Assembly (NCBI RefSeq): GCF_001194135.2
Contig: NC_068985.1
Coordinates: 27,269,957-27,333,956, forward strand
Direction: 5' to 3'
Length of the DNA stretch: 64,000 nucleotides
Source: Octopus bimaculoides
Lineage: Eukaryota
Shown here: positions 1-64,000 of the stretch, one piece after another
Numbering within the stretch: position 1 is the first letter of the stretch
Layout of the letters: every line of letters starts with the position of its first letter
The notes under the pieces: generated by a model
Databases searched by the model: none
What the model saw: the letters and a program-made list of their open reading frames with translations, nothing else
What the model was told of the DNA's origin: nothing
Made by a program: the position numbers and the translations under genes

Positions 1-900
1 GTAGATAGAATTCAAATTTAGTCACCTCAAATGCTAATTTTAAGTTGAGTCAATGACTGGATTTGTATTAAATCTTGTAGTATTAGCGAGAGGTTTTGCA
101 TAAAGTAATTAAATGAATATACGATATAAATGGCAGTAAGAACATTTGTTTTAAAAGCAGTAGTAACACAATTATATAAGCAATAAAAATATAGAAACGC
201 AAAAAATTATATATAAAATATAACAGAAAATTATAGCCCTTAGGGTTGAATTCAACTGCTCGTTCTTGCAAACAGATAATTATAAGGCAACATTACTGGC
301 TCTAATTTCCTAGAATTACAAATATTACTTTGTGGCAGTCACTTTGTGAATGATTATACAGGAAAGATGAGATTTGTAATTTACTGTATAACTTTTTTCT
401 TTAAATTTTAGTTTGTCTGGTGATCCACAACTCCTGCTAAACTACAACTGTTCAAGTGAAAAAGACTTCAAAATCCAAAGTAATGAATGTTAAATCCTAT
501 AAACATGTGACACAGATGGAAGAAGGATTGACTAGCATTTAAATGTTCTTATCTAGACAAAGCCTTTACTGATCTGCAGGAAATACAGTTATATGTACCG
601 ATAATGCAGTCTCCTTTACTATACAAGGACCTAATTTCTAGAGAAAAGAAATAATAGTTATTCTAATGCCAAACTGTCTTACAAGAGCTCACAAAAAGTG
701 AGAAAAAAATGAAAACTATTGTGGAATACTGCATAATGAAAAGTAAAGCGAAAGCTTGAAAGTAATACATTATTTTGATCATATGACTATATAACCAACA
801 AATGATTCTGTGGCTTAATGTTCTGAGTTAAAATCCTGTCAATGTCTGAATTACTTTACTTTTTTGAGCAAATATTGTGCTACATAATATTTGAGCTGTC

Positions 901-1125
901 TAAGGCAGCAAGCTGGTAGAAATGTTAGCACGCAAGGTGAAATGCGTAGCGGTATTTCGTCTGTCTTTACATTCTGAGTTCAAATTCTGCTGAGGTTGAC
1001 TTTGCTTTTCACTCTTTCAGAGGTCAATAGATTAAGTACCAGTTGCATACTGGAGGTCGATCTAATCAACTGCCCCCCCACCCAAAAAAAAATTTTGGGC
1101 CTTGTGCCCAGAATAGAAAAGAATA
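901..1125 (+). mobile_element. SINE family B copy (GAGCTGGCAGAA...TTCTGAGTTCAAATT...GGTCGAT type)
   Basis: Matches many other copies in the window: B-box-like GAGTTCAAATT followed by AGGTTGACTTTGCTTTTCA and a conserved tail. Confidence 0.85.
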
Positions 1126-1167
1126 TTTGAGCTGTCTCTAAACATATGCAAAACTGGTTTCATTCTT

Positions 1168-2460
1168 GTGGAATTTTTCTGTTCTCCACTTTTGAACCAT
1201 GATGGTTTTGTAAACAGTACATCAGCAATGAAAGCCTTCACATTTACTGCCCATTTTGTATCCAATTCTATACTACATGCACTAGATACATCTCAAAAAC
1301 TACCTTTCCAGAAGGCTTGCCAACCTGCACATATGCATACCAAGTGTGAAAGTACCTTCAATCACTTCAAACCAATAAGTCTATTGACCTCATCAACTCA
1401 CACTTCCTCTTTAACTGATCACCAATATGACTTCCATAAAGTCAGATTTATTGAGGACATACTCTCTTGTATTACTCACCAAGGGGCTCTCATCCTCAGA
1501 AAATTAGATGAAAGTAGTTTTGCTCCCTTCAACATTAGCAAAGCTTTAAAGCACATCCTGCATGTAAACCTCCTGGAAAAATTGCCTTCCTATGATTTTC
1601 ATTTGCCCTTGATTCTTGAATCAGATGTCACACAAAGAGACATGGGTTGCTGGAAGTATCTCTGATCTGCTCTATCAACTCTGGTATACCTTAGGGTTTG
1701 GTTTTGCCACCCATATTCTTCTTCCTATACTTTAATGTCTTACTTGTTGTCACTTCCAACAATGCCCACTCTTTGCAGATGATACCAACCTTCATTCTTC
1801 TTTAACCTTTTGCACCCAAATGTCATCTGCATGTAACTACACCTCATGCTGACCGTGTCTTCTTGAACAGGTAAAAAGACACAATCACTGTACATATCAA
1901 GAGAATATTATCTCATCTACTCATTGCTATTGCTAAACAAGAATACATAACTAGAACCCTCACAATTACTTCAAATACTAAGCTCCACCAGGACTAAGGA
2001 TCTCTCAGAGCAAACATACATCCTCAAAACTGTAAAAACAGCTGCACAAAGATTGTCCGTCTTCTTCAGGTTCAGAAAAAAACCTAACCTTTGCAACAAC
2101 TACTAGCTCTCTACAAAGCCCAGTTAAGCCCACAATGGAATACTGGTCTCACACCTGTGATGTGTTGATACTATACACACAAATATCTTACACCATATTT
2201 ATAGAAAGGCCAGTTAATTGATCGATGTGAAGTTGTTTACAAACATACTCTAATCTCTGGCTCATAAATGTACTGTCTCCTCCTTCTGTCTTTCCTGCTG
2301 CTACTACTGTGGCTATTGCTTCCTGGATCTGGCTAGTTCCATACAAAAATTTATTCTATGTCCTCAATGGCGAATCAGTGACCAATGATGTAATTGCAAA
2401 AATTCTTTAGTGTTCTCCCTTTTCACCAGTGTTTTTAATTATGTGCTTCAAGCATCAGCA
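1168..2460 (+). mobile_element. Decayed CR1/Jockey-type LINE ORF2 (reverse transcriptase and C-terminal region)
   Basis: Frameshifted motifs read in the sequence: NISKAL.H..LLEKLPSY (cf. DISKAFDRVWH..LL.KL.SY), INSGIP*GLVLPP (INSGVPQGSVL), FADDT, QLLALYKAQ, SLAHKCTVSSFCL (PLAHRRNVASLSLFY). Confidence 0.8.
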
Positions 2461-3097
2461 GATACAATTGACTGTAAATACCTTCTGGTCCCTCCAAGAT
2501 AAGCTCACATCCATACATGAAAACAGTATAGATTCTGTAGATGATCTTGCACAACTTACATGAGGCACAAGATCTGCTAATCCCTCTTGAGACAGCAGTA
2601 AACTACATTAATGATCATTATCAAATGTGTCTTTTCTAAGATGTTAGGGAGTGATTTGAGGGAGATTCGGCTTCTATTTCTAGCAGGTCGAATGACCACA
2701 CAGACTTCCCTGTTACTCATTTGGCTATATGTATGTACATATGCATCTTATAGTGTAATCAAATGTACTCAAGATAGATCAGATAGCTAATGTTTCCTCT
2801 TTTAGCTATAATTGACAAAATAAACTATGAGAGAAAACAGCTATTATATAAAAATAATCTAATCATGTATAAGGTCACACAAAGAAATTTACAAGAAACC
2901 TATTTTTTACCTGTCTTCTCTATTTAAGAAGACAGTAGAACAAACTTTTTAACACATGTATATAATGTCCCAAATTTTATTTGAACAATAAAAATGAGAA
3001 ATTGTGTTTCATATATATACTTTACAAGGGTACTATGAAGGTTGTCAACTGGAGCTACTGTGAAGGGACTCTGAATAGCAACTTTAACATGGATGTT

Positions 3098-3235
3098 CAT
3101 CATCATCATCATCGTTTAACGTCTGCTTTCCATGCTAGCATGGGTTGGACGATTTGACTGAGGACTGGTGAACCAGGTGGCTACACCAGGCTCCAATCTG
3201 ATTTGGCAGGGTTTCTACAGCTGGATGCCCTTCTT
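3098..3235 (-). mobile_element. 3' end of a retroposon with (GAT)n tail (probably RTE-related)
   Basis: Reverse complement of the 3' part of 20323-20742; CATCATCATCATCGTTTAACGTC...CATGCTAGCATGGGTTGGACG. Confidence 0.8.
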
Positions 3236-3437
3236 CATTTATCAATTTTTCTACCATTGTACCTTAGTGGTTATCTTGCACTAAATAAATAATTTAAACT
3301 ACAAATCAATAGTGAATAATCAAAATTATATTAGTCCATACTCACAAACACTGTATAAAGATTTTCAAAAGCCAAAAGTCAACTGAACATTTGTAAACAA
3401 TTGGACAGTAGCTATCTACACAAACTGAAGGAAAAAA

Positions 3438-3635
3438 TTTTGGCACAAGGCCAGCAGTTTCCGAGGAAAGAGTAAGTTGATTATATTGACCCTGCTGCTA
3501 AACTAGTACTTATTTTAATGACCCTGAAAAAGTCAACCTCAGTGGAATTTGAACTCAGAATGTAGAAACTGGACAACATGCCAATAAGCATTTCGCCCAG
3601 CACATAAATGATTCTGCCAGCTTGCTGCCTTAACT
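3438..3635 (-). mobile_element. SINE family B copy
   Basis: Reverse-complement similarity to 901-1125 (GGCACAAGGCCAGCA...AATTTGAACTCAGAA). Confidence 0.8.
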
Positions 3636-4559
3636 ATCTATGCAAATTATTATACAGATTAATCAACTAATTATATTGAAAAATTAACCCACAAGGATAG
3701 TTCACAGAATATTGTCAAGTTCACCATAAGGAGCAGAAAGTCTAACATTACAGCCTTTTACTTTTATATGGAGGGTATAAACACACACATGCAAAATAAA
3801 TGGGAGGTGAGGCTGTTTATCTTGCTGCAGGCAGTGAGTGAAGAGGAATTATCTTTTCATTCACTTCCTACAGCAAGGCCTGATACCACCTTTGTCATGC
3901 TTTACTCCCCACTGAATAGCAAGAACTCAAAACAGATTTTCTACTCCTCACAGTAACGCAACATATCAACATGTTTTAAAGTTGCCTTTGGATTAAATTG
4001 ATGCTGACAGAGATTTTCACCAGTTTCTTTGGATTTGGCACATAATCCTCATTGTCTCGACAGTTTGAATAGACAATAATAAACTGAAGTTAGATGAGAT
4101 AATAAATTTTAATTTAGGGTTGTAACTTTAGAAATATGCCAAGAGAAAAAAGAAATTGAAGTATGTCAGACATTAGTAAATAGCTTTGTGTTAGTAAATA
4201 GTATTCATATCTTAACCTAGCTCAGTAAGTTCAACTTGTTAGAAAAAAAGCATAATTTATGACCTACAAGCATTAACTACAAACTTGGTTTATTTGAAAT
4301 TCAATCTTTAAATGTAGCTGGAAACTGAAATGTAATGAAAGTTTACTTTAGAGCTATAGCTGTAAAGTCCCTGGAGAAGGTGAAAAAAAAAAAAAAAAAA
4401 AAAAAGTTTGTAGGGTAAATCGACTGTCTCACCAGGTATTTCAAATAGTTTGGTTCTTGCTAACAACACCTACTTCACTTGGTTCAGACTACAACTGTTA
4501 CATTCTTGAAGGGCGGCTGATGTATGTAAAAAGAATAAATGCAATGTTGTGGAGAGGTT

Positions 4560-4740
4560 GCAATGATATATCACGAAAAAACAAAATGCCTTGTATGGGT
4601 GATGCAAAAATCCCTGAAAAACTACTTTGGCCAAAGTATATAACACCAAAATAGGATAGGAATAAAAGAGATAAATAAATGATGCAGTAGTCAGGCAGAG
4701 ATGGTTGAAGAAGTCAATTGCATTCTACATTACAATGGTG
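4560..4740 (+). mobile_element. Possible RTE LINE ORF2 C-terminal fragment, highly decayed
   Basis: MGDAKIPEKLLW resembles the RTE motif RM.D.RIPK.LL; followed by stops. Confidence 0.35.
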
Positions 4741-5804
4741 TTGTTGTACAGCAACAGAATATACAAAAGATTATTACATTTGATCTCTTTATGTAATAAA
4801 ACTTATTTACAATAAATTTAACTAATTCCCTTTTTATGCAAGATAAAAACAAAAAAACAATCAAATGACTCCGGATGAAATGAGAAATTTATGGAATTGT
4901 AGACTAAGCATCAGGGATCTGAGGTGAAGAAATGTTTACAGCAAAATTACTTTACTAAGAATGAAAAAAAAAAATTCTTTTTACAGTAATGAATATAACT
5001 GCTGAGAAAAATTTTCTATTTTCTTTAGAAGTAAAGCAAACTGAAACCTTAAAATTTTGGATATGGATAGTAGGGTGAGTATCAGATAATCAGAGAAATG
5101 ATTCCAAACTATACTGAAAGTTTTTAGCACAAGTTTATATCTTATACAAACTAAAGAATATTCATTCACATAACACACTATAAAATAACTAACGATATTA
5201 TGAGAATCAAAAGAAAATGAAAATAAGATCTAAAATTTGTTTTTCTTTTTGTGAAAAAGAAATGAAATAATTTCTGTCATTTTAGAGAAGCTTCTGTAAT
5301 TTTAAAGAAGCTTTAAAATATATTAAAATGCATATTATAAGTAAAGACCTTTCCATTCTGTGTCAGAGACTGAAATGAATTGTGAGCGGTGAGTGAAGTA
5401 ACTTAGAGATTCAAATGAGTGTTGAGAACGACCAAGTAATCTTTATAAGAGGAATAGTTTATCAGAGTCCATTCACTTTCACCAAACAGGGTAATAAACC
5501 ATTGAAATTAATGCTAAACATTACTAATTCCAATTCATTTATCTTGCTTGTTTTACTAAAATCATTCTTTGCTGTAATTTGTCTTCTTAACAAATGACTG
5601 AATACTTCTCATCAGCTGTAATAGCTTAACATAGCTTCTGGCTACAATTGACCTTTTTAACATAGAGGGACCCTTATTAATTTAAGGATACTACATGGAG
5701 TTATTTCCCTTTAAGTCTTTAATTAGAGAGAACCTCTTTTAAAATGAAACGGTTTGGAGAGTGAGAGAGAGAAAGAGCGAGAGAGAGAGAGAGATTATAA
5801 ATTT

Positions 5805-6176
5805 GAAACGTGGCTGTGTGATAAGAAGTATGCTTCCTAACCACATGGTTCTGGGTTCAGTTTCACAGTGTGGCACCTTCGGCAGGCCAAATTTAGTCAG
5901 CCCGCTGAAGGTGAGTGGATTTGGTAGATGGAAACTGAAAGGAGCCTGTTGTGTATGTGTCTTTGTGCCTCAGCTTGTCCCCCAACACCACTTGACAACT
6001 GGTTTTGATGTGCTTACATACCCTGTAACTTAGCAATTAGCCCAAAATATCTGATAGAATTAAGTACCAGGCTTTAAAATGCACTAGGGTCAACTTGTTT
6101 GGCATAAAAAATTAATTCTTCAAGGTAATGCCCCAACATGGCTGCAGTCTAACACTGAAACAAGTAAAAGAAAGAT
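5805..6176 (+). mobile_element. tRNA-derived SINE family A (major Octopus-type SINE)
   Basis: Head GGCTGTGTG..AAGAAG..GCTTCC.AACCAC..GGGTTCAGT, core GTGGATTTGGTAGATGGAAACTGAAAG, tail CTGAAACAAGTAAAAG; many copies in the window. Confidence 0.9.
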
Positions 6177-6749
6177 ATTAGCTGAAGTAAAAAAAAAAAA
6201 AAAAGTTCGCTTCTATTTGGAAGACATTAAATATCTAATCTTAAACGTGAGGTTGCTTATAATTGCTGTACACACACACACAGGCACATGCATGCACTTG
6301 TACATAGATGCTTATAAGAAGCCTATTTATTTTTAGTTTAAAAAATAGCTATGGCGGATATGAGTAAATGACATATTAGATATCTGTAGAGTTAATTTCT
6401 CATTGATGTCAATAAGCATCAGATAAAACAACTGACTAGATATGTCTATGTAGCTGTTAGAACATCAGAGATCAAGTATGTCTCATTGAAGCATTTCCTA
6501 ATCAAATGTAAGTTTGAGTGGTTGACTTAAGCTAACATACATACACCCACTCAACTTAAAAAAAAACTGAACTATATATACTAAATCTGTCTGTCTGTCC
6601 GTCTCTCTATCTCTCTCACATGACAAATGCAGTGAAAGATTTCACGAATCAGTTAGTCTGCATTGATATGAATACACCCAAAGTGGAACTAAAAATGTTT
6701 TGGTCAAATAAAATACAATGAATTTGTTTCACTGGAGCACCAAATTGAA

Positions 6750-6995
6750 GGGTCTATTTGGTCATTTTGTGCTGAACAGCTGTTTTGGGGATGTAAATAA
6801 ACCAATACTGATTGTCATGCATTTGGGGTTGAAGGGAGTTCACACACACATATAAGGGCTCCTACGTAGTTTCCATCTGCTTACAGGCACTGGTTGGCCT
6901 AAAACCTTAGACAATTGCACCAGGTGCCATACAGTGGGACTGAACCCAAAATCAAGTGGTTACAAAGTGATTTTTGAACCACAAAATTATGCTTG
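6750..6995 (-). mobile_element. SINE family A copy, old
   Basis: Reverse-complement similarity to family A (CAGTGGGACTGAACCC). Confidence 0.75.
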
Positions 6996-8939
6996 CATTT
7001 ATCAGGATGTTAGCATGTCACTGTTGATTTAATTTTTTTTTTGTAATAAGAAGCAAATATAATCCTAGTTAGCGAGATTTTAGTTTGCCTCCCTCATAAT
7101 TCCTAGCTATGTCTTGTTTTAACTAAAATACATTAAAAAAAAATGCAGTGTAGTTTTGAGTGTAGTGTCAAGCTAATGATATATATTTAATTATTTTTCT
7201 TTTTTTTTTTATATTATAAATCAAATCAAATAATTCTTGACAGGTAGCCAATAAAATAAAAATAGTTCATAACTTAAAGAAAAAAGAAAAAAAATTCAGG
7301 AAATACACCCTGAAAAATTTCTATTTAGAAAACGGTAAAATTAAATCACTTGGCAAACATCATTAATTTCTTTTCATGTTGCAATAAGCAAACTTGCAAA
7401 CCCACAGTCTTTGAACTAAATCTACAAAATACATTCTTTATTTTATATTAATTAAATTTTCTTGCAACAAATTCAGTGTAAAGCCTCAGAAGAGAATCTG
7501 CAATCACAAGAAAAGCTCATGTGCTCACGGAGGCTGTTCTAGTATTATGTAAACTTAATTCAGTAAGATTTCTTTGAAGAATTGTTTTCCAACACAGTTT
7601 AGACTTATCTTACTAGGAAAATCTAAATATCTTTAAAAATACTCCTGCTTATTGTGTAGGATAAGGAAATCTTGAAGCACAGCGCTGATATAAATAATTT
7701 GATAAAAGTTAATTTGAATTCTTTACCTCCTCCTAAATTCATTTAGTATGTTACATTGAAATCATCATGTTCTACTAACTTAATAGTTCAATCAATTTTG
7801 AAACTCAAAGCTGTCATTTTTGTAATATATTTTGATAAAAAAAAATTTTTTAAAAAGAATGAAAATCATACAAACTATGTAATCTTTCAAATCTTTTTTA
7901 AATTCAATACCACTTATGCTTTCATGAATAATGTGTAGCTGTGAAGGAACGAATTCTATTTTTTATGACTGTACTTCTTTTTAAACGTACTTTATAAATA
8001 CAAATACAATAGATTTTAAACTTATTTCTCAGCTTACACACAATGAAGTATTAGAATACCTACCTTCTATTTCAATAAGACACTTTTGTTAAATAACATA
8101 ATGAAATGTTTAATCTAGACCAAGTGGTAATATTCAATCTTGTAGTATTCAAATTTTCTCTGAGTATCTCTTTATCTAAAGTTAACTAACAATGTGAAAG
8201 AGAATAGTTTCCACTACTTAAGGGAGATATAATAATCCTCTGATAGTAGCTCAATATCTTCCAGTTTCTAGGTAATGCAAGGATTATCTTTTAGTAGGAA
8301 CTAAAGCAGAAAGTCATTCTTGAATATACACACGAAAGAGAATCCTTACATCCAAAACATTAATCAGTTGAAGATGTGCTGAGGCATAAAAACTGTGAAT
8401 GTTTTTCTGTCTAAAGCTTATCTGTATGTAGGGCTTTTAAAGACTAGTGAGATATAAAGCTGAGTAACATTGATTTGGTTAATCTGTATATTTATTATAT
8501 TGGTGGTTAGTGTAATGCATAAATGTATTGAAGAGTGAAAGTAGAGGCTCATAGGTAAGTAATCCTGGAGATGAAGTGAAGGATTGCACATGATGTTTGG
8601 TGCAGAGTATGGCGTGATGGTTAATGTTGTTAAACCTTAGTTAGCTCTGATAGAGAAAAACTTTATTAAGACAGTCCATCCATGAACACCCTATCTTTGT
8701 TTTTCTACAGATAGCTAGGACTAAATTATCCAAAGTGTACATCCTTTCTAAGATAGTGCTGTTCAATTTGAGAGAGATTTGGGTACTTTAGTAGCAGGTT
8801 GAGCAACCATGTAAAGGTTTCACCATTGGCTCCAGTATGGGCTGATAAACAGCAGAGGAAACTGTAATAAATCAATTTAAGTGTAGGTGGATGGCAAGCA
8901 GGACATTTTGAGAGCAAAGTTCATTGATTTTCAGTTACA

Positions 8940-9960
8940 GAGAGTTTCTTGATTAGGCAAAAAAAACTTTCTTTCTTATGATGCCAGTGATAAAATGTGG
9001 TATAGAACCTATATATAAACAAAAAAAAGAAACAAGCCATTGTGTGGTATATTTGGGCTTTGTAGAGAGTTAAATATTGTTAAAGGCTGACATTTTTTGG
9101 CTCTGAATGGAGAAACAAATCTCTTTGATGTAGTTTTTAACAATATTGATAATATGAGGCTGAATTAAAAGAGGAATTGTGAGAGATTGCTCATAATAGT
9201 CTGAGAAGTGTTGCAGTACTTTCTGAGAATGGGAGGATAGGCACAGGCATGGCTGTGTGGTTTAGAGGTTTGCATTGCAACCATGTGGTTTTAGGTTCAG
9301 TCCCACTGTGTGGCACCTTGAGTAAGCATCTTCTACTATAGTCCTGGACTGACAATAGCTTGTTAGTGGATTTGGCAGATGGAAACAGTTTGTATGTGTG
9401 TGTGTGTGTTGTGTTTGTCTTGGACCCCATAGCTTGACAACTAGTGTTGGTTTGTTTATGTCCATGTAACTTAGCAAAATAGACTGGTAGCATAAGTAGC
9501 TCACTTAAAAAATAAATACTGAGGCTGATTTATTCAACTAAAACTCATCAAGGTCAGTACCCCAGCATGACTGCAGTCCAATGACTGAAACAAATAAATG
9601 AAGTAAAACGCTCATCCTGATTGTAAGAAATGTATTTTGTAAATCACTGATGTTAACAGTAGACAAGAAATAGGAGTTAAGAGAGGAGGAAGTGGAGGAA
9701 AGATGGATGTGTCATCTCCACAGAAGTCAATAGATCTAGTAGTAACTGATAAGAAGTTCTTCATAGAATATTAGGTTGAAAAATGATGGATCTCTGGAAA
9801 GCAGGGTTTATTAAAATGTGAATAGAAGAGTCATAACTAATACAGGCAGAAGTGACATAGCCAATGAGGAAATGTTGAACCGATGGCTATTACTTTAATA
9901 AAAGGCTCTGCTAATCTCAAGTGCCATAGCACAGGTTTCAGAAAAAAAAAAAAAAAAAAA
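8940..9960 (-). mobile_element. Decayed CR1/Jockey-type LINE fragment, same family as 1168-2460, interrupted by a SINE
   Basis: Minus strand reads CGDDTSI (cf. FADDT) near 9700 and LTLYKAQIYHTM near 9050. CTCTCTACAAAGCCCA is shared with position ~2107. Confidence 0.6.
9240..9606 (+). mobile_element. SINE family A copy nested in the LINE fragment
   Basis: Full head-core-tail with an internal (TG)n. Confidence 0.9.
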
Positions 9961-10329
9961 AAAAGACTAGTAGATCTGGTGTAGCAGAACCCATTCTATT
10001 TAGTGTGTTATGAAATGGATACCACTTGTAATAAAACAGAAGTTTGTTAATATAAATTGAGGACAGATAATATAGGTATCTATATAAGTCAGTGAAGGAA
10101 AATAAGTTTCTCAAAAGTTAAAATCAACAGCAAAATTCTGTATAAAAGAAATCTATTGCAGACTCAAAGTTGTTGCTTATGCTGAATGTTTTTTTGTTTT
10201 TTTTTACCATATTTAAACCTTCCTTAACTGAAGATGCAAAGAAAATAACCAACCCTGAGTAGGGGAACATGCATATTTATAGCAATACTATGAATTAACC
10301 AATCAGTATAACAGTAATAATTTCAAATA

Positions 10330-10920
10330 TTGGCACAATTTAGGGAAAGGGAAACAATCAATTATATTGATTCCAATCAGGGCTGGATTAAGATTTACAA
10401 GGCACTTAAACACTTAAAAAATGTTGATGTCCTCATATATATGTAATTCAAAATATAAACAGTAACAAACCATAAAATAAATTTTTATCTTTCAAAATGA
10501 AACAAAACAGCAAGATGGAAGAAAATGTTTACCTTTTACACTTCCCTTTATATTTGAAAAGTTTTCTACCTTTGTTAATCGCAAAGCCTTTTATCAGATC
10601 TTCAAACTTAATCTTATGCAACATATCTGCTTCTATACTTAGTAGATACAAGGCATCCCAAATATTATTTTAATGTGATTTCTTTTGTGCCATAAACCAT
10701 TTACCATTTCTATAGTTCCCCATTTCCCTCGATGCTCTAAGCACATGCTTATTTTGCTTAATGGTTAATCCAGCACACTGAACCTAGTATTTGACTGGCA
10801 CTTTATCAACCTTGGATGAAAGGTAAATTTAACTGTAGCAGGATTTGAACATAGAATTTAAAAAAAAAACATTACAAAATACAACAAGGCATTTTGTCTG
10901 ATGCTCAACAATTCTCCAAG
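10330..10920 (-). mobile_element. Old SINE family B copy split by a MITE
   Basis: The two SINE halves, 10330-10377 and 10781-10920, are collinear across the insertion. Confidence 0.6.
10378..10780. mobile_element. MITE with CAGGGCTGGATTAA...TTAATCCAGCAC(AC)TG termini (hAT-like)
   Basis: Inverted termini match 11/12; a degenerate ~8-bp duplication of host SINE sequence flanks both sides. Confidence 0.6.
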
Positions 10921-12693
10921 TTCATTAATAACACTTTAAAATATGAATAAATAAATAAATAATGAATAATAAAACTATCTTAGATCTGATTCCTAATTTG
11001 TTGTTAAAAGTTGTTTGCAATTTATTTCCAAAGGCTAGTCCATATTCATGTTCATTCCCAAAGATTTTGTCTCTTAACTATTATTTGTACTTAATAAAAC
11101 TTATTACATATTAAAATGGTTTAACAAAATTTTCATTTATCTTTAACCCTGATATGTGAATGGAATGATGTAGCATATTGCTACATTATTCAGTTAAAGA
11201 AAAATTATAGTAATTCTCTTCTCTCTTGGTAGAAGTTTCCATCCTTTCTCTTTTATTAGTTACTACTCTCCTTCCTTCATTTTCTTCACAAGCTAGCCAC
11301 CTTGTTCTAGCGTCTATATTACTATACTACAAATACAGGCACACAAAGTTGACTTTATGATTTACCAGAATAGCCATACCAACAAAATCATAGCTAGATT
11401 AAATGAATTTATTTTATATTTAAGAAATACTGATAATTCTATTTAAGAAATATTTTCGATAATGTGTCAAATATTTGAGAGAATTATTAAGAATGATACA
11501 CCAGTTATAATTTAGATAAATCTTTCAAACAAATCATATAATTGTCTCACTACGAATCATTTTATTTTACACATAGAGAAACAGATAGCTAAATCACATA
11601 TCTATAAGAACATACAGAAGATTGCTAACCCTCCTCATCATTTAAGTTTTGATTGATGGACACAGCAGTCATTGTTAAAGAATACAAAACCTGTTGTAAT
11701 TCATATTCACAAAATAATATCTTGCTGTCTTAACTTTCAATCCATGTTAACTTTATTTTCGGTTAAATAATCAATTTACAAACATCTAATCAATCAAAAT
11801 GTTTCCCAATTCAAAATCCAGAGTTTCTTCAAGATTTAATTGCTGTACATGCTTAATAGTATTCACTTTTAAAAATGTCTTCCATTATAAGCTAATAAAC
11901 ACTATATTATATTAATTTTTTTTCTTGTAATAGCAAAAAACAAAAAAAAATAAATAACTAAAAAGGAAGAAAGAAAGAGTTTGCTCTCTGTCAATATTCA
12001 GGATAAACAATGAAGTTCAGATTACATAAAGTAAAAAGAGCCCTCATCAGCAGAACAAAACATACATTCTCTTCATAGTTATCTATCTATTATGCCTGAA
12101 TGATCATTCACAAAGGATTTGCAAGATAAGGTTTTAACAGTCATTTTACAAATATTTCATATAGTGTTTCAACATTTCCTACAAAATTTTTAGACAGACA
12201 TGGACACACACACACACACAAACACTCATCTATTAGGCTACATCTTGCTTAAATAGATTATGGATTTGTAGGCATTGCCTGATCAAAAAGTTTCAGATTC
12301 TTCAGCAACCTGGAACATCTCTTAAATGGAGTTCAGAAATATTGTCCAACTGCAGCCACTGGAGGAAGATCTTTGAAGGTCTTCATTCATAAAAATCAGC
12401 TTAACAGCAAGTCCCAAATATATGGAATAAATGCTCATGACAATGATAATCTTTGATCTGAATGTGCTATATCATAGTAGTATAGCATTAGTAACCTGCA
12501 GAATTTGCAATAAATCCTATCATGTGACCAATCTTAACCAATGAGAACTTTACAAGTGTCCTACAGACACATCACCCCTTGCCATCTTTTACATTTACTC
12601 ACAATACTCTCTGAAAGAATACATATATATATCCTTTATGTGCATGTGTGAAACTGAGCAATGATGAATAGCATAATTAATTGTTTTCCTCTA

Positions 12694-12694
<1 letters not shown>

Positions 12695-12730
<36 letters not shown>
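12695..12730. repeat. (TG)n microsatellite
   Basis: Direct reading. Confidence 0.95.
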
Positions 12731-12734
<4 letters not shown>

Positions 12735-12879
12735 GTGGCAAATTGGTAGTCATTAGAGCATTGGATATTGCCCTCCATCCTTTCAGGGTCAATAAATAAA
12801 GTACTAGTCCTTTACTGAGGTTGATTTTTACTTTTCTTTCTCTTGTTCTTTCTGTGCATGTCCCTTTCTCCTATTCTGG

Positions 12880-13108
12880 NNNNNNNNNNNNNNNNNNNNN
12901 NNNNNNNNNNNNNNNNNNNNNNNNNNNNNNNNNNNNNNNNNNNNNNNNNNNNNNNNNNNNNNNNNNNNNNNNNNNNNNNNNNNNNNNNNNNNNNNNNNNN
13001 NNNNNNNNNNNNNNNNNNNNNNNNNNNNNNNNNNNNNNNNNNNNNNNNNNNNNNNNNNNNNNNNNNNNNNNNNNNNNNNNNNNNNNNNNNNNNNNNNNNN
13101 NNNNNNNN
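12880..13108. other. Assembly gap (N run), followed by (TA)/(TG) microsatellite
   Basis: N bases. Confidence 1.
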
Positions 13109-13136
13109 ATATATAAAGATAGCCCTTTGAATTGTA

Positions 13137-13188
<52 letters not shown>

Positions 13189-13852
13189 CTCAGGCATATC
13201 AATATATTGATATAGATACATTTGTGTACAAAGAAAAGACTGGGAAGCTATACTGTCCATACAAGAATAGCTGATCTTGATGTTAAGTGAGTTCAAGAGC
13301 TTATGGTATGCATAGGAAGTAAACATCTTATCAAGGTGAAGGACATGTTTGTGGTGATTTCTATGACATATTGTGAATTAAATATAAACCCTATCACATA
13401 TACTGAGTGCTCTTTTCTATCCTTTCTCCACAGAAACATATACTCTCTCCAATTCTAATTAACCTTAACTACAAGCCAAAATTAAAAGTCAAAGATGAAG
13501 AAGACCTTTCATTTATTCCTTGAAAAACATAGATACTATCTAGGAAACTGTACACCATGTGCCTCACCAGGAAAATAACACTACACCTCAAACTTTTATG
13601 AAGAAAATATCACCTCATACCAACCTGATCATGAGCAACATTCAACCACAACCTTCAAAAGTGCCAATTTTTTAATTTCACTATCAACAAGGATCATTCC
13701 AGGTAAAAAGCATACCCATAGCATAGCTATGGTTTATCTCTTCAATGCCAGAAGCTCAACACTAACCACAAATCACAAAATCCAGTCCTTAAACTTTCCA
13801 CTCTCTAAAATTCTTTCTATGCTTATGAATTTACCACAGATGCTGACTGAAA

Positions 13853-14072
13853 CCTTTAGCATTCACGTTGCTCTGTCAAATGTAATACTTATTTATTCAT
13901 ATTGTTTTGAATTAATCATACAATCACATCATTGAAATCTTATAGCTCCAAGATAATGCATATTTTTGGACTGATAATTGTATGGTAGGTATGAAAGGCT
14001 AGATGAGGCTGGTTTGAACATAAAACATGTAGCATATTTTGGCAGGATATGGCTGGTTGAAATGCTAAAGGG
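13853..14072. mobile_element. piggyBac-like MITE (~215 bp)
   Basis: Termini CCTTTAGCATT...AATGCTAAAGGG followed by TTAA; interior similar to the copies at 15627 and 22182. Confidence 0.75.
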
Positions 14073-15144
14073 TTAAAAGAGGTTCAAGAGTACTGATGAC
14101 CTGTCACTCTTACTGATTTGGTGGGCTTACAAATATTACTGAACCAGCAATTGAAATTGATCTAGTTACCCATTCAAGTGAACTTGTGTCTCTAAAGTAG
14201 TTATATACTTATTAACTTTAACATTTTCAGATGGCATGGAAAGGAACTTATACAGGTCTAACTGCAAACACTTTCAAGGCTAGTTTCCTTTGAAATCGCC
14301 ACTCATTTAGGTTAAAGGGCAGAGAAGATTACACGTCTCTCACAATTCATCTGGAAACTCAGTGAGTAGAGACTGGCATGCTCTCCAATAATATAGAAGA
14401 TTGTTAATATTCTTCATATCTGAGTGGGCCATGAAACTGTCAGCTTTGCCTAATTGCAAATTTTCAGCTACTGAAGTAACCTGCAACATCTCTCAACAGG
14501 AGACCAGAAGTACTGTCTAATTGCTACCACCAGAGGAAGTTCCTTTTCAAAAATTTTCAGCCATCCAAAGATCACAAATCAAGAAAAAAAAAAACAACAA
14601 CCCCCCCACCCCCACCAAATAGACAGCCCCATTATGTCTTATAGAATAATTGCATTTGATGGTGACAACCATAGACTGAGATGGCGACAACCATCTTTCT
14701 TCATAGCACAATAGTACAAGAACAGACTGTAAATCTGCAACGAATTCAATCACAAGACCAGTTTTTAGGAATAAGGACTAACCTTATAATAAACTAGAGA
14801 TATAACCCTACCATTACTATTTTTCACATTTATTCACAATATCATTCAGAAGATATGCATATACCACAAGTAATGATGAAGTGGACTGCTGTTTTATACA
14901 CACACACACTGTATATATTTGATTAAGAGTTTTCTCCTTTAGGAACTATTTTGAATTCAGTAATGTTTTGCCTATGGCAAACCATTTTTGATAACAAATA
15001 AGATTTTAACATTGTTATAAAACACAATAACTCAGTTTTATCCATCTGACTAATGTACGGCGAGGCCAGATTTTAGCAAGTAGGTCACCAGAAAGAAACT
15101 GTAGAAAATCATATTTTAAGCATGTTATGTTAGATTAATTTTAA

Positions 15145-15355
15145 GGTGGTAAGCTGGCAGAATCATTAGCATGCTGGATGAAATGCTTAGCAGTATTTTG
15201 ACCATCACTACGTTCTGAGTTCAAATTCTGCCAAGGTTGACTCTGCTTTTCATCCTTTCAGGGTTGATGAATTAGGTACCAGTGAAACATTGGGGTTGAT
15301 GTAATCAACTAGTCCCCTCCCTTCAAATTTCAGGCCTTGTGCCTATAGTAGAAAG
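15145..15355 (+). mobile_element. SINE family B copy
   Basis: AAGCTGGCAGAATCATTAGCA...TTCTGAGTTCAAATTCTG...TAGAAAGGA. Confidence 0.85.
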
Positions 15356-15626
15356 GAGATTATATTAATTTTATATAGCATTAATATTAAAAAAAAATTA
15401 AAATACAAAATGTCATAAGTATAATTTTGAAACAAGAAAACAAAATGTAAATTTTATAACTCCTGAAGCAAAAGCTGTCATGACACAAGTTTTGACATTC
15501 AAGACATCTAGCTTAGAAGTCAAATACCCTTTTGTACCATTGCCTAGTTTACAAAGAGCTCAATAGTCCCAGAGATGTCTGACCAATCAATAAAAGACTC
15601 AGAAATGAATATAAAGTCAACCATAA

Positions 15627-15842
15627 CCCTTTAGCATTCAAATTAATTTATCAAATGTATTGCTTTTTTTATTCAGATTGTTTGGAATTAACAATGCATT
15701 ATCTTGTAGCTTTGAGATTTCAATTATGGGATTGTTTACTTTTAGTATGACATAGTAGGGTAGGTGAGAGAGACTGTATTTGACCAGTTTGAACATAACT
15801 AGAATATTTTGGTCAGATATGGCTAGTTTAAACGCTAAAGGG
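15627..15842. mobile_element. piggyBac-like MITE
   Basis: ATAA|CCCTTTAGCATT...AACGCTAAAGGG|TAAA; degenerate TTAA target duplication. Confidence 0.75.
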
Positions 15843-16004
15843 TAAAATTAATATACAACTCAAGCAGCCATAGTACACACTTGAGCACAAACTATAATAA
15901 ATGCTAAGAAATGTCTGATAAGTTAGCATACTTTGAAACTTGATAAAATCTGTGAAAGAAAAGGCAGTAGATGAAGTATTTTGGAGGTGTTATATCAAAT
16001 GTTA

Positions 16005-16195
16005 AAGCAGTGAGCTAGCAGACATAAGTGCATTGGAAAAAATGCTTAGCAGCATTTCTTCTGGCTCTTTGCAGTCTGAGTTCAAATGCTGTTAAGGTCA
16101 GCTTTGCTTTTCATCCTTTCAGGGTTGATAAAATAAAGCACCAGTCAAGTAAGTAATGAAGTTAATGCAACCAACTATCCAGTACCCCTAAAAAT
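16005..16195 (+). mobile_element. SINE family B copy, old
   Basis: Similarity to the other family B copies. Confidence 0.7.
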
Positions 16196-17204
16196 TTCAA
16201 GCAACTATTACATTAAACCACAGTTTAATATATTCATGCGTATGTGAAAGAGGGAAAGAAAGAGAGAATGTGTTTGTTATATTTGTGTAGCTTGAGATCC
16301 ACTTTACTCGAACAGATAACTAATATGGATGTAACTGATTGAATAAAGCATTTGACTGATATGATATTCCAGCTATTTTGTTGAGAGTCTGATGTGCTAA
16401 AATTTAGAACCTAAAATATGCAGTTCCCTGATTTTAAAGACAGCAGGAAGTTTGTTGAGGGTCAAACTTGCTAGAACAAGGAACCATTTTGAAGTTCCTT
16501 CCTTAGCTTGTGCATACTCAACTAATGGATAATAATTTTGGCTTGAAAACAAAAAAATGTTACTATTGTATACTTGGAGTAGTGCTGTTTTCTTTTTAAT
16601 GGAAAAATTACAATATATTGTTAATTTAGTTATGATAAACATTTTTCAAGCATTTTAGTCATGTGGGAGCATAAAATGTCACTTTATACCTTATTAGATT
16701 TTGTAACCAAAACTTCAGGACTATTGCCAACTAATGTAAACAAATATAAAAAAAATCAAATGAGAAATATAGTAGGGGAAAAGTTATTAGCATTATAATA
16801 CATCTTGATCTAACAAAGAAATGTGAAAATAAACTATTTTGAAGAAGAGACCAAAACTTGGTGGGATAATGGCAAGAATACTGGCTAGTACACTGCAGGG
16901 AAGACATGTCCAATAGTTTGGTTAAAGATCCAAAACTAATGGTATTTGCCTCCTGTATAAAAACAGGTTACAGTGAAGAAGCATTGATACCATATCAAGT
17001 TTTGAGTCAGTCACTCACTGACATTAAAAGTACAAACACAATGCCTTTGTTTCACATAGAATTTATCAAAAGCTAAACAAATGAAACAAGAATAAAAAGA
17101 TTTTTACAGTTAATAATTCATGAAAATTATTGAGTGAAGAGAATATGGAATTTAGGGGACAAACATCTGTTGTGAATAAATCAAAATGAAGTAGAAATCT
17201 CTTA

Positions 17205-17540
17205 TCTTTTACTTGTTTCAGTCATTAGCTTATGGCCATGCTGGGGTGCTCCCTTGAAGGGTTTAGCTGAACAAATCAACCCCAGGACTTACTTCTCAGT
17301 CTGGTACTCATTTATTGGTCTCTGGATAAATTGCTTAGTTACAGGGATGTAAACACATCAGCATCAGTTGTCAAGTGGCAGTAGGGGACAAACACAAACA
17401 CAAAGACACGCACGCGCTACCAAATTCAGTCACAAGGTCTATAATAGAAGACACTTGCTGAAGGTGCCACACAATGGGACTGAACCTGAAACCATGCGGT
17501 TGCAAAGTGAACTTCTTAACTTCAATCATGTCTGTACCTA
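17205..17540 (-). mobile_element. SINE family A copy
   Basis: TCTTTTACTTGTTTCAGTCAT...GGGACTGAACCTGAAACCATG. Confidence 0.9.
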
Positions 17541-20322
17541 AATGTTGATACTTTTTTGTTAATTTTTTTTTCTAGCACATTAACACACGCGTGTTTTAGT
17601 TAAAAAAAAAATTTAACTAAAGAATTCAAATATTTTAACAGGGCTTGTGAAGATATTAACAGCAATTTGCTCTAAGCTTTATGAACAACATTTAACAAAG
17701 GGCAAAGTTAATTTTTGAAACTAATTAAACACTAAAAAGATTTGTAGAGAAAACAATGCCAATCAACAGCTATCAATAAAAATATTAACATTGTTTAGCT
17801 AGTAGCTATAACTGTTAATCCATACACCCACACATACATACTCCTTGTCTGTCTTCAGCGATTAAGTTTGTTCATTTATTTATATTACCTTAACAACCTG
17901 GTCATTGTACTAACTCACTCACACTGTAGTTATTTCTACAAGTGACCTATGTATTATAATCTTACTATACCTATTTATACACTAGCTTGTAAGTGCCAGA
18001 TAATAATTAAGTGATTTCTGCTCTGTCACCCTCCTACCCTTTTTAAAGACAGCTCAATGGCCAAGTAGCCTGCATACCAAATCACTGAATGAAGTCCCCT
18101 GAAATATCAGTAAGCAAACCAATCTAAAATGATCAGCACACATAAAATCAACATAATTACATTTCATATTAACACTTTTTCTATCCTTCATAAGACAAGT
18201 ATCTGTGTAAATGTTGTTTAGTCTCAAGTCAACACTCAGGTCAAATAAGCAGACCAATCGTCAAAGATGTATCAGCCATGACCGTCCCATTTTATTTATC
18301 TAGGACCACATTTGTCCTAAGTACCCCTACTTTATTTTGCTTTTTAAATATGTAAGGGTGTAATTTATAATTTGGCTGTTATTTTTCATAGGCTGAGTGA
18401 TCATGTAGAAGCTCTTTTGTCAGCTAATGATATCATGCTTTACTATACTTTCAGAAAACTTAATGTAGCAACCATCACATGGAGGCTCAAATTTGAAATT
18501 AGCAATGAATATTTAAATAGAATTAGGCATGACTAAATGCAGACATGTATGAATATGGAGTTTGCTTCTTAACTACGCAGTCATGGGGTCTATCTCACTG
18601 ATTGGTACCCTGGGTAAAGTCTCTCTAAGGCCAACCAATGCCTTATGGGTGAAACTGTTAGATGGAAACTGTGGAATCCCGTCACATATATGTGTACTTG
18701 TACATGTGGATATTTGTATTCTGTGTCCTCCCGTGAAAATGATGAGCAAAAGTTAGTGATGCTATGCTGACATTTCTTGTCAACACATCATTCTTTAAAG
18801 ACAAATGGAATACAAAATCTCCTCACTTGGAAACAGTGTTAGTGACAGAAAGAGCACCTGGCTGTAAAACAATGCCTCAATAAGTGTTCATCCAGCCTAT
18901 GCTAGCATGGAAAAATGAATGTAAAACAGACAAATGAATTATGTTAGTAAGCTGAGAAGATTTTATAAAATAAAAGTTATTATATAAAGTCTGATCAGGT
19001 AAGCTCTTACAACTATTTTGAGTCTGCAAATGAAAGGATAAATTCCTGTGGGTCAATGCACAGGGATGAAGAAATTAAAGAAATATTAAGTCTTGCAAAT
19101 TAATTTAAAAATATTAACTGTAAATCATCAATATTCATGGGATACCAACAATTTGAAATCTAGTTTCCATTATAAGTGTCAAGTACAAATCAGTAAACTG
19201 ACAGAAGATATATTTTTTTTTTATCTTACATTCATGGTGGGAGCTGATACTGAACCAGTGTTCAAGTGTATGGATGTTTTGAGTTTCTAATTGGGTAATT
19301 AACAGTTATGCAATAAATATTTAAGGAAAATCTGAACATTTTAAATGGAGAGAACTGAATATATACATACTGTCTCAAGCACTTCTTTTACTGATATTGA
19401 GTACTTTTAAACAGAAAAGTATTTTTCAAATATTTTGCAGTCTAATTAAGTGACAGGGTATTGATTCAGAATATAGAATCAAAACATGCTCACTGTAATC
19501 TAAAAATTGTTTTTAAGCTTGGAAAATGTTAATTGAAATCTGGTTAGTTTTTCTAAGGAAATAGAATTTCTTATGTTTTATGCTACATCACTGTGTGAAG
19601 AAAACTATATAAACTTAATAAAAAAGGAGAAAATAATAGTAAAATAGACATCAAAACTAACATGAGAAGATCATTTTCAATATAAAAGGCTGTTTCTCAG
19701 TACAGACTGATACTTGTCAAGGGCTAAGAGAAGAAATAGTATCAAACAGATTCTTTACTAGAATAACTTGTATTTTTAAGGGATAGGAGTCATAACCACC
19801 AATAGATAAATTGATATCTACAGACTACAGCCTATTCAGTCAATAAACACTATTTATGGAGGGTTCTAAAGAATAATTGCAGTCTTAAAATAACAGAGAT
19901 AGCTGCTTGCTTCAAACAGCTGATTGTAAAATTCTTTTAGCTACTTTTGAAACATGATAATTAAGTAGAGCGCAGGTATACATTTGTTGAAATAAAGTAA
20001 ATAAGAATATATAAAAGTAGAGTTAAATATAGATACATAAATTGCATTAGAGATTCATTTGCCCTATCAAATGTGTGAAATTAGTATTTTATATAACAGA
20101 TTGCTGTTAACTTGGATACTATAGTTTGGAAACAGTGGTTGCTGTCATATCACTTCAGTTAAGGTATTATTAACTTTTGGGAAAATTAAGGGAACAGCAA
20201 AAGAATTCTCTTTTTGCATAATGCAGATGTGATGTTATGAAACATAGGTTGTTTCATAATTTCATCACAGCTCTGATCAAAAATATTCAGTGTATAACTA
20301 CAACTATATATTGCTCTGCTTC

Positions 20323-20742
20323 ATTGGACACTAAACTCGGCTTGCGAAGACCTGTTGGGGCAAGCGAAAGCGAAATCGTGATGGCACCTTTTCCCAATCG
20401 TCGCCTTCCTGGCACTTGTGCCGGTGGCATGTGTAAAGACATTCAAGCGAGATCGTTGCCAGTGCCGTTGGACTGGCTCCTGTGCAGGTGGCACGTAAAA
20501 TACACCATTTTGAGCGTGGCCGTTGCCAGTACCGCTTGACTGGTCTTCGTGCTGGTGGCACGTAAAAGCACCCACTACACTCTCAGAGTGGTTGGCGTTA
20601 GGAAGGGCATCCAGCTGTAGAAACTCTGCCAAATCAGACTGGAGCCTGGTGTAGCCATCTGGTTCACCAGTCCTCAGTCAAATCGTCCAACCCATGCTAG
20701 CATGGAAAGCGGATGTTAAACAATGATGATGATGATGATGAT
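20323..20742 (+). mobile_element. Young retroposon 3' region with (GAT)n tail (probably RTE LINE 3'UTR or an RTE-partnered SINE)
   Basis: Keeps many CpGs despite the CpG-poor surroundings; contains an internal duplication (CCAGTGCCG.T.GACTGG) and ends GTTAAACAATGATGATGATGATGAT. Shorter copies at 3098, 30797, 35255 and 18800. Confidence 0.8.
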
Positions 20743-21469
20743 ATCCTTCCTTGTTTAAAAACAGTCAATTATTACTTTGAGATCTAGTTGCTTTTTCTAG
20801 CAGGCTGGGCATCCATGTAGAAGCTTTGATGGAAATACTTGTAGAAAAGGTGGTCATCTTCCTATAACTGCAGGCAAATTATTAAAGTACAATGTGAACA
20901 CGAGACGTGGGTTTTTGTAACATAGGTCAAGGCATGTAAAAGAAACAATTCTGTTAGTACTATGGACATGCATTCAAGAATGGATTAAATGTTTTGGATG
21001 AAAAGGTGCCAGGAGCTGATATATGGTAGGTGAAGGAAAGAAGTAATCCAAATACATCAACTACTAAGATTAGCAGCCTAATAAGTTAAACAAAAGATAA
21101 GGACTGACAGAGATGGAATGTTTTGCACTCTTGTCCTGACCAATGTAGGTCAGTAATAATACACTATGATAATATGGTCAGTCATGATATAAAAACATTC
21201 ACACCACAACTAAGATTTAGCCATCTCACTCACACATGTCACTCTATGCAGTTGCTTGATCTGACAGAGGCTGCAGCCAAATTCACTCAACCTGCATTTT
21301 ACTATTCTTAAAAAAGAAAAGATTTAGATGGGATAGTCACAGCCGTGACTATCATAGGGCTCTCTTTCTAGAGCTGATTTGAAGCTAAACACTAACAAAA
21401 ATTATTTTTATAAAGCTGCTATGCTCAGACACCAGTTTGAAGGGTTTAGTCAATTATACTGAAATTGGT

Positions 21470-21765
21470 GCTTATTTTGAAAGTCTGGTACCTTGTTTTC
21501 TGTTTTTTTTAATCTCAATTTGTTGAATTGCTAAGTTAAGGAACATAAAAAACACTGGTTTTTAATCAGTGTAAACTTTAATATAAGTCACATTCACACA
21601 TATACAACAAGCTTCTGCACAGTTCCTGTTCAACAAATTTCATCCACAAGGTATTGGTTAAACTGAGGATATAGTACAAAACACCTATTCAAGGTATTCA
21701 TGCATTGGGTTTGAACCCAAAACCTTGGGGTTGTAAAGCAAACTTCTTAACCACTCAGCCATGCT
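21470..21765 (-). mobile_element. SINE family A copy, old
   Basis: Degenerate reverse-complement similarity. Confidence 0.7.
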
Positions 21766-22181
21766 TGTTACTAGCACCACATTGTGATGACAGGTCAAGA
21801 GCACTTAGCTATGAATGGTCCAGTTCAACTAGCTGTAAACGAATGCCTTGTAGATGGAAGTACAGCTTATGCATGTCAGCTGCAAGAGCTTTGTATAATT
21901 CATAAGTGTTTTATTGACTTGAGGGTGCAGAGTCAAAGTCCCAGTTTGGTTTTAATCATATTTTAACAAATGCTGATGTCCATTATACAAGGTTGCCAGC
22001 AAAAGTGAAATGATTGATAAGAATCTTGTAAAGTGACACACATTGTTGACCATATAAATATGAGAGCTTTGGTGCAAATGAAGAGAAGCTAAATTTCTTA
22101 CTCTGGGGTTATCAGGTCATCAATAGTAGTTTAGAGATTTCCAACTGACATAAACAGGATTTCAATATTTTAAGTCTTTAA

Positions 22182-22391
22182 CCCTTTAAGCACTCAGATT
22201 ATGCTGCCAAATATAATGCTTATTTATTCACATTGTTTGAAGTTAATAATACTTTATCTTAGAGCTTCGAAATTTCAATGATATGATTGCATAATTTTAG
22301 AATGACATTGTAGGGTAGATGTGAGAGGTCAGATCTGGCCACGTTGAGCATAAAACAGGTAGAGTACTTGAGCGATTTAAATGCTAAAGGG
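22182..22391. mobile_element. piggyBac-like MITE
   Basis: TTAA|CCCTTTAAGCA...ATGCTAAAGGG|TTAG. Confidence 0.8.
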
Positions 22392-22395
22392 TTAG

Positions 22396-22610
22396 GGCAG
22401 TGAGCTGGCAGAATTGTTAGTATGCCAGGCTGCTTAGTGGCATTTTGTCCATCTTTATGTTCTGGGTTCAAGTTCTGCTGAGGTTGACTTTGCCAGTCAT
22501 CCCTTTTTGGGTTGATAAAATAAGTCACAGTTGAGTGGTGGGGTTGATTAGCCCCCCCCCCCATCCCCTGAAATTGTTGGCCTTGCACCAAAATTTGAAA
22601 CCAATATCTT
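22396..22610 (+). mobile_element. SINE family B copy directly abutting the MITE
   Basis: GAGCTGGCAGAATTGTTAG...AATTTGAAACC. Confidence 0.85.
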
Positions 22611-23143
22611 AAGCCTTTCACCAAACGCTCCATAACAATAATAATGGTTACTACCTAAAAGGAAGTGTCATACAAGTTAAGTAAACAAAGTGCTTGCCTA
22701 TAGCCTAAAAAAGTTCTCAGGGGGATCATATTCCTTCATCTCGAGGTTTAATGTGTTAAGTTTAAATGGATATCATGTAAATATAATTTAAATATCTGTT
22801 AAGATTTGAACACAATAAAGTATGTATGGATCTAGAAACCCTGACAAACATCACAGTGATACACATCATCATCAAATGAAATAATAATTTCTCAATAAAA
22901 CACAAAACATCGTTAGGAGAAATGAGGTCTTGTAGGGTTCATATTTCCCTTAAGGTCATAAATTCTCTATAAATGGGAATTAAAACCTTGTTAGAGTTAC
23001 CATTTGCCAAAAACTTATTACTACTAATAATTCCTAATAGAGACACAATGTCAAATTTTTAAGGAGAATGGAAGTAGAAAATAGTGTCTTTAGGACCTTT
23101 ACCATAGACTTTAGATATACAAGCTAAAACTGTTTTAAATGGG

Positions 23144-23510
23144 AACAAGTGCACTCAGAGAATACAAACCTCTGCCAAGACAACACTAACGTCCTCTCAA
23201 TGATTAGCTAGAGATTTTTAAAATGAGAATATCTGACATAAACTTGAATACTCTCACAAACGAGAATACTAAAAGTGAACCCGACCACTCTCAAAGGTTA
23301 AGTAAAAAAACAGGAAAAATAATCCAGAATCCTTCTCCGGTACTGAATTGATCCCAAAATCTGATCAGTTTGTGCCAGTCATGAGGTCAAACATCCCTGA
23401 AAGTTTCATCCGAATTCATCCAGCGATTCTTGAGATATCATGTCCATGGACAAACAAACAAACACGACTGAAAACAATACCTCTGCCTTCGCTAAGGCAG
23501 AGGTAATAAA
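23144..23510 (+). mobile_element. HINE/Helentron-like non-autonomous rolling-circle element
   Basis: Starts AACAAG; 5' subterminal ACCTCTGCC at ~23168; (CAAA)n core at 23449-23463; 3' hairpin TACCTCTGCCTT-CGCT-AAGGCAGAGGTA (23478-23505) followed by an A-rich end. Confidence 0.65.
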
Positions 23511-23733
23511 AACTAGGCTTTTTATTTTACTTACCAAGAAAAAGTAAAAAGGCCAAAATCTATAACTATTACTTGCAAATAATGGCTAGGCTTCATGTTA
23601 TATGCTCCTTTTTGGGAGCATATAAACATGTTTTTGTTAATTGTTTTAGTTGCCTATACAGCCAAAAGCAGTTGTAGGTACCCTCTCAGCCCTCCTGCTC
23701 ATGACCCAATGGAATATTCAGGATGTCACAGCT

Positions 23734-23743
23734 NNNNNNNNNN
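23734..23743. other. Assembly gap next to (GA)n
   Basis: N bases. Confidence 1.
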
Positions 23744-23779
23744 GAGAGAGAGAGAGAGAGAGAGAGAGATGTATAAGCA

Positions 23780-23930
23780 TCAGATTGGTACTCATTTCCA
23801 GTTGAGTAGACTGGAGCAATGTGAAATGAAACACCTTGCTCAAGAACACAACATGCTGCCTGATCTAGGAATCTAACCCATAAATCTATGATGGTGAACT
23901 GAACCCCTTAAGTACTAGGTCACATGCCCC
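23780..23930 (-). mobile_element. CORE-like tRNA SINE fragment
   Basis: Similar to 52555-52826 (GACTGGAGCAATGTGAAATGAA..CTTGCTCAAGAACACAAC). Confidence 0.6.
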
Positions 23931-24511
23931 CACACACTCACTGAGAACATGCATAAAATGTTCTTGACACAAGGCAACACAAAATATGTATTCACTGATT
24001 ACAGGGATATTAAAGGTTTACTTGACCCCAACAAGATTTGAACTACAAATGCAGGAAGATGAAATTAAGTACAGTCTGCCATTTTACTCTGGTGAACAAC
24101 TGGTTCAATTGCACTAAAATTTTATGAAAACAATTCTATGAAAACAAAACTCCTAAAATTTACAGTGTGGAAATAAAAAGTTGTGACATATTTTTCTTAA
24201 GGACATACATGTAATAGGTAAAATTTGCCACAAGCTAACTGCAACACAGCCTACATCAAAACTTTTTTAAAGATAGAAGCCTGTTTTTGTTAAAGAGAGA
24301 AGAGTATAGCAGACTGACTGACTCAGTTGGTGACAGAGACAACCAGCTGGCTATTTTCTTATCTGTTTGACAGAAAAAAGTTATGACCATAGGTAGTGCC
24401 CCAGTAAGCTTGTGGCAAGTTAAATGCATAGGGATCAGCTGGTATCTGAAACCTTTAGTCTTTTAATTTAGGCCATTACATTGTGTGTGTGTGTGTGTGT
24501 GTGTGTGTTGT

Positions 24512-24835
24512 AGTATGGTCAAATGGTTGAGAAGTTAGCTTTACAATCATCAATTTCAGGGTTTGATTCTATTGCATAGCATCTTGGGTGACTGTCATTT
24601 TCTGTAGTTCCAGGTTGAACCCATGCTTTTTGAGTTGGAAGGTTGGAAACTGTAGAGAAGCCTTTCAGATGGATTGTACCTATAATTCAAAGGAACAACC
24701 TTGTACATACACAGTGTGTCTCACTGATTCTGCCTGCGAATTACATTAAGGGTACATATGTTTGGGCAATGCTCAACCATTTACACATCAATTCAGGAGT
24801 AGGTAATTCATTGACCAGACAAATGAAACTTCGTC
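24512..24835 (+). mobile_element. Old mosaic SINE: family A-like head with family C-like body
   Basis: Head resembles family A; AATTCAAAGG..CCTTGT.CA.AC..TGTGTC.C.CTGA..C...GAA.TAC.TTAAGGGTACA matches 27650-27720. Confidence 0.6.
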
Positions 24836-24869
24836 AATGAATGATGGAGAACTATCCATCTATATACAT

Positions 24870-25205
24870 TTTTTATTCTTTTGTTTCAGTCTTTGGGCTG
24901 TGGCTATGCTGGGGAAACATCTTGAAGGGTTTCGGTTGAATGAATTGACCCCAGTACTTCTTTTTTTTAAAGCCTGATACTTATTCCATCAATTACTTTG
25001 CTGAACAGCTAGGGTACAGGGATGTAAACAAACCAACTCTGGTTGTCAAGCAGTAGTGGAGGACAAACAAAAAGACTCTCAATCTTTTTCACACACATAC
25101 AAATACAATACATACACACATGTTGAGCTTCTTTCAGTTTCTGTCTACTAAATCCACTCACAGGGCTTTGGTCAGTTTGGAGCTATAGTTGAAGATACTT
25201 GCCCA
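24870..25205 (-). mobile_element. SINE family A copy
   Basis: Tail and core on the minus strand. Confidence 0.85.
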
Positions 25206-26599
25206 TAACAGAATTTGCTGAAAATGGTCTGCTTTAGCATTGACTACAACATGATGGTCAAAAATAAAAGTTTAAAGATTTCAAACAGAGGTTGATTTAA
25301 ATTTGCATTACACAAAGACCATCATAAACAGTTTGAATGATCATGAAATTATGAACACAGTACACAAGCCCTTATTGGAATGGAGAATATCTAGTAGTCC
25401 AAACTGTCTGACATACTGGGTCTACCAATGTAAAACATGTAACCAGCATTATACCTTAAATATAGAGTAATTAATGCTATGATAAGGTAAGTGAAAGCCA
25501 TTGAGTACAAGCATTGGATGTAGAAAATGATAAACATTACTGCTGAAGTGAAAGTGATATAACATCAGGTAGCGAAAAAGAGTGATGTGAACTGCATAAT
25601 TAAAAATGACAACTCTTCAAAAGGGATAAAAATAATAGCAAGGAATAAAGAAAAGAAACCAACAACAATATAATTGAGAATGACAATTGTAGCTTTTGTG
25701 GAAAAGTAAAGGTCAAAGAAAAATGCGTTAAAAAAAAACAGAGATAGCACAAAGGATTGTGTAAGTTTTATTTCACTTCTAAAAAGTTGGTGAAAATGAC
25801 TTCATTGAATGTAATTCAGCTACATTTCCTCCTCCCATTCACCAAATAATAGAACATATAATAAACTAATTTAATTCATAGAACATATAATAAACTAATT
25901 TAACGCAAATCTATTCCTGACAATAAATAGTTAAGGTAAAATATATTTGAAAAATAAATGGCATTCAGCAGTGACATACACTTTCAACATCCTTGTTGAG
26001 ATATGTAATTGATCGAATGTTTGTTGTTAACTAACTTGAGTGCCACAGCATCACTGTAAGTTGGAGTAAGATGATTACAGATCTTGATGGTATTGTTTAG
26101 CTTCCAAGATGTCCTTATCAAGCAGATCCTTATCATCAAAAATATACAACGCATGGCCATGCCATGTTATTTTTCAGGTGGAGTGTACTCTGGACTACAT
26201 AACTAATGTATATTTTAGGATGGTAGAAAGGGGTGTGAGGGAGATTTTGGTTGCTATTTTTAGCAGACTGAATGACCAAATAGGTGCTCTCTAGTTGGCT
26301 CACAGGTTTTTACTGTACAATTCCAATACAGGTTGTTCATGAAAGTTCATGGATATTTTTTGTTTGGCATGGAAGGCAACACAGCTAAAAAGAAGGCCTT
26401 GCTGGCTTTACAAGCAAACAGAACTCCGTCCTCACAATCAGAATGCATGATTTTCTGTATGGTTGCAAAATTTGGTTTCTGTAAGCAGATAACCTATGTT
26501 GTTTGGAGGTTCTTAAAAATGACTCAAGAAGAAAAGAAAGCTGTGTATTTGTCTTATTGGTGACTTAGGGCTGTATAATCAATCCACAAGCATACTGAT

Positions 26600-26795
26600 C
26601 TCAAATTTTAGCACAAGGCCAGCAATTTTAGGAGAGGGGTAAATTGATTACATCGACACCAGTGTTAACTGATACTTATTATATTGACCCTAAAAGGATG
26701 GAAGGCAAAGTCAACCTTGACAGAGATCAGAATGTAAAGAAGGATGAAATGCTGCTAAGCATTTTGCTCAGAGAGCTAATGCTTCTGCCATTTCA
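26600..26795 (-). mobile_element. SINE family B copy
   Basis: GCACAAGGCCAGCAATTTT...GCTAATGCTTCTGCC. Confidence 0.75.
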
Positions 26796-27443
26796 CTGCC
26801 TTATATTACTGTGAAGGCAATCATCTGTACTCAAAATCCACAACTTTTGTAGGTTGTTAAAGGATGTTGATGATTTTACGCTCACTAGAATGAATATTTC
26901 AGTTTCAAGTACCTTGCCATAACATATTCTCAGCCATTGAGAAATTATGATGATACACTTAGCAACTTATACTGACTGAACATGTAGGTGGATATTTATG
27001 GCAAAAGCCCAATGAATATTGGGGATGTACATCATCAGTGATGTAGATTAATCTTTGCGATAATGACTTCAATCTCAATTTCTGATTTTTTGACTGAGGG
27101 AATGTGTTGAAGGTAACACATGATGTAACCATGTGTAATAACAGCCTTGAACAATTCAAGTGAATAATTGAAACAGCTTGGCCTACAATAATTAACTTGA
27201 TTCTGTGTGAGTAAAGGGTTATGTGTAGGGATTGAGTTATAGAGCTTGAAACAAAGATCTTAGGCAAGAAGCAATGACAGAAGGACAAAATAAGACCAAA
27301 TGTTAAAAATAAGTAAAAAAAAAAACACCTGAAGACCTCACAAATCCATAACATCTGAATGCACCCATTTAACCTTTCCATAAACATATTTTTAATGAGA
27401 TGTTCAGGTTAAATGCATTTCATTGGAAATATATATATATGCT

Positions 27444-27823
27444 GGAGGCACAATGGCCCAGTGGTTAGGGCAGCAGACTCGCGGTCATAGGATCGCGGTT
27501 TCGATTCCCAGACCGGGCGTTGTGAGTGTTTATTGAGCGAAAACACCTAAAGCTCCACGAGGCTCCGGCAGGGGATGGTGGCGAACCCTGCTGTACTCTT
27601 TCACCACAACTTTCTCTCACTCATTCTTCCTGTTTCTGTTGTGCCTGTAATTCAAAGGGTCAGCCTTGTCACACTGTGTCACGCTGAACCTCCCCGAGAA
27701 CTACGTTAAGGGTACATGTGTCTGTGGAGTGCTCAGCCACTTGCACGTTAATTTCACGAGCAGGCTGTTCCGTTGATCGGATCAACAGGAACCCTTGACG
27801 TCGAAAGCGATGGAGTGCCAACA
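27444..27823 (+). mobile_element. Full-length tRNA-derived SINE family C with 13-bp TSD
   Basis: A-box TGGCCCAGTGG and B-box GGTTTCGATTCC; ATATATATATGCT at 27431-27443 and 27824-27836. Confidence 0.92.
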
Positions 27824-27872
27824 ATATATATATGCTAATATTACATTTAAAAATAATCAAGAATTAGGTGTC

Positions 27873-28937
27873 ACAAGGGTGGGCTGAAAACTTCATGGGC
27901 TGACTATAAGGAATGATGTTAGAGCTGTAAAATCTTGAAGGCATTAATTTTAACTCTTCTTATTAATAACTGCATTGTTTCTTTCCAGGCAAACTGCCAT
28001 CTAACTGTTCAAAGAACACTTCAAAAATAACTAGTAGCAACTTCTCTTGAAAATGGACAAAATTTGAAATCGTGGTGTTATCTAGTACCTGCAGAAAAAA
28101 GAGTTTAGTCTCCAAGGAAATTCATGCTGACATGGTTGCTACATTAGTGGGCAGCTGATTTTAGGAGCGAAAGGGAGAGTCTTCAACATGATGCATGGTT
28201 GGATATCTTGCAACTGCCACCACTGAAGAAAACATTGATCGTATTTACTACATGGTAATGGATGACAGGCAACTGACTATAAATCAAATAACCAATGCTA
28301 TGAGCATATCCTGTGACAGAGTTGAGAATGTTCTCCACAATGAACTCGACATGATGAAGGTTCCTGCTTGGTGGGTGCCCATATCTTCTGACACTTGATC
28401 AAAAGCACACCAGGTTGATTACATCATAGGAAGGCCAAGGTTGTTTCATCTGCAGGGAAGGTGATATCCTCAGTTTTTTGGGATGCAAAAGGTTTATTGA
28501 CTATCTTCAAAAGAGCCACACCATCAATGGGGAATACTATGTCAGCTTGCTGAGGCAGTTACAAAAAGGCTATCAAGACCAAACACCCAGAAAAACTGAC
28601 GAAAGGGGTCTTGTTTCTTCAGGACAATACTCCAGCATACAAGTCCTTCATTTCAATGGCTGCTGTGCGTGATTGTGGCATTGAACTGGTTGATCATTGT
28701 CCCGATTCTCTTAATTTGGCTCTGACTATCTCAACATTAACAAACACTTGGCTGGGAACCAGTATCACAGTGATGATGACATCCTGTCTGCTGTTGATAA
28801 CTTTCCAACAGGATGAAAACTTCTTCACCAATATCAGTGTGTGGACTGCAAGGGAGTCTATGTTGAAAAATAACATTATTTGGTCACATTCTATGAGATA
28901 TCTTGGTCAGTCTAGGAACTTTTCAGCTGATCCTTCT
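27873..28937 (+). mobile_element. Decayed, internally deleted mariner transposon (irritans/HsMar2-like)
   Basis: Degenerate 32-bp TIRs, 24/32 match (ACAAGGGTGGGCTGAAAACTTCATGGGCTGAC vs the reverse complement of the right end). Broken transposase motifs: MDKI*NRGVI, WWVP, GKVISSVFWDAKG, YLQKSHTINGEYY, LQDNTPAYKS, HCPDSLNLA (cf. HPPYSPDLAP). Confidence 0.9.
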
Positions 28938-29179
28938 TTTAGTAAAAATAACTAACACATTTATTTCAATATTGAATCAGTGTTTGGATCAATGAGATGT
29001 AGCATAAAATGATGGAAGGTTTTAATTCAAATATGAACATTTTAAAATAGGTATTTTTCTTTTGAAGAATGAGAGACAATGTCAGGTGGGTTTAGTAGGA
29101 AGAAGGTTAGCCACAATTGGACCTGTTACTTGAGTGCAATGACAACCCTTACAGGATTTGCTGCAACTCTGAAGTATTA

Positions 29180-29220
<41 letters not shown>

Positions 29221-30796
29221 GCAGCAGTGAAATTTGTACAGACAAGACACTGGTAAGTTAATATCTGTTCAAGTCAGAATTGATTTGCTGATAAAACTTT
29301 TGGTTCTAAGCTAATGTTCATATTGTAACTACTAATCTATAACTCTGACTGCTGGTGGAATTTCCTAACTTCTGATTACTTTAAGTACAAAAATTATGCT
29401 TACATTACAGTAAGCCTGCATATCTAAAGAGTCTACTGATGAAAACATAGCTGAGCTTGCACTGTACGAACCACCCAGTGTGCAACATGATATGCAATCA
29501 GATTGAAGTATGACCTGTCTGATGTGCTTGTCTATGGGCCACTCAATTGAATGGTTACATCTGCACTCTTTAAGTTACTAAAATTTGAGTTGCCCAATAA
29601 CAATAACAACCACCACCCTTTCTTAAAGTAAAGAATCTAAATATTTAGACCATTATAAAGCAGATAGGAGGGAAGGTACTAAGAATGATAGTAAATTGAT
29701 TTTGCTGATGTTTTAAATAGGGGTTAACTTGTTATGAACTAAAGAGCACACACACACACACACATATGAAAACTGATCATAGGGTGAGATCAAGTGACAA
29801 CAGTAAGTTCAACTTGATAAAAAGCAATTATTCCAGGATATAACACAAATTAGAAAATGTACTTCTACAGATTATAGACAAAGACCATAAGACACAAACT
29901 AAGACCTTCTAGTCATCAGTTCTCAACAGTATTTGATAGTTGTGTAAAATTAAGATAGTTACTATAAAAATAAATGATGATGATTATGTGTGGTACTGGC
30001 ACTAATGAGATTACCAAGTAATTCACAAAACAAGACTTCTTAAAAGAATGGGAGTTCAGTATTGAGGAAATGGCTTTGTGCCAGGTGCTGAGAGGGACAA
30101 GAATAGTCTTGCTTTAGAGGAGATATATCGGTATCCCAGGTAGAAAGAGAAGGTGAAGATGAGGTTTCAGGGTATACTCTCAAAATACAAGGTAGATAAT
30201 GAAAGAATATGGACAAATAACCGAGGATTGTTAGGTGGGTAAGTTCATGAGTGTGTGAAGGAGAATGACAGAGATGATTAGAGATGGAAATAGAGATGAA
30301 TGCAGTAAATGATGAAAAGGGTGATGTGGTCAATAGATTATCTCAATTTGGTGGGGAGGAGGAAGGTTAAAAAAAATAAGAGTCAAAGAGGAGGAGGTCA
30401 TAGGTGACAATACATAAGATGGAGTGGGGCAGGGATGGCAAGTGTCAATTTAATAAAACCCAAGATAGATGAGAAATAGGGAGATGATGTGAAGTGTGGA
30501 GGTGAGACAAAAATGTGCAGGCATGTGTGTGTGTGTATGTGGGGGGACATTCAATGGAAATAAAGTTGTAAGGGATGATGTTGAGAGTGCAGGATGAGTG
30601 ACAAGAGGAGTGGTTCCAAGGAGAAGGATAACTTGATAGCACAAAAGTAGGGGATGAAATATGTGCAGTTCTGCTCTTGTATAATTATAGCAGCTGAGGA
30701 AACAATATTGTAGTTAGAAGGGTGAAAGAAGGTGGGATAGGTACTAGGAAGACAAGTTGTGAGTTGTGAAGAATGCTTGACAGGTACAAATTATCA

Positions 30797-31040
30797 TCAT
30801 CATTTAACGTCCCCCTTCCAGTGCTGGCATGGGTTGGATGGTTTGACAGGATTTGGCCAAGTAGAAGACTATTCCAGGTTTCTGTGTCTTTTGGCATGGT
30901 TTTTACAGCTGGATGCTCTTCCTAACACCAACCACCCCGCAGGGTCAGTTTTGGCATGATTTTTACAGCTGGATGCCCTTCCAAATGCCGCCAGCAATTT
31001 TAGTGTGGACTGGATGCTTTTTATGTGACACCAGCACTGG
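30797..31040 (-). mobile_element. Retroposon 3' end with (GAT)n tail, old copy
   Basis: CATCATCATTTAACGTCC...GCATGGGTTGGATGG; duplicated TTTTACAGCTGGATG. Confidence 0.75.
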
Positions 31041-31406
31041 TAATATTAAAAAATAAAATTGGGAGAAAATATTAACCATCTCAAGTTCCATGGTATCAGC
31101 AACTGTATCAATATAAGGACAGAAAAAGAGCTGTGAACAAAGATTATAAATTCAAAATTCTGCATACCGAAATGATTGACTATAGTGTAAAATCAATTTT
31201 TAGAACTCTTTATAGAGCAAGACCTCAATAGTAAAAGTCTTATGAAGAATATTAGCCTTTCATGTACTTAATCTACATTTATAGAATTTTGCTTTTTTCC
31301 TGCTAGTTGAGCTGGTGAATCAACTAAAAGACAAGATCAACAGATATTTGTTTGTTATCAATGTAACTTGATTTTCAAGTAATTAGATTTTTAACTTTAT
31401 ATATAT

Positions 31407-31931
31407 GGCATATCCGGTATTGAAGCCATCATCATCAAAATACAGCTTAAATGGTCATGTCATATCTCATGTATGAGTGATAACAGAATTCTGAAGCAAC
31501 TTCTCTTTGGCCAATTCCCAATAGGAAGGTCAATTTGAAGGCCACTCTTGCACTTCAAAGACAAACTAAAAGACAATCTGAAATGATGCAACATTCTCTT
31601 TTCTTCCTGAGAAAACAAAGCACCAGGACACAAGACCTGGCACCACTTCTGCTTCTCTTCAGATCAAAGATTTGAGCATAGTTAACTCCAGCATTGGGAC
31701 CAACTTTGTGCAAACATGAACGCATGCTGGCAAAATGTTGCTCCTCTAAATGGCAACTTTACCTGTCATTGTGGTTTTGTGGTTTGAAACAAAGTATGTC
31801 TTGCTGTTCACTCAAGAAAACACATAGTAAATGATGCACAAGCACTCAAGAAAACCGAGTCCTCAACTTGTTCCATTTGCCAAAAGGTTTGCAAGGCACC
31901 AACAGGCCTCAAGAGACATTTGTGTCCATAG
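31407..31931 (+). mobile_element. RTE-clade LINE ORF2 3' end, decayed
   Basis: GISGIEAIIIKIQLKWSCHISCMSDNRILKQLLFGQFPIG, then RPLLHFKDKLKDNLK, and the terminal zinc finger TCSICQKVCKAPTGLKRHL; all typical RTE C-terminal motifs. Confidence 0.88.
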
Positions 31932-32699
31932 AACATGATTACTGCTTTATTTTACTGAATCCTCATTTGTCGTTCACAATTAGAGAATTTATCATATAGG
32001 GCAATAAATATAAAATTATTTAAAAAAAAAAGACTAAGAGGTATGTTATTTAAAAGTTGTAGATGACTTAATTTACAACATTTTGTATGAAAATACATAC
32101 AAAATATGTATTTTCATTAATAACAATTCAACAGATGGTTTGTTTCAACAATATAATTCTGAAAGCAATAAAGCAGACATTAAGTTCTGAAAATGAGTGG
32201 AGGACTAAATTGAAACACAGACGCTTAGAGTGAATAGATGATGCTTGGAACACAACTCTAAACAGGAAATTTAATATATGATAACTAAACAGCAACATTA
32301 ATTAGAAAATAAATTACCAATAAATTCAGAATGTAATGTAGAAATAGTCATAGTTCTTAAAAAACAAAGCAAAGGTTAACAAAATAAAGAGGTAATTGGA
32401 TTAACTGGATAATTTAATCCTAATGCATTAGCTGAAAGGCAGTTATGACATCAATTGATGCCTAATCTCTTCTTTTGATATGTTACAACAACACTTGAGT
32501 AAAATTCTTCCAAATTTATTCAGGTAAGTAAAACAACTTGGTAATAACTGTTTAAGCCTTTTGGGATTTCTAATACATTTGATCCAAGATATGAAACTTA
32601 AGACTTTATTATTTTTGAAAATAGTAGAAATCATAGGTCCATATTTAATAAATATAGGTCCAGGCAAAACTAACCAGCTAATGATAAAAGACTGCAAAA

Positions 32700-32897
32700 A
32701 TGGCTGTAAGCTGGCATAATTGTTAGCACAATGGGCAAAATGCATTTTGTCCATCTTCATGTTCCAAGTTCAAATCCCACTCAAGTCAACTTTGCCTTTC
32801 ATCTTTCCAGGGTCAAAAGTACCTTTGAATACTGGGGTCGATGTAACTAACACCCTCCCTCAAACTTGCTGGCTCTGTGCCAAAATTTGAAACCAGT
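32700..32897 (+). mobile_element. SINE family B copy
   Basis: AAGCTGGCATAATTGTTAGCA...AATTTGAAACC. Confidence 0.85.
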
Positions 32898-33569
32898 ATA
32901 AAAGATCACAAATAGTTTTGCCTCAGTAGCATCTTATTAATGACAGCGACTGTTTATCCTTCTCTTTAACTGTTTATCCTTCAACTTAACATGTTGATTA
33001 CTTTTACCCAACATCAACAAACTAAATTATAACTATACCACTGTACAATAAAACAAATTCTTACAAAGATTTTATAACTACAAACTTCCACAAAGAAAAA
33101 ATATAGAAGGATCTACCCTTTCAAAGTTTGTTTTGACTTTACTGAGACCTATTTAATTATGTACATTGCCCAGTATGTACAGGTCAGCAAAAAGAACAAG
33201 GGTTTGTAAGTGTGTGTGTAGGGATGGCAGTTATATTCAGTTCAGCTGATTAACCCTAATATTTTTCACAAGATATATGATTCCAGATGATATTTTTAAG
33301 AGACTACTAAAACTTTCATTATATCAAAATAGCTAACATTAGAAAATGTCTACGTAGATGAACCAAATAACATCATTGCCTGAGTGTAATGAAGCTTAAT
33401 AATTTAGATGTTACATAACAATACATCAAGTAAAGCTAGTAATGTTATATGAAAAATAAGAAACTATTTTTGAATAGTGGACGATGAAAGAAGACAACAA
33501 ACTGTTCATTTCCTCTGTTCTTAATTGTTTTACCCAGCATTTTAATAACAATAAATTATTTAGCACAAA

Positions 33570-33832
33570 GCAAAGCCTTGTGAGTTGATTTGGTAGATGG
33601 AAACTGAAAGAAGCCTGTTGTGCATGTGTGTGTGCTTTTGGTGTTTGTTCCCTACTACTGCTTGACAACTGGTGTTGGTTTGTTTACATCCTCTATATGT
33701 AGCAATTTGTGAAAAGAGACCGATAGAATAAGTACCAGGTTTAAGAAAAAATAGGCACTGGGGTCAATTTGTTTGATCAAAACCCATCATGGTGGTATCC
33801 CTGGCATGGTCACAGTCCAATGACTGAAACAC
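33570..33832 (+). mobile_element. 5'-truncated SINE family A copy
   Basis: CAAAGCCTTGTGAG...AATGACTGAAAC. Confidence 0.85.
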
Positions 33833-35254
33833 AAAATGTAATAGATATCTAAATTTTGAATGGAATTCAACCATCCAAAAGTATAAAAGTTAAATTGTGA
33901 AAGTTATGTAAGTTGGCATTAATGGCTGTGTTAGAGAAATGGAGATGCCTTGATATACGAGTTAATTTGTTCCCACTGAAAACATGTAAAGCAGAGCAAT
34001 AATTTCCCATAGTAGCATTTTACCTATAAAATTTATAATACTTGTAAATAAATGGCAATAAATCAACAGTAGAATGTAAAGAATATTTTATGTAAAGTAA
34101 AAAGAATATCAAGATCATTTATAACTTGTAGATGTGATCACTAATTCACAAGCACTCATGGAAGGACTTGTAGATTTCTTTTTTAAAAACAAGTCTAGAG
34201 TTGTTTGCTTAGAAGAATTATTTTTTTTTTGCTCTCTATAAATTTTTTGGTAACACACAGAAACATTTGTTATGGTAGTAGAAACATTTGAACTTCATTC
34301 AAGATTTGGATTTTGTACTTGAAAAATAAAACTTGTAAACCTGGGGTCTTGTAAAGTGAGGTATTACTGTACATATATTCTAGTGTGTTCAATATATAAT
34401 CAATACTTAGAAATCGCAAACAGAAGAAACAAGTCAATGAGGGATTCTCTACCTTAAAGCACAACCTGCTAGAAATAGGAGTCAAATCTTCCTCAGATCA
34501 TATTCTACCATTTTGAATAAGTAAAGGACATATTGAATATTGTAGCCTTACACACTTCCAAGAAAGGTGAGATGGTCATGGTTAGAATTGCCTTTGATCG
34601 TGGGTCTGCTTGAGCAGAGTTGACTTGTTTATGACAGCAACTAGTAGAAGAAATTTTAAAAATAGAAAATATGGGATGAATTAAAAAAAAATATTGAAAA
34701 GTTCTTAAAATTTAAATGGTAATTTCAATAACTTAATTACTACAACATAGTGATATATATACCTTGTAGATTTATACTGACTTCTGTTTCTGCAATTTAC
34801 ATGTAAGGCAAGAAATGAATTTAAGTGAGCTTCATTTCAAACAGTTATAACTTATTTACTTAAACCAAGGATAACAAAGTGTGTGTGTGTGTGTGTGTGT
34901 GCATGAAGAGGTGTTAGTAGATTCAACAGACTAGGTCTGGTAAGGTTCATCAAAATTCCTGTAATGGTCATCCAATCTTTTTTATTTTTTCAAACATATC
35001 CTTCTTTAGATGTAATACCAGGGAGATCTGGCTGCAAATTATAGAAGGAAAAGTGACCATTAATGGTTTCTAAACATTGTGGAACCTTGAGTTTGACTAA
35101 ATGAGTTATCGAATTTCAACCTATCACAATGATTGACAAGCAAGAGTAATTACTCTGAAATTTTTGTTATGGCATCCTGCAGATAACTTTTTTCTGTCTC
35201 GGAATTACTGTGTGGACTGTAGTATCTTGCACTAATTTTACTCAACAACCTCAT

Positions 35255-35605
35255 CATCATCTAACGTCCACTCTTCCATGCTTGCATGGGTCAGACAGAA
35301 CTTATTAAGGTAGATTTCCTACAGCCAGATACCTTTCCTGTTGCCAACTATAATATTTCCCCATGAACAGAAATATTTTTCAAACACAGGATTGGAAACA
35401 AACAGCCTCACCTGTATGATGGTGATAGGTAAGGGTACACACACACATATGTACAACGGGCTTTTTTCAGTTTCTGTCAACCAAATCTACTTAAAAGGCT
35501 TTGATTGGCCTGGGGTAGACACAAGCCCAAAGTGCTGCACAATGGAACTGAACCCATGACCACATGGTTGGAAAGAAAACCTTTTAACCACACAGCCACA
35601 CTACA
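35255..35605 (-). mobile_element. Retroposon 3' end (35255-35420) abutting a SINE family A head (35420-35605)
   Basis: Similarity to 20323-20742 and to family A. Confidence 0.65.
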
Positions 35606-35616
35606 CCTGTATATAT

Positions 35617-36177
35617 TCTTTATTCTTTTACTTGTTTCAGTCATTTGACGGTGGCCATGCTGGATCACCGCATTTTTAGTTGCACAAATCAACCCCAGGA
35701 CTTCTTTGTAAGCTTAGTACTTATTCTATTGGTCTCTTTTGCCGAACTGCTAAGTTACAGGGACATAAACACACCACATTGGTTGTCAAGCGATGGTGGT
35801 CTGGGGAACAAACACAGACACACACAAATATATATATATATATATAACAATTAGAAAATTTTGGGTAAAAAACCTCCACTTTTACCCGCTCCCATTGATT
35901 GCACCTAGTATAGCACTAGTGTAGCAATAATTGGGTACCCTCCCAGCAGTATACTGGATAGATACTATCCCTTAGTGGGTTGTACCCCCAACCCCTAACT
36001 CTCTCACGTTATATATATATATATATATATATACACAACGGGTTTCTTTCAGTTTCTGTCAACCAGATGCAAGGCTATAGTAGAAGACATTTGCCCAAGG
36101 TACCACACAGTGGGACTGAACCTGGAACCATGTGGTTGGGAAGCAAGCTTCTTACCACACAGTCATGCCTGTGCCTA
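35617..36177 (-). mobile_element. SINE family A copy with an insertion in its internal microsatellite
   Basis: Tail-core at 35617-35827 and head at 36033-36177 are collinear around the insert. Confidence 0.85.
35845..36010 (+). mobile_element. Unclassified young ~165-bp element inserted in (TA)n
   Basis: Near-identical inverted copy at 60247-60417; (TA)n on both sides. Confidence 0.8.
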
Positions 36178-37733
36178 TAATGTAGACTTGTAATTGGATT
36201 TGTTAATTTCATAACTATTCTGCTCCTGAGATCAATTTACTTAATTTTTGTCATCCTGTATGTAATATTGCTGGTCAGATAAATTCCTGCCAGATTTATT
36301 ATCCTGACATTAACAATTATTTACATTAGTATTTTAAAATCCACTATTGATAGAGATATATAAGACAAAATAATGTTTAATATTTTGCAGATTTACGGAA
36401 AGTAAAGTTCCTTGAGTCCTGTTAGCATCTGCAATTATCAAAAAGGTAACTTGCTTAGGTACTCTGGTAAATGAGGTCAGAACACACTTTGGAACAAATG
36501 AACATTGAAACAATTATAATCATGATAATGTACACAGATTTGTACTTGATTCCTAAATGATTCACTCTAACGAGAAACTTAATTTAAAATGAACTTAATA
36601 TTAAAAAATACACACAGCATATATGGTATATGAATTTTTGAACATCTGTTAAAGAAGTTAATTTTGTTTTTGAAACTAGTCTCTGCATGCATCTAATGTC
36701 TGGCATATTACTTGAGTAGTTTTGACTAGCCAAGTTGAAATTAATATTTGTACAATCAACAAATACGCATCAGTAGATGTAAAATGGTGAATTCTAAAGT
36801 CAGTCACTTAGAAAAAGGTTAAAGCACTAATTTTACCTTATAAAAATAAGTAAATAAATGAAATGAGCTAAGGAAAATAACTGAGGTGGAGCAACAGATA
36901 GAAGTTAAGGGGTGATGTGTAGAGTAGCATATGCAGAAAACTCTTGATTGAAAATTTCCTAAATCTATCAGTTTTCAAGTCAAAATTAAAGGAAGGGAAA
37001 CTCCCAGTCAAATGCAATTATTAACGAACTTTTATGTTAAACAGATTAGAATTTATCAATAAATTTACTCTGGATATGTTAACATATTAAATGTAAATAT
37101 AAATAAAATAAATGAAAAAAAAATGGTAAGATATAATTTACTAAGTATTCTAAAATCTGGTCCAATTTAAATTTTGAATTGAAAGTATTTTGGTAGAAAT
37201 GGTATGAGTATAAACACAGCAAATGAAGACAGGAGGCGAACAGAGAAACTTGTACAAGATCTTACTCATTTCTTAATATATATAATAAAAAAAAAAGGTC
37301 GGGGGGAGGGGGGACCACAAAAGAAAGCAAGAAATTAGAAATTTTGATACTGCTGAAATTCTGGGTTATGGAAAACTTAATGAGGAATATATATATATAT
37401 ATATATCGGATCTGCCGGAAAATTTGTAGAATACTGAAGAACTTTGATTAGTAAGAAATACATGCAGTGATAGATAAAGCAAGGACAAATGCTGAAAAAG
37501 CACGAACGAAATGTTGCCAAATATACATAGAAAAAGAAAAAAGAAAAAAGAAAATTTAAAAAAAATATATATATGGTTTTATTGAGTCGACTGTTAAGAT
37601 CTAATATTGAATCAAATATGCTGCTGAAATATAGCATATCCTACATTAGCATACATTTGCATACACCTTGGATCTCTGGGAGAGAAAGAGAGAGAGAGAG
37701 GACCAACTAGATAAATAATAGCTGTAACTTCCA

Positions 37734-38000
37734 TCATGTGAGCTGCTGACAGCAGGTACCCAGAGTTATTACAGCTATGACAACAAGCCTAGTGTTGGTA
37801 GCAGCTGGAAGCGGGCAACATGTCACCAAGCGATGCTGACGGGCAACCAATCTGATTGGCTGCTCGGCTGTTGCTATGTTGAGATTGATTGGTTGTTCTA
37901 TGCAGTGGTTACAAAAGAAAAGTATTACATGCATCTCGCTGGCATCGCCGTCGCTGCTACCACATTCCAACAGTTCCAGCCATCTCGCACCGGTATTAGA
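37734..38000. promoter_or_regulatory. Candidate promoter/enhancer: GC- and CpG-rich unique block with three CCAAT boxes
   Basis: CCAAT 37847-37851, ATTGG 37855-37859 and 37888-37892; GGCAAC and GTTGCTATG half X-boxes; sits at the CpG boundary. Confidence 0.45.
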
Positions 38001-38560
38001 TAGAAGTGATGGAGGAAGGGGGAGAGGAAAGCTTTTATATCATCTTAAATTTATATACATACGAGAGAGAATACAGGATGGAGTGGGGGAAATCACCATA
38101 ATAGCAAATCTTCCACAAACAAGAGTGCAAAAAGCAGGTATTCCACATTACCACATTAGTTATTTAAAAACGCTCCCCGATTCCACCGAATTTTACACTC
38201 TTTTCACGTTATAAACATCAGTATAACTATTTTAGAAGGAGTAACTTACTTCATTCTCATTTCAGTTTTGAAAACGTCATCCTCCACCCGAACCCCCCCT
38301 CCCGCCAGAAAACCATAAAACAATCGGAATTGATGAAAAAAACTAAGATATGCTTATTCAGTAATCATGACATTTTGCAATTTACGTTACGTATATTATT
38401 ATTATTTTTGTGTTCATAAAATCGAACCATCAGTCAACGAAGCGTATATTATTAACCACGGGTTTACATTAAAACATTATGGACAATACACGACAAAGCA
38501 AAGAATGTATGTATGTATGTGTTGTGAGGGTTTAGCGTGTAAACAAGACTAACATCATAA

Positions 38561-38590
<30 letters not shown>
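38561..38590. repeat. (AAT)n microsatellite
   Basis: Direct reading. Confidence 0.95.
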
Positions 38591-38594
<4 letters not shown>

Positions 38595-39773
38595 CACGCA
38601 GAAAAGAAAGAAAATGGCAACACACAAAAATGAAAATAAAAACAAAAGCAGACAGGAATAGCGCCCTTCCGACACCGGAAATCCATCTAATTAACAAGCG
38701 CGGAATATAGGAGACAGAACATTAAATTATTAAGCATATATTTAAATGTTTCCTTTCGTTCAACGTTAGTCTGAAAGGAAGTCAGAAATGATTTAAGGGG
38801 GTTATTTGGAACGTTTTCCGGAAAATACACTTACTTGTCCATACAAAGTATAACATTTTTTTAAAGGGTCACAGTGCAGTTACCATCTTTACCACCGAGA
38901 AAGTAATGTCTTTCAGAATAACTTAGCAGAGGTGGAAACAAGCGGGTTACCAACCCCAACCTACCTCACCTCACCCAATAAAAAAGCGAAGTGCGCCGAG
39001 TTAGCTTGTTGCTAACCTGGAGTTTGTATACAAATCACACGTGACAAAAGAGTCAAGCAAGTAACACTAGCCCTTTTCTAATTTCTAACCACTTTCAGCT
39101 TATTCGAATTGAACTTGTTGCTTATGTAAGAAGTTATTTAAGCACTTAGCTGAATTATTATAGGCTTGAAATAACGAACGATAGATCGGCAAATAGTAAA
39201 TGGGGATAGCCACAATAAAACAACGAAAAGCTGAATATTTAATATAGTTAACCTTCTACCAAGTCTAAAATTACAATAGCAAGAGGAAATCCAATAAATA
39301 TAGCGGTAACTATCAATTCAGAGGTCGAGATAGTAGTTAAAATGAGGTTATTAAGGATTTAATGAAGATGGCATGAGAAAGTATGTTGAACAATTATTTT
39401 AAGCTTAATGGATTAAAAAACAGAAAAAGGAAAGCGGTTTCAAAAATTGAAATTAAAAGTCTTAACGAGAAAAAGGGGCAACGAGAACAAGATTTTAGCA
39501 TACTTTGTGTAGGGAGAGTATCTAATAAAACGAACAGCAGCAGAGTGAAAAGGAGATAGAAAATCCCCCCCTCCTCCTCACTCGCACAACCATAACAAAA
39601 ACTGAAGCTACCAAATATAACCGAACCTTAATAATATAAACAGATGAAATAAGGAGCAAAGAGAATTGCGGTGGCGAGGGTGAAGATGATAAAGGGAAGT
39701 TGGAGGAGTGAAGTGTCTGGATGGTACATATAAGAAGAGAACGGCGGCGGATGAGGATAATCAGCTGACGTAC

Positions 39774-39802
39774 CTCCGGACAACAGCAGATGCAGCAGCC
39801 AT
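39774..39802 (-). CDS. Candidate first coding exon of an unidentified minus-strand gene (MAAASAVVR-, phase-2 intron follows)
   Basis: AAAATGGCT start context; ATG GCT GCT GCA TCT GCT GTT GTC CGG AG|GTACGT donor; Inr-like TCAGTC at 39907-39912 (minus); the CpG-depleted domain begins ~2.4 kb downstream. Confidence 0.45.
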
Positions 39803-42800
39803 TTTCTGTTCAAATTACTGACATACTATTTGTGTGAGGAGGGGAAAACCTCACACAACAGATAGACTTCTACAAAAACACACAAAAGTAGAAGACCATT
39901 ACGGATGACTGACTGCTTGTCAACAACTTGGAAAATAATTTTGCACTACAACACTGGCGAATGAATTAAAAACGCACACACACATAATTCTTTCATAAAG
40001 AATAAACAATACAGCTATTAAGGTAGTTTGAATTTAAGTTATCAATGCCAAGTTTAGTCATATTATTATAATAAATATGAACCATATAAACCTTGGAAAA
40101 ACAAAAACGAAAGAAATTTAACAAGTTATCTTTTCATTTATTTAACAGCCAAAACTATAATTTTATAGTTAAAACACACAAAGGAAAGAAAAAAAAAAAG
40201 CAACAAGTACGATAGAAACATTTCTTTTCTCTTTTCCAAATCAGATTCCTAAATTTTCTCCCAACAACGCCACCTCCGCAAATAGTAGTCTTTGGAAGGA
40301 CGGAAAATTTGAAATTTCAAAGAATTTAGACACAATTAAATCGACTAAGCACACACATACACACAGCTGCGAGTGCCTCTTGCTGATGTGTAAGGTGTAT
40401 AAACCGGTAGGAAAGGTTGTGTTTATATACTGATACAAATTTATGTAACCTATTGATCACAGTGTGCTAGATTCTGAGAAACCAGTCACGAGTTGTGCTC
40501 CCCCCTCTCTCTCTCGCTGCACAGTCTTCTCTCTCCTTGCACAGTTCTCTCTAAATTTAACAAAGCACAGTGTTTCACTTAGCTATATCACACTCCTCAC
40601 CTTCTTTCTCTCTTCTATTTATCTGACTGCTGCCTCCCACATTTACTGCCTTCTCACCCTCAAACATGCGGTTTCTATGTCAAGCCAAACTTCTGCAAAA
40701 CCGAGCAAGTCTATTTAAGAAATATTAAATGAAAATAAGTAAAAACCGGCTTCAAACGACAAAATGTGATTTCGTCAGTAGAGTTTTATGCTCTCTTCAC
40801 AGCGTGTTATTTCTTCCATAACACGAAAGACAAAGAGGAATACAGGCAAGCTAGTAGCATCAAAGATGGAAGCGAGAAAGAGAGAGAAGGAGAGAGAGAG
40901 AGGGGTGGGTTGTGTAAAAGACTCAAGTTGATTTTTGCAAATTAAACGTCATATAATGCCGAAACTTTACAAAAGAATATCATGCACTGAAATTATTTTG
41001 TTCTACCCTCGAAAATAAACAGCTCGCATTCAACTTGATTTAACTTATTTTCGAGTAACCTAATGTATAATCACTATATTGAATAATCTGGTTCTGGAAG
41101 AAGTGAAGTAACCTTGATTGGGTAGGGGCATTATAAACCGGTTGCCTTTTCAACTATTCATAAGAGCACACACACACACGTGTATATCTGTATATACATT
41201 TGTATAAGCATACGAGCAAATGTCTATCGCCTATATATGTATGTATCAGATGTCTGGTTTGGGCAGGGTAGGCAGTGCCTCCCACCCGACTAAATAATAT
41301 TAATTATATAAAAAAAAAAGTAAATGATTTTCAATTTGTTATGAAAATGCTAATTCAATTCATGAAATTCAGTGTATAAATTTAATAAGTGGTTTGCTAT
41401 TTTAATGTTAGCAAACCTTTTTTTTCAACCAACCCCAAATGAAACAAACATAAGATTGAACAAAATGATATATGCTTGCATATACCATGTTATTACAGAG
41501 ACAGGTGTGTAATGTTTTACCAAAAATCAGTCCTGATTGAGCAACTCGATGACTAAATGCATTCCAGCCGTGCCAATCCCGACTTCTAGTAAAAGTATAA
41601 CTTGGATTGCACTGGCCAATATTATAAAAAAGATTACATTCCTTTCTAAGGCAGTGTGGTGAAATCGAAGGAGATTTGGCTGCTATTTCTAGTATATCGA
41701 AAGGACGGGTAGTAGCCCTTGGTCAACCCTGAGCAAGTTGCTGGCCAAACGGCGAAGTGCAACCCACAGATCCACCTTACCACTTATACCAGGTTTCCGC
41801 TTAGTTGAGGACCACAACTGCACAATCCAACATGCAGTGGTAAATAATTGTATGAAGTCTTGTCACACTGCACTTTTCCTGCTGTCAATTCTAGTTCTGT
41901 ACTCTCATAGAATCTGTTAGTGGCAACAGAAGAGGTGGGCAATGTAACCTTTGTCACGGCTCAGTCGTTACTGCTCCTATGGAGATACTGTTGGTGGTGC
42001 GCATCCCAGTAGTTGTTTATGGAGGCAAGTAAGGCTACTGATGTTGCAATTAGTTTTGTGTAAGTGTCCGGGTTGAATAAGAAAGAACAGTGCTTTCAGG
42101 ATGTTTTAGCAGTGCTCTGCTGTGTTGAACATGTGTCCCCGGTGACTAAGCTGAATTTCAGAGACTTTGTTGCGAATCTATATCAGTCACGATCAAGACT
42201 TTTTCTGAATAGCACACCAACGAAAAATTACACTGAATTTTTTTTCAAGTAGTGCGGCCCGTCTGATGATGAACCATGTCTCATGCGGCCAACTTCTCGG
42301 AAAAAGTTTGCACTTGCCAGATGTATACAATAGTAGTACACACGCACACATGTGTGCATGTATATAACGCGTGTGTCTAAATACAACGGTATAAAAATAC
42401 AAATATGATATCTATCATGTTTTATTAGTTGTGAGTAAATATTTCTTTTCGCTGTCAAACTATTTCTGAAAAATGTCTCATAGTGATAAGGTCATTTGTT
42501 GACAATTTTCTTAATCACGAGCATTTACTCACGGCACGTGTCTGATTATAACTCTGTATTCACGAGACGATATATTTATTTATAAAATCCCCAAAAGGTG
42601 AAACATGTCAATAAAATATAACGTTTCATGAAGGCTTTTCATTCTACGTGCAGGGCTTTGCAATGCATAGGTCGGATACCTACCAACACATCTTACACAC
42701 TTCTGAATTAACTCTATCAGATGCAATTCCACTGCTTAGATATGTAGTTGTTATGTTAGCTCATAGTGCAAAAGCCGAAAAAGTAACTGAAGGCCTGATT

Positions 42801-42863
42801 GGTAGGCAGGGATGCAGCCGACTGAAATAGATGTATTGTATTCTTGTATCTACTTTGGACCAT

Positions 42864-43220
42864 GCGGAGGTGCAATGGCCCAGTGGTTAGGGCAGCGGAC
42901 TCGCGGTTTCGATTCCCAGACCGGGCGTTGTGAGTGTTTATTGAGCGAAAACACCTAAAACTCCACGAGGCTCCGGTAGGAGATGGCGGCGAACCCTGCT
43001 GTACTCTTTCACCACAACTTTCTCTCACTCTTACTTCCTGTTTCTGTTGTGCCTGTAATTCAAAGGGTCAGCCTTGTCACACTGTGTTCCCCGAGAACTA
43101 CGTTAAAGGTACACGTGTCTGTGGAGTGCTCAGCCACTTGCACGTTAATTTCACGAGCAGGCTGTTCCGTTGATTGGATCAACTGGAACCCTCGACGTCG
43201 TAAGCGACGGAGTGCCAACA
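42864..43220 (+). mobile_element. tRNA-derived SINE family C with 12-bp TSD
   Basis: Highly similar to 27444-27823; ACTTTGGACCAT at 42852-42863 and 43221-43232. Confidence 0.92.
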
Positions 43221-43721
43221 ACTTTGGACCATACATTTGTGTGTCCAAATGGGGAGGGGGAAAGAAAAAGAGAGACTAAGAATGAAATTGTGGTTATAAA
43301 GCTAATGATTTGCTTTTAAAAGCAGATAAAGTGTGCGTGTAAACCAGTTTAACTAACTGCCTGTACACAATGGCTAATATGGTGATGAATATGGGGATTT
43401 GAACCCTCTCCATACATGAAAGTAGGCTTCAGTATGAACGGTATCAACCAGATTCACGAGAAACACCTTGTACGTATTCAAAACGTACTTATCTGCCCGG
43501 AATAAAAAGGTGTATTGCCAAAAGGATAATAGCGGAGGTGAAAAAGACTGACTGGATAAGTTATTGAAGAACTAACTTATGAGTAATCAGCTCAAATCAG
43601 CTGAAGAAGTTTCTTTGTGTTTATGTGAAAAAACATACTGTATTGGCTATTGCATCAGCTCACTTAGTTATCCCGAATAAATAGCAGCTTGATTATCAGG
43701 GAATATTACCTGCAACAAAGG

Positions 43722-43930
43722 TGAGCCTGCAGATCGTTAGCACAACGAGCAAAATGCTTAGAGGCATTTCGTTCGTTTTCACGTTCCGAGTTCAAATTTC
43801 GCCGAGGTTGACTTTGCCTTTCATCCTTCCTGGGTCGATAGAATAAGTACTAGCTAACTATTGGAGTAAATGTAATCGCCTTACCCCCTCCCCCGAACTT
43901 GCTGGCCTCGTACCAAAATTTGAAACTAAT
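43722..43930 (+). mobile_element. SINE family B copy
   Basis: GAGTTCAAATTTCGCCGAGGTTGACTTTGCC; CpGs retained. Confidence 0.85.
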
Positions 43931-44177
43931 GTTACCAGCAATAGTTGATTTCTCGGGCATCAAGTTAACCTCTTCCCATTGCTAGGGTTGCCCTCTGGAT
44001 GGTTTCTTCTCTAAGTTTTGGATAAAAAGACAAAGGTTGAATTTTCGAACAGGTCAGCTTGACCCAGAGAATGAAGTTTTGATACAAGATACTATTTCAG
44101 AAATTGTCATGTATTTAAGAAAAATTCGAAACAGCTGAAAATTATAAATGGAAGGAAAGAATCAAAATGATTAATAA

Positions 44178-45170
44178 TAATCTTTTCTACTCTAGGCACA
44201 GGGCCCGCAATTTTTGGGGAGGAGGCCAGTCGATTAGATCGATCCCAGTACGCAAGTGGTACTTAATTTATCGACCCTGAAAGGATGAAAGGCAAAGTCG
44301 ACCTTGGCGGAATTTGAACACAGAATTTAAAATGATTAATAATGATAATAAAAACAATAGAACAATCATGTCTCATCGTCGTTTCTTTCTTAGTTCACGA
44401 TGCTACAGGATTCATGTCTCTGTTTTAACAGATACAAGGCCTGGCAGGGTAAGAGAACACTCGATTACATACTGCTGATCCACCGTCCAAAATAGTCGTT
44501 TCTAACATAGGCAGAGGGGCTGAAATTTGAAGTGGGGAAGGTTAGTCGATTAAACCGACTCCGATGCGGAGAAAGAAGGTTGACCTCGGCAGGATTTGAA
44601 CTCAGAACATAAAGACTTTGAAGAAATGCTTTACAGTATTTAATTTGGCTCATGTATATTCTGAGTTGAGATCATACCAGAATCGATTTTGAATTTCATC
44701 AGTGCAGTACAGGGGAAGGGTCGATAAAATCGACCACCTTCTTTCACCCATAAATGTTGTGGCCTTGCAGCGTTCTAAAGAAAGAACATTATCATCATTA
44801 TTGGAAGAGGGGAAAGGATCAGTGGATGGTAGAATACAGTGTTTAGCTACGTTCTATTATTTACCGGGTTCGAACATATCCTGCTGAGGTCAAGCTTCCC
44901 TTCCATCCTCCTAGGTACAAAAATATCGTATTTGATGGCGTATAAGACTAACCATTTTTCTTTCTTTTCGAAAAAGGATCTTTCGTCTGTCTTTACATTC
45001 TGAGCCGAGGTCGACAAAATAAGTACCAGTTGGGCACTGGGGTCAATGTAATCGACTAGACGTCTCCCCACAAAATTTGAAACCAATATGAAAGGATAGA
45101 ATGTTTTGTAGGATATGTCCCCGGCCGAGGTCAGCTTCACTTTTCATCATTTTGGGATCGATGAGTGAAG
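44178..45170. mobile_element. Cluster of several SINE family B fragments in both orientations
   Basis: Fragments at about 44178-44330 (-), 44490-44650 (-), 44660-44800 (+), 44860-44920 (+) and 44975-45170 (+). Confidence 0.7.
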
Positions 45171-45395
45171 TAGCAGTCCAAGGTAGCGGATTGGTGGAAA
45201 GTTTATAGCGCCGGACAAAATACTTTGACTCTTTGCGTTCGAAGTTCCTGTCACAGGGGCTGCAAAAAAGGAGAGAGGTTAGGGGAAATCCTGAAGCTAG
45301 AGCCTAAATGATCACCTTTCACCTTCTGTACACTAATGAAAAATCACACACACTCAGTTTTTTGAGAATGCAGTCAGGCTGAATTCTTTTTTTAG

Positions 45396-45400
<5 letters not shown>

Positions 45401-45458
<58 letters not shown>
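45401..45458. repeat. Long (TA)n microsatellite
   Basis: Direct reading. Confidence 0.98.
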
Positions 45459-45460
<2 letters not shown>

Positions 45461-46289
45461 AAGCTTGAATTAGTTTGACTTTGTTGATGAGCTTCGCTCT
45501 AGTATAACTAGAACCCAAAGAGAAGAAATTCAAATTCCAAAGAAATTTAAAGCCTAATTTTACACACCATTCTGTTTCGCGCGCGCCCGGATGTGTGTAG
45601 GAGTATGTTTAACAAATTCGATGTTGTGCTCATTTGGCATGCAGCTGAAAATTCTGCCTGTGTTTATGCACCAGAGACATGTGTCTCAGGATATACTTTA
45701 ATGTCTCTAGTTGTTTTAATCCAATTAGCCTCACTTTCTGTGTGTGTGTGTGTTATCGACCGCACAAACTTAATGCATGTGTTCTGTTTGCTCGCCGGTT
45801 CGCTGTCGTACAACGGTCTGGGGACGACTCCCTCATAGCACTTGGTATTACAATACCTGAAAGTCATAGACTAGCAAGACAACTCGCCCCCAGTCCCATC
45901 TAGGAGCGATGGATACTGATATTTCATCATTTTTGTACCTGAATCGAACAGAGGGCGAACTGAATTGCCAGTCTATGACTGTATACAAATAGAGTAAGAA
46001 CCATCTGCTGGTACGTCACGACGATGCATGATCTCACAAGTCAATCTTCCAAGCAGAATCTGTGCGATTAGGCTGGCTCTTTGAATTACACGTACAATCC
46101 ATCTCATGAGCTTCAGCAAAGTTTCTGTCTTTCCAATTTCATTCATAAAGCTTGGTTGGACACTTGGCCAAAGTGACGTAAACGTTCACGACTTGGGACG
46201 ACAATTTTGAAAGAGAGACTGTGAGATACCATAAAACGAGATGGAGAGATAGAGTGAAGAAAGTGACAGACGGTGAATCGAGACGACGT

Positions 46290-47170
46290 AAAGAGAAGTC
46301 ATGCCGAACTGAAAGAAATCATCGTGAATGAGCTTTGAGGTTTAGTTTGAGCTGAGAAAGGAGGTGAACACGAACTGCGAGGTAACATCGAACTGAGAAA
46401 AGGTCACCCAAAACTGAAAGAAGAAACCATCCAGAGGTCAGCCTTACCGATGAGAAATCAACTTTAATCAAGAGAAGGTCACTTCAAACTAAGAGAAGAG
46501 GTCACTTCGAACTGCCAGAGGAAGTCAACCTGAACTGCGAGGTCAAACGGAGCCGAGATAAGTGGTTAGCTTGAAACAAGAGTGGAGATCAACCAGAGGT
46601 CACCCCGATCTGAGAGAAAGGTCAGATTGAACTGAAACAAGAAACCTTGAACTGAAAGAGGTCATACTGACCTGAAAGCAGACGCCACTCAAGGGGTCAG
46701 AGAAGAGAATAGGTCACTCCGAACTGAAAGATGAAGTCAGCCTGAACTGAGAGAAGGCAAACCAAAACTGACAAAAAGGACTAATTTTAGAAAGAGAGAG
46801 GCGGTCTCCTTCAACTGAAAGAGGTCACTCTGATCTGAGAGAAGAGGTCACTCTGAACTGAGAAGACCTTCGTCAAAACAAAGGTCATCCTGTATTGGGA
46901 AGTCATAGAAAACTGAAAGAGACGCTTCTCTGAACTAAAGAGGTATCTAAGAGCCAAAAGATGATTTGGGACAAAAAAGAAGTCATCTTCAACAGAAGTA
47001 CAAGTTCAAGTCACCTTGAACTTGTACAGAGTAGATGTCATCCTGAAACAAGGGCAGTAGTAACACGGTGCAGATATACAAGTCAGCATGAACTGGGGGT
47101 GGGTGGTGGGTTTCCCTAAACCGAGACGTCATCCTATGGAGAGACATGGTCTCCTTAAAGGAAAAATTAA
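46290..47170. repeat. Degenerate tandem array of ~18-23-nt units, consensus AGAGGTCACNNTGAACTGAAAG
   Basis: About 20 recognisable units, e.g. at 46401, 46476, 46499, 46522, 46597, 46619, 46659, 46711, 46734, 46822 and 46845. Confidence 0.85.
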
Positions 47171-47262
47171 CATTGAAATGGGGGAAGACTCAAATAACCT
47201 GCAAGAAATAGATCGAAATTATAAAACTGAGGTGGCAAAATCACGATCGACTGTGATATGAT

Positions 47263-47296
<34 letters not shown>

Positions 47297-47369
47297 ATAT
47301 ACAAGAAGCGTCACTCGCAAATGAAAGAGAATCATATGAAACCGACATAGATGATAAGATAGGCCGGAA

Positions 47370-47600
47370 CTAAAAGCTACACTTATTTACAAGAGAAGCT
47401 ATACTGGTTAGGTGAGAAGCTACGGTTAACTGGAAGAAAAGGATTCGCTCATCTAACAGAAGACATACGTTTTAACTGGTACTTAAGTTACGTTTAGTTG
47501 GACATGAAGCTACGTTCGTCTGAAAGAGAAAGTTACATCTGACTTGGAGAGAAGCTACGTTTGACTGAAAATGATGATTCGTTCAACGGGAAGAGATTTT
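47370..47600. repeat. Degenerate tandem array of ~22-nt units, consensus AGAAGCTACGTTTRACTGGAAG
   Basis: About 10 units read directly. Confidence 0.8.
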
Positions 47601-49124
47601 AGGCGCAACCAAAAACAGGGACAGGTACACACAAAAAAAAAAGTGATGTTGTTCGGACAAGAGAAGGAAAAAGTGAAAACTAGAGATAAGGAGTAGCGAG
47701 AGAGAAAAGAAAGACAAATAAGTAAGGAGATGTCAAGTTGAACGAAGACGACTAATTAGTGAGAGATATACAGATGTTAGACTGGATTCAGAGAGAAATA
47801 GACATATGCTACGTAGAGCTAAGAGAAAAAGATGGTCACATGGAGAGAGAAAGAAAGAGAGATGGGGAGAGAAGATGGAAGAACGAAGGAAAGACAGAGA
47901 GAGATGTTATGCCAAAGTAATTTCTTTTCATAGCCAAACTATCGGTTTACTTGCTAATTTCACATGATATCATCTGACAGCACAATTTCACGACAAACCA
48001 ACGGAACATTCGCCGTTTTAAATGAAACGAAGCAACATTATCTGTCGCAATCTTTGCAATACATAAATATTTATGATTCGCACACACATACGCATTTTTA
48101 TACCTACTTTCACACATACTGAGAGAGAAAGAGAGAGAAATGATTATAAGAATTCCACTTGTCCGAGAGAAAAATGTAACAGATGTGTGTGTACGTGTGT
48201 GCGCGCGCGTGTGTTTCAACGCGCGAGTACGCACACACTATGAAACCGAAGTAGAAAATATTTGATTCACAGCCACTTAGGGGTTGGTGATATTTAGAGA
48301 TAGACGTTTAGTCAAATTGACAACTCGTGTTACATACAGCACAGCGTTATTACTACACCCACTCTCTAGTCATTGGAAATTCCAAATAAAATTAAAGTCG
48401 AAAAGAAAAGAATAATAGCTCGAAGAAACAAAAGAAAATTTATAGAAAACACTAAACACAGTATGGGCGATTGTGTACGCTTTTTGTGTTGTGTGAGGGC
48501 GGTGGACATGAGTTTCAGATGACCAAGGTGAGAGTTTCTATGAGTGCTCTCACAAGACAGCATCGAGTCAGTATGGGATTAGATTGTTGTTGTATAGGCC
48601 CAGTCCAGCCCTGATTGAGCAGGTCTATTAATATCAAAGGAATTTCAATCATCCTGACTACTACATTATTATTAATTATTATTAATTTTGCTTTATTTCA
48701 CACGGTCGAAACTGATATGCAGAAAAGAAAGTAGGATAAACTGTGAATACAGAGGAATGTATGGAGGACACATTTAACCGGATGGGACCTTCAGCTATAG
48801 TGGAGATTAAAAACGACTACATATTATCCGGAAATGCAAACAGCTACGCGCACGCACATACACAGAGAGTGTATAACGAACTTTCTGTTAACAAGATAAA
48901 ACATACGTATGTGTTACCATAATTACGAATGCCCCATCACTCCTCTCTGTTATTAGGCTGGAGGTGTATTGTCGGCCATACTGTTCTAAACAGCAGGTAA
49001 ATTTGATAGTTCTTAATTGCACGTATCTCCTATACACTGTTATATATATATAAACGTGTAAACATTATATATACACATACATATGTATTTACAAATACTT
49101 ATATGCATATAAACACACACACAT

Positions 49125-49156
<32 letters not shown>

Positions 49157-49499
49157 CACCTATTTCTTGTTTAAACGAGCAATTTTAATTATAACAATGC
49201 TTTGATACAAACACCAAAAGTTCACCTTTGCCACATACTTATCCTCACTTATTGCATTGATTCTCCTCGAAAATGATGTACAGTCATGGCTGGAAAGGAT
49301 ACTAAGCCTTGTAGTCTATCAATTCCAGCATGAACAGCAGTTGTAGCTCTCATCTGAAATATTTTCACACATTCAGCTATGATATTTCACAACTGGAGCA
49401 CTATGTGCACCAAAATGAAGTCATGGTTCTGGATTAGAGGGGAAAAAACCCCCCAAAAAACGGTGGCATCAGATTCAGTAGGAAGGTTATGGTGATTCT

Positions 49500-50520
49500 T
49501 CTCATGCAGCAGACAAAACATTTTTTGATCAATGTAAATCTGGCAAAATTCAAGTTCACTCAAACATATTGCTATTGTATTGACCCCATATAGAGTTGGT
49601 GCAACTTTACTCAAAACTACTTATTTTGATTTTAAATGACCACTCCACTTAGTACATACTGACTGCTGAGTGTGCAATATTGGTAAAGGATCCTGGATAG
49701 CTGATCTACTGAAACAGGTCAAATGAATACTACAGAGTGAATGCACAATGTTTACAGACTTGCACCTCTTAAAGACCTCAAAAGTAACTAACAGCATGAA
49801 CGAAGTCATAGTCTTATTCTCAGGTGATTTCTAGCAAACACAGTCAGTTATTCAAAGAGTACACCTGCTGATGATTTGAGAGGATGCCTCAAAAAAGTTT
49901 ATATATTTGAAGACAAGAGGTAAATCTTTCTACCAACAGGAGATTTGCACTTAACAGAGTTCTCTCAGCAACCAGCTAACACTGAAATTAAAGATGTCAA
50001 AATACTAAACAAAATTGTAGATCACAATCAAATATCAAGAAATACAATTCAAAGTTTATTCTAGTCTTTCACAGAATTATAGAAAACCAGAGAGACTTTG
50101 TCAGTGTGCCATCCCACCTGCCCCAAAATGACAGAGTAGCAGATATTAATGCTATAATCATTCAACAGGTACCAGCTCAATCCAGGCGGTGCAAGGAAGT
50201 TTACCCATAGAGTTTTAAAATTCTCTCCAGCTTATTGGTGTTCTTCCCCATAATCTGCAATTTAAAGCAGAATCACTCATTATGCTGCTTCAGAATTTGG
50301 ATCCAGCAGAACTCTTTAATGGTGCATGATAAATTGCCCAAACTCTTATGCCGTATGTAATTGAGGCTACAATTATAATTAGTTGAACTGACAAGTCCAC
50401 GCGTCTCTCATGGTGAACTTCATATTACATGCTCTCATGCTGATCCACACAAATATCTTTTCACCAGAGAACCAAAATGCAGAAACAAGAAATGTTGTCT
50501 ATCCCAGGGTACTAGCTGAC
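49500..50520 (+). mobile_element. Helitron RepHel PIF1-helicase remnant, decayed and internally deleted
   Basis: Frameshifted motifs in the expected order: KTF.LINVNLAK (Walker A region), KHIAIVLTPYRVGATLL (cf. AVASSGIAATLL), NIGKG, NDRVADINAIIIQQVP, YP*EF*NSLQLIGVLPHNLQFKAESLIMLLQNLDPAELFNG, LMPYVIEATI, SHGELHITCS, TRNVVYPRVL. Confidence 0.88.
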
Positions 50521-50594
50521 TAAGACACATTTAAAGTTATCAACAAATAGTCATAAAGCTTCACACACCATAGAAACATAAAAACATAAAAGCA

Positions 50595-50667
<73 letters not shown>

Positions 50668-50680
50668 CACACACACACAC
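50595..50680. repeat. Compound (TA)(TG)(TA)(CA) microsatellite
   Basis: Direct reading. Confidence 0.95.
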
Positions 50681-51407
50681 TCGAATACAACTACACGCGA
50701 AACGGATTACCTAAAAGAGTGTTATAATTCCAGTCATTTAAATTTAAGAAGAAAAGCTTCTACACACAACATGGGTAACATTGGGTACCTCTGCTAGCAT
50801 GCGCACACAGAGAGGTTAAATAGCAGCAGTTCAAATAAAAGTGTAATTAAGAAGCACCATCCAGAATAACAAGCTAATGGCATTCTACAAGAAATATGAG
50901 AATTCCTTTAAATTTAACAAAGCAAAAAATACCATCATTATTATCTTGCAGTGAGTGACAAGATGTGTCCAGTCTTCCGTACTTTTAAGTTTTACGTTGT
51001 CTGTCTTCCCGCCGCCACCAATGGTATACACATCCACCCAGTACATGTATAACATATCAACGTAAGGAGATGAAAAAAAAAGTGGCGTTTTGACGAACCC
51101 AGCATCTCTGAATCATGAAACAAACATACACAAATACCCTTCTGTGTATGTGCCATCGTAGTGCATGACATTACCCAATATGCCAATGTAGCGTGCGCAC
51201 GCATATATTGTGTGCGCGTGCATGCGCATATTTCGACAAGCGAATGTGTGCATTAAAAATAGGAGATTGATTGTGTTAGGTGCATTTGCACCAAAGTATG
51301 TGTGTACACGTGTGAGAGCGCAAATTCAACAATTTCGCCAGCAGGCATGGACCACAAAATGTATTAAGATATGGATCAACAGAAGAGATGATGATGATGA
51401 TGATGAT

Positions 51408-51592
51408 TTCTATAGGCACAAGGCTAGAGCTTTTTTCTTTGGTGGTGGGGAGGGTGTTGGGAGCAATCAATTATATCGATCCCAGTACTTGATTGGCACT
51501 TAATTACATCGATCCCAAAGGGACAACCTCGTCAGGATTTGAACACAAGACATTTTATATGTGGTTGTGGCCCTAACTGATTCAGCAAATCT
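51408..51592 (-). mobile_element. SINE family B copy
   Basis: GGCACAAGGC...ATCGATCCCAGTACTTGATTGGCACT...GGATTTGAACAC. Confidence 0.7.
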
Positions 51593-52164
51593 ATTACTTG
51601 AACAATAACTGTTTCTGACTAAGCAAGTACGAAGCTACACTTTTGTGAGCAAAGAGGAACAACCCTACTTCATTGATACAAAACAAAATAAAATGGCAAT
51701 GAACATTAATGAAAAATTCGCCTCTCTCAAAGAATTCGAACAACTTTTCTTGCATAGTTATTTTCTCATAAATTTCCTCATTCTCTTCGTTCCGAAACAG
51801 GTTCAACACAACTAGTCCTTTCTTTCAGTCAATGGACTCGCAGCTTGCCTTAGACGCTATATTGGTTTTGTCTAGCCCCACCCCAACCCCGGTCATCCTC
51901 AGCCCTAGCTGGGCAAACCTATGACCAAAGGCGTTTCAACCATCATCTTCCAATCCTTAACATATTTAAGGACATTATCATCGCCTTATTAGGATGGTGT
52001 AATTTTGTGATTTGGGGGGAATTTAACAGCTATTTTTAGTACTTAACCGACCACCTCAACAGTAAAATGTCAACACAAAAGACAAAGAATTTAAAAGAAC
52101 CGAACAAAGGAATTGAGAATGCCAATGTTACATCATCATATTTTGAGTGAGTGTATGTGCATGA

Positions 52165-52204
<40 letters not shown>

Positions 52205-52554
52205 AGCGCTTTGAAGTTAGAGAGTGAATTCAATAAAGATCTATATATCTATCCAGACAAACACAATATCATAAATTATTAGGTTAAGTCACTGGCGAGT
52301 AAAGTCAGTAAACCTCCCCCCACCCCGTACCAATTTCCACCTCAATTCTACTCATTTCAGCAGTATATACGATTGCGGTCTTGTACACAAGCAACAAAGC
52401 AATTTTATCATGTATCGTAACAAAAAAAAAAAAAAACTATTAAATTTCGCGATGTGGGGAAAATCCAATCGAGGTCTTAATTGATTGAAACGAGTTAGGT
52501 TTCCGTCTTGTATATACAAATGAATATGAGCTAAAAATCCTACACACACATACA

Positions 52555-52826
52555 TCATTACTGTATTGACCAGATATTCGGATGGTGCCATACATCGCTA
52601 GTCACAATGCGCTTCGCATCGGTTTAGCCTTCGAGTGATGCCACCCCAGATCAGAAGACTATTCCGTCGTAGGCTTACCCATTTTACAGCTAGCTGAGTG
52701 GGCTGGAGCCACGTGAAATAAAGTGTTTTTGTACAAGAGCACAACGCACCGCCCGGTCTGGGAATCGAACCCACGATCTAGCAATCGCGAGTGCAAACAG
52801 CCTAACCACAAGGCCACGCATCTTCA
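52555..52826 (-). mobile_element. CORE-like tRNA-derived SINE
   Basis: Minus strand has a tRNA-like head (GCGTGGCCTTGTGGTTAG...GGGTTCGATTCCCAGACCGGGC, shared with family C), then TTTCACGTGGCTCCAGCCCACTCAGCT. Confidence 0.75.
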
Positions 52827-54711
52827 CTCGCACACGCACAATATTTAGTTCTTAGAGTATTGAGCATAGTTTCTGTTACATCATAAATATACCAAACAAT
52901 ATATTTGGAGAAATAGGTAATGTTCTGTAGCCGTAGGTCAGGGATAATTGGATAGACGCACCTAAGATCAAATGCATTCTAACCGTGCCCATGCAATTCT
53001 ATTCACCCAGGCCTTGATACATGATCCAACGCGAGATGGGTAGTTGATGTTAAAAAACAGAATCCCCCAACACTTGTTCACTATTTCTCGCTGGTCCAAT
53101 ATTAGCTCAACATCACCTTATATTGTTGTTTAGACCCTGATCGAACAAACCTACGCCTAAAGATGTTCTAGCAATGACCAATAAGTCTTTTCCCCCCTCA
53201 ACACAATGTATCTTGGACAACATTATCCAGTGTGTCCTTCCTTTTATTCTAAAGACGGTTGGATAAGATTTGAGGGAAATTTGGCTACTATTTTTTAGAA
53301 ATCGAACTTTCCTGTACTGTGGGTAAGTTATCTCTGTGCTGAGAAAAAAAAAATTACGAATCGTTAATTTCACAAATTCAGATTTATGCAAATGATATTA
53401 ATATTAATGTCTTTTTTTGTTTTTCCCAAATAGATTTTTATAGACTTCGTCAGTAAGCAGAATTTTATTTCCGGGCCTAGTAAAAGTACAAGCCTTGTAA
53501 AAACTCCTTCATTGACTTATCGTCCTTTGACACGTTTATGGAGTCAACAAGTAGAATTAGTTACTTTTCCCTTTCTTTTTAGCATGTTAGGAGCAGTTAG
53601 CTTTTTGTTTCACAAAATAACAAAAATACGCAAGGGTAGACGTCTAGTCACTTGTCGAGAGAGGGAGAGACAGAGACGGAAAGAGAGAGAGAGAGAAAGA
53701 GTACATGAACTTGGCGGAAGTGGGTTTTTTAAATCTTTTCTTTTTGCAGACGGATAGTTTTCTAAGTCATTCATCCATGAAGTGTGAAATCTTACCTAAG
53801 CAGTTCTCGTTAGTCCGTAGGCAAAAACCCTCACGCCGAGTTTAACTTCCTCGATTGGAGCAATCATATGTGCAAAACTACTACTACTACTACTACTACC
53901 GCCACCACCATTCCAAAAAAGACTCAACGTCGTTACTTGACCTGCAAGAAATAGCAGTCAAATCTCAATTCCAGAACCGTCTTAAAAAGAACAAAGAAAC
54001 AGCAGTCGATAATGTAACCCTATCAATATATGTATAGATTGAAAAGGGCACGATGGCTCTGACGAGAAAACCCTTGGCCAGGACTTAAGCATTAACTTTT
54101 TCTCTTACACACACACACACACTCGTTTGTGGTCGTAAATATGGCAAGTTCGGCTCGTAGCCACCTAGGTCCGGGTTAGGTTGCACTGCTCGACACCTTT
54201 CTTTCATGAGTGTCGTTCGTCTATCATAGATTTCTGAAGGTGTGTCCAATACCGTATGAGTGGAGTTAGTTGGAAACTATGGGGAAGCCAGTCGTTGTGT
54301 TCGAACAAACCTATGACAGCGTTCCAGTAATGACTATCTATTATATGTTATTTAATCGGCAGAAGTTACTAAGTGATTAAATAATAAGTGTGTGTGTGTG
54401 TACACACACTCATATTTGAGTTCTATTCCACCCCACTCTCACTCTATATGCGTGTGTCTGTCTTTCGCTGAAGTACGTCGGCGCAAGACATACATAGATG
54501 GACAACGCCACTCCTACCCGAAACCGGTGCTTTCGAATAAAAATTTTTTCGAAAAAAAAACAAACAAACATAATGTATGGCATTTATTCTGCCTGAAAAT
54601 AACCTTATTACTGTCGTCATGAATCCAAATGCAACGAAAATGTGACTGACCCGCTGCAAACTGATAACCAACGGCGCTATTGTTCACCAAAAGCTATACA
54701 TATAAACTCAC

Positions 54712-54743
54712 CATGCAATTATGCCGACTCTTCGCCCCAACAT
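54712..54743 (-). CDS. Candidate alternative first coding exon (MLGRRVGIIA-, phase 2)
   Basis: TAAAATG start context; ends with the strong donor ATG|GTGAGT. No downstream exon identified. Confidence 0.25.
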
Positions 54744-56504
54744 TTTATTTAGTTGCTTTGCACTGAATTGGTCTTTGGGGTTAAGTGGTACTACCTATTA
54801 TGTCAGCCAGCAAATCGATGACAAAAACGTCTTCGTATCGCTGTTTGCCATGGATACAGCATCTTTTAGAGGAGGTCTTTTTCGATGAATGACAAACACC
54901 ATCTGGTGCTATTTACTTATTAAACATACGCTCCAGCCATGACCATCTCGTTTCCCCTTCCCCATTTAATGTATAGAGTAGTGGTAGAAGCAGCACACGT
55001 TAGCTTCGTCACAAGAAGTTCATAAGTGTTTAAGCATCGTAAGAAACTCGGAGTGGAAACGAAGTGAGTCTTTGTCTACAGACTAACGAGAAGCGACTAG
55101 GTAGGACTTGAGTTTTCGCAGATGAATGACTAATAAAGCATGTAGGAAGATCATCCGATAAAAAAAAAAAAAAACCTAAAAAGAAAGAAAAAAAAAACAA
55201 TAAAAAACTGAGAGAGCGAGAGTGACACTCCTGTCAACTTCATTAACCAATGAAATTTTATATTCAAGATGGTAAGGTGTGATTTCGAGAGGAATTTGGC
55301 TGCTATTTCTATTAACTAGAAAGCAACCAGGTTGCCTCACTACTAAAGCCCTTTCAAACATTTATGAAGCGAATGTTCTCTCTTACTTGCGTGTGTGTTC
55401 GTATTCATTCGACTAGGTGTGTCACTAATAACAGGATGTGAGTGTGTATGTACATGTAGGTGTGGCACACGTTGCGTATGTCTGTGAACGTGGGTGTGTG
55501 ATGAAGATATATAGTGCGGCTGTGTGAAGGAATGACGTGTGAGCGAGTAGATGGAGGTTTAGAGAGTGTAGACGGTGAAGATGTCTGGGTGTGCCTGTTG
55601 CTATTGTTTACCCACAAGCCAACCTTTATCGATTGACAGACAAAGATCAAAAGCGTTTCAGATATGACCATCCCATCTTTGTATTATATTTAACATTTTA
55701 GCTTACACTTAACTCCATGTTCTTCATACAGAGGAATCTCAGGGAAAAATTTCCTAATGCAGCATCCCTTAAATGGAATATAATATTGAGCTGTCAGATA
55801 AATTCGTTCGTTTTTCTCCACACAAATTTTTTTTTTCTTTGTTAATCCGAAAAATTTTTCTATCGTAGTGTTTTATGTTTGTTTTTTTCTTTTTAGAAAC
55901 TATTCTTCATCTGCAACCTTTGTTTACCGTTTTTGAAATTTGAATAAATTTAACTCTTTTCAAACAGGACCGGAGTGCCGAGTAAGGGGGAAAAAAAAAA
56001 CAAAAAAAAAAAACGAACGAATTTATCTGACAACTTGATTTATATCACAATTAACGGGTTCTTTTTTTTTTTCTGTCCTGTTTCGTTTATTTACTCTTAA
56101 TTTTTCTTTAGTTTTACGAAGCAGGAATTAGTTGTAGTTTACAAGGACGAAGAATGCGTTGGTATGCACATGTGATTGATGCGTTACGGGGGTGGGGATA
56201 ACAGATGAATTAAACAAGTGCCAGGATATTTAAGTGGAAGAAAACTGCGGTAGAAGACCAAGCAAGGCATGTACAGAAGTGCTATAAACTCAACCTTACA
56301 AAAGACATGACTAAAAGAACGCAACAAATGGTGTTGGAAAGGGCGTAAAAATAATGACAATGTTAATTGACTCCATGTAATTAATATATTGCTTTTGATT
56401 TTATCTTTTACGAGTGACAGTCATTGAAAACGGTCATACTGGGGCACCACCTTCAAGGGTGTAGTCGAACAAATCGACCCCAATAGCTCTCTCTCTTTCA
56501 GGGT

Positions 56505-56694
56505 GGTGGTGGGGGGAACCGAAAAGTTCCTGGATTTAAGGGTGAGGCTTAACCTTCCAAGTTCTTTTACAGGACTTAGAAAAACTGAAGGGCCGCTGCA
56601 ATAGTCTGAGAGGGGAATGTGTTGAATAAAATACTAATTAACTGATCCTCCTGGGTTTTCTTTTACCCAAAGCCAGGAACTTTTCACCACACCC

Positions 56695-56700
<6 letters not shown>
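56505..56700 (+). mobile_element. Mariner-derived MITE
   Basis: Inverted termini share GAAAAGTTCCTGG.TTT; interior encodes EKLKGRCNSLRGECVE*, like a mariner transposase C-terminus; right end abuts (TA)n. Confidence 0.75.
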
Positions 56701-56727
<27 letters not shown>

Positions 56728-56728
<1 letters not shown>

Positions 56729-56999
56729 TCTCTTTACTCTTTTACTTGTTTCAGTCATTTGACTGCGGCCATGCTGGAGCACCGCCTTTAGTTGAGCAAA
56801 TCGACCCCAGGACTTATTCCTTGTAAGCCTAGTACTTATTCCATCGGTCTCCTTTGCCGAACCGCTAAGTTACGGGGACGTAAACACACCAACATAGGTT
56901 GTCAAGCGAAGTTGGGGGGACAAACACAGACACACATATACGACGGGCTTCTTTCAGTTTCCGTCTACCAAATCCACTCACAAGGCTTTGGTCGGCCCG
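56728..56999 (-). mobile_element. Young SINE family A copy running into a gap
   Basis: Close to the family consensus with CpGs intact; N run at 57000-57009. Confidence 0.92.
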
Positions 57000-57009
57000 N
57001 NNNNNNNNN

Positions 57010-57040
<31 letters not shown>

Positions 57041-57884
57041 CTAGTTTATTGGATCAGGAGGCGATTAAAGCGGTGCCATGTGGATTAGCGTATCACAGAT
57101 GACTTACGTTTATACGATCGGTCTTAAGCATGAGCTCGTGTAGGTACATGTTTGGTAGCAATAATATGTTCATATGCCGGAAAAAAATGAGATAGGGAGG
57201 GAGGGAGGCCCAAATATAGGTCAACGCGTTGAATAAAGTTTGCTTGAATGTGGGTCAATCCACCGAAAAAGAAAAAAAAAAAAGTAAAAGAAAGCCGAAT
57301 GTGGGTCAATATCCTGAAAATGGAACACACTGACTTTCAGACAATATGCAGTTAGATATCTCACTGCCAGCCAATAAGGTAGCAAGTGACGATCATGGGG
57401 ACATGTAGCAAAATATAAAGGAATTTCATGATAGCAAGGCCAAAACTGCAAAGGTGTGTCCCTATGGCTGCCAGTCAATATACAAGTCAGTGATGACTTG
57501 GACCCTAACAAGGAGTGTGTGTGTGTGTGTGTGTGTATTCGTTGGAAACTAATCTTTATTCAGTGATTTTCATTTATGCACCAAGGCGCATTACACATAC
57601 ATGCAATCTAACGATAGAGCGCTTTGCTTCTACGTGATCGTTCAGTCTGCTAGAAACGGAAGCTAAATCTCTCTGAAATCCTACCTTACTGTTTTTAAAA
57701 AGATCACAATACATAATGTAGTCCAAGGAACAGTAAACCAAAAAAAAAAAAAAAAAAAGAACGGGAAGCTCACGGCAGGATTGCCTTTCATTATGGTACT
57801 AAGGTTGTGTTTGAAATCGACATCTTGGAGATGACGCCATGTAGTTCTATGAAAACTATGTCACAAAGTGGTCGCTGGGGGAAC

Positions 57885-58260
57885 TGTGTTGCCATGTAGC
57901 TGTAATGGTGACTGTGTGTTACCATGTGGCTGGAATGGTAGCCGAGAGTTGCCATGTGGTTGGAATGGTAACTGTGTTACCATGTAGCTGGAATAGTGTC
58001 TCACCATGTAGCCAGACTGGTGATTGTGTTGCCATGTGGCTAGAACAGTGTTTCCATGTAGCTCGAACGGTGACTGTGTGTGTGTCTGGAATGGTAACTA
58101 AGTGTCGCCGTGAGGCTGGAATGGTGACGGCGTGTTACCATGTGGCTGGAACAGTAACTGTATGCTGTCATGTGGTTGGAATGATGAGTGAGTGTTACTA
58201 TGTAGCTTAGTTGGTGACTAAGTATTGCTATGTCGCTGGAATGATGACAGCGTCGACATG
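57885..58260. repeat. 30-bp minisatellite, consensus GTGTTRCCATGTRGCTGGAATGGTRACTGT
   Basis: About 13 degenerate units; starts at 57888, 57918, 57948 and 57976. Explains the ORF 57905-58210. Confidence 0.9.
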
Positions 58261-58324
58261 GTGATTTAACAGAGAATGTGTCATGCTAGAACGATTGGCT
58301 GTCACCATGATGGTGTCACCTTGC

Positions 58325-58336
<12 letters not shown>

Positions 58337-58378
<42 letters not shown>
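58337..58378. repeat. (TA)n microsatellite
   Basis: Direct reading. Confidence 0.97.
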
Positions 58379-58381
<3 letters not shown>

Positions 58382-59309
58382 ATCTACACTGCAACATGTT
58401 GACAGTACACATGTGGGGAATACATCCCAAAATACCTTTATGACATAAGTCGTCACGCTGTTGGTATTTAGTCTCCAGGACAGCTGTGATCAAATGGATA
58501 ACTTTAATCAAAGGCTTTCGATTATAGATAACCATATTGTATTTATATTCCTAACACTGTACCGTGGATCACATTATCCAATATCTAATGTATCTCCACC
58601 GTTATTTTTTTAAAAAAAGATATATGATATGAAACAAATTTGACTATATTTTCTTGCATGTCGACTACACATAACCGAAGGCTTCCTCATTACCACGTGG
58701 TGTGTGTGTGTATGTGTGCACTACCTAGCGTTTATGGTCCATGTAGAGATAACTATATACACGAGTTTCATGTCCGAAGTCAGTAGTGGTGTGAGTACAA
58801 CAAATAACTATATACAAGGAATATACAACGCCTCTATAGTTGTTTTCGAGTAGATGAAATATTATCAAAGGCATTCTAACTTTCAGGAACTACCTTGCCT
58901 AACATATTCATCCTCATTATTTGAATCAGTAGATGTCTAGTGAAGGAGATTTGGCTGCTATTTCTAACAGATCGAGTGACGACCACTTCTTTGGCGATGT
59001 AGGTGTGCATATGCAATGGGATAGATTTCCTAACTGTTGACAAGTAATGACTGGCTGTAGAGTATTTTTTTCTTTAACAGATTAATCAGGAAGAAGAGGG
59101 CAGTACCTAAATATGATTTAAAATGTCTAAGGAAGAAAACACAACTTGTGGGTTACCCTCAGATCGACCACCTTGTTACAACGCTTGGAACAGAGTGGAC
59201 TCCACTAAAAGAGTCCAAAGGTTGGCTAGTGTGGTGGTGGTGGCGGCGGCGGTGGTTAATCTGGTCGATGGATTAAGTCTAAACTTCCTCGTACAATGTA
59301 CAAGACGTC

Positions 59310-59480
59310 AGGAGGGCTTGCACACAGTTTCTGTCTTCCCAATTTTCATTTACAGTATTCGGGTTGTCTACCGAGGCTACAGTTGGAGACACTTATCCAA
59401 CGTGTCGTGCAACAAACTGAACCTGAAATCACGTCATTGTGAAGCGAACTGCCTAAACACACGCTCATACCTGCACCCAT
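59310..59480 (-). mobile_element. Degenerate SINE family A head
   Basis: GAGGCTACAGTTGGAGACACTT...ACTGAACCTGAAATCAC...CACACGCTCATACCTG. Confidence 0.6.
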
Positions 59481-60246
59481 GCTCAAGATTCCGTTCGGGC
59501 ATACGGTACATTGTAGCCGCCCCAATTTGCTTACACACACGCAATTGGTAAGCCGTGACAATAGCACAATTTTCTTCAAAGGCAAAACTGTAATTAAAAA
59601 AATGGTAATTTACACATACACACACGTGATATAAGGGCATCTAAATAATACGTAAGTAAAGGCGAGGTAGCTAAGTGGGTACCATGTTAGATTATCTGCT
59701 AGGCTGTCACGTGTTCGAATCCACTGTACGTATTTCGTTCTTTCTGAGCAAAGCAATTAATCCTTATTATTGCAGGTTAACTAGCTGGCAGGAAGTTTGT
59801 ACAAAATCATCTGACAATGTTGCCTATATCAACTTCGCCACATGACACCGCAGCTACATATAAACCTTAAAAAGATTTTTTCCCCCAAGGCTTGGTAAAA
59901 CGTTTACACTCTTGCCTTTGTACAAAGAATGTACGTTAAATGAAAACTACTGCTACTACACATTGTATGTCTGTCTGTGTCGAAAACACGTCTCATCATG
60001 TACCACTGTGTGTGTGTGTGTGTGTACTTAGATGCTTTTAAGAACATGAAACGATAGCAATAATAATTCCACAGCAGAGCAAAGAACTGCACTGAGCTCA
60101 ATCAACTATACACAGATTCTGTTTTCAAACCCTATTGAGCTTGGTTGCAGTCCGTCAGAAGCGAATACCCGTTTTTATATTACATACTAGGATCGGTCGA
60201 TCCGGCAGATCAATGCTGGATTACATAAATATATATATATATATAT

Positions 60247-60417
60247 AACGTGAGAGAGTTAGGGGTTGGGGGTTCAACCCACTAAGGGATAGTATCTATC
60301 CAGTATACTGCTGGGAGGGTACCCAATTATTGCTACACTAGTGCTATCCTAGGTGCAATCAATGGGAGCGGGTAAAAGTGGAGGTTTTACCCAAAATTTG
60401 TGTAACAATTAGAAAAT
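60247..60417 (-). mobile_element. Second copy of the ~165-bp (TA)n-associated element
   Basis: Reverse complement of 35845-36010 with two substitutions and one 2-nt indel in the shared part. Confidence 0.85.
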
Positions 60418-61611
60418 GGAGGATATAAAACAAAGAAACAGCATTAAACTTTCCTTTTTATCACGACGGCAAAAAAAAAAAAAAAAAAAAAAACTAAGCT
60501 GCCAGACATGTTTAGCCCAAGGTCAGCATGTGTCAAAGGTTTTTCACTCATGCCCATCATGTCTCGTACTACATTGTATAATGCGTCCATTTTCAAAGCC
60601 ACCACGCACAACAATGTGATATTGAGGGATATTTTTGCTGAGAGATTTTCACGATTATCAAAAGATTTCTATGGATGTGAGAGTGCCCACACAATTAGTA
60701 GCGGCGCATGAGAATCGCGATAAGTGGATAAGTAACAAACAGCAACACGCCCGCATCACTACTCCATAGCAACAATCATTCTAACTTAGCCATCCCATTA
60801 AAATCGCCTCGACATATCCGTCTGTGTATTAGTCACCTTTACTTCTTCCCAATGGTAATTTTGACAACTTAGTCAAAGAAGAATTTGAAGAAAATATATA
60901 AGCCACGTAAACGTAGTTAAAAATTTCTCAGAAAGAAATGACAAGTGCCTCAACTATTTATATTAGTGGGGTATCGTTTTGCAGTATTTAATACCAGCTC
61001 ATAGACTTTGAGATCGAACCTACTAATTGCTGTTCAGCTCAAGGCAACCCCAATCGAGCGAACCTTATTATCTGAACATTCTAATCACAACCATCCCACA
61101 CTTTGAAGGGATGACTAGCATTTTGGCTGCTATTTCTAGCAGGTCGATGGACAAACGTGGATGCTTCCAACGTTTATAGCATATTTGTGTGAGTATACAT
61201 GACTTCAAAGTTGTAGATCTTGAAAATATTTAATTTCAATAAGATAGTTCTGCATGTTATACAAGACATTTCACTCTGCGCTCAACATCATAAAACCGGA
61301 GCTAAGCGCCAGTTCTTAAAACCTTTACTAAGCAACGGTTCCTAAAACCCCCATCGTTCGATGGACCACAAAATCCAACTGTATCCCCCTTAAACCGCAT
61401 CCAATCGTCTGCTGAAACACGAACGCAAGGATAATACGATCCAAAGTGCACAATAAATAAATAAATAATAAATAGATAAATAAAATAAAATAAAATAAAA
61501 ATAATAGGGTTGTTCAACACCGGAATGTCTTTGGTTATAGATTGTTCTAAGAGGGATGAAATGATGTTAAATAGCGGAAACACCCGTCCAAGAGCTTGGA
61601 ATAAACATTTA

Positions 61612-61830
61612 CATTGAGCTGGCAGAATCGCAAGAGCGTCTGAAAAAATGCCTTACGGTATTTCTTCCAGTCTTTACGTTCTGAGTTCAAATCCATCCGA
61701 AGTCTCGTATTTGCCTTTCATCCCTTCAGGGTGGTTAAAATAAAGTACCAATCAAGTACTGGAGGTCGATAGCATTAACCAACAACCGTCCCTCAAAAGT
61801 GAAGGTCCTGTGCCTAAAGACTGGAGTAAA
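61612..61830 (+). mobile_element. SINE family B copy
   Basis: TGAGCTGGCAGAATCG...TTCTGAGTTCAAAT. Confidence 0.85.
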
Positions 61831-62176
61831 TTATAAATTCAATAAGAACTTTCATCGTTTTCCTTTATACCTGATATTAAATAGAATATCGTGCAGCATC
61901 GTGTGCGTGTGTGTGTGTGTATTGTGTGCATCAAAGACAACTGTTATAGTTAAGCTTGTACCTAACACAAGCTGTGCATGTTTATTGTAACCTTATCTAT
62001 GTCCGTGTGCGCGTTGTCTGTGTTGCTATGCATACCTGTTGACTTCGATACACTACAGACAGTTAATGTTGAACGGAAACTATCGAAGTGAATGATGAGC
62101 ACTTTCAGACTTTTCAGCACACAACTCTGTTATTAAAACCATAAGAGTTGCAGTAGCATGCCGCAAAACTAACAAG

Positions 62177-62216
<40 letters not shown>

Positions 62217-62734
62217 GAAACAGCTTATATATGAAATTTAAGTGGTCTTCAGAAATCAAATATTGATGTCTCTTACCGTTTCTCGAAAAATATTGAATCC
62301 AGTGAAAAATTGAAGAAAAACCATACGTTGTTTATAGGAAAAACATCAGCAAGTTTTCAAAGATGTATTACACATCAAAATCACAGAACACATAGTTACA
62401 TTCCAGGATCGAAGTATTCGTTCGAACGACAAGAAAGACCAATGAAATTACCATGAAAACGACATTGTGTCATCTTAAAAATAGGATATGACACATTAGA
62501 TGATGTGGTCCAAGATATTCGTATAAAAAAAAAACAGGATGGTCACACCTAGAACGCTTTATAAAACAGATATCTCATACTCGAAAATAGCTGACCAGAG
62601 ACCACACAACAACTTAGGCATCTTTTTCGGTCACCTATTACCTTTACCTCAATCATTCTCAACTAACAAACGCAATTATAAAAGTTGAAACAAGAAACAT
62701 TAAGATCCCCCTCAAATAATAATAATCCTTTTTA

Positions 62735-62890
62735 CTACAGGCACAAAGCCTGAATTTCTTGTGGGAGATGGGGGGGGCTAATCAATTACATCGACCCCAG
62801 TGCTCAACTGGTACTTATTTCATCGACCTCGGAAGGATGAAAAGAGAAGTCGACCCCGGTGGAATTTGAACTTAGAACGTAGCGACTGTA
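62735..62890 (-). mobile_element. SINE family B copy
   Basis: GGCACAAAGCC...ACATCGACCCCAGTGCTCAACTGGTACTT...GGAATTTGAACTTAGAACG. Confidence 0.85.
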
Positions 62891-63317
62891 GCCACACAAA
62901 AACGTAATGTGGGGACATCACAAGGAAAGGCAACAGTTTGCGTGGGGATTAACATAAAGGATGTAGAGAAAGAAAAGGGAAATGCGATAAAAGTATACAT
63001 AGTAACTAAAGTGACAACATGATTGATGTAGTTCTCCTGATACAGAACCTCCGACTAGGACCAATCAAAAACCCCACACATTCAGGATTGCTCTGACCAC
63101 GAAAGGTACGAACCCTCTCTCCTGCTCTCCGATCTACTGTCGCAAATCCATTCAACTATAGGCAAAACGCATGAAGTTTTGGGGAGTTAAGGGTTAATTG
63201 ATTACATCAGCCCTAGTAATCAAGTAGTGGTTACTTGTATCGACCCCGAAAAGGATGAAAGGCAAAAATAATGAATCTATGCCAGTGATGAATAATAAAA
63301 GATATCTGAGTTAAGAG

Positions 63318-63352
<35 letters not shown>

Positions 63353-64000
63353 AAGAACCCCCCCCCTTCCCCTGATGAAATGAAACACGTCTTATGTCCA
63401 GTGTCTGTGTGTGTATACACACACATATACACAGATATGGAAGAGATAGGGAGAATACAAAAAGGAGTGAAGGTACAAAAAACGAACAGGCAGAATGAAG
63501 TGAATTGATAAAAAAAAATAAATTATAATGCCGTTTATATTATGTAAATTAATCGACTGCTAAAAGTGTCGAGACTGGTAATGAAGACTAATTCATTGGA
63601 AATTGCAATACAAAGTTATATATGCAACTCTAATAATATCCAGTCACCGCCAACACCCACCCACCCACACATACCCGTTAACCACTAAAATATAACAGTT
63701 GGGAACAAGTTTCGCATCTTTTGTTTCACCCGCACCTCCTCACAAACCCTTAATTCAGCCTTTTTTTTTTTTTTTTTTTTTTAAATTCTTCGAAACTTAA
63801 TCTATAGAAAATACATTCTGAAACTTCATCAAATGAAATGCGATGAGAGCAAAATGTATATTAATTACATGAACGAAAATTTACAATAAAATTTATGATT
63901 TAGACAACTGTTGGGTTCAAATGGAAATACTGGTTGGAAGATTGAGAAAGGATATAGTTATAGGAAGCATATTATAGAAATTAAAATTACAAAGAAATAT

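Follow-up and report, generated by a model that had tools for sequence, protein, structure and literature searches.

The cluster of estrogen response element (ERE)-like sequences at 46293-47100 of a 64-kb stretch of the Octopus bimaculoides genome (64,000 nucleotides of contig NC_068985.1, positions 27,269,957 to 27,333,956 of the forward strand; hereafter the window) is a very degenerate, single-orientation minisatellite with a unit of ~23 nt. We consider it most likely, with a modest degree of confidence, that we are looking at a decaying minisatellite whose ERE likeness goes back to its founder unit and which probably has no receptor-specific function. Two blocks of the unit, A.GTCA and (G)AACTGA.A, are kept better than the spacer between them and, less strongly, better than the linker. 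A putative binding-site array maintained by selection, whether for a nuclear receptor or for another factor, is the alternative to which these blocks point, and we hold it to be possible but on the whole unlikely.

Organisation of the tandem array

A weight matrix, seeded with exact pattern matches, iterated and used to call units on both strands of the 64-kb window, recognised 22 head-to-tail units between 46293 and 47100, all on the plus strand and none on the minus strand. This agrees with the original prediction of about 20 ERE-like IR3 palindromes at 46290-47170, every quoted example of which lies where it had been placed. Since all 22 units have the same orientation, the array is a direct tandem repeat. 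Column tables give the unit profile aaG-A-R-G-T-C-A-y-y-y-Y-g-A-A-C-T-G-a-r-A-g, and the mean divergence of the units from their consensus is 25%. Base autocorrelation is maximal at lag 23, and TRF reports a period of 23 in pieces at 46471-46527 and 46819-46863 only; together with the single-strand units, these periods bear out the suggestion that the cluster is minisatellite-derived. Neighbouring units are spaced by 18, 20, 21, 22 or 23 nt or by multiples thereof. Spacings of 18-23 nt had been pointed out before and are correct; the apparent phasing near two helical turns that had been read into them is simply the length of a ~23-nt unit.

The main array has ~38-41 unit slots, about half of which are no longer recognisable, and irregular stretches break it up. 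Its best-kept core (46496-46864, plus strand), defined by repeat families D2, D10, D12 and D13 and by lag analysis, contains dimer repeats of 45-46 nt (46496-46540, 46708-46752 and 46819-46863) that are 82-84% alike. Lag analysis also gives traces, and traces only, of a higher-order period of ~160-163 nt, such blocks being 56-63% alike. The traits of a minisatellite found here are thus one orientation, a head-to-tail arrangement, a defined period, a non-coding sequence, and neither a known nor a structured RNA.

A coding repeat is ruled out, there being no open reading frame (ORF) of at least 60 aa across the array and, for 46285-47130 translated in six frames, no homologue among 5.8 billion predicted proteins (E <= 0.01). 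A structured RNA or hairpin array is likewise ruled out by folding z values of +0.87 and +0.74 on the two strands, no better than shuffles; Rfam families and tRNAs are absent from the window.

A non-repetitive interval and a (TA)20 microsatellite (47263-47301, TRF) interrupt the repeat, which then runs on to ~47600, so that the array is longer than 46290-47170. The sister sub-array beyond the microsatellite (47305-47600, plus strand) has ~8-9 units of 22 nt, GAGAAGCTACGTTTGACTGAAA, seen in the sequence itself, in the unit list, in repeat families D8 and D14 and in the autocorrelation, which peaks at 0.385 at lag 22. Sister and main units have a purine linker and (A)ACTGA in common, and CTACG stands in the sister units in place of the main-array AGGTCAC; ACTGA is therefore kept in the sister sub-array, from which GGTCA is absent. 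The plus strand is purine-rich throughout 46.2-47.9 kb (AT skew 0.28, GC skew 0.19), and a GA-rich, purine-only tract (gagagagaaagaaagagagatggggagagaag...) at 47640-47900, just 3' of the sister sub-array, prolongs this strand asymmetry.

ERE likeness of the units

The consensus unit, AGGTCActcTGAACT, has one mismatch to the canonical ERE, an IR3 of RGGTCA half sites. Nine sites in the 64-kb window match the pattern RRGTCANNNYGAACT exactly, each of them on the plus strand and within 46296-47094, against 0.10 expected from dinucleotide-preserving shuffles. The statement that most units read RRGTCA-n3-YGAACT holds when one mismatch is allowed (15 of the 22 units), but the exact pattern is found in only nine. 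The spacer had been described as varied in sequence and fixed in length, which it is: all 12 of the triplets listed are present, and the 22 units carry 16 different triplets at constant length.

The exact ERE that had been reported at 46659-46673 is indeed there, as AGGTCAtacTGACCT, and pattern search and unit list agree that it is the single perfect ERE of the array. The pattern RGGTCANNNTGACCY has two matches in the window, at 46659-46673 and at 44051, against 0.01 expected. Counted over the 12 specified positions of the true ERE, AGGTCAnnnTGACCT, one unit has no mismatch, three have one, seven have two, six have three, four have four and one has five; only four of the 22 units thus come within one mismatch of a true ERE, and 11 lie at three to five. 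AGGTCA forms the left arm of 10 units unchanged, TGACCT the right arm of one and TGAACT that of seven, the perfect ERE being one A->C change away from the common right arm TGAACT. The column profile predicts 0.01-0.03 perfect units when the unit at 46659 is left out and 0.15 when it is included. One perfect ERE among the units appears mildly unusual on this profile, and is not decisive given the many outcomes that could have been found "interesting".

Within 0.9 kb there are 12 copies of AGGTCA and eight of TGAACT; the rest of the window has 0.43 and 0.30 per kb, respectively. This density is far above chance because one unit was tandemly duplicated, and density alone is therefore no sign of selection. 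Furthermore, a random 23-nt unit comes within one mismatch of the ERE core with a probability of 3-4e-4 and within two with a probability of 0.5-0.6%, so that a large, repeat-rich genome is expected to hold ERE-like arrays by chance.

At loci bound by human ERalpha, elements with up to two mismatches are classed as high-stringency EREs and those with three or four as low-stringency; one third of the high-stringency EREs sit in repeats, and loci with at least three EREs within 2 kb make up ~3% of the ERE-containing loci (PMC2853111). By these criteria, which are lax, 11 units would be high-stringency ERE-like and 21 of the 22 have at most four mismatches, and the density of ERE-like sites here is extreme beside that at the human loci.

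Outside 46290-47170, AGGTCA occurs 27 times on the plus strand against eight occurrences of TGACCT, which exceeds what the modest excess of A over T and G over C predicts. These outside copies lie in diverse contexts, some of them within SINE-like copies.

Uneven conservation across the unit

In the 22 aligned units, the left arm is conserved at.95 (A), R (G.64), 1.0 (G),.91 (T),.82 (C) and.95 (A). The four pyrimidine-rich columns that follow fall to.50-.55, the right arm T-G-A-A-C-T is kept at 0.55/0.73/0.95/0.86/0.95/0.95, and the columns 3' of it at.91 (G19),.73 (A20), then r, and.91 (A22). GTCA-only and AACTG-only anchors were used so that the columns tested were not pre-selected by the weight matrix. 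When all 23 GTCA words serve as anchors, conservation is.70-.87 in the downstream AACTG block and.35-.61 in the four spacer columns; when all 15 AACTG words do, it is.73-1.0 in A.GTCA and.47-.53 in the spacer. No 5-mer is as frequent as AACTG (15 copies); among 6-mers, AGGTCA leads with 12 copies, followed by GAACTG and AACTGA with 11 each.

A comparison of half-site with spacer and linker columns had been proposed as a check on the cluster, and we made it among paralogous units, not orthologues. Nearest-neighbour unit pairs differ by 0.145 per half-site column, 0.27 per linker column and 0.456 per spacer column (chi-square p = 3e-5), that is, half-site columns have ~3x fewer differences than the spacer and 2x fewer than the linker, and transitions and transversions are each ~3x rarer in them.

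Neutral simulations with a uniform per-site rate, star-like and tree-like duplication histories, transition bias and indels were passed through the identical pipeline, CpG hypermutability being included in the second simulation set only. In ~900 successful runs the contrast between spacer and half-site columns reached maxima of 0.27 and 0.19, compared with 0.34 observed, and simulated arrays at this divergence contain ~2-3 exact seed matches compared with nine in the real array. With the independent anchors the column pattern persists, yet is weaker: the dispersion, a conservative index, is 2.0 over 19 columns (about p = 0.007 on 18 df, our own estimate), against 1.08 in a control minisatellite elsewhere in the window. 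The simulations never reproduce the column pattern, and uniform neutral decay is rejected as a full explanation; together with the independent-anchor dispersion, they indicate that the heterogeneity among columns is real. A purely neutral array should not show such uneven columns.

The control minisatellite (57886-58250; ~12 units of 22-30 nt, GTGTTRCCATGTRGCTGGAATGGTRAC) has columns that are approximately binomial, two of them A/G-polymorphic. Its unit contains an internal inverted repeat, GTTRCC...GGTRAC, which we take to resemble RFX X-box half sites.

The blocks that are kept, A.GTCA and (G)AACTGA.A, do not make up an ERE with dyad symmetry. Eight of the 22 units have A at the second G of AGGTCA, a position that is invariant in the established RGKTCA half-site consensus. 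At the start of the right arm, T and G are the dyad counterparts of well-kept left-arm positions (C and A), but only 55% and 73% of units keep them, and the consensus right arm, TGAACT, has A where the true ERE (TGACCT) has C. G19, A20 and A22 belong to no half site and match the arms in conservation, and conservation mirrored about the dyad, with GGTCA as the best-kept core, was not found in the 22 units. Columns 13-14 read CG in seven units, TG in about 10 and CA in two, a mixture that fits the decay of an ancestral CpG, so that the T of TGAACT may be secondary.

Probable origin as a decaying minisatellite

In the account that we favour, a founder unit of ~23 nt, roughly GAGAAG-AGGTCA-CTC-(C/T)GAACTG-A, would have been multiplied head-to-tail, in part as 46-nt dimers and as blocks of ~160 nt, by what we infer to have been slippage or unequal exchange, and the units would later have decayed by point mutation and small insertions. 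As the arms of this founder are 5/6 complementary at IR3 spacing, each surviving copy looks like an imperfect ERE, and one copy would have turned into a perfect ERE through its single A->C change. The main array is adjoined by the diverged 22-nt sister array. Most or all of the array would then have no dedicated receptor function.

This account is supported by the one-strand tandem anatomy, the period of 23, the dimer and ~160-nt traces, the 25% divergence and the loss of GGTCA from the sister units. The control minisatellite, in which an inverted repeat also happens to resemble a transcription-factor site, counts in favour of a chance origin of the ERE likeness. The better-kept A.GTCA and GAACTGA.A blocks are unexplained by a neutral history, and our confidence in the decay account is for this reason not higher. 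If the array is neutral, as we think the more likely case, it is a caution: any repeat with a half-site-like word in its unit will resemble a striking cluster of binding sites, and density by itself is no evidence of function. If the kept blocks do reflect selection, they would show how tandem duplication can make a dense homotypic regulatory element in one step, and the array would be a concrete genomic target for the role of the constitutive mollusc ER, or of another nuclear receptor, in cephalopods.

Genomic surroundings

The placing of the cluster in a CpG-retaining region is borne out. The CpG observed/expected ratio is ~0.15 from 1 to 37 kb, 0.6-1.1 from there to 49 kb, ~0.2 between 49 and 50.5 kb and 0.6-0.96 in the remaining 50.5-64 kb, and the array sits in the CpG-retaining block, ~9 kb from the edge of the CpG-depleted one. 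The domain boundary at ~37 kb is sharp; inside the depleted domain the ratio rises locally at 27-28.5 kb. These domains look like mosaic methylation. By analogy with the mosaic methylation known in invertebrates, the CpG-depleted block is presumably a methylated gene body, and the block that holds the array would be unmethylated and intergenic.

Composition-ranked ORFs in the window yielded no convincing exons, minus-strand ORFs of at least 48 aa from 1-40 kb, joined as a 4965-aa concatenate, had no homologue, and five ORFs looked up by exact sequence had no recorded product. The minus-strand gene upstream of which the cluster had been placed is therefore a putative one. That the window is eukaryotic is clear from its N gaps and microsatellites, together with SINE-like copies and the remnant of a mariner element. 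We take its SINE fragments to be octopus-type and, by eye, the plus-strand ORF fragments at 28190-28950 and 1117-1662 to be remnants of a mariner-type transposase and of a LINE reverse transcriptase, respectively.

Alternative explanations

Selection could have kept both blocks as putative sites for a factor other than a nuclear receptor, one that reads A-R-G-T-C-A-N4-G-A-A-C-T-G-A-N-A, the ERE likeness then being incidental. The kept columns span ~19 nt and go beyond the 3' end of the supposed half site, no 5-mer outnumbers AACTG, GAACTG and AACTGA come directly after AGGTCA among 6-mers, and ACTGA is the part common to the sister sub-array. The excess of column heterogeneity over the neutral models and the control array also argues for such sites, as it does, equally, for those of a nuclear receptor. 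A Myb- or IRF-like protein that reads AACTG(A/G)AA, or a multi-zinc-finger protein, could be such a factor; we offer these as examples by resemblance only. Against such a factor, its candidate readers rest on motif resemblance, the anchor-independent heterogeneity is moderate (2.0 over 19 columns) and the neutral models are simple, and the motif has been lost altogether from about half of the unit slots. We regard this explanation as distinctly unlikely, although it fares best among the specific alternatives to decay.

The array could instead belong to a transposable element, foldback-like or a non-autonomous DNA transposon, as its internal or subterminal tandem repeats, in which case many copies would be found in the genome; this would be compatible with the other explanations. 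A piece of ~70 nt that includes irregular units (46408-46476) recurs inverted at 43950-44021 (minus strand), 2.4 kb away, as found through repeat family I2, blastn and local alignment: the two are 84% alike over 49 nt, blastn gives an E of 1e-8, and the local alignment scores 73 where shuffles score 28 +/- 5. The inverted copy has GGGCA where the array has GGTCA. It is adjoined by an isolated near-ERE, AGGTCAgctTGACCC, which pattern search places at 44051-44065, between SINE-like arms. Furthermore, the left flank of the array (46062-46136) matches dispersed repeats at 24635, 27639 and 43047 weakly (blastn within the window), and the neighbourhood is rich in SINE-like copies. Together, the inverted copy and the flank matches are hints of a local inverted duplication or of a TE-borne origin.

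However, apart from this inverted piece and the near-ERE at 44051, no copy of the unit lies elsewhere in the 64-kb window, and the surroundings of the array show neither terminal inverted repeats nor target-site duplications. Beyond the 70-nt piece, which is the sole support for a foldback element, 42-44 kb has no inverted homology to the array. The translated array is also unmatched among the 5.8 billion predicted proteins, which is weak evidence against an element because intergenic ORFs are rarely called. A transposable-element origin seems to us unlikely, and we rank it after sites for another factor.

The SINE-like arms lie at 43777-43934 and 44175-44332, in opposite orientation; they are 158 nt long, 73% complementary and 240 nt apart, and they enclose both the inverted copy and the near-ERE AGGTCAgctTGACCC.

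The original prediction was of an ER-type IR3 enhancer or sink. In this explanation the array would be a putative homotypic nuclear-receptor platform, on which a constitutive cephalopod ER, ERR, RXR partners or NR4A-type monomers would occupy AGGTCA or AGTTCA, and it would act as enhancer or sink in the unmethylated block. The enrichment of AGGTCA and TGAACT in 0.9 kb, the perfect ERE, the 11 units with at most two mismatches, and the half-site columns that are better kept than a spacer of fixed length are what such a platform would lead one to expect. Three of the AGGTCA copies are extended 5' by AAA, as NR4A-type monomer sites are. Mollusc ERs, that of Octopus vulgaris included, activate without ligand, as had been noted for the Octopus ER (PMC3886901), and a consensus ERE is reported to be bound by one mollusc ER (PMC3778743).

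The fine structure of the units argues against the platform. The positions that are kept are not dyad-symmetric and differ from the needs of a receptor dimer at the second G, the inner T and G and the right-arm A; conservation at the three positions outside the element is as good as in the arms; and GGTCA has been lost both from the sister sub-array and from the inverted copy. We therefore consider a nuclear-receptor platform improbable.

The fullest version, in which a minisatellite has turned into a phased array of ~20 putative bipartite docking sites, kept by selection in an unmethylated intergenic domain, with the ligand-independent cephalopod ER or a different nuclear receptor as their reader, is in our view very improbable; were it true, the array would be a super-site born of a tandem repeat, a concentration-dependent enhancer or sink for a constitutive receptor.

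Comparison with known repeat systems

The decaying-minisatellite account places the array among VNTR-type minisatellites, which have units of 10-100 nt and include old variant arrays. With these it shares its single orientation, its period of 23, its dimer and ~160-nt traces, its intergenic, non-coding site, the adjacent microsatellite and the strand-asymmetric purine richness. It is, however, much more decayed than the minisatellites that TRF usually calls, and whereas the control minisatellite has a few scattered variant positions, variation in the array is concentrated in a block of 3-4 nt between the two kept blocks.

Alu-borne EREs bound by human ERalpha are likewise imperfect IR3 elements owed to a repeated unit (PMC2853111). 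They are dispersed single sites in a vertebrate, with ChIP, EMSA and reporter evidence, whereas here ~20 tandem, putative sites lie within 0.8 kb. Furthermore, the consensus right arm of the array is TGAACT and not TGACCT, and the ER of the host is ligand-independent.

As in homotypic clusters of transcription-factor sites, many copies of a short motif lie close together here, having arisen by tandem duplication and not independently, with the motif columns better kept than those around them. Enhancers derived from tandem repeats include the GGAA microsatellites bound by EWS-FLI1 and the CTCF-site macrosatellites.

The array also resembles iterons, which are direct repeats of ~22-23 nt (~two helical turns) with the same bipartite motif in each. 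Iterons are few and nearly identical and lie in plasmid, phage or bacterial origins, whereas the array is eukaryotic, long and degenerate. A metagenome scan for related arrays returned five loci, all unrelated. Positions 1-140 of the metagenome contig Ga0187780_10001795 (L005) carry six exact or near-exact tandem copies of the 23-nt AAGGTCATTGTGAACTGACCGGC, which are iteron-like and unrelated to the window, and which look like the array because the search pattern forced the likeness.
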